Made by a program: the position numbers and the translations under genes. A stretch of 46,025 nucleotides of DNA, taken from contig JAZNHI010000155.1 of the NCBI GenBank assembly GCA_045576895.1, forward strand, positions 1 to 46,025. Reading direction: 5' to 3'. Position 1 is the stretch's first letter; each line of letters starts with the position of its first letter. This DNA is from Clostridia bacterium (GTDB taxonomy: Bacteria; Bacillota; Clostridia; Christensenellales; CAG-138). A model generated the notes under the pieces. It worked only from the letters and a program-made list of their open reading frames with translations, had not been told where the DNA came from and did not search any database. This document shows, one piece after another, positions 1-46,025 of this stretch.

Positions 1-855
1 TGTTTGCAGCAAGACTGGATCCGCCTGTGATATCCTTGATCTTTGCAAGCAGGAACGGCGTGGTTTCCTTTCCTTTGATTCCCTGCGCCTTCGCCTTTTC
101 GATTGCATCGTCGATCGCCTTATTGATGACGTCGGCGTCCATCGAATACGCCTCGGGAATCGGATTCACAACGAGCATACCGCCGGGATATCCGAGCTCC
201 TTCGATGCATTGATCGCACCGGCGATCTCCTTCGGATCGTCGCTGCGCCACGGCACGCCGATACCGCTTCTGCGCGTATAGAACGCTGGCAGCTCGTCCG
301 TGCCGAATCCAATCACGGGAACGCCCTTGGTCTCCAGATATTCCATGGTGAGGTTCAGGTCAAGGATGCTCTTGGCACCGGCGCATACCACACAAACCGG
401 CGTCTCCGCAAGCTCTTCCAGGTCTGCGGAGATGTCCATCGTCGTTCCCGCACCGCGATGCACCCCGCCGATTCCGCCGGTTGCAAATACGCGGATACCT
501 GCCGCCGCCGCTACGATCATGGTTGCGGCAACGGTCGTTGCGCCGTCCATTCCCTTGGCAATCAGCATCGGGAGATCCCTGCGGCTCGCTTTGGTTACGT
601 TGTGCCCTTCCCTGCCGAGAAAATCGATCTGCTCGTCCGTCAGCCCGGCGCAAAGTTTTCCGCCGATGACCGCGCAGGTTGCGGGAACTGCGCCGTTTTC
701 ACGACAAATGCGCTGACAGTTCAGCGCAGTTTCCACATTCTGCGGATAGGGCATGCCGTGAGAAATGATCGTGCTCTCCATTGCAACGATCGGAAGGCCT
801 TTTTGGATTGCTTCTTCCACTTCCGGAGATAAAACCACAAGTTGATTCTTTTTCA
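1..855 (-). CDS. psuG: pseudouridine-5'-phosphate glycosidase; the C-terminus runs off the window start
   Basis: My own translation of the minus strand from ATG (853-855) gives MKKNQLVVLSPEVEEAIQKGLPIVAMESTIISHGMPYPQN...FATGGIGGVHRGA...VCAGAKSILD. The frame stays open to position 1. It is absent from the ORF track because there is no stop in the window. Confidence 0.8.
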
Positions 856-913
856 TAGGGCTCCTTTTTTCATCATTTTATATATTTTTTCGGGTATCTT
901 CACATTTTCTGTC

Positions 914-941
914 TTGTATTATAACACAGATGTGATAAAAT
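914..941 (+). promoter_or_regulatory. sigma-A-type promoter candidate for malQ
   Basis: TTGTAT (914-919), 16-nt spacer, TAAAAT (936-941), with TG at 933-934 giving an extended -10. It lies in the AT-rich divergent intergenic region. Confidence 0.35.
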
Positions 942-982
942 AGATACACAAATTTATCGGATCAGAAAGAAGGGAAACAGAC

Positions 983-2449
983 ATGAAACGTGCTGCAGGA
1001 ATTCTGATGCACATCACCTCGCTGCCGAGCCGGTTCGGCGTCGGTACGCTTGGAAAAGAAGCGTATGCTTTCGTTGATTTTCTGAAAGCTTCCGGACAAA
1101 CCTATTGGCAGATGTTGCCCGTCAATCCGACAGGGTATGCGGATTCACCTTATCAAAGCAGTTCCACCTATGCGGGCAATCCGTACCTGGTTGATCTGAA
1201 CAAGCTGATCGAAGAAGGTCTCCTGACCGAAGAAGAATGCGATCTGGATTGGGGCAGCGATCCGACGCGTGTGGACTACGGCAAGCTTTGGGAGAATCGA
1301 TTCACCGTTCTGCGCAAAGCATTCTCCCGTTTTGACCGGTCGGAAATGGCGGACTTTGTTCGTCAGAACGCCTGGTGGCTCGATACATACGCATTATTCT
1401 GTGCCGTGAAGTCGCATTTCAACAATGCTGCATGGTATGCCTGGCCCGATCCCGATATCCGTGATCGCACCCTGGAAGCCATTGCAAAGTATACCGAGCT
1501 GCTGAAAGACGAAGTGGACTTTCAGTGCTTCATTCAATATGAATTTGACAAGCAATGGAAGCCGCTGCATGCCTATGCCGGCAAGAACGGGGTCAAGCTG
1601 ATCGGCGACATCCCGATCTATGTCCCGCATGACAGCGCAGACGTGTGGGCGGATCCGGATCTGTTCCTGATGGATGAACGGCACAATCCTTCGCTGGTTG
1701 CCGGTGTTCCGCCGGATTATTTCTCCGAGCTCGGTCAGCTTTGGGGCAACCCGATCTACGATTGGGCGAAGCATGAAGCCGATGGCTTCCAATGGTGGCG
1801 CCGCCGCGTGAAGGCAGTTGCCGATCGGTTTGACGTGATCCGCATCGACCATTTCCGCGGTCTGGAAAGCTACTGGGGCGTTCCCTTCGGTTCGGCGGAT
1901 GCGCGTCCCGGCGCATGGTATCCCGGTCCCGGCATGAAGCTGGTCCGCGCCATCAAGGACGCCTGTCCGAATCTGCCCGTTATCGCGGAAGATCTCGGCT
2001 ATCTCACGCCCGAAGTCAAGAAGCTGCTGTCCGATTCCGGTTTCCCGGGCATGCGCGTGATGCAGTTCGGCTTTGATCCGTGCGGAAACTCCAGAGAACT
2101 GCCGCACAACTACCCCGTGCACTGCATTGCCTATACCGGCACGCACGACAACACGCCGATCATGGGATGGGTCGAGACGGCGCCCGCCGAATGCGTTGCG
2201 TTTGCGGTGGACTATCTCGGTCTCAACGAACGCGAAGGCATGCCGTTTGGCTTTGCACGCGGCGTTCTGAACTCCGTCGCCGAGCTTGCGATTCTGCAGA
2301 TGCAGGACTATCTGGGATTGGGCGACGATTGCCGCATGAACAATCCGAGTTCGACCGGCTGCTGGACCTGGCGTTCCGAAAAGAAGGACTTTACGCCGGA
2401 ACTTGCCGCGCGCATCCTGTATTACGCACGCATGTCCGCACGAATCTGA
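983..2449 (+). CDS. malQ: 4-alpha-glucanotransferase (amylomaltase)
   Basis: 488-aa ORF. The N-terminus GILMHITSLPSRFGVGTLGKEAYAFVDFL..YWQMLPVNP and the segment DVIRIDHFRG are typical of GH77 MalQ. Confidence 0.9.
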   Translation: MKRAAGILMHITSLPSRFGVGTLGKEAYAFVDFLKASGQTYWQMLPVNPTGYADSPYQSSSTYAGNPYLVDLNKLIEEGLLTEEECDLDWGSDPTRVDYGKLWENRFTVLRKAFSRFDRSEMADFVRQNAWWLDTYALFCAVKSHFNNAAWYAWPDPDIRDRTLEAIAKYTELLKDEVDFQCFIQYEFDKQWKPLHAYAGKNGVKLIGDIPIYVPHDSADVWADPDLFLMDERHNPSLVAGVPPDYFSELGQLWGNPIYDWAKHEADGFQWWRRRVKAVADRFDVIRIDHFRGLESYWGVPFGSADARPGAWYPGPGMKLVRAIKDACPNLPVIAEDLGYLTPEVKKLLSDSGFPGMRVMQFGFDPCGNSRELPHNYPVHCIAYTGTHDNTPIMGWVETAPAECVAFAVDYLGLNEREGMPFGFARGVLNSVAELAILQMQDYLGLGDDCRMNNPSSTGCWTWRSEKKDFTPELAARILYYARMSARI

Positions 2450-2463
2450 ACCGTATACGAATA

Positions 2464-2492
2464 AACCGGGTCTCTTCGGAGATCCGGTTTTT
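2464..2492. terminator. rho-independent terminator between convergent malQ and the membrane-protein gene
   Basis: Hairpin AACCGGgtCTCttcgGAGatCCGGTT followed by TTTTT on the plus strand. Confidence 0.6.
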
Positions 2493-2494
2493 GC

Positions 2495-2893
2495 TTATTC
2501 CGCTTTTCGTTTGAGAAAGACGGCGCCTGCGGCGCAGCCGATCGCAAAACACAGCAGCAGATCGGCAAGCATACTCCATGTCGGTTTGAATGTGCCGAGA
2601 TAGACGCTCATCAATGCAATCGACAGAAGGAGCGAGATATCTGCCGCAATCCCGCCGAACGGCCACGGCGCTTTCTCCTTCCCCATGCCTACGACAATGC
2701 CCGCGGCGATCGCGGTGAGGATCTTGATTACGGTATTGCCGATCGGGATCGAAGATTCGGACAGCCATCCGAGATAGATTAGCAGCGTCAGGATCAGAAC
2801 CGACAGAATCAGAACCGCCGCTCCCGCAGCAACGCCGCGAACCAGCGTGCGCCACGCGGGCTGCGTCCGCTTTTTGTGCTTAAACGAAGTCAA
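2495..2893 (-). CDS. small multi-TM membrane protein, YrzE/TIGR04086-like
   Basis: The ORF at 2495..2902 has 3-4 hydrophobic helices. An AAGGAGG RBS favours the TTG start at 2893. A yajC-proximal position is also where yrzE sits in B. subtilis. Confidence 0.55.
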   Translation of the reverse strand: MTSFKHKKRTQPAWRTLVRGVAAGAAVLILSVLILTLLIYLGWLSESSIPIGNTVIKILTAIAAGIVVGMGKEKAPWPFGGIAADISLLLSIALMSVYLGTFKPTWSMLADLLLCFAIGCAAGAVFLKRKAE

Positions 2894-2955
2894 GGTCTGC
2901 ACCTCCTTTGCTGCATCCTATGCTGCAAAGGGGTGACAAATACCGAAAAAGAAGC

Positions 2956-5019
2956 TTACGGCAAAAGTCCGTCCCGCTCCATCTGAACGACCGCATCGTA
3001 ATCAAACGTTTTCTTTGCCATCGGCGGGTACTTCTTTTGGTTGAAGTTCCAATACCCGTTATAGTAGCTGCATTTCTCCTTTGTCCACATGAAGCATTCG
3101 ACACGATGCCTTGGGGTTCTGGTCGGATCAAGGCAGTACCAGCCTGTTCCGAGATTCACGATCACCCAATAATGACGGGTACGCCACGAGCCCGTTTTGA
3201 GTCGCTCAACGGAAAGATACTGAATGTCCGTTTCGTCCAAAAGTGCACGCGTCAGCGCATAGATGTTGTAGCAGTCCCCCGTTCCCCGCTTATAGCCGTC
3301 ATATGCCGCTTTTCGCCAGTCCGTATAATTCTTATTCGAGCCGTTCGTATAGACGATACGTCCCTGCACATAGTCGAAAATCGCCCGAAGCTTTTCGGCA
3401 TTGACCATATCGGGCGTCGTGATCTCGTCCATGATCTGCTGCATCACGTCATGCAGCTCCCCCTCCGTGATCGTACGTTTGATCAGCTTATACTTGCAGA
3501 CCGCCTTTGTCTTGTTTCCGCTCAGATCCTGCGCGTAAAACACAACGCGATAGGTTCCCGCCTTCTGCGCGTCAACACTTGAATCGACCGTAATCTCCAC
3601 CGGACCGTCTTCGTCATCCACGGCAAAGACGTCGGTCAAGTATGCAATCGGCTCGCCGACATAACAGATCCGATCGATCGCGCCGTAGATATGCGGCGCT
3701 TTGCTGTCCTTATGCAGATATACGGTACGTGAAGCAACCGTTTCGTTTCCGGCGGCGTCCCTTGCAAGGACCGTCAGTTCATACCGTCCCGCCTTCTCGC
3801 GGTCCGGTTCCCGAACGAATGTCATGGTAACCGGAGAATAATCCTCCGCTTCAAAGAAATCCTCCGGATGATACTCGTGTCTGGTATACAGCGTTATATG
3901 CTCCAACGATTTTTCGTGAAGCACGGGAGGCGTTGTGTCCGTCACCGTAACCGCCATAGTCTCCGGAACGCCGTTGATCGTGACTGTCACAGCGTAGGTT
4001 CCGGGCGTATCCGGTACAAACGGTTCGATCTCAACGGATTGCCCTTCGAGATTATCAAAATCGTCCGACGTCAGCGCCGTGCTTCGTGCTTCAACAAGCT
4101 TGGGCTTTATTCCGGAAATCAGCAGCTCGCTTTCCACTTCGCAATAGTTGCCGCCTTCATCCGTCGCCCGAACGACAACGGTCTGCAGATCGCGCGACGC
4201 ATAGTCCGGTTCCGTAATAAAGGAACAAGTCAGATCCGTTTCATCCGATGCTTCGACGACAAAATCCGAAGGCTCCGCCGTTTCGCCGGGCGTTCGATGC
4301 AGCAGCGTGGATTTCGCCTGCGGCGCAACCGTGTCGACGACGATCAGCTCCGTCTGCGAATGCACGCCTTCCGCGGTTCTGAACTCGATCGGATAGGAAC
4401 CCACATGATGCATCACGGAAGGATCAAGCGTCGTGACCGGCTCCGCTTCCACTCCCGGAAGCACAAATTCCTTTGCCGAAGGCAGTTCGGACCCTGCTTC
4501 CAGCGTAATCGACTCAACCGTTGCGCGGACCGATACCGGAACGGAGACCGTGTTGCGATTGCCGGACGTATCCTCAAGAACGATACAGACCGTGTCATTC
4601 CATTCCGAATCGAAATCCGGTACGGTTTCGAACGAGACGCGAACGCGGTCGGCATCCTTGATATGTGCAACAAGCGCGTCCGGACGCAGCTTCTTTCCGA
4701 GCGGTACCGTCTGCGGAACCGGATCGGCAGTCGGCGCCGCCGTATCGACAACGCGGATCAGAACCGGCGTCGGAACGCCTCCGATCCGCAGAATTTTCAA
4801 ATGCCAACCGCATGAAAAGGATTCCTTCTCCGCATCGAACGTCGCTTCACGCGCGGTGAAATCCGTCGCGCCGATCTTCGTTCCGAGCTCTGCAGTCACG
4901 ATCATTCGTACGCCACGGTAATGGATCAGAATCGCAATCACGGCAGCAGCAAGAACACCGCACGTCCAAAGGAGTGCGATGTGCTTTCGATTGCGTTGTG
5001 TTTTCGGTTTCGCTTCCAT
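2956..5019 (-). CDS. membrane-anchored transglutaminase-like protein with repeated Ig-like modules
   Basis: 687 aa. There is an N-terminal TM helix (IALLWTCGVLAAAVIAILI), then at least four ~80-aa beta-rich repeats (e.g. ...RATDEGGNYCEVESELLI, ...ARDAAGNETVASRTVYL, ...AQDLSGNKTKAVCKYKL). The C-terminal Cys-protease-like core reads GTGDCYNIYALTRALL...HYWVIVNLGTGWYCLDPT. Confidence 0.65.
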   Translation of the reverse strand: MEAKPKTQRNRKHIALLWTCGVLAAAVIAILIHYRGVRMIVTAELGTKIGATDFTAREATFDAEKESFSCGWHLKILRIGGVPTPVLIRVVDTAAPTADPVPQTVPLGKKLRPDALVAHIKDADRVRVSFETVPDFDSEWNDTVCIVLEDTSGNRNTVSVPVSVRATVESITLEAGSELPSAKEFVLPGVEAEPVTTLDPSVMHHVGSYPIEFRTAEGVHSQTELIVVDTVAPQAKSTLLHRTPGETAEPSDFVVEASDETDLTCSFITEPDYASRDLQTVVVRATDEGGNYCEVESELLISGIKPKLVEARSTALTSDDFDNLEGQSVEIEPFVPDTPGTYAVTVTINGVPETMAVTVTDTTPPVLHEKSLEHITLYTRHEYHPEDFFEAEDYSPVTMTFVREPDREKAGRYELTVLARDAAGNETVASRTVYLHKDSKAPHIYGAIDRICYVGEPIAYLTDVFAVDDEDGPVEITVDSSVDAQKAGTYRVVFYAQDLSGNKTKAVCKYKLIKRTITEGELHDVMQQIMDEITTPDMVNAEKLRAIFDYVQGRIVYTNGSNKNYTDWRKAAYDGYKRGTGDCYNIYALTRALLDETDIQYLSVERLKTGSWRTRHYWVIVNLGTGWYCLDPTRTPRHRVECFMWTKEKCSYYNGYWNFNQKKYPPMAKKTFDYDAVVQMERDGLLP

Positions 5020-5049
5020 TCGATTCTGTTAATCCGAATTAACCGCCGT

Positions 5050-5075
5050 AAAAAAAGCCCGGAACGGATCCGGGC
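5050..5075 (-). terminator. rho-independent terminator after yajC
   Basis: On the minus strand: GCCCGGA-tccgt-TCCGGGC followed by TTTTTTT. Confidence 0.7.
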
Positions 5076-5091
5076 TTTGATGAAACGCTGA

Positions 5092-5481
5092 TCAGCCTTT
5101 TACTTCTTCGGTCATGGTGTTCTCAACGCCCGCATCCTCTACCTGAGAGATTGCGCCTCTCGCGAAAACGAGCTTGACCTTGTCGGGTCCGACGGAAAGA
5201 ACGATAACGTCGTCCTTGATCGAAGAGATCGTTCCATAGATACCGCCGATGGTGCGAACTCGGTCGCCCTGCTTCAAAGAACCGAGCATGTCCTTGACCT
5301 GTTTGTCGCGTCGACGCTGCGGTACGACCATAACGACAAGCAGTACGACGATCATCGCAAGCGGAAGGATCATCATCGTGAGATTGCTGCCGCCGCAGCC
5401 GCCGGCAGACGCATCTGCGGCTCCGCTGAGGCAGGAAGTATCGGCTCCGTTATATACGGACTGTATGAAATTCAAAAGCAT
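5092..5481 (-). CDS. yajC: preprotein translocase subunit YajC
   Basis: The motif PQRRRDKQVKDMLGSLKQGDRVRTIGGIYGTI is characteristic of YajC, and a single TM helix precedes it. Confidence 0.85.
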   Translation of the reverse strand: MLLNFIQSVYNGADTSCLSGAADASAGGCGGSNLTMMILPLAMIVVLLVVMVVPQRRRDKQVKDMLGSLKQGDRVRTIGGIYGTISSIKDDVIVLSVGPDKVKLVFARGAISQVEDAGVENTMTEEVKG

Positions 5482-5511
5482 AGTTCCTATTCCTTTCCTG
5501 TATCTTTCGAT

Positions 5512-5540
5512 ATTATACGAAAAAACACGGTTTACGTCAA
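5512..5540 (-). promoter_or_regulatory. sigma-A promoter for yajC
   Basis: On the minus strand: TTGACG (5535-5540), 17-nt spacer, TATAAT (5512-5517), about 30 nt upstream of the yajC ATG. Confidence 0.55.
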
Positions 5541-5574
5541 TACTCGATTGTGAAATCTTTGAAACAAGACACGC

Positions 5575-6399
5575 TCAGAAGACTTCGCGCAGGATCAGAT
5601 CGACCAGCGCGGTAAACCGTACCGTTGCCTTTGCGGCAGTTTCGGTGACTTCGGCATGGGAAAGCGGCTGATCGAGCACGCCTGCCGCCATGTTGGTGAT
5701 CAGGCTGACGCCGAGAACCTTCATGCCGCAATGCGCTGCGCACATGGTTTCGGGGATCGTCGACATACCGACCGCATCCGCGCCGATGATGCGCGCCATA
5801 CGGATCTCCGCCGGCGTCTCATAGCACGGTCCGGACATCATCAGATAGACGCCCTCCTGCATCGGAATCCCGTGACGAACGGAAAGATCGATCATCTTTG
5901 CGCGAAGGTCCTTGTCATAGACGTTGCTCTGATCCGGAAAACGCGGTCCGAATTCATCGAGATTCTTTCCGATCAGCGGATTGCTGCCGGACAGGTTGAT
6001 GTGATCGGTGATCAGCATCAGATCTCCCGCATGGAAGTTCATGTTCACGCCGCCCGCCGCGTTGGTGACCAGCAGCTTTTCGACGCCGAGCTTTTTCATC
6101 GTACGGACGCCGAGCGAAAGCATTGCCTGCGGATACCCCTCATAGTAGTGGAATCGGCCCTGCATGGCAATGATCGTCTTGCCGTACTTCTCGCCGATCA
6201 CAAAGCGATTCTTGTGCCCGATCACGCCGGAAACCGGATAGCCTTCGATGTCCGCATAGTTGACAAAGCGCTTGTTTTCCAGTGTTTCCGCATAATCGCC
6301 CAGACCGCTGCCGAGAATGAGGCCGATCGTCGCTTTGTCCGCGCCCTGTTCCTTCAGAAGCGCAGCGGCATTGTTGATGATGTTCATGATGTTTTCCAT
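5575..6399 (-). CDS. punA: purine nucleoside phosphorylase (trimeric PNP type)
   Basis: 274 aa with GLILGSGLG, RFHYYEGY, VTNAAGG and MSTIPE motifs. It lies next to deoB. Confidence 0.88.
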   Translation of the reverse strand: MENIMNIINNAAALLKEQGADKATIGLILGSGLGDYAETLENKRFVNYADIEGYPVSGVIGHKNRFVIGEKYGKTIIAMQGRFHYYEGYPQAMLSLGVRTMKKLGVEKLLVTNAAGGVNMNFHAGDLMLITDHINLSGSNPLIGKNLDEFGPRFPDQSNVYDKDLRAKMIDLSVRHGIPMQEGVYLMMSGPCYETPAEIRMARIIGADAVGMSTIPETMCAAHCGMKVLGVSLITNMAAGVLDQPLSHAEVTETAAKATVRFTALVDLILREVF

Positions 6400-6402
6400 T
6401 GT

Positions 6403-7578
6403 TCAATCCTCCCAGATATCCTTTAAGAATGATTCGCCTTCCCGCCACTGTTCGCCCGTCAGGTACTCATAGATCGTTGCGCCGATGTCGGAAAACTGTC
6501 TGCGAACGCCGAGGTTGACGCCGTGCTTCACATGCTGTCCGCAGATCAGAAGCGGAATATACTCGCGTGTGTGATCCGTTCCCGGGAAGGTCGGATCGCA
6601 GCCGTGGTCCGCCGTGACCATCAGGATGTCTCCCTCGCGCATGGCAAGATACATCTCGGGAAGATGCGCGTCAAAATACTCCAGCGCTTTTGCGTATCCT
6701 TCCCAATCGTTCCTGTGCCCGTAGAGCATATCCGTATCGACAAGGTTTGTGAAAATGAAGTCTCCCATTCCCGCATTCAAAAAGCGCTGTGTGGCGCGGA
6801 TGCCGTCCGGATTGTTCTTTGTATGATCGACGGTCGTGATGCCTCTGTGACAGAAGATATCTTCGATCTTTCCGATGCCGACGACGTCCTTTCCCTTCTC
6901 GGCAAGCGCATCGAGGATCGTGTCCTTAAACGGCGCAACGGCATAGTCCTTGCGATTTTCGGTACGCTTATATGCACCGTTTCCGCCGAGGAACGGACGC
7001 GCGATCACGCGACCGACAAGATATTCGCCGGTCAGCATCTCACGCGCAATCTCGCAGATGCGATAGAGCTCCGGAAGCGGAATGACCTCTTCGTGCGCCG
7101 CGATCTGGAATACGCTGTCAGCGCTCGTATAGATGATCGGTTTGCCCGTGCGGACATGCTCGTCGCCGAGCTCCTGAATGATCTGCGTACCGCTTGCAAC
7201 CACGTTGCCGAGCGTTCCGCGCCCGATGCGCTTTTCGAACGCATCCATGAATTCCTGCGGGAATCCGTTCGGATACGTTTTGAATGCTTCATCCAGCGCA
7301 AGCCCCGCCATCTCCCAATGTCCGCAGGTCGTGTCCTTTGCGTGCGTCTGCTCCGCGCATTTGCAGTAGCTTCCGATCAGCTCCTCATCCCCCTTCGGAA
7401 GCTTGCAGCCGTCGATATGCGCCAGGCCCAGCCTGCGCATGTTCGGTACGTCGAGGCGTCCCCGCTTTTCAAAGATGTTGCAGATGGTGTTTGCACCGAC
7501 GTCGCCGAAATCCGCGGCATCGGGCAGCGCGCCGATCCCGGCGCTGTCAAGAACGATCAGAAATGCCCTTTTTTTCAT
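6403..7578 (-). CDS. deoB: phosphopentomutase
   Basis: 391 aa, beginning KRAFLIVLDSAGIG and containing ADHGCDPT, typical of DeoB. Confidence 0.9.
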   Translation of the reverse strand: MKKRAFLIVLDSAGIGALPDAADFGDVGANTICNIFEKRGRLDVPNMRRLGLAHIDGCKLPKGDEELIGSYCKCAEQTHAKDTTCGHWEMAGLALDEAFKTYPNGFPQEFMDAFEKRIGRGTLGNVVASGTQIIQELGDEHVRTGKPIIYTSADSVFQIAAHEEVIPLPELYRICEIAREMLTGEYLVGRVIARPFLGGNGAYKRTENRKDYAVAPFKDTILDALAEKGKDVVGIGKIEDIFCHRGITTVDHTKNNPDGIRATQRFLNAGMGDFIFTNLVDTDMLYGHRNDWEGYAKALEYFDAHLPEMYLAMREGDILMVTADHGCDPTFPGTDHTREYIPLLICGQHVKHGVNLGVRRQFSDIGATIYEYLTGEQWREGESFLKDIWED

Positions 7579-7614
7579 ATGAATACCTCTATGTTCTAAT
7601 TTTATATGATTTTA

Positions 7615-8121
7615 TCATATCGAAGGGTGTTTCGTCAATCCGTTTAGCCAAGGATGCCGTTTTCCGATCTCCGACATCACGTTTCTGCAATGCTCTTCCC
7701 ACAAAGGATCTCCGATGATCAGACGCACCCGTTCCGCGATCAGATACACAAATTCAAGGTTCGAAGGCGGATCCTTGCGGTTTTTGCCCCGCAGTCCGAG
7801 ATACGAGTACAGCACATCCGGATCCGCACGTTCCCATGCGCGTTCGATCGCATAATGCATCGTTCGCATGATCATCGGCTTCGTCGTGTTCATGCAGTGT
7901 TCGATGTACGGATACAGCTCCTTCTTCGTGGTCGAACGCAGCTTCGGCGGTCTTGTGCGGATGAATCGCACCGCAAGGAAGATGTACCGATATCCGAGCA
8001 GCTTTGCCGGAACGCAAAGCGCGCGCATGACCGCATTGATCGTTGCGTTCAGCAGAACGTCCGGATCGCTGTAAACCGAGCGCAGTTCATTCTCCATCCG
8101 TTCCATCTCTTCCATTGTCAT
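7615..8121 (-). CDS. stand-alone Spo0A C-terminal (DNA-binding) domain protein with no receiver domain
   Basis: 168 aa. VPAKLLGYRYIFLAV...TKPMIMRTMHYAIERAW...PPSNLEFVYLIAERVRL aligns by eye with the B. subtilis Spo0A C-domain (VPAHIKGYLYLREAI...ASRVERAIRHAIEVAW...KPTNSEFIAMVADKLRL). The ATG at 8119-8121 overlaps the upstream stop (ATGA). Confidence 0.7.
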   Translation of the reverse strand: MTMEEMERMENELRSVYSDPDVLLNATINAVMRALCVPAKLLGYRYIFLAVRFIRTRPPKLRSTTKKELYPYIEHCMNTTKPMIMRTMHYAIERAWERADPDVLYSYLGLRGKNRKDPPSNLEFVYLIAERVRLIIGDPLWEEHCRNVMSEIGKRHPWLNGLTKHPSI

Positions 8122-8831
8122 AACAGAGTCCCCCTTTTTTGATCGAGTCCGATGCAGTCAGCCGCGCGAAACAGAAAGGCCGCGTTGGACGGTGCGGCGC
8201 GTTCCGATTGGACCGTTTCTCCGAACAGCTTGTCAAGCGTATCCGGATCCGCAAGCAGCCAGGCGGTATCGATGGCGTGACGCACCGCGTGCTCCGCAGC
8301 AGATGTGCTTACACACATTTCAGCCGCAAGGATTTCGTACAGATCGTTTACCGAACGAACATTTGTCGCCTGCTTCTGTGTCAGGATCAGGCGTATCGCT
8401 TCCTTCATATAATCGAAACCGCTCAGCGAAACGGGAAATCCGGTCTGCTGCAAAAAGCGTGAGATCCTGCATTCCGTATCGTTTCTGCGCGTTTGTCCGC
8501 CGGGAAACGATGCGATCATATCCAGAATCCGTTTCGGGTCCTCAGTACCTGAAAAACAGTATGTAACCTCCTCCGGGATCAGAAACGGCTTGTCCGATTC
8601 CCGCAGCAGCAGATAAAACTGATTCGGCCAGAGCACGGGACACCTCCGGATCCGCGGATGCGACGCATACGGATCATCCGAGATCAGTGCGTCGAACGGT
8701 TCCCGGAACAGCCGTTCCAGCACCTGCGGGATCGTTCTTTCCGTGCAGAGACGGATCCGCTCCGTGCCGATCGACGCTTCACGAAATCGTTGCGCCGTTT
8801 CGCTTTCATTTGTCAGTAGCATCACTTTCAT
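8118..8831 (-). CDS. Spo0A-like protein at the syntenic spo0A position: divergent (pseudo-)receiver plus Spo0A_C domain
   Basis: I trimmed the track ORF 8118..8969 to the ATG at 8829-8831, which is preceded by GAAGGAGGAAG. The C-terminal half carries SAAEHAVRHAIDTAW and PSNAAFLF. The N-terminal half is REC-like in beta/alpha pattern but starts MKVMLLTNESE. The gene lies directly downstream of spoIVB. Confidence 0.65.
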   Translation of the reverse strand: MKVMLLTNESETAQRFREASIGTERIRLCTERTIPQVLERLFREPFDALISDDPYASHPRIRRCPVLWPNQFYLLLRESDKPFLIPEEVTYCFSGTEDPKRILDMIASFPGGQTRRNDTECRISRFLQQTGFPVSLSGFDYMKEAIRLILTQKQATNVRSVNDLYEILAAEMCVSTSAAEHAVRHAIDTAWLLADPDTLDKLFGETVQSERAAPSNAAFLFRAADCIGLDQKRGTLL

Positions 8832-8920
8832 CGGTCTTCTTCCTCCTTCTTCATTCTGGCGGAGAAACCGACGAAAATCTACAGATAAAATGTGTCCAAA
8901 CGCGGTAATTCTGTAAACAA

Positions 8921-10117
8921 TTATCTTGCGGGCAGCAGTTCCCGTGCCATGCGCTCCGCATAAAGACAATAGCCGCGCGTCGGCTGGCTGATGAAAACAT
9001 GCGTGACGATACCGATCAGTCTCCCGTCCTGGATCAGCGGACTGCCGCTCATGCCCTGCACGATGCCTCCGGTCTTTTGAAGCAGTAAGGGATCCGTGAT
9101 CTCGATCATCACGCCCTGCGTTTCGGGTGACGACTGCACGTCGGTGCGGATGATTTCGACCGTATATGCCGAAACGGTTCCGTCTACATCCGAAAGAATA
9201 TATGCGGCGCCCCTGTGCGCCGCGCCGGCGGGAGCGATCTCCGCCGTCTTTCCCTCCGCATTCCGAAAGCTGTCAAGAATGCCGCCGATCCCGAATACGG
9301 TGTTGCGTTCGACGGTTGCGATTGCATCGCTTTCGCGTACAGAAAACACGCCGACCAGCTCGCCCGCAGCATTCCCGGTCCCCTTCCGGATCTCGCGGAT
9401 CGTCGCCGACGTCAGATATCCGGTTGCCGGAGAGATCAGCTTCCCTGTATCGACATCCGTCACGCCATGTCCCAAAGCAGCATACGCCCCGCTCCCGCGA
9501 TCACAGAAGGACAGCGTTCCGATCCCGGACGTGCTGTCGCGCACCCACGCGCCGATCCGCTTCTCTCCGCTCGAATCCGTCTCCGGCGTCAATATCGTTT
9601 TGAACGCATTGCCGTCGCGCAGGCAGGACAGTTCGCATGCGCCTGCCGTCTCATCACACAGTTTCACAAACGAATCGGTATCCTGAACCGGCATCCCGTC
9701 AATTGCGCAGATCATGTCGCCTTCGCGAAGCCCTGCCGAGACAGCCGGACATACGGATCCATGCGCCGTATCGATTTTTTCAAATCCGACGATCTGCACG
9801 CCGGACGTTTTCAGAATGACGCCAACCGCTTTTCCTCCGAGCGTTACCGTTCTTGCATCGGAGAATACCGCGACGGTTTTGAGCGGCAGAACGCCGAACA
9901 GAGAGATCCGGATGGGTTCGCCCTCCAGCCGCTCGTCTCCGCTTCCCCGCACGAAACGCGCGTCGGTCCGATGCTGTTCAAGCGCAGGCGCAGACAGCGA
10001 CTCGCCCGCATCGACGACGTCCGGAAGATGCAGCACACGGTAGACCTGCGGAATGCAGTACCATCCGACAAGCAGAAAAGCAAAGCAAGCGCTGATTGCG
10101 CGAACGATTCGTTTCAT
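8921..10117 (-). CDS. spoIVB: SpoIVB signalling serine peptidase (S55)
   Basis: GIVQGMSGSPLIQDGRLIGIVTHVF plus a PDZ-like segment. I trimmed the start to the ATG at 10115-10117 (MKRIVRAIS..., AAGGAG RBS). The recN-spoIVB-spo0A synteny supports the call. Confidence 0.88.
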   Translation of the reverse strand: MKRIVRAISACFAFLLVGWYCIPQVYRVLHLPDVVDAGESLSAPALEQHRTDARFVRGSGDERLEGEPIRISLFGVLPLKTVAVFSDARTVTLGGKAVGVILKTSGVQIVGFEKIDTAHGSVCPAVSAGLREGDMICAIDGMPVQDTDSFVKLCDETAGACELSCLRDGNAFKTILTPETDSSGEKRIGAWVRDSTSGIGTLSFCDRGSGAYAALGHGVTDVDTGKLISPATGYLTSATIREIRKGTGNAAGELVGVFSVRESDAIATVERNTVFGIGGILDSFRNAEGKTAEIAPAGAAHRGAAYILSDVDGTVSAYTVEIIRTDVQSSPETQGVMIEITDPLLLQKTGGIVQGMSGSPLIQDGRLIGIVTHVFISQPTRGYCLYAERMARELLPAR

Positions 10118-10137
10118 TTGATTCAACTCCTTTTCGG

Positions 10138-10167
10138 TATCGTGTGACAAACGGTCCGAAAACATAC
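10138..10167 (-). promoter_or_regulatory. forespore (sigma-G/F-like) promoter candidate for spoIVB
   Basis: On the minus strand: GTATG (10163-10167), 18 nt, CACGATA (10138-10144), compared with sigma-G GHATR-18-CATXHTA. The match is only partial. Confidence 0.25.
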
Positions 10168-10191
10168 AAAAAAGGCCTTCGTCGGAAGGCC
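10168..10191 (-). terminator. rho-independent terminator after recN
   Basis: On the minus strand: GGCCTTC-cgac-GAAGGCC followed by TTTTTTG. Confidence 0.7.
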
Positions 10192-10207
10192 ATGTAAATA
10201 GAATGTA

Positions 10208-11881
10208 TTATGCCTTTGCGGATATCAGCAGGCGCTTTGCATGCTCCATTGCCGCCGCATCGTCTTCGCCGCTGCCCATAATCCGCGCGATCTCCTTCGG
10301 TCGTTCCGCCTCGGTGAGTCTGCGCGTTATGCTGTGCGTCTTCTCTGCGTCGGAATACTTGTAAGCCACATACTGCGTATCGGCATATGCCGCGATCTGG
10401 GGCAGATGCGTGACGCAAAGAACCTGATGCTTTCGTCCGAGCGCACGCATTTTGACTGCAACGGCATTCGCGACCATGCCGGAAATGCCGGTATCGATTT
10501 CATCGAAAATCAGCGTCTCGATGCGATCCGCGTCCGAAAGCGCCGCTTTCATTGCAAGCATGATGCGGGACATTTCGCCGCCGCTTGCAACCTTGACGAG
10601 CGGTTTCACCGGCTCGCCGCGGTTTGCGGAAAGCAGGAACGCCGCTTCGTCAATGCCCGTTTCCGAAAGCGCTTCCTTCGGGATCTCCGTAAACGCCGTT
10701 TCCATGACCGCATGCGGCATGCCCATCTCCGCAAGCTCCGAAACTGTTTCTTTCATCAGCTTCTGCGCGGCGGACTTCCTTCGATCCGAAAGCTGCCTTG
10801 CAAGCTTTCCGAAGGAATCGACAGCGGTCCTATACGCTTTCTCAAGCGCATCCGCGCGGTTTTCACCGTCGTTCAGGATCTGATACTCGTTCCCGATCTT
10901 TTCGCGATAAGCGAGGACCTCAGCGATCGTAGCGCCGTATTTGCGCTTCAGATTCTGCAGCGCGGCAAGGCGGCTTTCCGTCTGTTCGAGAAGCGCAGGA
11001 TCGTAGCGGAATGCGTCGCGGCTGTCCCGGAGCTCATATGCGACGTCCTCGATGGAATAATACGCGTCGTCCGTTCGTTCGGACAGCCTGCGATAGTCTT
11101 CATCGTATGCGCCGATCCGGTTCAGCGCGTCACGCGCGTCGGTCAGCGTCGAAAGCGCGCCGCCTTCGGCAAACAGCGCATCGTATGCGGCGTTCAGTCC
11201 CTCGACGATCGCTTCTGCATTGCGCATACGCAGCCGATCCGCCTCAAGCTGTTCCTCTTCGCCGTCGACGGGAGAAACGGAATCGATCTCCCTGATCTGA
11301 TACTGCAGCGCATCGATGCGCCGCTCGCGTTCCCGAAGTCCGCTTTTCAGAATGTCCAGATCACGTTTTGCCGTCAGCGCCGCCTGCCTTGCATCCTCTG
11401 TTCTTGATTTCAATCCGTCCGAATCGCTCTTTGCATATGCGTCAATCAACGCAAGATGCGTCTCCGGATTCAGAAGCGACTGATGCGCATGCTGACCGTG
11501 CAGGTCGACAAGAAGGTCTCCGATTGTTTTTAGCTCCGCCGTGCCGACCAGCGTGCCGTTGACGCGACATACGTTTCTGCCGCTTAATGAAAGCTCGCGA
11601 TACAAAACGAGCTCGTCGCCGTCGTCGAGTTGTTGCTGCCGGAGATAGCCTTGTACCGGAGAATCCGGCGAAAGCAGAAATGTCGCTTCGACGGACGCCT
11701 TATCCGCCCCCGTACGAATGCTCTCACGGCTTGCGCGCTCACCGAGTACAAAGCTGACCGACTCGATCAGGATGGACTTGCCCGCGCCTGTTTCGCCGGT
11801 CAATACAGAAAAGCCCGCATCGAAAGCAATGTCGGACTTATCTATCAAAGCGATATTCGTAACCTGTAAACGTGTGAGCAC
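10208..11881 (-). CDS. recN: DNA repair protein RecN
   Basis: Walker A VLTGETGAGKS and the C-terminal ASGGEMSRIMLA signature. I trimmed the start to the GTG at 11879-11881, after a GGAGGG RBS (VLTRLQVTNIALID...), which removes the overlap with argR. Confidence 0.9.
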   Translation of the reverse strand: MLTRLQVTNIALIDKSDIAFDAGFSVLTGETGAGKSILIESVSFVLGERASRESIRTGADKASVEATFLLSPDSPVQGYLRQQQLDDGDELVLYRELSLSGRNVCRVNGTLVGTAELKTIGDLLVDLHGQHAHQSLLNPETHLALIDAYAKSDSDGLKSRTEDARQAALTAKRDLDILKSGLRERERRIDALQYQIREIDSVSPVDGEEEQLEADRLRMRNAEAIVEGLNAAYDALFAEGGALSTLTDARDALNRIGAYDEDYRRLSERTDDAYYSIEDVAYELRDSRDAFRYDPALLEQTESRLAALQNLKRKYGATIAEVLAYREKIGNEYQILNDGENRADALEKAYRTAVDSFGKLARQLSDRRKSAAQKLMKETVSELAEMGMPHAVMETAFTEIPKEALSETGIDEAAFLLSANRGEPVKPLVKVASGGEMSRIMLAMKAALSDADRIETLIFDEIDTGISGMVANAVAVKMRALGRKHQVLCVTHLPQIAAYADTQYVAYKYSDAEKTHSITRRLTEAERPKEIARIMGSGEDDAAAMEHAKRLLISAKA

Positions 11882-11892
11882 TCTGCCCTCCG

Positions 11893-12342
11893 TTATTTCA
11901 TCATTTTCTGGAATTTCTTGATGATGTCGGAAACGTTCTTTCCTTCGCGTACGGCGACGAACACCGTATTGTCGCCCGCGATGGATCCCGCGATCTCCGG
12001 CCACTTCATGGAATCGATCGCTTCCGCGGCAACGGCGGCGCTGCCCGCCATCGTTTTCACGACGATCAGGTTCCCTGCGGAAGTGATCGAAACGACGCAG
12101 TTGCCGAACAGGCGGATAAAGCGTTCCTGCAGATCGGATTCCGCCTTTTCCACGGTTGCATATTTATAACGACCTTCGCCGGTCAGGACTTTAATCAGAC
12201 GAAGCTCCTTGATGTCACGCGAAACGGTCGCCTGGGTCACATTGAACCCCTGCGCGCTCAAAAGCGATGCAAGCTCCTCCTGCGTTTCGATGTTTTCGGC
12301 AGCAATCAGCTTTAAGATCATTGCATGTCTTTTCGGTTTCAT
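11893..12342 (-). CDS. argR: arginine repressor
   Basis: 149 aa. KRHAMILKLI...ETQEEL..L...GFNVTQATVSRDIKEL and GTIAGDNT-like SIAGDNTVFV. Confidence 0.88.
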   Translation of the reverse strand: MKPKRHAMILKLIAAENIETQEELASLLSAQGFNVTQATVSRDIKELRLIKVLTGEGRYKYATVEKAESDLQERFIRLFGNCVVSITSAGNLIVVKTMAGSAAVAAEAIDSMKWPEIAGSIAGDNTVFVAVREGKNVSDIIKKFQKMMK

Positions 12343-12359
12343 TACTCCAATACCTCAGT

Positions 12360-13142
12360 TCAAATCAGTTTTTCCGAAATCAGGCGGAACAGATTGCGAT
12401 TCCGGAAGGTCATCAGTTTTGTCGATCGGTGCGATCTTGTAACCGTGATCCGATCGCCGCGCGATACGGAACGGAACCGGTCTCCGTCCGCCGCCAGAAC
12501 GCCTTTTCCATCCATCGTGATGGATACGCGCGAATCCATAGAGCATACCACCGGACGAAAATGCAGCGTGTGCGCGCAGATCGGCGTTACGATCATGGCT
12601 TCGAGCCCATCCATCAGGATCGGTCCTCCCGCCGAAAGAGAGTATCCAGTGGATCCGATCGACGTGGAGATCACCAATCCGTCGCCGAACAGATCCCCCG
12701 CTGCCTGACCGTTGATCTCCAGAGAAAGCTGCATGACGCCGGAAAACGAATGCTTATAAACAAGCACGTCGTTGAAGCAGTCCCGCACAGGTTCTCCGTT
12801 TACTTCGACGGACAGCATCGGTCGCTCTTCGATCGTATAACACCCGTCCCGAAGCATGCGAAGCGCTTCCGGAAAGCGGTCCCCCGTCCATTCCGTCAGG
12901 AACCCGATCCGTCCGCAGTTCACGCCGAAGAGCGGCAGTCCGCTTCGGCACGCGATCTGTGCCGTGCGAATGAAATTACCGTCCCCGCCGACCGCTACGA
13001 TCACGGCATCCTCCGCCGGTGTCGGGTCCTCTGCCCCGAGCAGGGAGCAGGTAATTCCTTCGTCCTCGGCGGTTTTCATCAATCGACGACAATCGGCTGC
13101 AAGTGATGCCTTTCCGGCATGCACCGCAAATACAAGGTGCAT
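12360..13142 (-). CDS. nadK: NAD kinase
   Basis: GGDGNFIR and FGVNCGRIGFL motifs. I trimmed the start to the ATG at 13140-13142, 7 nt after GGGAGG. Confidence 0.88.
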   Translation of the reverse strand: MHLVFAVHAGKASLAADCRRLMKTAEDEGITCSLLGAEDPTPAEDAVIVAVGGDGNFIRTAQIACRSGLPLFGVNCGRIGFLTEWTGDRFPEALRMLRDGCYTIEERPMLSVEVNGEPVRDCFNDVLVYKHSFSGVMQLSLEINGQAAGDLFGDGLVISTSIGSTGYSLSAGGPILMDGLEAMIVTPICAHTLHFRPVVCSMDSRVSITMDGKGVLAADGDRFRSVSRGDRITVTRSHRSTKLMTFRNRNLFRLISEKLI

Positions 13143-13176
13143 AGCGCAGCCTCCCACTTGTGAATATTACGCATTC

Positions 13177-13205
13177 ATTATACAGTTGAAAAACAGAATT
13201 GGCAA
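13177..13205 (-). promoter_or_regulatory. sigma-A promoter for nadK-argR-recN
   Basis: On the minus strand: TTGCCA (13200-13205), 17-nt spacer, TATAAT (13177-13182). Confidence 0.5.
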
Positions 13206-13223
13206 GACAATTATGAATAAACT

Positions 13224-14045
13224 TTAACTGTTTTTGCCCATAGAATGGGCATTTTTTACGATTTCCGGGATCAATTCCGAGAATTTATGCAAGGATGCGT
13301 CGTTTTTGGTACTGCCCTTTTGCATGTATAAAAGGAATTCGATATTGCCTTTCGGACCGGTGATCGGCGAAAAGGAAAGCCCCGCAATGCAGAATCCGGT
13401 TGCATCCGCAAACGCAAGCATCTCGCGAATCACACGTTCATGTACCGCCGGATCACGCACAACGCCGTTCTTGCCGATCTCGGAACGACCGGCTTCAAAC
13501 TGCGGTTTGATCAGCGCAACGACCTCCCCCGTTTCCGCCATGCTGCCGTAGAGCGGCGGCAGGATCAGCCGGAGTGAGATGAAGGAAACGTCGATGGATG
13601 CGAACGTGATCGGTTCCGGAAACCAGTCCGGCGTCATGAACCGCGCATTTGTACGTTCCATGACCGTGACGCGAGGATCGTTTCGCAGAGACCAGTCCAG
13701 CTGCCCGTATCCGACGTCGATGGAATAGACGTGCTTTGCGCCGTTTTTCAGCATGACGTCCGTGAAACCGCCCGTCGATGCGCCGATATCCGCGCAAACG
13801 CGTCCGTTGAGATCGATCGGAAACACCTTAACAGCCTTATCGAGTTTCAGACCGCCGCGGCTGACAAATGGAATCGCATCCTCAACGACAACGATCTCTG
13901 CATCGGATGGGATATCTTGACCCGCCTTCTCGGCGCGGATGCCGTTGACACGCACCTCGCCCGCAAGGATCAGCGCGCGCGCCTTTTCGCGCGAGGGGCA
14001 GAGTCCCCTTGCAACCATTTCCACATCCAGGCGAACCTTCGTCAT
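13224..14045 (-). CDS. tlyA: TlyA-family rRNA 2'-O-methyltransferase (S4 domain plus FtsJ fold)
   Basis: RLDVEMVARGL..SREKA...VSRGGLKL...ADIGASTGGFTD. Its position after dxs matches the Firmicute yqxC/tlyA. Confidence 0.85.
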   Translation of the reverse strand: MTKVRLDVEMVARGLCPSREKARALILAGEVRVNGIRAEKAGQDIPSDAEIVVVEDAIPFVSRGGLKLDKAVKVFPIDLNGRVCADIGASTGGFTDVMLKNGAKHVYSIDVGYGQLDWSLRNDPRVTVMERTNARFMTPDWFPEPITFASIDVSFISLRLILPPLYGSMAETGEVVALIKPQFEAGRSEIGKNGVVRDPAVHERVIREMLAFADATGFCIAGLSFSPITGPKGNIEFLLYMQKGSTKNDASLHKFSELIPEIVKNAHSMGKNS

Positions 14046-15871
14046 GCTTCCTCCATCAGTTCCTTCAGAATCTTCGTTATATGTTCTTCGGTAAATCCGT
14101 ATCGTTCACGCTGTCGTGAAACGGACGCCTGCGGGATCGGCTCGGTCGGCAGCGCAACCGAACGTACGCGGCAGGGATTGCAGCGCAGCGCAAGGGTTTC
14201 TCCGAGCGAAACTGTGTTCTCCTCCAGCACCAGAAGCCGCGTTCCGTTTTCCCGGAAATATGCGATCATCTCCTCATCCAGCGGCTGCAGGAATCTCGCG
14301 TTGATCAATCCGGTACCATTCTTCTTTGCGATCCACTTTGCCAGCGGAAGCAGCGTTCCGTGCGCGACAATGACCGTTTCCCGCACCGGCTCAACGATCT
14401 CCCATTCCCCGAAATACAGCTTTGTTCTCATCGGAACATCCGGAAGCGATCCGCGCGGATAGCGCACGACGCACGGTTCCTTTCGGGAAACAGCCATCTC
14501 CAGCATTGCAGAAAGCTCGCTTTGCGAGGACGGCGAGTACACGGCAAGGTTGGGCATCGTGGACAGGAACGCCGGATCGAAGATGCCCTGATGCGTTTCT
14601 CCGTCCGATCCGACCAGACCCGCGCGGTCGACCGCGATGACAACGGGAAGATTCTGGAGGCAAACGTCGTGCAGCAGCGAATCGTACGCGCGCTGCAGGA
14701 AGGAAGAATACACCGCAACGACCGGTCGCATCCCGCCGCGCGCAAGTCCCGCCGCCATCGTCACGGCATGCGCTTCCGCGATCCCGACGTCAAAGAACCG
14801 GTCCGGATATGTCTCTGCAAACGTCGTCAGCCCGGTCCCGCTCGGCATCGCCGCCGTTATGGCGATCAGTTTGTCATTGTCCTTTGCAAGCCGAACCATG
14901 GTCTCTCCGAAGATCTCGGAACAGGTCTTCTGTCGCTCCGGGCTGACCTTTCCGGTCATGATCTCAAACGGCGCGATCCCGTGGAACTTTTCCGGATTCT
15001 CCACCGCGAACGGATATCCCTTGCCCTTGGTCGTGATCGCATGCAGGATCATCGGCTTGTTCAGCGCTTTGCATCGGCGCAGGTATTTCACGACCTTGCG
15101 AACGTCGTGTCCGTCGATCGGTCCCAGATACAGGATCCCGAACTCCTCAAACGGCAGGTTCGGCGCAAGAAACCGCTTTGCACGGTTTTTAAAATGCTCC
15201 ATGTGCCGACTCAGATATTGCCCGAAGCTGCTCGTTTCCAGGATCCCCGTGAGCCAGCGTTTGAACGCATTGTAGGTGCGGTTGGTACGCATCGTCGTCA
15301 GCGAATCCTTGAGCCCGCCGACATTCTTTGAGATCGACATCTGGTTGTCGTTCAGAATGATGAGCAGCGGCAGCTTGTCCTGTCCGGCGTCGTTGAGCGC
15401 TTCAAAGGACAGTCCGCCCGTCATCGCACCGTCGCCGACCAGTGCGACCGCCATGTTCTTTTCGCCCTTCAGCCGCATGGCGCGCGCAAGACCGAGCGCA
15501 GCGGAGATCGCCGTGCTCGCATGCCCGGTGTTGAAAACGTCGTGCTCGCTTTCGCTGAACTTCGGGAATCCGGAGATCCCGTTTTCCTGCCGCAGCGTGG
15601 TAAACGCGTCCTTGCGCCCCGTCAGGATCTTGTGCGCATAGGACTGGTGTCCGACGTCGAACACCAGCTTGTCGTTCGGGCTGTCGAACACGTAATGCAT
15701 CGCGACGATGAGATCGACCGCGCCCAGGCTCGACGCAAGATGACCTCCCGTCTTGGAAACGTTTTCGACCAAAAAAGCGCGCAGTTCCTCGCAAAGCGCC
15801 GGAAGCTGCTTCTCATCCAGTGCTTTGAGGTCCTTAATTCCGTTGATGGTATCCAGGATCGGATAGTTCAT
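14042..15871 (-). CDS. dxs: 1-deoxy-D-xylulose-5-phosphate synthase
   Basis: 609 aa. GGHLASSLGAVDL, DVGHQSYAHKILTGR and the GDGAMTGG TPP motif. Confidence 0.93.
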   Translation of the reverse strand: MNYPILDTINGIKDLKALDEKQLPALCEELRAFLVENVSKTGGHLASSLGAVDLIVAMHYVFDSPNDKLVFDVGHQSYAHKILTGRKDAFTTLRQENGISGFPKFSESEHDVFNTGHASTAISAALGLARAMRLKGEKNMAVALVGDGAMTGGLSFEALNDAGQDKLPLLIILNDNQMSISKNVGGLKDSLTTMRTNRTYNAFKRWLTGILETSSFGQYLSRHMEHFKNRAKRFLAPNLPFEEFGILYLGPIDGHDVRKVVKYLRRCKALNKPMILHAITTKGKGYPFAVENPEKFHGIAPFEIMTGKVSPERQKTCSEIFGETMVRLAKDNDKLIAITAAMPSGTGLTTFAETYPDRFFDVGIAEAHAVTMAAGLARGGMRPVVAVYSSFLQRAYDSLLHDVCLQNLPVVIAVDRAGLVGSDGETHQGIFDPAFLSTMPNLAVYSPSSQSELSAMLEMAVSRKEPCVVRYPRGSLPDVPMRTKLYFGEWEIVEPVRETVIVAHGTLLPLAKWIAKKNGTGLINARFLQPLDEEMIAYFRENGTRLLVLEENTVSLGETLALRCNPCRVRSVALPTEPIPQASVSRQRERYGFTEEHITKILKELMEEA

Positions 15872-15872
15872 A

Positions 15873-16667
15873 TCAGTATGTTCGACTCCGTAATGCCGAG
15901 ATCAGTTCCCGCAGCGTATCTGCCGCCTCGCCCGTATACGGGGCTAGAATCGCTTCCGCCCGGCAATATGCTTCTTCAATGTATGCTTTTGTTTCTTCTC
16001 TTCCGTAGAATGTTGCGTAGGTCAGCTTGCATTCCTGACGGTCCTTCTCCTCGTCCAGAAGATCGTCCGTCATCTGAAACAGCAACCCGACCGTATCGCC
16101 GAATACGCGCATGATCTGCGCTTTGCCCGGATCGGAAAGGTATGCGCCGGCAACACATGCCGCGCGAAACAGCGCGCCGGTCTTGTTCAGATGGATCCGG
16201 TCCAGCACCTCTGCGCTGCGCTCCGTGAGATTCAGATCGTCGCTCTGCCCGCTGACCATTGCATACGCACCTTCGAAGATCGTGCGCTTTGCGTCGTCAT
16301 TTCCCTTCTGTTCAAGCAGCAGCAATCCGGCTTTTGTCAGGAGTCCGTCGCCGGCAAGAATCGCGTTGCCCTCTCCGAACTGCACATGATTGCTCGGCTT
16401 TCCGCGGCGGATCACATCGTCGTCCATTGCCGGAAGATCGTCATGGATCAGCGAATAGCAGTGAATCATCTCCAGTGCGCAGGCAAACGGCATAGCAGTC
16501 TCTTCGCTTCCGCCGAGCATGGAGTTGATCAGCAGCAGCAGATACGGACGAACGCGCTTGCCGCCGTCCAACAGGCTGTAGCGCATGCTTTCGTTCAGCA
16601 AGGCGGCGGAACCGTCCGCATCCATATACGCCTTCAGGGCGTTTTCGATCCGTTCCGTTTCCCGCAT
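15873..16667 (-). CDS. ispA: polyprenyl (farnesyl/geranyl) diphosphate synthase
   Basis: First DDxxD motif in LIHDDLPAMDDD and a second in QMTDDLLD. AAAGGAG RBS 8 nt before the ATG. It overlaps the xseB 3' end by 34 nt. Confidence 0.85.
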   Translation of the reverse strand: MRETERIENALKAYMDADGSAALLNESMRYSLLDGGKRVRPYLLLLINSMLGGSEETAMPFACALEMIHCYSLIHDDLPAMDDDVIRRGKPSNHVQFGEGNAILAGDGLLTKAGLLLLEQKGNDDAKRTIFEGAYAMVSGQSDDLNLTERSAEVLDRIHLNKTGALFRAACVAGAYLSDPGKAQIMRVFGDTVGLLFQMTDDLLDEEKDRQECKLTYATFYGREETKAYIEEAYCRAEAILAPYTGEAADTLRELISALRSRTY

Positions 16668-16858
16668 CTCGCCTGCTCCTTTTCAAGATCGTTCAGGCGT
16701 TTTTCGTATGCGTCAAGCGTCGCTGCGCAGTCACGATACAGCGCTTCGCCCTGTTCGTAGAGACGGATCATCTCTTCCAGAGGCGCATTGCCGCTCTCAA
16801 GCTTTGCAACGATCTCCTCCAGCTGTGCCTGCTTTTGTTCATAGGTTAGTTCGCTCAT
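16634..16858 (-). CDS. xseB: exodeoxyribonuclease VII small subunit
   Basis: 74 aa. LTYEQKQAQLEEIVAKLESGNAPLEEMIRLYEQGEAL is typical of XseB. There is a 4-nt overlap with xseA. Confidence 0.88.
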   Translation of the reverse strand: MSELTYEQKQAQLEEIVAKLESGNAPLEEMIRLYEQGEALYRDCAATLDAYEKRLNDLEKEQARCGKRNGSKTP

Positions 16859-18066
16859 ACTGTTTCCTTTCCGGTGATCTTCGCCTGTGCCGTTCCGTCC
16901 GCAAAGCGGATCGAAACCGTATCTCCCGTTTCGATCTCACGGGACGAAGCGATGATATGTCCCTGTTTTCCGCCGATCAGCGCAAAGCCGCGTTCCAGCG
17001 TTCTCTGCGGACTGTAAGCAAGCAGCCGCTCTTTTTCCCGTTCCAGTCTGTTCCGCTGCGTTTCGAGCATGCGGGCGCTCGCCTGGAAAAGTCCGGCATG
17101 CGTTTCATCAAGCGTCTGCCGTCTTTGTTCCGCAGCTCGCTGCATCCGAACCCGAATGGCGTCCCCCCACAAAAGGCTGAGCCTGTCGCGCTTTGCGCGA
17201 ACCCCGTGCTTCAGCGCATTCTGCAGGCGGTTTTGCAGCGACGACAGTGTTGAAATAAGTGCGCTGCGCTCCGGTACGGCAAGCTCTGCGGCTGCGGAAG
17301 GCGTCGGTGCGCGCAAGTCCGCCACAAAGTCGCTGATCGAAAAATCCGTTTCATGTCCGACCGCGGAGATCACGGGGATCGAGCACCGATGGATCGCCTC
17401 GACGACCGGCGGCTCATTGAACGCCCAAAGGTCCTCCATGCTTCCACCGCCCCGACCGACGATCAGAACGTCGCACCGTTTTTCCGCGTCGGCACGGTCG
17501 ATCGCATCTGCAATTTCCTGCGCCGCGCCGGGTCCCTGCACCGCCGTCGGATAGAACACGATCGGCATGGACAGGAACCTCCGCCCGGTCACGGTCACGA
17601 CGTCATGCTGCACCGCGCCGCCTGCGCTTGTGATCAGCCCGATCGCCTTCGGCAAAAGCGGAATCGGTTTCTTTTGGGATGCATCGAACCATCCGAGACG
17701 GCTCAGTTTCTCCTTATATGCTGCAAAGGCAGCATACAGCGAGCCCGCGCCGATCAGCGACAGCCCCGTTGCCATCAGTTGAAAACGTCCGTCACGCGGG
17801 TAAAGCGTTGCTCTGCCCGCAAGGCGCACATGCTGTCCGTCCTTCGGAAGAAACCGCAGTCCCGCGACGTTCTGTCGGAACATCACGCAGTTGACCGAAG
17901 CAAGCTCGTCTTTAAGTATGAAATACAGATGCCCGGACGGATGACGCCTGACCCCCTCGAGCTCGCCTTCAACCGCGAGCGTTTTGAGCGTCGGATCGAC
18001 TCCCAGCAGAAGATCGACGTATTCATTCAATTCGTGGACCGAAAACACGGGTTTTACCGATTCCAT
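16855..18066 (-). CDS. xseA: exodeoxyribonuclease VII large subunit
   Basis: 403 aa. FSVHELNEYVDLLL...GELEGVRRHPSGHLYFILKD (OB fold), then ITSAGGAVQHD and GRGGGSMEDLWAFN. Confidence 0.9.
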   Translation of the reverse strand: MESVKPVFSVHELNEYVDLLLGVDPTLKTLAVEGELEGVRRHPSGHLYFILKDELASVNCVMFRQNVAGLRFLPKDGQHVRLAGRATLYPRDGRFQLMATGLSLIGAGSLYAAFAAYKEKLSRLGWFDASQKKPIPLLPKAIGLITSAGGAVQHDVVTVTGRRFLSMPIVFYPTAVQGPGAAQEIADAIDRADAEKRCDVLIVGRGGGSMEDLWAFNEPPVVEAIHRCSIPVISAVGHETDFSISDFVADLRAPTPSAAAELAVPERSALISTLSSLQNRLQNALKHGVRAKRDRLSLLWGDAIRVRMQRAAEQRRQTLDETHAGLFQASARMLETQRNRLEREKERLLAYSPQRTLERGFALIGGKQGHIIASSREIETGDTVSIRFADGTAQAKITGKETV

Positions 18067-19007
18067 ACACTTCTCCGATCCGCGCCGATCAGCGCGATGC
18101 CGACCGCGTTGTCCCTCGACAGCTCCGGTCTGCCGAAATAAAGCTGACCCGAAAACCGTTTCCTAAGAAGCGTTCGCAGAAGCTGCGACGATGCAACCCC
18201 GCCGCAGACAAGGAACGGCAGTTCTCCGAATGTCTGCACGGCGTTTGTAAACATCTTTGACAGCATTCTGGCAAGGCAGTCATAAACACCGTATGCAAGC
18301 TCGGCGTCGGGCACGGTATGCAGAAGCCGCTGCGCTGCGGATTCCGCGCCGGAGAAGGAGCAGTTCATTCCCTTTACGGCGCTCGGAAGCCTGACGTCTT
18401 TTTGTTCCGCCTGCAGAGCAAGCGCTTCCAGATGCTTTCCCGCGGGAAATGGCAGCGAAAGCGCAACGCCGACCCGGTCCACGAACTGTCCTGCGTGCAG
18501 ATCGGTCGAGCATCCGACCGGTTCGATCCGATACGGTGCGTCCCGATGCGGTTCGACAAGCAACAGATCGGTCGTTCCGCCGCTGATATGCACCGCAAAG
18601 AAGCGTTCGCGATCCATAAGCGTTTCGTTTCCGAACAGTGCCGCGCGGATATGACCGCTCTGATGATCCGTGCGAATCAGCGGCACATTGAGCGCGGCGG
18701 CAAGCGTCTCCGCCTGTTTGAGCCCCGCCAGAAAGACGGGCATATAGCTGTTTTCCGCGGACGTGGGAGAAGCGCTGACGGAAACACAGTCGATCGCGTT
18801 CCTGTCGACTGCGGAAAACAGTTCGCAAAGCAGAGGAGAAAGCTGTTTTATATGCTGAAACAGTCCTTCGGACTGTCTGAGCCCGCGATCTCCAAAAGCT
18901 ACGGAAAGCATCGTCCCCTTTGAAAAGACGATGCTCTTTCCATCCGTACATGCGACCGAGGTGGTGTAACAGCTCGTGTCGATTCCGAGACACAGCGGAC
19001 CGTGCAT
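18054..19007 (-). CDS. TsaD/Kae1-family (glycoprotease/peptidase M22 fold) paralog
   Basis: 317 aa. CLGIDTSCYTTSVA (compare TsaD GIETSCDET), DHQSGHIRAA (compare the HxxGH metal site) and a C-terminal CGGVASSQLLR. Confidence 0.55.
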   Translation of the reverse strand: MHGPLCLGIDTSCYTTSVACTDGKSIVFSKGTMLSVAFGDRGLRQSEGLFQHIKQLSPLLCELFSAVDRNAIDCVSVSASPTSAENSYMPVFLAGLKQAETLAAALNVPLIRTDHQSGHIRAALFGNETLMDRERFFAVHISGGTTDLLLVEPHRDAPYRIEPVGCSTDLHAGQFVDRVGVALSLPFPAGKHLEALALQAEQKDVRLPSAVKGMNCSFSGAESAAQRLLHTVPDAELAYGVYDCLARMLSKMFTNAVQTFGELPFLVCGGVASSQLLRTLLRKRFSGQLYFGRPELSRDNAVGIALIGADRRSVWNR

Positions 19008-19009
19008 GT

Positions 19010-19408
19010 TCAGTGCACCTTTGCGATTGCGCCCAGAACGCCGTTGATGAATCCCGCCGATTTTTCGCCGCCGAATTCTTTTCCGAGTTCGACCGCCTCG
19101 TTGACCGTTGCGCCGACCGGAATACCCGGTTCATAGAGAAGCTCATATACCGCGATCCGGAGGATCGAAAGGTCGACCTTTGCAATCCGTCCGATCGACC
19201 AATCCCGCGCATGCGCCGAGATCTCTTCGTCGATCGCTTCCATATGCGCATGCACGCCTTCATAGAGGCGATCGGAGAACAGCGCGTCCTCCTCGGAGAA
19301 CGATTCGCGCTCGGACTGTTCCAGCGCATCTTCCATGGAATCCATGCCGCCGACCGTTTCCGCGTAGAGGCGCTTCATCGCGATCTCTCTCGATACTGTA
19401 TGACTCAT
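19010..19408 (-). CDS. nusB: transcription antitermination factor NusB
   Basis: 132 aa. SIGRIAKVDLSILRIAVYELLYEPGIPVGATVNEAVELGKEFGGEKSAGFINGVLG. Confidence 0.9.
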   Translation of the reverse strand: MSHTVSREIAMKRLYAETVGGMDSMEDALEQSERESFSEEDALFSDRLYEGVHAHMEAIDEEISAHARDWSIGRIAKVDLSILRIAVYELLYEPGIPVGATVNEAVELGKEFGGEKSAGFINGVLGAIAKVH

Positions 19409-19617
19409 GCGTGTTTCCCTCTGAACAGTCTGCGGAAAAAGTCCTTGATCGCTTCAAGCCCGCCGCGGTCCGCCATGCGTCCAAAGAAGATCGCGACAGC
19501 GACCAGCACGCCGGCAAGCAGCGTCCACCAGCCGATCAGATAGATCATCAGAACAACGATCAGCGCAAGGACGCTGAGGATGACAGCCCATTTATGATTC
19601 TGGAAAAACTCTTTCAT
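19405..19617 (-). CDS. small membrane protein (DUF2273-like) of the asp23 operon
   Basis: I trimmed the track ORF to the ATG at 19615-19617 after a GGAGG RBS (MKEFFQNHKWAVILSVLALIVVLMIYLIGWW...). It has two TM helices. Its stop overlaps the nusB start. Confidence 0.6.
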   Translation of the reverse strand: MKEFFQNHKWAVILSVLALIVVLMIYLIGWWTLLAGVLVAVAIFFGRMADRGGLEAIKDFFRRLFRGKHA

Positions 19618-19640
19618 ATTTTGTTCCAACCTCCGTTCGT

Positions 19641-20186
19641 TTACGCTTTGCCCGACCGGATATCCGCCTGATCGACCGTTACGTCGACGGTTCCGACCGT
19701 TGTTCCGCAATACTCCGACAGTGCAGACGCGATCGAATCCTGCAATGCATGCGTCAGCTCCAGAAGCGATACCGTCGGCGACGAAACGACGCGCACCTCA
19801 ATCCTGACGCTGTTTCCGATCGCATGGACTTTCGTTTTGCAGGACGAAATATCGGACCTTCTTTTGACTGTGCGCTCCGCGATCTGCGAAAGCGTTGTAA
19901 ACGATACTCTCGTTTCACCGAGCGCATTCTTTTCAAGCAGCGCGCTCGTTTTGCGATTGAAATGCTCTCCGATCATTCCGTACAGAATCAGGACGGCAAT
20001 CGCTATCAAAGCGAATGCCGACAAAACAAGGAACAACACCTGCGGCATCCGGCGCAGCGAACCGACCAGCGTCTGTATGCGTTCGGTCGATACCGGCCAG
20101 CCGATCGCTGTCAGCAGCAGGCATACGCCGAAAACCAGTGTCAGAAAAGCAAGAATCCCGGATAGGATCCTGACTGCAAGCTTCAT
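19641..20186 (-). CDS. amaP: alkaline-shock-response membrane anchor protein AmaP-like
   Basis: 181 aa with two N-terminal TM helices followed by an Asp23-like soluble part. It lies directly downstream of the Asp23 gene. Confidence 0.6.
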   Translation of the reverse strand: MKLAVRILSGILAFLTLVFGVCLLLTAIGWPVSTERIQTLVGSLRRMPQVLFLVLSAFALIAIAVLILYGMIGEHFNRKTSALLEKNALGETRVSFTTLSQIAERTVKRRSDISSCKTKVHAIGNSVRIEVRVVSSPTVSLLELTHALQDSIASALSEYCGTTVGTVDVTVDQADIRSGKA

Positions 20187-20251
20187 GAAACGTACCCCTT
20201 ACCCATGCTTGTCCGTAAACCGTTGCCGAAGCATATGCTTCGGCAGTGCGA

Positions 20252-20665
20252 TTACTTCACGCGATTCTCGGGTTTCGGCGGTTCTGCGGGCATTTCCTTT
20301 GCAAAGACGATCGAATTGACGGCAATGTTGACCTGAACGACCTTCAGTCCGGTCATCGTCTCGATGGCGTTCTTCACGGCGTTCTGGACATTGCGGCAGA
20401 CTTCCTGGATCCGGAAGCCGTAGCGTACGATGATGTTCATGTCGACCGCACATTCCACGGAACCGACTTCAACCTTGATGCCCTTTGTGTAGTTCTTCTT
20501 GCCGAGCTTTTCGCCGATGCCTTCAAAGGCAGAGCCGCTCATGCCGTAAACGCCTTCGACCTCGGAAGCCGCCAGCGTTGCGATCGTTGCGACTACATCC
20601 TCCGCAAAAACAATTTTACCGCCGTTGTCTTCGGATTCGATGGTAATATCCTTATATTCGCTCAT
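20252..20665 (-). CDS. Asp23/Gls24-family envelope stress protein
   Basis: 137 aa. GKIVFAEDVVATIATLAASEVEGVYGMSG...RIQEVCRNVQNAVKNAIETMTGLKV. Confidence 0.85.
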   Translation of the reverse strand: MSEYKDITIESEDNGGKIVFAEDVVATIATLAASEVEGVYGMSGSAFEGIGEKLGKKNYTKGIKVEVGSVECAVDMNIIVRYGFRIQEVCRNVQNAVKNAIETMTGLKVVQVNIAVNSIVFAKEMPAEPPKPENRVK

Positions 20666-20706
20666 ATAAAACCTCCCAAGTCTTTCGGATTTCTATATAC
20701 GCAGAC

Positions 20707-20735
20707 AGTATACCATCAATCTCCCAAAAAGTAAA
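20707..20735 (-). promoter_or_regulatory. sigma-A promoter for the asp23-amaP-nusB unit
   Basis: On the minus strand: TTTACT (20730-20735), 17-nt spacer, TGgTATACT (-10 hexamer at 20707-20712). Confidence 0.4.
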
Positions 20736-20756
20736 CCCATGAAAGCAATTTCGACG

Positions 20757-21296
20757 TTAAAGCGTTGTACTGATCTTGACGTTTTCCGCGCTCTTTCCCG
20801 TCTCCCTGAGTACGATGTCGAGGATCTGCGCGACCTGCTCGTCATTCAGTTTTTCCGCGCCGACGACCACGTTGACGTTTCCCTTATGAATCGAAACGAT
20901 CACATCCGGAAATCCCTTTGCGCGGACAAGGTTTTCAACCGTCAGCTCCGTCTCCATTGCGTTGACCAAATCGAGCTTCTGTTTCTGTGCGTCGGACAGC
21001 GTTTCGGTATCCGCTCCCTGCGAAACGATCGCGTCCAGATATGCAAGTTCCTGTGTGCGTACGGTGTCTCGTTCCTCCCTGTATGCGGCGAAGAAGTTTG
21101 CGTCTGCCGCATGGGATTGCGCGGAGACCTGCGTCACCGCAGAGGACTTCTGCGCTTCGGTTTCCTTTGCTTCCGGTTTTCCGCGATTGACGAGGATGTT
21201 CGTTACCACCGCAGCCGCCAGCAGCAGGCAGAGACCGACCGCCGTCAACACCCGTTTGTTCAGCCGCTTTGCGCAGCGTCGAATCAGTTCTTTCAT
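20757..21296 (-). CDS. spoIIIAH: stage III sporulation protein AH
   Basis: 179 aa. N-terminal TM helix, a FFAAYREERDTVRTQE... coiled segment and a C-terminal YscJ/RBM-like part (VIVSIHKGNVNVVV). It is the last gene of the spoIIIA operon. Confidence 0.8.
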   Translation of the reverse strand: MKELIRRCAKRLNKRVLTAVGLCLLLAAAVVTNILVNRGKPEAKETEAQKSSAVTQVSAQSHAADANFFAAYREERDTVRTQELAYLDAIVSQGADTETLSDAQKQKLDLVNAMETELTVENLVRAKGFPDVIVSIHKGNVNVVVGAEKLNDEQVAQILDIVLRETGKSAENVKISTTL

Positions 21297-21319
21297 CGCT
21301 TTCCTCCTGCATGATGTTG

Positions 21320-21916
21320 TTATGATCCTTCATAGGACATTTCAAATACTTCGATCCGCTCAATCGGAATCCCCGTCACCGCCTGCACTGCCGCCTGCAG
21401 CTTCTGCCGGACCGAGAAATCGGATGCGCCTTCCGCAACGACGATCACGCCGCGTACGATCGGTTCCTTCTCATACAGCACGATCGGTACATGTCCGTTC
21501 CCCGTCTCCACGGTCGCCGGTTCGGTCACTTCACGAACCGATCGCGACGTCTCGCTTCCGTTGCTGCCGTTCGAGTTTCTGCTATCCTCATCGGTCTGCC
21601 GCACCGTCGCCGTGACGATCTCCCCGCCTGTTTCATAGGTGACCAGCACATCCACCTTTCCGGCGCCTCGAATTCTGGAAAGCACCTCTGTAAGGCGCTG
21701 TTCCAGAGCGTCCTTTCCGGAGGTCCGTTCGACTGTCGTTTCCGTCCGGGCTTCGGTTTCCGTTTTCCGTGCTTTGCACTGCGGTTCGCCTCCGATCAGG
21801 CAAAGGAGAACGGCGATCAGTCCGACAAGCGCGTAAAGCGCATATACAAGTCCGGGGTTCTTCTTGACCAGCGCTTTCCAACGCGCCGAAACCGATTCGC
21901 CGTCCTTCTTCTGCAT
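21320..21916 (-). CDS. spoIIIAG: stage III sporulation protein AG
   Basis: I trimmed the start to the ATG at 21914-21916 after a GAAGGAG RBS. There is a TM helix, then LEQRLTEVLSRIRGAGKVDVLVTYETGGE...PIVRGVIVVAEGA. Confidence 0.82.
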   Translation of the reverse strand: MQKKDGESVSARWKALVKKNPGLVYALYALVGLIAVLLCLIGGEPQCKARKTETEARTETTVERTSGKDALEQRLTEVLSRIRGAGKVDVLVTYETGGEIVTATVRQTDEDSRNSNGSNGSETSRSVREVTEPATVETGNGHVPIVLYEKEPIVRGVIVVAEGASDFSVRQKLQAAVQAVTGIPIERIEVFEMSYEGS

Positions 21917-21929
21917 TATAATCTCCTTC

Positions 21930-22097
21930 TCAACGGAATATGTCTGCGATCTGCGCGGCAAGCAATTCCAGAAATACAAGCCCGATTGCGGCTTTTGCCG
22001 TCCTTCGGATCCCGGAGCGCGGCAGCAGCAGTTCGATTGCGGTCAAGGTCAGCCCGCCCGCCGCAAGCGTCAGCGCCGCATGCATCAGCTTGCTCAT
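21930..22097 (-). CDS. spoIIIAF: stage III sporulation protein AF, unusually short (55 aa, TM region only)
   Basis: MSKLMHAALTLAAGGLTLTAIELLLPRSGIRRTAKAAIGLVFLELLAAQIADIFR resembles the SpoIIIAF N-terminus (..LLPSSSMQKYAKMVVSLLLIV..). The ATG at 22095-22097 overlaps the spoIIIAE stop (ATGA). It sits inside a longer, out-of-context track ORF (21930..22529). Confidence 0.55.
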   Translation of the reverse strand: MSKLMHAALTLAAGGLTLTAIELLLPRSGIRRTAKAAIGLVFLELLAAQIADIFR

Positions 22098-23206
22098 ATG
22101 AATCTCCCGATTCCGAAGACCGGCGCGATCATCATGAGCGCCGCCGCAATCACGGCAAGCTCGGACAGCATCAAAAGATGCAGCATGTCTCCCATCGCAC
22201 GCAGCAGTTCCGCATACGGTTTCCCGGACAGCGGTTCCGAAAGGAGTGCCGACACGCGCAGCGCGCTTCTTGTCATCGTTACCGACAACACCGGCTTCAA
22301 TGCTATCGATACGATTACAGCGCATCCCGTGACGCCCAGTGCGTTCTTGACAAAGCAGAGGCACTGAAACGCCGTATCTACGGATTCCGACAGCAGCGAT
22401 CCGACCGACGGAATGCTGCCCGCGGCAAACTTCGTCGTCTTCAGCAGCAGCCCGTCCGCGCTTCCCGCCGTGACGGAACGGATCGCCGTCACGATCAGAA
22501 AGAGCGAACATGCCGTTCCGAGCACCCATTTTGCGGCGCGGTGCATGATTCTTCCGATCGATGCGAGTCTTCCCTCGCCCGCGTCCAGCGCAAACAACAC
22601 TCCCCCGAGAACGGCAAGCGGCGCGATGCAGATTCCGATCAGCCGCAGTATGATTTCAGAGAGCATGGATTGCGTTGCCGAAAGCAGAAGCGCCGTATGC
22701 TCCATTCCGCTCATTGTCAGAAAACCGGTCAGAGCGGGAAGAATCAGTTCGCCGGTCCGACCGACCGTATCGATCGCGGAAAGCGCGCTGCGGACCTCCG
22801 CAAAGGACAGTGCAAGGACCGTTCCGGCTGCGCAGATACGGAAGGCGATCCGCGCCGTTTCCCCGATCTGCGACGCATCCGACAATCCCTGAACGATCGC
22901 GCCGATCACGGACAGTCCCATCAGGATCGCAACCTTTGCGGCAGCGGACCGAACGGACGGCATCAGCTGCACGCCGATCCCTGTGAGCGTCGGACCTGCC
23001 GTTTCGGTCGCTTCTGCCGCGGCAACCTCCCGCAGATAGTCGGAAGGCAGCGATATCCACTCCCCGTCCTGTGCGAGAAACCATGCATCCCAGTCGGAGA
23101 GATCGACTGTCTCCAGCAGCGCGTCGATTCCTTCTGTCACTTCATCGGTCTCCATAAGCAGTATCGGCAGCAGCAGCACGATTCCGAGGATCAGCGCTTT
23201 CTTCAC
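22094..23206 (-). CDS. spoIIIAE: stage III sporulation protein AE
   Basis: 370-aa polytopic membrane protein in the operon position between AD and AF. Confidence 0.85.
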   Translation of the reverse strand: MKKALILGIVLLLPILLMETDEVTEGIDALLETVDLSDWDAWFLAQDGEWISLPSDYLREVAAAEATETAGPTLTGIGVQLMPSVRSAAAKVAILMGLSVIGAIVQGLSDASQIGETARIAFRICAAGTVLALSFAEVRSALSAIDTVGRTGELILPALTGFLTMSGMEHTALLLSATQSMLSEIILRLIGICIAPLAVLGGVLFALDAGEGRLASIGRIMHRAAKWVLGTACSLFLIVTAIRSVTAGSADGLLLKTTKFAAGSIPSVGSLLSESVDTAFQCLCFVKNALGVTGCAVIVSIALKPVLSVTMTRSALRVSALLSEPLSGKPYAELLRAMGDMLHLLMLSELAVIAAALMMIAPVFGIGRFI

Positions 23207-23595
23207 GGCACAGCCTCCCCGATAAGCGCCGTGCCTGTCTCCAGCAGCGTTACGACCGAGGGCAGCGCGCAGGACAGGATCAGGATTCGCCCGCCCAGCG
23301 CAAGTCCTCCGGCAATCGCCTTCTGTCCCGCATCTTCGGAAACATTCACGCCGAATTCCGTCAGATACGCGATTCCGAGGATTTTCAGCACAGAGCCGAT
23401 CATGGCGGGAGATACGCTGTATTCCGTACAGATGCGCCGCAGCGTTTCCGCGATTCCGGTCAGACGCAGCAGCGCGCCGAGCAGAAGCAGCACCGCAGCG
23501 GCAATCCCGATCAGAACGGCATACTCCTGCCGGACCGTACGCATCAGGATCGTTGTGACGGAACCGATCAGCGCGATCAGAACAAGCTTCTCCAT
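23203..23595 (-). CDS. spoIIIAD: stage III sporulation protein AD
   Basis: 130 aa with four TM helices. ILGIAYLTEFGVNVSEDAGQKAIAGGL is typical of SpoIIIAD. Confidence 0.85.
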   Translation of the reverse strand: MEKLVLIALIGSVTTILMRTVRQEYAVLIGIAAAVLLLLGALLRLTGIAETLRRICTEYSVSPAMIGSVLKILGIAYLTEFGVNVSEDAGQKAIAGGLALGGRILILSCALPSVVTLLETGTALIGEAVP

Positions 23596-23596
23596 G

Positions 23597-23794
23597 TCAG
23601 TACAGAGAGAATGTGCGCTGCACGGTTTCCAGCAGCGACGCGATCATCGAAACGATCAGCATCGTTGCCAGAATCAGACCGGCGATCGCCGCGACCGTCG
23701 CAAGCTCTTCGCGGCCGTTCTGCCGAAGCAGCTGCACGATTACCGTGACCAGGATTCCGATCCCCGCGATCTTGAATAACAGATTGATCTCCAT
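23597..23794 (-). CDS. spoIIIAC: stage III sporulation protein AC
   Basis: 65 aa. LLFKIAGIGILVTVIVQLLRQNGREE... is typical of SpoIIIAC. Confidence 0.85.
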   Translation of the reverse strand: MEINLLFKIAGIGILVTVIVQLLRQNGREELATVAAIAGLILATMLIVSMIASLLETVQRTFSLY

Positions 23795-23801
23795 GTTTCT
23801 C

Positions 23802-24284
23802 CTACAGCAAAAGAATTGCGATCGCTGCGCCGATCAGCGCACCGGACACGCGAATGACCTGTGCCTGCTTTGCCTCGGCTTCGGCTTCCTCCTCCGCGCG
23901 TTTCAGCATCGGCAAAAGCGAATCCGTTCGTGCGGTAAATTCCGAACGCCCCGCGGCAGACAATCCCGAAAAGAACATACGCACCCCCTCAGCTTCCGCG
24001 CTTTCCTTCCGGAACACTGCCGCCGCGCGTTCCGCAGACACTTCTTCCGTTTTCCCTTCGGACAGCGCTTCCAGATACCGGCTGAGCGATCCGGCGAGAA
24101 GCTCCTTTCGTTCCGACGCGATTTCCATCAGCGATCCGCGCCTGGACGCGATCCGTTCCGAGAGCAGCTGCAGATCGCCGCGAAGCGCTCGTATCGTCCG
24201 AAGGCGTTCCGTCTTTCCTGCTGCGATGCGAAACCCGATCAGGCAGCACAATCCGAACAGGAGCGAAAGCCCGACCGTCTTCAT
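23802..24284 (-). CDS. spoIIIAB: stage III sporulation protein AB
   Basis: I trimmed the start to the ATG at 24282-24284, which overlaps the spoIIIAA stop (ATGA). The sequence begins MKTVGLSLLFGLCCLIGFRIAAGKTERLRTIRALRGDLQLL... Confidence 0.8.
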   Translation of the reverse strand: MKTVGLSLLFGLCCLIGFRIAAGKTERLRTIRALRGDLQLLSERIASRRGSLMEIASERKELLAGSLSRYLEALSEGKTEEVSAERAAAVFRKESAEAEGVRMFFSGLSAAGRSEFTARTDSLLPMLKRAEEEAEAEAKQAQVIRVSGALIGAAIAILLL

Positions 24285-25204
24285 TCCGTGACCGCGTTTA
24301 CGCGGTTCCCCTCCGCATCGAGCACCTCTTTGCACCGTCCGAGCCCGTGCAGGACCGCGATCCTCTGAAACACATGCTCTTGCAGAAGCATCCGCATCGA
24401 CGGACGCATCGACAGTTCCTCAACGGATCCTCCGTGCGCCGTTGCAAGGACGGCTACGCCCTTTCCCCTTGCCTCAAGCAGCGCTTCCGCGTCCCTCGCA
24501 TCATTCAGCTCATCCATGGCAAGGATCTGCGGCGAAAGGGTCGAAACGATCCTGACCGCCGCATCCGCTTTCGATATGCCGGAGATCACATCGGTTCGGA
24601 TTCCGAGGTCAAAGACGACCGCGCCGTTTGCGTCGCCGCTCAGTTCAAAGCGTTCATCCGCAGCCCCCACGCGGGACGCCCGAACGCCGTACAGTCCGTT
24701 TGCGTTGATCCGGATCAGATCCCGCAGCAGCGTCGTTTTTCCGCATCCCGGAGGCGATACAAGCAAGGTGGAAAGAAACTCTCCGTTGTTTGTCACAAAC
24801 GGCAGAAGCGGCGCCGCGCAGTCTTTCACTTCCCGCACGATCCGGATGCAGACGCCGGAGATCGACGAAAAGCCGAGCACGTTCCCTTCTGCTCTGACCA
24901 TGCGGCCGGACAAACCGACTCTGCATCCGCCGACGGTGATGAATCCGTCCCTGCGCTCGTTTTCCCATGCGTATGCCGAAAAATCCATGAGCCTTGCCGT
25001 CAGTCTCTTCAGCTCTTCCTCCGAGATCATCGGCGTGCCGTTGTTGCCGTAAACGATGCGGTCGGCGCCGTCGAACACGAGTTCAAGCGGCGCATTCGCG
25101 CGCAGGCGGATCTCCAGCAGCGGCGTATCCTCACCGATTCGTTCCAGCACCTCCGAGATCCGCTTCGGAAGCAGCTCCGTCCATTGTTCTTTCCACCGTT
25201 CCAC
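24281..25204 (-). CDS. spoIIIAA: stage III sporulation protein AA (secretion-type ATPase)
   Basis: Walker A in VSPPGCGKTTLLRDLIR and Walker B in ILAMDEL. I trimmed the start to the GTG at 25202-25204, 6 nt after GGGAGGG. Confidence 0.85.
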   Translation of the reverse strand: MERWKEQWTELLPKRISEVLERIGEDTPLLEIRLRANAPLELVFDGADRIVYGNNGTPMISEEELKRLTARLMDFSAYAWENERRDGFITVGGCRVGLSGRMVRAEGNVLGFSSISGVCIRIVREVKDCAAPLLPFVTNNGEFLSTLLVSPPGCGKTTLLRDLIRINANGLYGVRASRVGAADERFELSGDANGAVVFDLGIRTDVISGISKADAAVRIVSTLSPQILAMDELNDARDAEALLEARGKGVAVLATAHGGSVEELSMRPSMRMLLQEHVFQRIAVLHGLGRCKEVLDAEGNRVNAVTE

Positions 25205-25223
25205 GCTCGTCCCTCCCGATTTA

Positions 25224-25252
25224 ACCCTATGCATGGATGGATGCGGATATGA
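25224..25252 (-). promoter_or_regulatory. sigma-E-type promoter candidate for spoIIIA
   Basis: On the minus strand: TCATATC (25246-25252), 14-nt spacer, CATAGGGT (25224-25231), compared with the B. subtilis sigma-E consensus ZHATAXX-14-CATACAHT. The -10 match is partial. Confidence 0.35.
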
Positions 25253-25285
25253 AAACGCCGTCCGACGAGATCCGTCGAACGGCGT
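25251..25285 (-). terminator. terminator after the U32 peptidase gene
   Basis: 13-bp stem (ACGCCGTTCGACG/CGTCGGACGGCGT, one mismatch) followed by TTTTC on the minus strand. Confidence 0.5.
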
Positions 25286-25299
25286 AGATCGATTCGTAA

Positions 25300-27354
25300 T
25301 TAAAGCAGTTTCCGGAACGCAAGACCGGTTGTGTGCGGCGATCCGGGCGCATCTCCGTTCAGCGCCGCGCGGATCAGATTTCTCGCTTCCTCGACCGTTT
25401 CGATCGTCAGATATACCGCATAAAAATCGAGCGGCGGGAGCTGCTTGTCGCAGAGATACAGCGGAACGCTGTTCAAAAGCGCGGAATAGCGGCGTTCGCG
25501 GCAGACAAGCGGAAATACCGTGCCTTTGCGGTCGGTCACGACCGGACGTCCGTTGCAGGATCCGCAGCCCCTGTCGGACCGTGCCGGACAGGAACGCAGC
25601 TGCATCAGAGGAAGCCTTCCGACAACAAGCATGCCGAGCGGGATCGCACTTTGAAGATCGCGCGCTTTCGGTGCGGAAAGCTCAAACGATACAAACAGTG
25701 CCTGCACGCCCATCTCGCGATACGCTTCGATCGCGTCGCTGTTGGTAACGTTCAGTCCGTATCCGCCGATCGGGATCAGTCCCGCTTCCTTTGCCATCCG
25801 GATCGCGCTGATGTTCTCCGCAAGCGCAAACCGCATGCCGCACTCTTTCAGTGATCGCAGCGTCGTCCGTGTTTTCTCCTCCTCGTCCGGATAGATCAGG
25901 ATCGGGATTTCGCCCGCGGCGCGGTCGGTGATGTATTCCGGATGCTCTGACAGCACGTCGATCGGAAGGCTGTAAAACGCGATCGCCGGATCGTCGAAAA
26001 ACTGTTCGGGCGAAGCAAAGCGCACGCAAAGCCTCGGTTTCTCGGTTCGGCGCGCATGCGGAATCGAAAGCTCAGGCGTGCAGATCGTTCGTTCCGGAAC
26101 GGCGGCGCGCGCTTCATACAACGCGTCCAGTCCGCTTCTGCGCAGCGCGTTCAGCGCGGACGACGGCAGCATCAGCCCGTCCTCCAGCTCACATGAAACG
26201 GATTCGACCGCAAACGGCGTTCCGCCCGTTTTGCGCATGCTCTTCTCGACCGATTCAACGCGCAGCGGCGCATGCAGCGCGGTCTCCGGAACCTCGCCGG
26301 TCACGGTCACGGAATGCGTCCCGTCGTCTGCGGTCAGCAATGCGGGCGCACCCGACGCGATACGTACGCGCATTGCGATCGGCACGTCGTTTCTCGGTCC
26401 GCGATACAGCTCGCGAATGCCGGAAAGCACCGTCTGCGCGCGTTTCGCGTCCTCCTGCGTGCGAACGCCGAACATCGTGTGATTGCGTTTGCCCGCATAA
26501 TAACCTTCGGTGAATCCCCCGCGCGAAAACACGTCACGAAGAACCTGTTCGGAATACGGTTCGCCGTCCCGCACACGGCGCACGGCGTCGACCGCCGCTG
26601 CGACATACTCCGGCGATTTCAGCCGTCCTTCGATCTTCAGCGACGCAATACCGATCTTGCGGTACGCATCGTAATGCGCAATGTGCGACATGTCCTTCAG
26701 CGACAACGCATACTCCGCGCCGTTGCAGATGAACGGCAGCCGGCACGGCTGTGCGCACATGCCGCGGTTTCCGCTGCGTTCCCCGAGCATTGCGGACAGA
26801 TAACAGATGCCGGATGCGCTCATGCACAGCGCGCCGTGGACAAAGCATTCCAATTCGATTTGCGTCTGCTCTTTGATCTTTCGGATCTCTTCAATCGAAA
26901 GCTCCCGTGCAAGCACGGCGCGGGAAAAGCCGATATCCTCCAGCATCTTCACGCCTGACGCGTTGTGTACCGCCATCTGCGTAGACCCATGCAGCTCCAG
27001 TGTGGGGCATATCTGCTTTGCCAGCCGCATGACCGTGAGGTCCTGCACGATGATCGCGTCCGCTCCGCTTTCGGCGATCTCCGTCAGCGTGTCGGCAACC
27101 GCTGTTCGTTCTTCGTCGTGAACCAGCGTATTCACCGTCACATGCACGCTCACGCCGTGCGCGTGGCAGAAGCGTACCGCCTCACGGAGCTTTTCGCCGG
27201 TAAACTGTCCCGCGTTCCGGCGTGCGTTGCATGCGCCCGCACCGAAATAGACCGCGTCCGCTCCCGCATATACGGCAGCTTCCAGCGATCCTTCCGTTCC
27301 TACGGGCGCCAGTATTTCCGGATTGTTGTTTTTCACCTTGCTCATCGCCTTCAT
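25300..27354 (-). CDS. peptidase U32 family protein (collagenase-like, with long C-terminal extension)
   Basis: PEILAPVGTEGSLEAAVYAGADAVYFG, HVTVNTL and E.FVHGALCMSASGICYLS motifs. The start is uncertain between the ATG at 27354 and the ATG at 27345. I rejected the longer track start because it overlaps the divergent gene. Confidence 0.8.
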   Translation of the reverse strand: MKAMSKVKNNNPEILAPVGTEGSLEAAVYAGADAVYFGAGACNARRNAGQFTGEKLREAVRFCHAHGVSVHVTVNTLVHDEERTAVADTLTEIAESGADAIIVQDLTVMRLAKQICPTLELHGSTQMAVHNASGVKMLEDIGFSRAVLARELSIEEIRKIKEQTQIELECFVHGALCMSASGICYLSAMLGERSGNRGMCAQPCRLPFICNGAEYALSLKDMSHIAHYDAYRKIGIASLKIEGRLKSPEYVAAAVDAVRRVRDGEPYSEQVLRDVFSRGGFTEGYYAGKRNHTMFGVRTQEDAKRAQTVLSGIRELYRGPRNDVPIAMRVRIASGAPALLTADDGTHSVTVTGEVPETALHAPLRVESVEKSMRKTGGTPFAVESVSCELEDGLMLPSSALNALRRSGLDALYEARAAVPERTICTPELSIPHARRTEKPRLCVRFASPEQFFDDPAIAFYSLPIDVLSEHPEYITDRAAGEIPILIYPDEEEKTRTTLRSLKECGMRFALAENISAIRMAKEAGLIPIGGYGLNVTNSDAIEAYREMGVQALFVSFELSAPKARDLQSAIPLGMLVVGRLPLMQLRSCPARSDRGCGSCNGRPVVTDRKGTVFPLVCRERRYSALLNSVPLYLCDKQLPPLDFYAVYLTIETVEEARNLIRAALNGDAPGSPHTTGLAFRKLL

Positions 27355-27452
27355 TATACAAAGCGAATAACCGTTTTGCAACCGCATTTTTCTCTTGCAA
27401 AGACCATACGTGTTTGGTAAAATGTACGAAAGGATTTTCGGAGGACGGAAGA

Positions 27453-28388
27453 ATGGAAGAGAAGGATACAAAACCGACGCAGAACAACGACGTCGAAACG
27501 AACGGCAAGCCGAAAAGAAAACGCCGCTTCGGAGACCGTCCGGACGGCTATAAGCTTCGCTCGCTGCAGCCGATGTCCAAGGTCTCTCCGTATATCATGC
27601 CGAACCGCTCCGGCGCAAGCGTTTATTTCCACGAATCGATCGAAATCACCGAAGCGGAAAACTATATCCGGAAAAAGCGGAATCAGGGCCTGAAGGGATT
27701 CGGCATGATGCATCTGCTGCTTGCCGCCTATGTACGGGTCCTTTCCCAGCGTCCCGCAGCCAACCGGTTCATCTCCGGCCAGCGCATCTTCTCCCACGGA
27801 GACGATATTGTCGTCGCCTTGACCATCAAGCGGGAAATGACGCTCGAAGCGGAAGAAACCATCGTCAAGGTGCATCTTTCTCCGTCCGACACCGCCGACG
27901 ACGTCTATCGCAAGCTGCAGAAGCTGATCGACGAGAACCGTGACGAGAATCCCGACAGCAACTTCGACAATACCGCAAAGATTTTCAATTATATTCCCGG
28001 TCTGCTTCTGAAGAACGCCATCTGGCTTCTGAAGGTATTGGACTATTTCGGTCTTTTCCCCAAAGGTCTGATCGAAATCAGCCCGTTCCACGGCTCCATG
28101 TTCATCACCTCAATGGGTTCTTTGGGCATTCCGCCGGTATACCATCATCTGTATGATTTCGGCAATATCCCGGTTTTTCTGTCCTTCGGCGCCAAATATA
28201 AGCAGACCGAACTGAAAGCGGACGGAACGCCTGTGCAGCGCAAGTACATCGATTACAACATCGTATGCGACGAACGCATCTGCGACGGGTTCTATCTGGC
28301 CTCCTCCTTCAAGCTGTTCAAGACCTACTTCCGCAATCCGCACGTGCTGGACGAAAAGCCCGAAACGATCATTCACGATGTCGACTGA
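27453..28388 (+). CDS. stand-alone 2-oxoacid dehydrogenase acyltransferase (E2/CAT-fold) catalytic-domain family protein
   Basis: I trimmed the start to the ATG at 27453 after a GGAGGA RBS. The C-terminus NIVCDERICDGFYLASSFKLFKTYFRNP aligns with the E2 motif S.DHR.IDG......L......E.P. There is no lipoyl domain. Confidence 0.6.
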   Translation: MEEKDTKPTQNNDVETNGKPKRKRRFGDRPDGYKLRSLQPMSKVSPYIMPNRSGASVYFHESIEITEAENYIRKKRNQGLKGFGMMHLLLAAYVRVLSQRPAANRFISGQRIFSHGDDIVVALTIKREMTLEAEETIVKVHLSPSDTADDVYRKLQKLIDENRDENPDSNFDNTAKIFNYIPGLLLKNAIWLLKVLDYFGLFPKGLIEISPFHGSMFITSMGSLGIPPVYHHLYDFGNIPVFLSFGAKYKQTELKADGTPVQRKYIDYNIVCDERICDGFYLASSFKLFKTYFRNPHVLDEKPETIIHDVD

Positions 28389-29007
28389 CCGCAGAAAAAA
28401 GAAACGAAGCGTCCCCCGCTTCGAACGAATCAGGATCATCGAGTACGGCTGCATCGGACTCGTGATCCTGTTGTTTGTGGGGCTTGCGATCCTGTACGGT
28501 TCAAAGGAAAAACATCCGGACGAACCGGTCGCCGACGCTTCCCCGTCCCCCGTTCCCACGCCGGACGAAACGATCCGCGGCATGCATGTGCTCGACGCGC
28601 TTGACAAGGCAGGCTTTGCCGTGTCCTATGAAGCGGATCGGTACGACGTCCTGTCGCCCGACGGCGTTTCCTTTACCATGCGGATGAGATCCGACGACCG
28701 GGGCATTTCAGAATTGTCATTCGAAACGCCGCTGTGTCCCGATCCGGAGGAGGAAACGGAAAGCGCGGGGCTTCTGCGGGAAGAGAATCGACGAACCGTG
28801 AAGGAACTGCAAAAGCTGTTCGATTGCGTGATGCCGGTATTCCGCCGTCCCGTGTCCGACAGCGATACGATCGTGAAACAATGCCGGAAGGTCGCAGAAA
28901 ACGGCGATGTGTATTCCAAGCATTTCGGTCGTTATTCGGTTCGCATTGTATCGGATTCCGAAGCGCGTCCGCAAACGGTCACTATCTATTTGATCCGCGA
29001 TTCCTGA
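28378..29007 (+). CDS. hypothetical single-pass membrane protein
   Basis: 209 aa with a basic N-terminus, a TM helix (GCIGLVILLFVGLAILY), a Pro-rich linker and a soluble domain. It overlaps the upstream gene by 11 nt. I recognised no family. Confidence 0.5.
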   Translation: MSTDRRKKKRSVPRFERIRIIEYGCIGLVILLFVGLAILYGSKEKHPDEPVADASPSPVPTPDETIRGMHVLDALDKAGFAVSYEADRYDVLSPDGVSFTMRMRSDDRGISELSFETPLCPDPEEETESAGLLREENRRTVKELQKLFDCVMPVFRRPVSDSDTIVKQCRKVAENGDVYSKHFGRYSVRIVSDSEARPQTVTIYLIRDS

Positions 29008-29039
29008 CAAAACAAGCTGCCGAACCGGCAGCTTTTATT
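29008..29039. terminator. bidirectional terminator between convergent genes
   Basis: A 9-bp stem AAGCTGCCG-aac-CGGCAGCTT flanked by an A-rich tract and TTTT. The 3' arm overlaps the methyltransferase stop codon. Confidence 0.65.
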
Positions 29040-29724
29040 GATGAATCACAAAGATCGTCAGATCGCTGCAAACCGGCAGCAGCAGCGGAAAGACGGGATC
29101 ATCCGTTCTTTTCAGATGCTGCAGAAACGATTCATCCGTTTCCTGCGGTTCCGAACCGTACAGTCGAAAAAAGCGTATCGCATCCTCGCGAGAACGGAAC
29201 GGCTGATCGAATGAAAGCGAGATCGCCTCGCTTGAAAACAGGATTTCTCGTTCGGAAAGGATCCGTGCGGTCTCGGAAGCCGTTCGCGTATGCGGCTCCT
29301 CCGCGCCGGAGATACGATGCGCCGGATCATTTCGTTTGACCATGATCAGCGTATGTCCGTCGGACCGTTCAAAGAGCTGCAGCGCTTCCTCCGTCGATCC
29401 GAAGCGGCAGCAAACGATCACATCACAGTGCAGCGGAATCGTATGTACATCCGCAACCATTGCCGTCAGACCGTGCGCGCTGCCTGCACGTTGATTCAAT
29501 GCCGCGATCGCCTGTTCGTCGACGTCGACCGCCGTGACGCTTTTACAGTACGGAAGCAGCGCTTCCGAAAGATACCCAAGTCCGCATCCCGCGTCCGTCA
29601 CGCAGTCCTCCGGATGCAGAAACGGTGCGATCCTATGCGCCAGCGCGCGGTAAAAGCCGCTGTTTTCCGCTGCGTCGCAGAAAAAAGCGATCCTTTCGCG
29701 ATCCCAATAAAACTTCGGTTTCAT
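29035..29724 (-). CDS. class I SAM-dependent methyltransferase
   Basis: 229 aa. Motif I VTDAGCGLGYLSEAL and an acidic loop in TAVDVDEQ. Confidence 0.7.
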   Translation of the reverse strand: MKPKFYWDRERIAFFCDAAENSGFYRALAHRIAPFLHPEDCVTDAGCGLGYLSEALLPYCKSVTAVDVDEQAIAALNQRAGSAHGLTAMVADVHTIPLHCDVIVCCRFGSTEEALQLFERSDGHTLIMVKRNDPAHRISGAEEPHTRTASETARILSEREILFSSEAISLSFDQPFRSREDAIRFFRLYGSEPQETDESFLQHLKRTDDPVFPLLLPVCSDLTIFVIHQ

Positions 29725-29805
29725 GTGTTTTCAGCTCCCCCGCCGAAGATCGGCGCTTGCGCGATCCGTTTCGCTGCGGTATACTGCAGAAAAAGGAGGC
29801 CGTCC

Positions 29806-30334
29806 ATGCAGCACATTCTGATCAACGGGCGCAACGGCGTCGGCAAATCCACGCTGATCCGTGCGCTTCTGCAATCGATCCCTGCGCCGGTCTGCGGCGT
29901 TATCACAAAGAAAGAAGCCGTAAATGCCGACGGCTTTTTGTCCGGTCTATATCCATCGGTACGGAACGGAGAAGCAATTCTCTGCGGACAATCTGATCGG
30001 TCTGTGCGGCGACGGAAAGAGCGTTGCCTTCCCGGAGGCGTTTGACCGGTATGCGGAAACGATGCACTTTCCGACCGACGGCGTGATCGTTCTGGATGAG
30101 CTCGGCTTCATGGAAAGCGACGCGAAGCGGTTTACGGAAGCCGTTCTTCGTTTGCTTGACGATGCGCCGTTCGTGATCGCCGCCGTCCGCGATAAGCAGA
30201 CGCCTTTTTTGGATGCGGTACGATCGCATCCGCGCGCCGTTGTTTACCGGATCACCGAAGAGAACCGGGACGATTTGCGCGACGCGCTGCTGTCCGATCT
30301 GCCTTCCCTGCTTCCTGATTTCTTTTCCCGCTGA
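29806..30334 (+). pseudogene. P-loop NTPase (THEP1/NTPase_1-like), frameshifted at a T5 run
   Basis: Frame 1 from the ATG at 29806 (AAAGGAGG RBS) reads MQHILINGRNGVGKSTLIRALL...AVNADGF. The sequence continues sensibly only in frame 2 (CPVYIHRYG...VIVLDELGFMES...). Removing one T from TTTTT (29935-29939) restores a ~175-aa ORF. Confidence 0.6.
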
Positions 30335-30339
30335 CCGTA

Positions 30340-31095
30340 TTATTCCTCCTCGTCCCCGGCACCTGCTGACTGTTTCAGCCGCATGCGATCCCACAGCCCG
30401 TATTTATCCGTGTTGGTGATCGCGTGCATCATCTTGACGTCGGCGTCCGGCACAAGCGTGCAAAGATATTTGATCAGATTCTTCGCTTCCTCGCGCTTGG
30501 TCTTTCCGGCGACATCGCAGTTCGGCGGCAGGACCGGAAGCTCCAGCTGTTTTGCAACGGACAGACAATACTTTTCCGGCACATAGATCATCGGCCGGAT
30601 CACCGTGATATCCTTTCTCGAAAGGTACGTGATCGGCGCAAAGGTATTCATGCGTCCCTCATACAGCATCGACATGAGGAATGTCTCGAGAACGTCCTCG
30701 CGATTGTGTCCGAGCGCAACCTTGTTGCAGCCGCGCTGCTTTGCCGCCGTGTTCAGCGCGCCGCGGCGAAGCTTGGCGCACAGCGCGCACGGTGACCGAT
30801 CCGCCCGGTATTCGAATACGACCTTTCCGATCTCGGTCGGAATCACTTCAAACTCGATCCCGACCCGCTCCGCGTATTCCCGGATCGGCGCTGTGTTCTG
30901 GTACTTCAGTCCGAGATCGAGCATGATCGCGATCACATCGAATTTGGTATACGAGAAGCGCTGATACAGCTTCATCGCCTGCATCAGAAGCAGGGAATCC
31001 TTTCCGCCTGAAACACCGACGCAGATCTTGTCCCCGTCTTCGATCATGTGAAATTTTTCATCCGCTCTGCGGATGCTGCCCAGTATCCGTTTCAT
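30340..31095 (-). CDS. ttcA: PP-loop ATPase, tRNA 2-thiocytidine synthetase TtcA family
   Basis: 251 aa. PP-loop VGVSGGKDSLLL, plus CALCAKLRRGAL and ALGHNREDVLETFLMSM. Confidence 0.75.
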   Translation of the reverse strand: MKRILGSIRRADEKFHMIEDGDKICVGVSGGKDSLLLMQAMKLYQRFSYTKFDVIAIMLDLGLKYQNTAPIREYAERVGIEFEVIPTEIGKVVFEYRADRSPCALCAKLRRGALNTAAKQRGCNKVALGHNREDVLETFLMSMLYEGRMNTFAPITYLSRKDITVIRPMIYVPEKYCLSVAKQLELPVLPPNCDVAGKTKREEAKNLIKYLCTLVPDADVKMMHAITNTDKYGLWDRMRLKQSAGAGDEEE

Positions 31096-31197
31096 TGCAT
31101 AGACCTCACTGTGTTCAGTATAACGTGTTTCGTTTTTTCTGTAAAGAAAAATGATGTGTTATAAATGTAAAGTAAGATTAAAATTCTGCCGGAACGA

Positions 31198-31226
31198 TTG
31201 CGATTCCGATTTATATTTGTTATACT
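31198..31226 (+). promoter_or_regulatory. sigma-A promoter candidate for mntP
   Basis: TTGCGA (31198-31203), 17-nt spacer, TATACT (31221-31226), 25 nt upstream of the ATG. Confidence 0.4.
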
Positions 31227-31251
31227 GTATCGGTCAGTTGGGAGGCAGCCT

Positions 31252-31893
31252 ATGAGCTTTACGGATATTCTTATGATCGGCGTCGGTCTGTCCATGGACG
31301 CCTTTGCGGTTTCCATGTGTCAGGGCGTTTCCATGAAAAAGCTGAACGTTCGCCGCGCCGTTCTGATCGCGGTATTTTTCGGCGGGTTTCAGGCATTGAT
31401 GCCGCTGCTCGGTTTTGCGCTCGGTTCCACCTTCGCCTCCGCGATCACCATCGGTCCGTGGGTTGCTGCCGCGCTTCTGCTGATCATCGGCGGCAAGATG
31501 CTGCTCGACGGGATCCGCGACAAGGACGATGAGCCGTCGGATTTCGGTACGATCGGCCGTCTGTTTTTGCTTGCAATCGCAACAAGCATCGACGCGTTCG
31601 CCGTCGGCGTATCGTTTTCCATGCAGGAAGGCATCGTCTGGCTGCACGGCGGGACAAGCATCTTTCTTGCCGTTCTGACGATCGGAATGACCACGTTCGT
31701 GCTTTCTTTGATCGGTGTGTGGATCGGCAACCGTTTCGGGCTGAAATACCACCGTGCCTCCACCATTCTCGGAGGCGTCATCCTGATCCTGATCGGCATC
31801 AAGATCCTCCTGGAGGCGCTCCATATTCTTCCCGATTTTTTACGTTGTGACGCCGTATCTCAGGCAATCGAACTGCATACGCTTTGGATATGA
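31252..31893 (+). CDS. mntP: manganese efflux pump MntP
   Basis: I trimmed the start to the ATG at 31252 after GGGAGG. There are two repeats of the MntP motif (GVGLSMDAFAVS and IATSIDAFAVGVS) and six TM helices. Confidence 0.85.
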   Translation: MSFTDILMIGVGLSMDAFAVSMCQGVSMKKLNVRRAVLIAVFFGGFQALMPLLGFALGSTFASAITIGPWVAAALLLIIGGKMLLDGIRDKDDEPSDFGTIGRLFLLAIATSIDAFAVGVSFSMQEGIVWLHGGTSIFLAVLTIGMTTFVLSLIGVWIGNRFGLKYHRASTILGGVILILIGIKILLEALHILPDFLRCDAVSQAIELHTLWI

Positions 31894-32942
31894 AGCAAGA
31901 CAGTGTAAAATACCGCGCCCCGGTCATATCTCTGATCGCGGTCATGACGGTCCTTCTTTGTTTGATGGGCTATTTGATTGTCCTGAAAATGACCGCCAAA
32001 GCGTCATCGGAAACCATCGGAAAGGCAGATGCGCCGAAAGCGAGCGAACCCGTTCTTCGCACGGCTGTTCCGGAAACGCCGACGCCCGCGCCGACCATCG
32101 AACCCGTTCCTGCGGCGGAAACCGAACAGGAAGTCGCATCCTCGCCGTTCTGGTCCGAGGGAAGCTTTTTCAAAGGCGAAGAATACCGCAGTCCGACGCT
32201 TTCCGTGCGGTTCTCCGCATACAGCGATTCGAAGAACTTCAGCCGCCGCGTCGCATACTACGTTGCCGATATCCATGTTTCCGACGTGACGCAGATCCGA
32301 ACCGCATCGGTCTATGAGGATTTTGCAAAGGGCGGGCACGGCAAGGTGAAGCGAATGGCGGACAAGGCGAATGCATTGGTCGCGATTTCAGGCGACTACT
32401 GCGGCTGCCACACCAACACGCTGATCATCCGGAACGGCATCGTCTATCGTGAAAAGCTCAACGGACAGGACGTCTGCCTTCTTCTTCGCAACGGCGTGAT
32501 GGAAACGATTCCGCGCGGCAAGCTCGATCTGAAAACGATCCTCGACAAGGATCCGTGGCAGGCATGGCAGTTCGGTCCGGGGCTTCTCGAAAGCGACGGA
32601 ACGCCGAGAAAATCGCTCAGCAGCTATTCTTTGTATCCGAAGAATCCGCGCAGCTGCATCGGCTATTTCGAGCCCGGGCACTACTGCTTCGTTGTCGCTG
32701 ACGGCAGGCAGAAAAACTCTCACGGTCTGACGCTGACCGAACTTGCAAAGCTGATGCAGTCTCTCGGCTGCAAACAAGCGTTCAATCTGGACGGAGGCGC
32801 ATCCGCGCATTTCTACTGGAAGGACAGGATCCGCAACAAGCCCAGCGGCGGCGGACGCGAGATCTCAGATATTATTTACGTTGCAAAGGAATCCTACCCG
32901 TCTGCGAGATTCTTTTGCGGAAAGGCAGGCACACCCGAATGA
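31890..32942 (+). CDS. phosphodiester glycosidase (NAGPA/DUF2233) family protein, membrane-anchored
   Basis: The ATG at 31890 overlaps the mntP stop (ATGA). There is an N-terminal TM helix and a Pro/Thr linker. The sequence contains RSCIGYFEPGHYCFVVADGRQ...GLTLTELAKLMQSLGCKQAFNLDGGAS. Confidence 0.72.
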   Translation: MKQDSVKYRAPVISLIAVMTVLLCLMGYLIVLKMTAKASSETIGKADAPKASEPVLRTAVPETPTPAPTIEPVPAAETEQEVASSPFWSEGSFFKGEEYRSPTLSVRFSAYSDSKNFSRRVAYYVADIHVSDVTQIRTASVYEDFAKGGHGKVKRMADKANALVAISGDYCGCHTNTLIIRNGIVYREKLNGQDVCLLLRNGVMETIPRGKLDLKTILDKDPWQAWQFGPGLLESDGTPRKSLSSYSLYPKNPRSCIGYFEPGHYCFVVADGRQKNSHGLTLTELAKLMQSLGCKQAFNLDGGASAHFYWKDRIRNKPSGGGREISDIIYVAKESYPSARFFCGKAGTPE

Positions 32943-33988
32943 AACGCCTGATACAGTTTGTTTTTTTGATCGTTCTCTCGGCTCTCTTCTGTTTCTGCGG
33001 AGAACCCGAGCTTCCGGAGCAGCCGATCACCGAAGCGCCGACGCCCGATCCCATGCCCGTTTCGACGATCGCAGTTGACGAGCTGGTTTGGATCACGCCC
33101 GTTCCGACCGATACGCCGGAACCGCCGACGCCGACACCCGAACCGACGCCCACGCCCACGCCCTCTCCCACCCCGACGCCCGAACCGACGCCGGAACCGG
33201 AAGGACTGATCGGATGGACCGAAGGCGGTTTCGTTCCGCGCGAGGAACAGACCGTGACTGAGACCGAATATACCGGCGAAAAGCTGCATTTTACCGTTAC
33301 AAAGGTGTTTAACGATACCTCATACAAATCCGAGGTTACGTACTACATAACGGATATCTATCTTCGCGATATCAGATGTCTTCGTACTGCCGCCGCAAAA
33401 ACGTTCAAATCCACATCGCGCGACGACGTCGACAAGATCGCAAAACGAGTCAATGCGCTGCTCGCGATTTCCGGCGACATGTTCAATGCGCACAAGCACC
33501 GTCTTGTGATCCGCAACGGGGAAGTCTACGATACAAAGCTGTACAGCGACTGGGAAGTCTGTTTCCTCTATCTGGACGGCACCATGGAGACCATGACGGC
33601 TGACGAATACAAGCTCGCGCCTTTGCGGACAGACGTCTGGCAGGCGTGGCAGTTCGGACCGTCCCTGCTCGACAGGGAAGGACACGCGCTGACGAAATTC
33701 CCGCACTCGCAGGTCAGACCGCAGAATCCGCGTTGCGTAATCGGTTATTTCGAGCCGGGTCATTATTGCTTCGTCACCGTCGACGGACGGCAGAAGGGAC
33801 ATTCGCTTGGATTGGAGCTTGCGGAGCTCGCGCAATTGATGGAATCGCTCGGCTGCAAGGTCGCGTTCAATCTCGACGGCGGTGAATCCGCTTCCCTGTA
33901 TTGGGACGGCAGAATCTACAGCAAGCCGTGCAACGGCGGTCGTGAGATGGCGGATATCGTTTACCTGATCGAACCGGAAGACGACTGA
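32939..33988 (+). CDS. phosphodiester glycosidase (NAGPA/DUF2233) family lipoprotein; a paralog of the upstream gene
   Basis: The ATG at 32939 overlaps the upstream stop (ATGA). It has a lipobox-like LSALFCFCG and a PT-rich linker. The sequence contains RCVIGYFEPGHYCFVTVDGRQ...LELAELAQLMESLGCKVAFNLDGGES. Confidence 0.72.
   Translation: MKRLIQFVFLIVLSALFCFCGEPELPEQPITEAPTPDPMPVSTIAVDELVWITPVPTDTPEPPTPTPEPTPTPTPSPTPTPEPTPEPEGLIGWTEGGFVPREEQTVTETEYTGEKLHFTVTKVFNDTSYKSEVTYYITDIYLRDIRCLRTAAAKTFKSTSRDDVDKIAKRVNALLAISGDMFNAHKHRLVIRNGEVYDTKLYSDWEVCFLYLDGTMETMTADEYKLAPLRTDVWQAWQFGPSLLDREGHALTKFPHSQVRPQNPRCVIGYFEPGHYCFVTVDGRQKGHSLGLELAELAQLMESLGCKVAFNLDGGESASLYWDGRIYSKPCNGGREMADIVYLIEPEDD
33104..33203 (+). 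repeat. in-frame low-complexity Pro/Thr/Glu-coding repeat (linker)
   Basis: Reiterated ACGCC/GAACCG units encode PTDTPEPPTPTPEPTPTPTPSPTPTPEPTPEPE. Confidence 0.8.
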
Positions 33989-34007
33989 ATACACGAATGA
34001 AAAATCC

Positions 34008-34038
34008 AGAGGCAGTATCCGTTTCGAATACTGCCTCT
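34008..34038. terminator. hairpin terminator between convergent glycosidase and GNAT genes
   Basis: An 11-bp stem AGAGGCAGTAT/ATACTGCCTCT with a 9-nt loop. The better U-tract (GGATTTTT) is on the minus strand. Confidence 0.55.
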
Positions 34039-34040
34039 TA

Positions 34041-34505
34041 TCATATCTGCAGTTCCATATATCTGCGATAGGTCGAAAACCCGACCGATTCATAGAATGC
34101 CAAAGCGTCCCGGTTGAATTCCCACATGTTGAGCTCGATCCGGGAAAAACCTGCCTCCTTTGCATATGCGCGGATGAACGCAATCATTTCCGTCGCAACG
34201 CCTTCCCTGCGATGCGCTTCATCCACGCCGAACTCGTCGATGTCCAGATAGTCCCGCACGAACATAAAAGGCGTCTCCGGTCTGACAATGTGATGCAGCA
34301 CGGCAAAGCCGCAGATCTCCCCCTCCCGCTCGGCAACGACGATCGCCTTGTCCGGATCGTTCCAAATCGAGCGGATAAACTCCCGCAGTTCTTCCGGAAA
34401 CCCCGGTTTGAAGATCTCCGGTTTTCCCGCGACATGCAGATCGTTCACCTGCTTGCGGAGTTCGTTTACACGATTCAGCTCATGTTCTTCTGCAAACCGT
34501 ACCAT
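34041..34505 (-). CDS. GNAT family N-acetyltransferase
   Basis: 154 aa. The acetyl-CoA site reads VDEAHRREGVATEMI, with a C-terminal FYESVGF. Confidence 0.8.
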   Translation of the reverse strand: MVRFAEEHELNRVNELRKQVNDLHVAGKPEIFKPGFPEELREFIRSIWNDPDKAIVVAEREGEICGFAVLHHIVRPETPFMFVRDYLDIDEFGVDEAHRREGVATEMIAFIRAYAKEAGFSRIELNMWEFNRDALAFYESVGFSTYRRYMELQI

Positions 34506-34516
34506 CTTTCCTCCCG

Positions 34517-34918
34517 TTACGTCCGCATGAATCCGCAGCAGCCAAGCTCGGAGAACGGACGAAATCCCAATGCTTTGTAGAATGCAACCGTCTTCGGCGT
34601 ATCGTCCGTCGCAAGCTCGATCTGCCGGACATGCCGATACCGGTCAAGCGCCTCCCGCACAAGCGCGGTGCCTACGCCTTTGCGCTGATAGGCAGGAAAC
34701 ACGAGAATATCCTGAATGAATACGATCGTTTCTCCGTCGCCTACCGCGCGGAGAATGCCGAGAAGCGTTTCCCCGTCATATGCGGCAAGAACAAGCAGCG
34801 ATTGTCTGAACCCGCGTGCAAGCGCAGCAAGATTGTCTGTATACGCCGTCCACCCGACGGACGCATACAGCTCTGCGATCTCCGCTTCGCAATATTCCCT
34901 GTATTCTTTGATGACCAT
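34517..34918 (-). CDS. GNAT family N-acetyltransferase
   Basis: 133 aa. VFPAYQRKGVGTALV and FYKALGF motifs. Confidence 0.8.
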   Translation of the reverse strand: MVIKEYREYCEAEIAELYASVGWTAYTDNLAALARGFRQSLLVLAAYDGETLLGILRAVGDGETIVFIQDILVFPAYQRKGVGTALVREALDRYRHVRQIELATDDTPKTVAFYKALGFRPFSELGCCGFMRT

Positions 34919-34935
34919 AAAAACACCTCTTTAGA

Positions 34936-34964
34936 AGCATACCATGAAGCAGACGGAAACGCAA
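34936..34964 (-). promoter_or_regulatory. sigma-A promoter candidate for the GNAT pair
   Basis: On the minus strand: TTGCGT (34959-34964), 17-nt spacer, TGgTATGCT (-10 hexamer at 34936-34941). Confidence 0.35.
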
Positions 34965-35066
34965 CACTGATTGCAGATCATACTGTCGGCAGTAGAAATT
35001 ACAGCGTCGGTATGTATCGTTGGAACGTCGGTTCCGGGTAGAAAACCCGGTTTGACTTTTCTGAGT

Positions 35067-35107
35067 AAAAACAAAAATCGCCGCAAGCCAAACGGTGCCT
35101 GCGGCGA
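35067..35107 (-). terminator. rho-independent terminator of the tRNA operon
   Basis: On the minus strand, immediately after the tRNA-Pro CCA: TCGCCGCAgGC...GCtTGCGGCGA followed by TTTTTGTTTTT. Confidence 0.7.
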
Positions 35108-35109
35108 TG

Positions 35110-35186
35110 TGGTCGAGGCGACTGGATTTGAACCAGCGGCCTTTTGGTCCCGAACCAAACGCGCTACCAAACTGCGCTACGCCTCG
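35110..35186 (-). tRNA. tRNA-Pro (anticodon CGG), CCA encoded
   Basis: Hand-folded 77-nt cloverleaf: CGAGGCG-TA-GCGC-AGTTTGGTA-GCGC-G-TTTGG-TTCGGGA-CCAAA-AGGCC-GCTGG-TTCAAAT-CCAGT-CGCCTCG-A-CCA. Confidence 0.9.
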
Positions 35187-35190
35187 ACAT

Positions 35191-35266
35191 TGGAGCCAAA
35201 GAGGGGACTCGGACCCCTGACCTACGCATTACGAGTGCGTCGCTCTACCGACTGAGCTACTTTGGC
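35191..35266 (-). tRNA. tRNA-Thr (anticodon CGU), CCA encoded
   Basis: Hand-folded 76-nt cloverleaf: GCCAAAG-TA-GCTC-AGTCGGTA-GAGC-G-ACGCA-CTCGTAA-TGCGT-AGGTC-AGGGG-TCCGAGT-CCCCT-CTTTGGC-T-CCA. The T-loop reads TCC rather than TTC. Confidence 0.85.
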
Positions 35267-35277
35267 GGACCTTTTCT

Positions 35278-35306
35278 ATTATAGGCAAAGGACTTCGTTC
35301 TGTCAA
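35278..35306 (-). promoter_or_regulatory. consensus sigma-A promoter of the tRNA-Thr/tRNA-Pro operon
   Basis: On the minus strand: TTGACA (35301-35306), 17-nt spacer, TATAAT (35278-35283), 12 nt upstream of the tRNA-Thr 5' end. Confidence 0.65.
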
Positions 35307-35362
35307 GCTTTTTTTGAATTTTTTCTGTATATCATTTCTTTGACGGCACAATTACTTTTTTC

Positions 35363-35391
35363 GTGACATTATGCTTTGATTATGGTATCAT
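35363..35391 (+). promoter_or_regulatory. sigma-A promoter candidate for the lipoprotein gene
   Basis: GTGACA (35363-35368), 17-nt spacer, TGgTATCAT (-10 hexamer at 35386-35391). This places the transcription start downstream of the track ORF start at 35376. Confidence 0.35.
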
Positions 35392-35423
35392 ATGAAATCA
35401 TATCTGCGGAAAGAAGGTATCTT

Positions 35424-36176
35424 GTGAAACAAGTATTGCATCGCATCGCTGCGCTGATGTTTGTCTGCCTAATGTTGTTTGCCTGTTCCAAGTCCGGCGC
35501 CGGCACAAGAGAGTCGGAGCAGTCCGGCGTCTGGTCGCTGGGCGATCGTTATCAGCCGATTTACAGTTCCCTGACCTATTTTGTAACATACACTGCAAAA
35601 GGAGAACCGTTCTGTCTCAAAATGAGCCGCAACAAAAAGGAAACCGGCATGTCGAAACGCGTCAAGGATTCCCGCACGGTTGACGGGCTCGTATACGCGC
35701 TTTGCGAAAGCAAGCAGCAGAATGCCGAAGGCAAAGCTGCTTACACCTATTATGAATGCTTTACCGGAAGCTTCCGTTATTTCATCGGTCGCGAAACCGA
35801 GGGATTTTTTATCGAAGACTATCTTTCAATGGACGACGCCGTTAAGCTGATCGCCAAGCCGACCGCTCCGAGGGGCAGCCTGAAGCTTGCCGAGGAAGAA
35901 TGGAACGCGCAGTACAAAACGGATACATGCATCCTTGAGGTCCTGATCCGTCCCAACGACAAAGGCGCCTTGTGCAAAGCGCTACCGTCTTCCTATCAGA
36001 CGATCACCGAAAACGGTGAAACGTATTACACCTCCTCTTCTGGCGACGATATCGTTTACACGGACGGTACGCACTCCGTACAGATCCGACAGGCGAACAA
36101 TGCGGATACAAACGCCGAGAATTATCATACGCTGCCCGAATGCAAGGCGATCCTTGCTCTGCTCGGATCCGACTGA
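35424..36176 (+). CDS. hypothetical lipoprotein
   Basis: Same frame as the track ORF 35376..36176. I prefer the GTG at 35424 after GAAAGAAGG, given the promoter position. The signal peptide has a lipobox (AALMFVCLMLFAC-S). It is visibly less GC-rich than neighbouring genes. I recognised no family. Confidence 0.55.
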   Translation: MKQVLHRIAALMFVCLMLFACSKSGAGTRESEQSGVWSLGDRYQPIYSSLTYFVTYTAKGEPFCLKMSRNKKETGMSKRVKDSRTVDGLVYALCESKQQNAEGKAAYTYYECFTGSFRYFIGRETEGFFIEDYLSMDDAVKLIAKPTAPRGSLKLAEEEWNAQYKTDTCILEVLIRPNDKGALCKALPSSYQTITENGETYYTSSSGDDIVYTDGTHSVQIRQANNADTNAENYHTLPECKAILALLGSD

Positions 36177-36321
36177 CAAACCGACGCTCTGCAGGCGTCT
36201 TACCGCGCAGCCGCGTCCGGCGCGGCTTTCTCCGTTGATTGGAATCGGTATCTGAATGATTTCGTTCCTGTCCGCGTTCAACCCGATTCATCACTGATCT
36301 GACAATTCAAAAAAGCAAGCG

Positions 36322-36352
36322 AGCGGGAGGCGATCTGCCTCCCGCTGTTTTC
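36322..36352 (+). terminator. rho-independent terminator downstream of the lipoprotein gene
   Basis: A 10-bp stem AGCGGGAGGC-gatct-GCCTCCCGCT followed by GTTTTCGTGTT. Confidence 0.7.
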
Positions 36353-36614
36353 GTGTTGAAAACCCTTTTTGCCCGTCACACCGTATCCTGATTATTCAAA
36401 TAACACAATATTACGCTCATATCTTCGTATTATATTGTTATAGCGATCTTTATTCATAAAATATCCCATTATACTTTACACCTTGTTCATAATTTGTTCA
36501 AGTCTTATTCATACTTTTATCGCTGTTTTTTGGCGTTTCCTTCACAAATTTCAGACAATTTTGACATATTTCTCCTTTATACTCTGAATCAGATACAAGA
36601 AAGGAGATTGTGTG

Positions 36615-36725
36615 ATGAATACCCAGGAAATGAAGAAATTGTATCGCCGGATCGAGCGTGCCTCTCGTTTGCGTTCTCACGTCTTTTACCGCAAACTTGC
36701 CTCTCTGCTTTGCAGCTTATTTTGA
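36615..36725 (+). CDS. candidate 36-codon small ORF (basic/amphipathic peptide)
   Basis: GAAAGGAG RBS 8 nt before the ATG at 36615. It encodes MNTQEMKKLYRRIERASRLRSHVFYRKLASLLCSLF. A terminator lies ~110 nt downstream. The ORF is too short for the track, and I recognised no homology. Confidence 0.25.
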   Translation: MNTQEMKKLYRRIERASRLRSHVFYRKLASLLCSLF

Positions 36726-36832
36726 TCGGCAGCGCTGATCGCCGGGACTCGTGTCCCCTGTCGCCGTATTCGGCATAACGCGGCGCCGTAATCGACGTCG
36801 GTGCGTTTTACTTGACTGCATAACAAAATGAT

Positions 36833-36856
36833 CCACCGGCTTAGCCGGTGGTTTTT
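36833..36856 (+). terminator. rho-independent terminator
   Basis: CCACCGG-cttag-CCGGTGG followed by TTTTT. Confidence 0.65.
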
Positions 36857-37116
36857 CATTTTCGGGCATAGCCCTCATATTACTGGCTGCCCACACATGG
36901 GCATATAACGCCTGCCAGCACGCACCGGTTACTTGCTACCCGTTAACGGGTTCCCTTAATCTCATACTACTGTCCTCTCTCCGCTTTTATATTCCGTTGC
37001 CTTATGTTAATCCTACATCCGTTGGAATGTTTTTCGTTTGCATCATTTTTGCTATCCTTTCCGATTATCCTTTTTGCAAACTTGGTTTCTTCTTACGTTT
37101 ATGTTATAATTCTCTT

Positions 37117-37254
37117 GTAGGAGAGCTTATCTCTTATGTCCTCCTGATGTGTTTGTAACTGGCAGGTTATGTATTATCTATAACACATCAGGAGTTCTTT
37201 TGTCTTCTTCATCGGTTAACCTCTACGGAACCCCGCCACTATGGCGGGGTTTTC
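37117..37254 (+). ncRNA. candidate ~140-nt small RNA of unknown family
   Basis: Extended -10 TGtTATAAT (37102-37110). A perfect 13-bp stem, CTCCTGATGTGTT (37141-37153) with AACACATCAGGAG (37182-37194), encloses a 28-nt loop. The terminator is AACCCCGCC-actat-GGCGGGGTT plus TT (37229-37254). No plausible ORF is present. Confidence 0.3.
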
Positions 37255-37261
37255 TGGATAC

Positions 37262-37286
37262 AAAAAAGGAGCGGTTTTTCCGCTCC
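37262..37286 (-). terminator. rho-independent terminator of the metallophosphoesterase gene (usable on both strands)
   Basis: GGAGCGG-ttttt-CCGCTCC flanked by AAAAAA upstream on the plus strand, which gives a U-tract on the minus strand, and by TCATTCTTTT. Confidence 0.7.
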
Positions 37287-37306
37287 TCATTCTTTTGGTA
37301 TTCAAT

Positions 37307-38482
37307 TCAGTGTGCGATCCTCCAGGGCAGAGGAAGCACGAATTCCTCGTTCTTTTCGTCGAACGGATAGTACTCCTCCCGGTTTGCCGGATCGTCGAAT
37401 CGGTTGAAATCTTCAAACACCGGCGAATAGGTCAGGTTGTGCATCGTTCCCTCCGCCTCGTTGATATGCATCAATCTTAAGTAGCCTCCCCCGCCGTCTC
37501 TCAGTGACGCCTGATAGTTGAACAGCATCTGATAAACCGTGCGGTCGTCCTTCCCGTCTCCGTCGTCGTCAAACGATTCCGGGAAGCAGTATGCGCCGTA
37601 CTTATGCCCGCACAGGACCATATACACATTCGGCGATTTTTTGACCACCTGATCGTGCCACTTCTTTCCGTCTTCGGACAGCGTCTGTGTTTTTGTATAG
37701 TAGTCGTGCAGGCAAAGAACACCAACGCGGTCCGGATACTGTTTGAAAACACCGCGAACCCAGTCGATTCCCTTTTGCGACGGTGCAAACCCCATATAGA
37801 CAAACAGATAATCGGTTTCTCCGATCGTAAGGAGATCGTAGTGCCCGCGGTTGTTCTCATAGCTTCCGCCGTACCACGGTTTGTTTTGATAGCGTTTCTC
37901 GCCGAAGCGTGCGCAGAACGTCTTGTAGCCGATCGGATCGAGTACATCATGGTTGCCGGCAAGCACGCCGTTCGGGATCTCATCGATCATCGCCTGCGCG
38001 CGGTCCGCCACGTCCCATTCCGAATCCAGATCCGTGTTATGCACAAGATCGCCCGTATTGATGATATAGGCAAGATTCATTTCCTCCCGGTGATCGCGCA
38101 GAAATCCCGTCATGGCATAATAGGTTTCCGGAAATTTCTTGGAATAATGCTGCGGATCGCTCATCCACGCGATCGTATAGACGCCGTCCGGCACGACATA
38201 GGTCTGCTGCTGTTCGACCGGCGCGGGCGTTGCCGTGGGCGCAGGTGCCGGCGTCTGTGCATCGGCAGGTTCCTGCGTATGATCCGGCAAGGTCGAATCC
38301 GGAACGGCAGGAATGTTGGCCGCCGGTTCGATCGCGTCGATCTGTATTTCATCGACGTCGATCACCGGAACGGCAGTCTCGTCTGCTGCGGGCTGTTCCG
38401 CTTGTTCCGCCTGCGGTTTTTCGCACGCTGCAAGCAGGAACAGACACAATATGATAAGAAATAAACTCTGAAAACGCTTCAC
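37307..38482 (-). CDS. metallophosphoesterase (calcineurin-like) lipoprotein
   Basis: I trimmed the start to the GTG at 38480-38482 after GGAGGAAG (VKRFQSLFLIILCLFLLAAC-E lipobox). Motifs are TGDLVH, AGNHD and LCGHKY. Confidence 0.75.
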   Translation of the reverse strand: MKRFQSLFLIILCLFLLAACEKPQAEQAEQPAADETAVPVIDVDEIQIDAIEPAANIPAVPDSTLPDHTQEPADAQTPAPAPTATPAPVEQQQTYVVPDGVYTIAWMSDPQHYSKKFPETYYAMTGFLRDHREEMNLAYIINTGDLVHNTDLDSEWDVADRAQAMIDEIPNGVLAGNHDVLDPIGYKTFCARFGEKRYQNKPWYGGSYENNRGHYDLLTIGETDYLFVYMGFAPSQKGIDWVRGVFKQYPDRVGVLCLHDYYTKTQTLSEDGKKWHDQVVKKSPNVYMVLCGHKYGAYCFPESFDDDGDGKDDRTVYQMLFNYQASLRDGGGGYLRLMHINEAEGTMHNLTYSPVFEDFNRFDDPANREEYYPFDEKNEEFVLPLPWRIAH

Positions 38483-38601
38483 AACGCTTCCTCCGGACCG
38501 TTTTTCTGTATCGTACCACGATTGGAAAAGTCTGTCAAATCTTCCGCGCACGTTTGAGCGGTCGGAAAGTCGGACAGACTATGGCTCGGAGGTGATTCTC
38601 T

Positions 38602-39375
38602 TTGCAGAAGGTGGAGATCACAAGCATCGACACTTCACGGCTGCCGCGGCTGAAGCCGGATGAAATGCGAAAGCTTTTGGAGCGCGCCAAAATGGGCGAC
38701 GAGGAAGCGCGCGAGAAATTCATCTACTCCAATCTGCGGCTCGTTCTTTCCGTTGTACAGCGATTTTCCGGACGCGGTGAGCTTGCGGACGATCTGTTTC
38801 AGGTCGGCTGCGTCGGACTGATCAAGTCGGTCGACGGGTTTGACCTTTCGCAGGACGTTCGTTTTTCGACCTACGCGGTGCCGATGATCGCCGGAGAGAT
38901 CCGACGGCATCTGCGCGATTACAGTGCCGTACGCGTGCCGCGTTCGATGCGTGATACCGCATACCGTGCCATGCAGGCAAAGCTTTCTCTGACGGAAAAG
39001 CTTTCGCGTGAGCCGACCGTCGGCGAAATTGCAAAGGAGCTCGGCGTTGGCGAGCCGGACGTGGTCTTTGCGCTCGATGCGATTTCCGATCCCGTCTCCC
39101 TTTATGATCCGGTGTTCAAGACGGATGACGACACGCTCTGCGTACTCGATCAGAACTGCGATCCGAAGGACAGCGAGGCAAAACGCGTCGATTCCATCAC
39201 GCTGAAGGAAGGGATCTCGCGTCTCAGCGAGCGCGATCAGAAGATCCTGAACCTTCGGTACTTTGCGTGCAAAACACAGGTTGAGGTCTCCAAGGAGATC
39301 GGCATCTCACAGGCGCAGGTCTCGAGGCTTGAAAAGAGTGCGTTGAAGCAGCTTGAGAAGTATATCGGTTCATGA
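38602..39375 (+). CDS. sigG: sporulation sigma factor sigma-G
   Basis: TTG start after [31 protein letters not shown]..., [40 protein letters not shown] and [11 protein letters not shown] track B. subtilis SigG closely (KVEICGVDTSKLPVLKNEEMRKL...). Confidence 0.85.
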
Positions 39376-40083
39376 CTGCATCCGAACGATCTCTCGCTTC
39401 AGCCGTTTCATGATCCGTTTCTCGAGACGGCTGATGTAGCTCTGCGAGATCCCCATCGCGTCCGCAACCTGCTTCTGCGTCTGCGCTTCGCCGTTCTTCA
39501 GTCCGAACCGCAGATCGATGATCTCGCGCTCGCGGTCCGTAAGCTTTGAAAGCGCTTTGTTCAGCAGTTCGAGCTCGACCTCGTCCTCCATATCGCGGCT
39601 CACGACGTCCGGATCGGTGCCGAGCACATCCGAAAGCAGCAGCTCGTTCCCGTCCCAGTCGACGTTCAGCGGTTCATCGAAGCTGACCTCAAGCTTCAAC
39701 CGCGTCGTGCGGCGCAGATGCATCAGGATCTCGTTTTCGATGCAGCGGGAAGCATAGGTCGCAAGCTTGATCTTCTTTTCCGATTTGAACGTCTCGACCG
39801 CTTTGATCAGTCCGATGGTTCCGATGCTGATCAGATCCTCCGTCTGCACGCCGGTGTTCTCGAACTTTTTTGCAAGATAGACGACCAGGCGAAGATTGTG
39901 TACAATCAGCTTATCCTTTGCCGCCTTGTCGGTCGGCGCAAGTTCGATGCACCGCGCTTCCTCTTCCGGATCGAGCGGAGGAGGAAGTCCCTCGTTTGCA
40001 TGAACGTACCATAAGGTATTGTGTCTGCCAATGCGCAGCCGCACGAGCAGGCGTGCCCAAATACGAAGTAGCCACGCTGTCAT
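39370..40083 (-). CDS. sigE: pro-sigma-E sporulation sigma factor
   Basis: Pro-sequence plus [92 protein letters not shown] and [13 protein letters not shown]. It lies downstream of spoIIGA. Confidence 0.88.
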
Positions 40084-40858
40084 CCGTTATCCTCCAATCA
40101 TACGGTAAAAGACTTTCCGGCAGGATCGCCTGCGCCGCGCCGATCGGTTCCGGCGCTCTCGCGCAAATACAGTCGACCGTGACGCCGCCGTATTGCGGGA
40201 GCACGGCCGATACCGGCCGTTCCCCGTACAGAACGCCGCCGCAGGACACTTTTGCAAACGGAATCGGACGCAGCGGCCGATCGACCTCTCTGTCGATCAG
40301 AATGACCGGCAGACCCGAAACAGGGTCCTTCAACAGATTTCCGCTGTCGATCAGCGCGTCCAGCCGATAGGTATGCTCCGCAAGCCGAACCGTCAGTTCC
40401 GTATGCAGCGTCCTTCTTCTGCGGACCGAAAGCAGCTTTCGGATCAATCGCGGCAGACACGCAGCGCAGACCGCCGAAAGAAGCGCTGCGCGCAGCGGAA
40501 CCGTCCCGACCATCGTTCCGTCCGCATAGACCGTTCCGCCGAACTGCAGGGTCAGAAGCATCGCTGCCCCGCCCGTCAATGCCGCCGCAAGCAGAATAAA
40601 CGGGATCGGTTTCAGAAATCCTCCGGAGCGGCGGAACAGCGGCAGCGAAACCAGCAGAAAGCACGGCAGTTTGCAGTAAGGCTCCCGGAGCGTCGGGATC
40701 AGGAACAGGGATGCGAACGCATAGCACGCACCGATCAGCGAAGCGAGCACCGTCGGACCGATCCGGATACGAACGCCCATCCATGCTGCGGCAAGCAGAT
40801 ACACGCAGCAGTTCATCAAAGTATTGTCCAGAAGAAACGGCTCTATGGCGATCTTCAT
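39911..40858 (-). CDS. spoIIGA: sigma-E processing peptidase SpoIIGA
   Basis: 315 aa. Five N-terminal TM helices ([26 protein letters not shown]...) and an aspartic-protease motif [11 protein letters not shown]. The last 57 codons overlap sigE out of frame. Confidence 0.8.
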
Positions 40859-43062
40859 GCGACCGAGATCACCATAACCGTCATGTCGTCCGATCCGCCT
40901 CTTGCTTTCGCGATCGTCAGAAGCTGCTCCCCCGTCCTTTCACCGGTCTGTCCGACGGTACGGATCACCTGTTCCGCATCCTCCGGGAACATGTCGTGAA
41001 CGCCGTCGGAGCACAGCACGATCCGGTCGTTCTTCTTCAGCTGCATGCGGATCACGCTCGGTTTTGCTTCGACAAGGATCCCGCACGGCAGCGCCTCTCC
41101 GGCGATCGTGCTGACCTGTCCGTCCCGCACAAGATAGCTCGGCGGCGCACCGTATTTCAGCAGCTCCGCTTCGCCCGTCTTCAGGTCGATCGAAACGGCG
41201 TCAAGCGTGGCATACATCTCGGTCTCGTTCTGCGCCAAAAGCATACGGTTCACATTTTCATATACAAGCTCCTTCTGAACGCCCGCATGGCACAACCGGA
41301 ACAGCAATCGGATCGCCGCTTCGCTTTCGCGGCGCGCATTCCTGCCGCTCCCCATTCCGTCGGACAGGGCAAAGCATACGCGTCCGCCCGGAATTCTGCA
41401 CTCGCCCGTCGCATCGCCGCTGACCGTATCCGATCCTGCCGTTCTTGCGACCTGCGCCGCCGCGTGCAGCTCCGCGTCCTGTTCAAAACCGAACGATACG
41501 CGCCGCTCACTCTGCGCAACGCGGATGCAGCGAAGCGGATAACCGCACGCCTGTTCAATCTCCCTTCGAACGGCGGAATGCTTTATTTTGAGCGGACGAA
41601 CCAAAACCGCCGTGATCATATCCGAACCGTTTGTTTCATAGATTTCCAGCGACTCAACAGTCAATCCTGCACGGATCAATCGCTCGCGGATCCTTCTTTC
41701 GGTCTGATCCGTTCGCCGCGAGCGGCTTCGCATCTGTCTTGCATAGGTGCAAAGCGCAGCGCCGGCACCCGAGAACTGCCTCTCGACAAATCCGGACTGC
41801 GTTTGCGCCTGCCTGCCGATCGCGTTTCGGTTCACCGCCTGCTGATACGACAGCAGAACGGAACCGCACAGATCGCCGAAGTGTTTGCATGCCTCATCGA
41901 TCGGATCGGTCGGATAAACGCGATCCCCTTCCCCCGCCGCTATTGCAAGCGACAGCAGCGTTTCCTGCATTGCATCGGCGTCCTTCCAGCATCTGCGGCG
42001 ATTCTCACAGTTGCGGCAGATCGCAAGCGCACCCTGTACCGTCCATCGCACAATGCTGTCATCCTCCGTCGGTTCAACATGAAACATTGCGGAGAATCCG
42101 CCGAGCAGTTTTCCCATTCGCTCGATCTCACAGGACGCGCGCCGTTCGGTCCGTAAAATCGCGTCCTTGACCATCCGGTCGGCATTCAGCTCCGCATCCG
42201 TGTATTGCCGCAGTCCGTCAAGCCATGCTTTCGGCATGATCAGAAACAGCAGCATTCCGCTCAGCAGATTCGGCGCGCCCATAGATAAAGCCTCCGCCGT
42301 CCGATAGGTCTGAAACAGGAGTCCCGAAAGGAAGAACGAACAGATGATAAACAGCTTTCCTCTTTCCCGCACAACGGCGGCTGTCAACGCGCCGATCGAA
42401 ACACAGCCGATCAGAACAGGGTCTGCGCCGGTATAGACCGTAAGCATGACCGACCAGAGGACGCCTGCCGCCGCGCCGAAGATGCCCCTTGCCCAAACTG
42501 CAATCCCGGTCAGAACCAGCATCAGTGTGACAGCAAGCGACCAACCGCGAAATGCCGCGTCGGCACACGCAAGCAGCAGCATGCCGATCCCCAGCGAAAA
42601 CACGATCTGCTCGGAATCAATTACCATGCGCGGGTGCGTCAGCGTTTTGACCGAAAGGCAGATTCGTCGGAAACAGATCGCCGACAGCACCGAAATTGCG
42701 ATCGAGATCACGCCGTACAGGAGCTCTTCGGTTCCGTAGATCGCCGCGACCGGCAGCGTAATCAGGCTGCAGCCGAGATAGATCAAAAGCCGCGTGATCG
42801 GTTTGCAGCGCTTCCGGGCAAGCAGGATCAGCCGCGTGACGCCCCAGTAAAGCAGAACCGCCGAGACACCCTGCCAGCATGGCTGCGGTTGCGAAAACGC
42901 GCCGAGGATGATTCCGCCGACGATCGCCGCCGGATCGAATCCCGCAAGCTGACTTCCGAGTAACAGTCCGAGTGACAGCGGCATGTGCAGTCCGTGGATC
43001 CGCACGCGGGACAGCAGCAGCGCACACAGGAACCCGCCGATCACCACGGCTGTTCCGATCAT
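40855..43062 (-). CDS. spoIIE: stage II sporulation protein E (PP2C phosphatase with polytopic N-terminal domain)
   Basis: About 10 TM helices, then a PP2C core (FALSDGMGSGRNARRESEAA...LCSDGVHD...GGSDDMTVMVISV). I trimmed the start to the ATG at 43060-43062 after GGAAGGAAG. The track start at 43107 has no RBS and abuts a hairpin. Confidence 0.82.
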   Translation of the reverse strand: MIGTAVVIGGFLCALLLSRVRIHGLHMPLSLGLLLGSQLAGFDPAAIVGGIILGAFSQPQPCWQGVSAVLLYWGVTRLILLARKRCKPITRLLIYLGCSLITLPVAAIYGTEELLYGVISIAISVLSAICFRRICLSVKTLTHPRMVIDSEQIVFSLGIGMLLLACADAAFRGWSLAVTLMLVLTGIAVWARGIFGAAAGVLWSVMLTVYTGADPVLIGCVSIGALTAAVVRERGKLFIICSFFLSGLLFQTYRTAEALSMGAPNLLSGMLLFLIMPKAWLDGLRQYTDAELNADRMVKDAILRTERRASCEIERMGKLLGGFSAMFHVEPTEDDSIVRWTVQGALAICRNCENRRRCWKDADAMQETLLSLAIAAGEGDRVYPTDPIDEACKHFGDLCGSVLLSYQQAVNRNAIGRQAQTQSGFVERQFSGAGAALCTYARQMRSRSRRTDQTERRIRERLIRAGLTVESLEIYETNGSDMITAVLVRPLKIKHSAVRREIEQACGYPLRCIRVAQSERRVSFGFEQDAELHAAAQVARTAGSDTVSGDATGECRIPGGRVCFALSDGMGSGRNARRESEAAIRLLFRLCHAGVQKELVYENVNRMLLAQNETEMYATLDAVSIDLKTGEAELLKYGAPPSYLVRDGQVSTIAGEALPCGILVEAKPSVIRMQLKKNDRIVLCSDGVHDMFPEDAEQVIRTVGQTGERTGEQLLTIAKARGGSDDMTVMVISVA

Positions 43063-43108
43063 AGGGCTTCCTTCCTGTTCAACTGTCTTCAAATTCCGCA
43101 TCTGCATG

Positions 43109-43134
43109 CCGGTATTGTACTAAAACAATACCGG
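43109..43134. promoter_or_regulatory. perfect 10-bp inverted repeat in the spoIIE/dapL divergent region
   Basis: CCGGTATTGT-actaaa-ACAATACCGG. The arms extend imperfectly to about 15 bp (CATGC.CGG.../...CCGGTGCATG). Confidence 0.4.
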
Positions 43135-43216
43135 TGCATGTCCGGCAATCCCTGTCGGCAAAGCTTTGCTTTTTCCCGCGCCGTTTCCCCTCGGTTCCGC
43201 AAGGTATCGCAGGTTC

Positions 43217-43247
43217 CTGTCAGAATCAACGCGTTCTGTCAGAATCA
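43217..43247. repeat. tandem 12-bp direct repeat abutting the dapL -35
   Basis: CTGTCAGAATCA occurs at 43217-43228 and again at 43236-43247, a 19-bp period. Each copy contains the small dyad CTG-T-CAG. Confidence 0.6.
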
Positions 43248-43249
43248 TC

Positions 43250-43278
43250 TTGCCCGATCGTGTCGGATATGCTATAAT
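43250..43278 (+). promoter_or_regulatory. sigma-A promoter for dapL
   Basis: TTGCCC (43250-43255), 17-nt spacer, TATAAT (43273-43278), 27 nt upstream of the ATG. Confidence 0.5.
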
Positions 43279-43305
43279 AACATGACTTTCTTAAGGAGGA
43301 ATCCC

Positions 43306-44535
43306 ATGTTTACCGCCAATGGAGATTATGCCAATCTGAAAGGTAATTACCTGTTCTTTGAAGTCGGGAAGCGCGCACGCGCCTATCTGGAAGCGCATCC
43401 CGATGCAGACCTCATTCGCATGGGGATCGGCGACGTCACGCAGCCGCTCGTTCCCGCCGTCATAAATGCCATGCACCGCGCAGTCGAAGAAATGGGACAT
43501 GCCGAAACCTTCCACGGGTACGCGCCTGATTTCGGTTATGAGTTTCTGCGCGAAGCGATCCACAAGCGCGACTATCTCTCCCGCGGTATTCCCGTATCGC
43601 AGGATGAGATCTTCGTTTCCGACGGTGCCAAATGCGACGTCGGCAATTTCCAGGAGCTGTTCTCGCGCGGCTGCCGGATCGCCGTGCTCGACCCGGTCTA
43701 TCCCGTCTATGTCGATACGAACGTCATGGGCGGTCGAAGCGGCGTGTTCGATCCTGTAAAAGGCGGCTATGCGAACATCACGTATCTTCCCGCGACCGCC
43801 GAAAACGGATTCGTGCCGGTACTTCCGAAAGAGCCCGTCGATGCGATATACCTCTGCTATCCGAACAATCCGACCGGCGCGACGCTGACGCATGAACAGC
43901 TTCGTCTGTTTGTCGATTACTGCAACAAAAACGGCGTGTTGCTTCTTTACGATTCCGCATACGAAGCATATATCCGCGACCCCGCTCTGCCGCATTCGAT
44001 CTATGAGATCGACGGCGCGCGCACCTGTGCGGTCGAATTCCGTTCGATGAGCAAGACTGCGGGCTTCACCGGCACGCGCTGCGCCTATACGGTCGTGCCG
44101 AAGGATCTTTTGTATCGGGATGAAGCGGGCAACACCGTTCATTTGCGCGATCTTTGGGCGCGCCGCATTTCGACCAAGTTCAACGGCGTCGCGTATATTA
44201 CGCAGGTCGGCGCCGCCGCCGCCTATAACGAAGGCTACGGTGAGATCATGGATACCGTCGATTACTACATGGAAAACGCGCGCATCATCCGCACTTCGCT
44301 CGAAGCCGCGGGCTACACGGTCTACGGCGGACAGAATGCGCCGTACGTCTGGATCAAGGTCCCGGGCGGCGACAGCTGGGCGTTCTATGACGAGCTTCTG
44401 GACCGCTGCCACATCATCGGCACGCCGGGCGCGGGCTTCGGCAAAGCCGGCGAAGGCTATTTCCGCATGACGGCGTTCGCCACCAGAGAGAACACGATCC
44501 GCGCCATGCAGCGCATCCAGGAGGGCAAGGCATGA
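43306..44535 (+). CDS. dapL: LL-diaminopimelate aminotransferase
   Basis: I trimmed the start to the ATG at 43306 after AAGGAGG. The sequence begins NGDYANLKGNYLFFEVGKRARAYLEAHPDADLIRMGIGDVTQPL and contains the PLP lysine context FRSMSKTAGFTG. Confidence 0.85.
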   Translation: MFTANGDYANLKGNYLFFEVGKRARAYLEAHPDADLIRMGIGDVTQPLVPAVINAMHRAVEEMGHAETFHGYAPDFGYEFLREAIHKRDYLSRGIPVSQDEIFVSDGAKCDVGNFQELFSRGCRIAVLDPVYPVYVDTNVMGGRSGVFDPVKGGYANITYLPATAENGFVPVLPKEPVDAIYLCYPNNPTGATLTHEQLRLFVDYCNKNGVLLLYDSAYEAYIRDPALPHSIYEIDGARTCAVEFRSMSKTAGFTGTRCAYTVVPKDLLYRDEAGNTVHLRDLWARRISTKFNGVAYITQVGAAAAYNEGYGEIMDTVDYYMENARIIRTSLEAAGYTVYGGQNAPYVWIKVPGGDSWAFYDELLDRCHIIGTPGAGFGKAGEGYFRMTAFATRENTIRAMQRIQEGKA

Positions 44536-45200
44536 CGAAGATCATTGCATTCGAGGGCATCGACGGAACCGGCAAAAGCGTACAGATGGCTTGTCTTGCC
44601 GAAACGCTGCGGAACTGCGGGCTGAAGGTCCGGGAGATCTCCTTCCCCATGTACGATACGTTCTTCGGTGAAATGGTCGGGCGTTACCTCTCCGCAAAGG
44701 TCGGCATCGCCGCGAACACCGTAGACGGCAAGAGCATGGCGCTGTGGTTTGCTCTGGATCGGTTTGAAGCGTTCAAACACCTCGATTATTCCGATGCGGA
44801 CGTGCTGCTGATCAATCGCTACGTGCTTTCCAACGCGGTCTATCAGAGCATCCGCGACATCGATCTCGACAAGCCGGACATCCTCGATTTCTGTCTCGAA
44901 CTGGAGCATAAGCACTTCGGGATTCCGGTACCCGATCTGCATCTCGTTCTTGATATGGACACCGAAAGCGCAGCGGAAAACGTCGACAAGAAGGGCTTCC
45001 GCGAGTATATCGGCAATGCGCGCGACGTCTATGAAAGCATCGATTCCATTCAGGCGCGCGCACGCAAAAAGTATGCGGAATATGCGCAGCGCATTCCGAA
45101 TGTTCATTTGATTCTGTGCACGGAAAACGGCAAGCTGCTCCTGATCGAAACGATCGCAAAACGTATCGAAGCGGTCGTTCTTCCGGCGCTCGGATTATAA
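44532..45200 (+). CDS. thymidylate-kinase-family (dTMP kinase-like) P-loop kinase
   Basis: 222 aa. FEGIDGTGKS P-loop and a type-I-like FPMY segment. LINRYVLSNAVYQ occupies the position of the DRY/DRF..S..AYQ motif. The ATGA overlaps the dapL stop. Confidence 0.6.
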   Translation: MTKIIAFEGIDGTGKSVQMACLAETLRNCGLKVREISFPMYDTFFGEMVGRYLSAKVGIAANTVDGKSMALWFALDRFEAFKHLDYSDADVLLINRYVLSNAVYQSIRDIDLDKPDILDFCLELEHKHFGIPVPDLHLVLDMDTESAAENVDKKGFREYIGNARDVYESIDSIQARARKKYAEYAQRIPNVHLILCTENGKLLLIETIAKRIEAVVLPALGL

Positions 45201-45217
45201 ACGTCCAAAACGCAAAC

Positions 45218-45249
45218 GCACACGGCATATGCCGTGTGCAGTTTTATTT
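45218..45249. terminator. bidirectional terminator between the tmk-like gene and sdaAA
   Basis: GCACACGGC-atat-GCCGTGTGC followed by AGTTTTATTT. Confidence 0.65.
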
Positions 45250-45254
45250 GCGCA

Positions 45255-46025
45255 TCAATACTCGCCCGTATACGCCTGAAAGCGTCTGACCTTTTCGGCG
45301 ACGGCTTTGCCGGTCGGCGTTGCCGCAAGCCCGCCCTTTGCAGTTTCGCGGTATTCGCGGCGGATATCCCTGCCGACCTGCAGCATGGCGGAAACAACCT
45401 CGTCAAAGGGGATCAGGCTTGTGATACCGCACAGCGTCATATCCGCGCACAAAAGCGCATTGGCTGCGCCGAGCGCGTTTCTCTTGATACATGGGCATTC
45501 GACCAGACCCGCGACCGGATCGCAGACAAGTCCCATAATGTTTTTGATCGTCATCGCCGCGGCGTCGAGCGATTGCTCGGGTGTGCCGCCGGAAAGCTCG
45601 ACGATCGCTGCTGCCGCCATCGCACTGGCAACGCCGGTCTCCGCCTGACAGCCGCCGTCCGCGCCGGAGATCGTTGCGTTTTTCGCAAACAGGAAGCCGA
45701 CCGCACCCGCTGTGAACAAGCCCTGTATGAGCTGCTCGTCGGTCCATCCGCGTTCTATCCCGCATTCGATCAGCACGCCGGGCAGGATCCCGCTTGCGCC
45801 TGCTGTCGGCGCCGCAACGATCCTTCCCATCGAAGAATTGACCTCGCAGACCGCCATCGCACTTGCCGCAGCGCGGCAGGTATTGCCGCCGGAAAACGGA
45901 TCGTATTTTGCGTAGCGGAACAGCCGCATCGCTTCGCCGCCGGACAGATGCGATACCGTCTCCACATGCTCCTCCAGCCCGATGCGCACGGATTCGCGCA
46001 TGACATTCAGGTTTTCCCGCATCTC
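45255..46025 (-). CDS. sdaAA: L-serine dehydratase (iron-sulfur type) alpha subunit; the N-terminus lies beyond the window end
   Basis: AAPTAGASGILPG, GGCQAETGVASAMAAAA and GLVCDPVAGLVECPCIKRNA motifs. The frame stays open to position 46025. Confidence 0.85.
   Translation of the reverse strand, partial: EMRENLNVMRESVRIGLEEHVETVSHLSGGEAMRLFRYAKYDPFSGGNTCRAAASAMAVCEVNSSMGRIVAAPTAGASGILPGVLIECGIERGWTDEQLIQGLFTAGAVGFLFAKNATISGADGGCQAETGVASAMAAAAIVELSGGTPEQSLDAAAMTIKNIMGLVCDPVAGLVECPCIKRNALGAANALLCADMTLCGITSLIPFDEVVSAMLQVGRDIRREYRETAKGGLAATPTGKAVAEKVRRFQAYTGEY

Follow-up and report, generated by a model that had tools for sequence, protein, structure and literature searches.

What becomes of the start of sporulation when the gene in the place of spo0A has lost most of its phosphorylation pocket? 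To our knowledge, endospore formation is regarded as universally triggered by Spo0A~P. The question is raised by a pair of genes, here called X and Y, on a stretch of 46,025 nucleotides from a Clostridia bacterium (the whole stretch is called the window below). NCBIfam and Pfam profiles uphold the cluster order dxs-tlyA-nadK-argR-recN-spoIVB-X that an earlier sequence-only reading of this DNA had recognised, and its coordinates, strand and quoted peptides for X and Y were all right. X (8118..8831, minus strand, 237 aa) is an open reading frame that starts with the ATG at 8831, behind the ribosome-binding site AAGGAGGA at 8841-8848, and stops with the TGA at 8118; it encodes a Spo0A-derived regulator and, by position as well as by phylogeny, is the ortholog of spo0A. 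Y (7615..8121, minus strand, 168 aa) starts with the ATG at 8121 and stops at 7615. Directly upstream of X lies the syntenic anchor spoIVB (8921..10165, minus strand), which scores 314.5 bits with TIGR02860 (cutoff 305) and 229 bits with PF05580. In relatives, spoIVB is called from an internal ATG equivalent to window position 10117, which gives a protein of 398 aa. X thus sits immediately 3' of spoIVB, where Spo0A is typically found, and the comparison with relatives that had been proposed found the same slot and order in 18 species and in L065, a 97%-identical relative from a metagenome assembly. Within the 46-kb window, tblastn found no third copy of the Spo0A_C domain.

The N-terminal half of X (residues 1-115; 8487..8831, minus strand) is a pseudo-receiver, with a CheY-like fold and a degenerate phosphorylation pocket. 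All X orthologs start with M[KR][IV][ML]LL behind a GGAGG site. In Pfam, X has no match to the Response_reg model PF00072, even at E<=1, and carries Spo0A_C, while Y carries Spo0A_C only. A phmmer search with the N-terminal domain of X against 1.84e9 (1.84 billion) representative proteins gave 10 matches, all of them members of the X family. The relationship to receivers appears when structure and profiles are compared. The AF2 model of the whole X protein has a pLDDT of 86 and a pTM of 0.73, and its N-terminal domain (pLDDT about 90) has the topology b1-a1-b2-a2-b3-a3-b4-(no a4)-b5-a5. Foldseek matches of the model include NarL, RcsB, PorX, HP1043 (2hqr) and the single receivers 3nhm and 7w9h, and hhalign of the domain with Spo0A-type receivers gives 96% probability and an E-value of 2.8e-9. 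AF2, Foldseek and hhalign therefore agree on a CheY-like (beta-alpha)5 fold that is homologous to receivers and lacks alpha4, and the structural check asked for by the sequence-only reading came out in its favour, with the pocket positions degenerate.

The quintet D10 D11 D56 T84 K106 corresponds in the window X to T7/N8/E9, D52, L76 and G95, where the acidic pair is placed to within one residue. Of D-D-D-T-K there remain D52 and one acidic loop residue, E9. One of the two acidic residues of the beta1-alpha1 loop is gone, Leu stands in place of Thr, Gly in place of Lys and Thr in place of the following Pro; in addition, the beta3-alpha3 loop is six residues shorter after the acceptor and helix alpha4 is gone. 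The acidic DD pair is absent, as had been claimed, but one acidic residue stays, so that D52 is not the sole remnant of the pocket, as had been thought. Among 69 X family members position 9 is D in 58 and acidic in 62, and position 52 is D in 56, E in 10 and T in 3. Where receivers have Thr, most members have Leu. The missing Lys had also been seen correctly in the window X, but this does not extend to the whole family, where the position is K in 21/69 and R in 13/69; the Pro after it is kept in none of the 69. E39, R43 and D47 are invariant (69/69). An intact acidic pocket with Thr and Lys would have spoken against the idea of a pseudo-receiver, and what was found is an incomplete acidic pocket from which Thr and Lys-Pro are missing. 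The residues of phosphorylation chemistry are thus largely lost from X, which has no PF00072-recognisable receiver with a D-D-D-T/S-K quintet, and Y has no receiver of any kind. The receiver of X is now a pseudo-receiver, the fold of which has been kept under purifying selection while the phospho-acceptor machinery has been largely dismantled.

The pocket is not empty, since E9 and D52 persist. Since over 80% of the X family retain D9, and likewise over 80% retain D52, non-canonical phosphorylation or metal binding is possible, and in the window protein these residues, E9 and D52, may allow either. This leads to a first alternative, in which X would still be controlled by phosphorylation, through a minimal pocket (E/D9 and D52) and an orphan kinase, and Y would be an accessory modulator. 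The family counts give it some footing (D52 in 56/69, an acidic position 9 in 62/69, K or R at the Lys position in 34/69), as does the ortholog A of sister lineages, which PF00072 recognises and which still has D56 and K-P. Against it, the window X has lost Thr/Ser, Lys-Pro, the second acidic residue, six loop residues and alpha4, 13 members that are otherwise conserved have E or T instead of D52, and neither Pfam nor phmmer matches the N-terminal domain to any receiver model or receiver sequence. We regard this alternative as unlikely.

The C-terminal half of X presents a different picture. Its Spo0A_C domain (residues 123-226; 8154..8465, minus strand) matches PF08769 with 73 bits and has a recognition helix of the canonical type, SAAEHAVRHAIDTAW. 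The domain aligns over its full length with that of B. subtilis Spo0A (1LQ1), which, together with the Pfam match, bears out the Spo0A DNA-binding signature that had been read from the sequence, and Foldseek superposes it on 1fc3/1lq1 with a TM of 0.8-0.9 and an rmsd of 1.5-2.5 A. In the X family E180, H181, R184, A186, I187 and W191 are invariant, the motif E-H-A-x-R-H-A-I is the same as in Spo0A of Paenibacillus and Sporosarcina, and the counterparts of B. subtilis F236, V240, A257 and D258 are all kept. The signature helix S-x-x-E-[RH]-A-[IVM]-R-H-A-I-[ED]-x-A-W is found in X (SAAEHAVRHAIDTAW) and not in Y (KPMIMRTMHYAIERAW), although PF08769 recognises both. The whole-protein Spo0A model TIGR02875 reaches its cutoff of 200 bits with neither: X scores 66.9 and Y 73.2 bits, and both matches are confined to the model's C-terminal part. 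The same model gives 416 bits for Paenibacillus Spo0A, 142-146 for the A proteins of sister lineages and 143 for a natural X-Y fusion.

Y has PF08769 as its sole Pfam match (residues 28-131, 74 bits; 7729..8040, minus strand), with the derived recognition helix KPMIMRTMHYAIERAW, and it too aligns with 1LQ1 over the whole domain, across residues 24-134. The earlier description of Y as a Spo0A_C domain with a C-terminal tail was right in outline; the tail is about 37 aa long rather than about 45, and an N-terminal extension of 27 aa has to be added, both extensions being helical. Nor is the tail unique to Y, as it is common to the 'B' paralogs of sister lineages. With B. subtilis numbering taken from the 1LQ1 alignment, Y keeps R214 only out of the equivalents of E213, R214 and R217, which we take to be base-contacting positions, and has lost the equivalents of F236 and V240, which presumably belong to the sigma-A activation region. 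The Y family, with proteins of about 160 aa, falls into 46 clusters, all within the X-Y clade, and Y is the best conserved of the three modules (47-94% identity across relatives).

X and Y are tightly linked. The stop codon of X and the start codon of Y overlap as ATGA (8118..8121, minus strand), as had been noticed before, and a GGGGG run resembling a Shine-Dalgarno sequence precedes the overlap inside the 3' end of X. In 18 species-level MAGs the slot holds the X-Y pair. An overlap of the ATGA type recurs in 15 of these 18 loci, and in the other three (L004, L009 and L017) the two genes are fused in frame. The split arrangement is also present in L065. Recurrence of this arrangement of two genes across 18 species-level genomes and the 97%-identical relative excludes chance as its cause. 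The fusions are 392-397 aa long and belong to three separate subclades; fusion clusters number nine, including P0049, which is represented by 13 contigs from three source collections. In the AF2 model of the natural fusion P0004 the domains are confident, the pTM is 0.47 and the placement of the Y module is of low confidence; residues 233-239, the linker, have a pLDDT below 50. This single-chain fusion model lends no support to a fixed X-Y interface, nor does it speak against one. Judging from the overlapping stop and start codons, X and Y are evidently made together from one message. A programmed -1 frameshift was considered as another way of fusing the split genes (CAAAAAAGGGGGAC lies just 5' of the overlap, and the -1 frame enters Y); it was judged unlikely, as the A-run is missing from the other split loci except L065 and lies outside the canonical X XXY YYZ register.

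Proteins of the architecture of Y are found elsewhere. Y is PF08769-only and has in NCBI records the very name that stand-alone proteins of this kind carry, 'sporulation initiation factor Spo0A C-terminal domain-containing protein'; similar Spo0A_C proteins of 160-190 aa occur in Eisenbergiella and other Lachnospiraceae. Those proteins branch apart and lie in unrelated contexts, for example beside a V-ATPase operon, whereas Y goes back to a tandem duplicate of spo0A, is coupled to X and has become fixed in the slot of spo0A. The existence of such stand-alone proteins in unrelated contexts, and the loss from Y of the F236 and V240 equivalents and of two of the three base-contacting positions, would suit a second alternative: that Y is an antagonist which competes for the sites of X or titrates X or RNA polymerase, as a built-in brake on sporulation. 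However, strict 1:1 coupling and repeated covalent fusion suit a subunit better than a competitor, a competitor for the same box would not be expected to have a changed recognition helix, and Y is the best conserved module, so an antagonist seems improbable. The possibility of a heteromer, one of several raised by the sequence-only reading, has instead gained support from the coupling in 15 of 18 species and from natural fusion in three subclades.

The history of the pair can be read from sister lineages, in which the gene order is spoIVB-A-B-deoB and A is PF00072-positive while B is not. A keeps D56 and K-P. In a tree of the domains (NJ with bootstrap), Y, B and a third group, Y', form one clade with a bootstrap of 98/100, and support is 87 for X and 98 for A. 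The tree shows an old tandem duplication of spo0A, by which X is orthologous to the receiver-bearing A and Y to B, with its degenerate receiver. X is a direct descendant of spo0A, as follows from the slot after spoIVB, the orthology to A and the recognition helix of canonical type. The lineage of Y is that of a tandem spo0A duplicate that first degraded and then lost its receiver, and the recognition helix of which changed. Elsewhere the acceptor position is N in the related L021 gene and S in the single-copy genes of L049, L052 and L060. The central claim of the sequence-only reading, that a Spo0A-like protein with a pseudo-receiver and a receiver-less paralog occupy the spo0A slot, has thus survived profile, structure, synteny and phylogeny tests.

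This ancestry also bears on a third alternative, that the genome has a canonical spo0A at another place and that X and Y are accessory paralogs with a role other than the initiation of sporulation. Outside the 46-kb window such a gene may exist, as may sporulation kinases, Spo0F or Spo0B, and paralogous Spo0A_C proteins are known from other Clostridia; no positive evidence speaks for this alternative. On the other hand, X lies in the slot next to spoIVB, and its ortholog in the sister lineages is their only Spo0A-like gene with a receiver. A scan with patterns of the EHA[MIV]R[HQ]AI[DEG] type gave one locus per X-bearing genome (L004 appears again as L001 and L002), which is weak evidence because a Spo0A of the ERAIRHAIE type would escape the patterns. 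We consider this third alternative quite improbable.

Selection on the pair is visible in its substitution rates. dN/dS is 0.16-0.41 for the N-terminal domain of X, 0.14-0.46 for its C-terminal domain, and 0.07 for Y when compared with its closest relative; by this measure both X and Y are under purifying selection. The window also holds other genes of the sporulation programme. spoIVB, sigE and sigG are above the NCBIfam cutoffs, and spoIIE, spoIIGA and spoIIIAA, AB, AD, AE and AG are recognisable and intact; several sporulation genes of the window lie below the NCBIfam equivalog cutoffs. The spoIIE-spoIIGA-sigE cluster is among the genes in the window. The X-Y lineage consists of uncultured rumen Clostridia that are Christensenellales-like. 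Spore formation is reported for cultured Christensenella and Luoshenia. Members of the Christensenellaceae have been reported or predicted as spore formers (PMC12325933, PMC11085954, PMC12536801). That X and Y are what is left of a decaying spo0A after the lineage abandoned sporulation, as the lost catalytic residues of the receiver, the sporulation genes under equivalog cutoffs and the prediction by one tool that most Christensenellales MAGs are non-sporulating (PMC12536801) might suggest, is hardly credible and was already disfavoured, given reading frames of X and Y that are intact in 18 species and many metagenome contigs, dN/dS well below 1 in all three modules, E39, R43 and D47 that never vary, and intact open reading frames for spoIVB, spoIIE, spoIIGA, sigE, sigG and the spoIIIA genes.

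The reading that we prefer, and hold with somewhat better than even confidence, is that X-Y is a phosphorelay-independent, two-subunit Spo0A. The findings suggest that sporulation in the X-Y lineage starts without the classical phosphorylation switch. In B. subtilis, removal or mutation of the Spo0A receiver leads to phosphorylation-independent activity, and the Spo0A~P dimer binds tandem 0A boxes. In the proposed mechanism, X and Y would form one unit carrying two different Spo0A_C DNA-binding domains, taking the place of the phosphorylation-driven homodimer of Spo0A~P, which binds tandem 0A boxes. Early sporulation genes, such as spoIIE-spoIIGA-sigE, would then be set by the amount of X-Y rather than by a phosphorelay; alternatively, control could come from a ligand or partner that binds the conserved surface of the pseudo-receiver, with its invariant E39 and R43. 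A bolder version is conceivable, though we would not bet on it: an obligate X-Y heterodimer or fusion would start endospore formation without any Spo0A phosphotransfer, under the control of operon transcription or of a ligand or partner, and A+B, L021 and L049/L052/L060 would represent intermediate or parallel stages.

The DNA in front of X may hold part of this control. A conserved upstream region (8853..8915, minus strand), defined by aligning 19 upstream regions, contains a promoter-like element CAGAAT, GTAGATTTT, TTGGACA and TTACCG. Columns of CCG, G and A and the -10-like CA(G/C)AAT are invariant or nearly so in the 19 X upstream regions. TTGGACA resembles a reversed 0A box (TTCGACA), and the exact TTCGACA is present in L006 and L011. 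The region could be a putative sigma-H-like promoter with an auto-regulatory box. Across the window the 0A box TGTCGAA is not enriched, with 6 found versus 10.2 expected and 0 in promoter regions, which offers nothing in favour of 0A boxes of the classical kind in this DNA. An operator shared by X and spoIIE (ACCGGTA beside CGACA/GGACA, seen at spoIIE and in 10/19 X orthologs) was dropped as post hoc; the promoter of the window X is without ACCGGTA, and the distance to the -10 element is not the same.

Several known systems resemble the pair in part. With Spo0A itself (TIGR02875; 1LQ1, 1FC3, receiver 1QMP), X shares the slot after spoIVB, PF08769 and the type of recognition helix; unlike Spo0A, it has a receiver that is invisible to sequence models and lacks Thr, Lys-Pro, one acidic residue, part of beta3-alpha3 and alpha4, and a second Spo0A_C protein is either encoded next to it or fused to it. 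Atypical regulators such as HP1043/HsrA (2HQR), ChxR and RitR likewise combine a CheY-like domain and a degenerate pocket with a DNA-binding output. Reportedly, in BldM-WhiI of Streptomyces, a protein with an atypical, pocket-deficient receiver acts by forming a heterodimer with a paralog. Both systems are developmental (sporulation) and derived from response regulators, and the logic of the BldM-WhiI heterodimer would be that proposed here for X-Y. The output there is a NarL/FixJ HTH and in X-Y Spo0A_C; both partners there keep their receivers, and their genes are neither adjacent, coupled nor fused. We know of no atypical regulator that is coupled to a paralog with an output domain of the same family but no receiver, and a literature search found none. 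In the case of the aspartate-less receivers (ALR), a supplementary table of a census (PMC4395418) counts 391 Response_reg~Spo0A_C proteins, 7 of them with an Asp-less receiver. The window X differs from these in keeping the acceptor D52 and is therefore not strictly 'Asp-less', and, being past PF00072 detection, it would be missed by censuses of this type. A search of the literature for pseudo-receiver, atypical or paralogous Spo0A gave nothing specific beyond that count.

It is worth noting how such genes appear in databases. With X at 67 and Y at 73 bits against 200, the NCBIfam cutoff would leave both un-named as Spo0A, and NCBI records call family members just 'Spo0A C-terminal domain-containing protein'. 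Sporulation pipelines that look for spo0A first (e.g. PMC11536998) could score X-Y genomes as spo0A-negative. The clade in question is one of abundant uncultured rumen Clostridia that have kept their sporulation genes while the pocket of their Spo0A ortholog was dismantled. The graded series from canonical Spo0A through A+B and X+Y to the X-Y fusion is a rare stepwise record of receiver loss. If the preferred reading of X-Y as a two-subunit Spo0A is true, these bacteria would be a natural experiment in which a master developmental switch was rewired from phosphorylation to subunit assembly.

The gene in the spo0A slot of the window, called X here, runs on the minus strand from an ATG at 8831 to a TGA at 8118, encodes 237 aa and has a ribosome-binding site 5' of its start (8841–8848, minus strand, AAGGAGGA). 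Its stop shares an ATGA (8118–8121, minus strand) with the start of a second gene, Y (minus strand, ATG at 8121 to stop at 7615, 168 aa), and a GGGGG run within the 3' end of X forms a Shine-Dalgarno-like site for Y. Pfam and NCBIfam profiles identify the genes 5' of X as dxs, tlyA, nadK, argR, recN and spoIVB (the last with 314.5 bits on TIGR02860, cutoff 305), which upholds the order proposed in the sequence-only reading, and every peptide quoted there is present. The Spo0A_C domains claimed for both proteins are complete in Pfam, at residues 123–226 of X (73 bits) and 28–131 of Y (74 bits), and no third copy was found in the window. A Pfam search of X for Response_reg gave no match, even at E≤1. 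On the NCBIfam Spo0A equivalog, X scores 67 bits and Y 73 bits against a cutoff of 200, over the C-terminal part of the model only. Both proteins (7615–8831) also match the PHROGs families phrog_37855 and phrog_24603, which have no function assigned there; the former is a 278-position profile matched in its C-terminal 120 positions, so Spo0A_C-like proteins occur in phage genomes too. The longest recN ORF (10208–12004, GTG start) has 598 aa versus 557 aa in close relatives, and the longest spoIVB ORF (8921–10165) has 414 aa versus 398 aa; translation probably begins further in for both, in spoIVB likely at the ATG at 10117.

In descent and fold the N-terminal half of X is a receiver; in chemistry it is not. 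It is unrecognisable by sequence alone: phmmer against 1.84 billion representative proteins gave 10 matches, every one a member of the X family. When a profile of 14 X N-domains was compared with one of nine Spo0A-type receivers, the probability was 96% (E 2.8e-9, 107 columns). An AlphaFold2 model from an input alignment of 29 sequences (pLDDT 86, pTM 0.73) has the predicted topology b1-a1-b2-a2-b3-a3-b4-(no a4)-b5-a5 followed by a helical effector domain. In Foldseek against the PDB its top matches are the Spo0A effector structures 1fc3 and 1lq1 (TM 0.8–0.9, rmsd 1.5–2.5 Å), followed by the full-length response regulators NarL, RcsB, PorX and the atypical HP1043, and by the single receivers 3nhm and 7w9h.

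When the catalytic residues are mapped by alignment through intermediate sequences, the canonical D10/D11 pair falls on T7-N8-E9 (with a register uncertain by one position), D56 on D52, T84 on L76 and K106-P107 on G95-T96, and six residues are deleted from the loop that follows the acceptor. The earlier hand alignment was therefore essentially right: the candidate acceptor Asp is kept and the acidic pair is lost, with the refinements that one loop acid, E9, survives and that the Lys, lost in the subclade of the window, is kept in part of the family. Among 69 family members, position 9 is D in 58 and E in 4, position 52 is D in 56, E in 10 and T in 3, and the Thr position is L in 32, with T or S in just 8. 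The Lys position holds K in 21, R in 13 and other residues in 35, and the following Pro is kept in none of the 69. The N-domain has a dN/dS of 0.16–0.41, and E39, R43 and D47 are invariant (69/69), which is evidence that it is functional rather than decaying; E9 and D52 leave room for some non-canonical phosphorylation.

Both effector domains align end to end with that of B. subtilis Spo0A (1LQ1), from which the residue numbers used here are derived. X retains E213, R217, H218, W224, F236, V240, A257 and D258, and has H for R214, as in the genuine Spo0A of Paenibacillus and Sporosarcina. Y retains R214, has M, H and Y at 213, 217 and 218, and lacks F236 and V240. From Spo0A genetics and structure we take the usual roles of these positions to be base contacts and the sigma-A contact. 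Probably X is able to recognise a 0A-like box, and Y either has another target or needs X. At its N terminus Y is extended by a helix and at its C terminus by a helical tail (GDP..EE.Y...WLN); it is a receiver-less Spo0A_C protein as had been proposed, with a tail that is not unique, since the B proteins of sister lineages share it.

One genome of each GTDB species was scanned, and the order recN-spoIVB-X-Y-deoB-PNP was found in 18 species-level MAGs, chiefly from the rumen and labelled Clostridia, Clostridiales, Bacillota or Christensenellales bacterium. The arrangement thus recurs in related genomes, and the overall reading of X and Y as a pseudo-receiver protein and its receiver-less paralog was correct: the pair is real and conserved. 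A 97% identical metagenome relative (L065) has the same 237+168 split. Identity to the window is 74–97% for flanking genes, 47–94% for Y, 48–76% for the X C-domain and 32–70% for the X N-domain, and all modules are under purifying selection. The stop of X overlaps or abuts the start of Y in 15 of 18 species; in the other three (L004, L009, L017), from separate subclades, the pair is one ORF of 392–397 aa that retains the internal ribosome-binding site and ATG of Y. The protein database has nine clusters of fused proteins, and as one of these (P0049) is found on 13 contigs, which come from three source collections, assembly error is very unlikely to explain the fusions. A run, CAAAAAAGGGGGAC (8127–8140), lies just 5' of the overlap, and the -1 frame from it reads straight into Y; programmed frameshifting there seems unlikely, as the classical slippery register is absent and the run recurs in L065 only, being absent from the other split loci.

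In sister lineages the order is spoIVB-A-B-deoB. A has 263 aa and is PF00072-positive at 27–42 bits; its pocket keeps D56 and K-P, has one loop acidic residue only, and has Ala for Thr. B (265–282 aa) joins a degenerate receiver-like N-domain without a Pfam match to Spo0A_C. Both are full-length and in tandem with a 4-nt overlap (L020:9890-11478, also L023–L031 and L050), and the B N-domain there still shows an F-Y-K-P-L motif. The X-Y pair presumably arose from such a tandem. A MAG labelled uncultured Christensenella sp. (L021:9587-10750) is intermediate in architecture, with spoIVB-A'(256 aa)-Y'(129 aa)-deoB; its A' has no PF00072 match, and has Asn for the acceptor Asp and Met for the Lys. 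In a neighbour-joining tree of 56 effector domains Y, B and Y' group at 98/100 bootstrap (X 87, A 98), with X and A on the branch sister to that of Y and B. Outside both lie the single-copy genes (L049, L052, L060), stand-alone Lachnospiraceae proteins, on a separate branch, and Bacilli Spo0A. The tree and the A/B architectures together therefore indicate a tandem spo0A duplication, after which the receiver decayed stepwise in the first copy and was lost in the second, with occasional fusion at the end. The single-copy genes lie directly 5' of deoB in three gut MAGs, including Candidatus Aphodomonas merdavium (L049:1143-1889, L052:2662-3396, L060:168-920). Their receivers are PF00072-positive (46 bits for L060, the one scanned), with Ser at the phospho-acceptor, Cys for the second loop Asp, and Thr and Lys-Pro kept; these proteins are true aspartate-less Spo0A. 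The stand-alone Spo0A_C proteins of Eisenbergiella and other Lachnospiraceae (160–190 aa, 124 bits on PF08769; L043:9917-10408, L036, L041–L048, L051–L064) are found in an unrelated setting, flanked by an HTH_3 regulator on one side and a V-type ATPase operon on the other.

X and Y could be leftovers of an abandoned pathway. Against this, spoIVB, sigE and sigG of the window all exceed curated cutoffs, the more divergent spoIIE (750 aa), spoIIGA and spoIIIAA, AB, AD, AE and AG are intact, and spore formation is reported or predicted for cultured Christensenellaceae (PMC12325933, PMC11085954, PMC12536801), which would make such decay improbable. The genes spoIIE, spoIIGA and sigE follow closely on one another in the same direction (38602–43107, minus strand), and the stop of spoIIE overlaps the start of spoIIGA. 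On the plus strand, sigG is convergent with sigE and overlaps its 3' end by 6 nt, unlike the usual co-directional spoIIGA-sigE-sigG. Two conserved blocks 5' of spoIIE (43108–43290) are shared with the relatives L068–L070, whose SpoIIE is only 66% identical. The distal one (~44 nt, TATTATAGCATATCCGACA...ATCGGGCAAGATGATTCTGACA) has TCCGACA, one mismatch from the reversed 0A box, and the proximal one (GCCGGACA..CACCGGTAT) lies 5' of a TACAAT -10; the window has the GATTCTGACAG element as a direct repeat with a spacing of 19 nt. The sole Rfam or ARAGORN matches in the window are adjacent tRNA-Pro(CGG) and tRNA-Thr(CGT) (35110–35266, minus strand).

The 89 nt 5' of X are conserved across 19 loci and include a -10-like CA(G/C)AAT, reminiscent of the sigma-H promoters that drive spo0A elsewhere, and a reversed-0A-box-like element (exact TTCGACA in two species, TTGGACA in the window); classical 0A boxes are not enriched in the window. 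A sigma-70-like promoter (7609–7638, TTGACG-18-TAAAAT with upstream TG) lies within the 3' end of Y, just 5' of deoB, and no terminator-like hairpin was found 3' of Y, so transcription of deoB/PNP may start at this promoter and may also continue into them from X-Y.

X is orthologous to spo0A and has a degenerate receiver, Y is the receiver-less descendant of a spo0A duplicate, and the two are co-translated or fused. Together they would make up a single regulator that reads DNA through two unlike heads, replacing the phosphorylation-induced Spo0A dimer on tandem sites, and control may lie in its own expression or in a binder of the conserved pseudo-receiver face. The conserved region 5' of X lends this weak support. 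Against it, or neutral, are an AF2 model of a natural fusion in which the position of the Y module is not fixed (pTM 0.47), the lack of 0A-box enrichment, and the surviving E9 and D52. We lean somewhat towards a phosphorelay-independent two-subunit regulator; what is described of the two genes is much more secure than this model.

In output the pair most resembles Spo0A, and in input the atypical response regulators. The BldM-WhiI heterodimer, which acts in Streptomyces development, offers the nearest functional parallel, the pairing of X with Y being itself putative. Against Spo0A in the sense of TIGR02875, it departs in two of the features tested (its receiver and its score, which is below the cutoff) and agrees in effector domain, synteny and (for X) recognition helix. 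X of the window is not strictly an aspartate-less receiver because D52 is kept. A 2015 census of such receivers lists seven among 391 Response_reg~Spo0A_C proteins in an undiscussed supplementary table (PMC4395418); degenerate Spo0A receivers were therefore counted but not studied. X-like proteins would have been missed by that count, since they are beyond the reach of PF00072. The literature searched gave no account of a Spo0A with a pseudo-receiver, nor of two Spo0A_C proteins that are coupled or fused. X-Y can be described as a Spo0A of the atypical response regulator type, with Y as its putative dedicated second subunit. The pair matters for annotation, because the NCBIfam Spo0A cutoff names neither gene Spo0A, and it is relevant to specialists in sporulation and in two-component systems.
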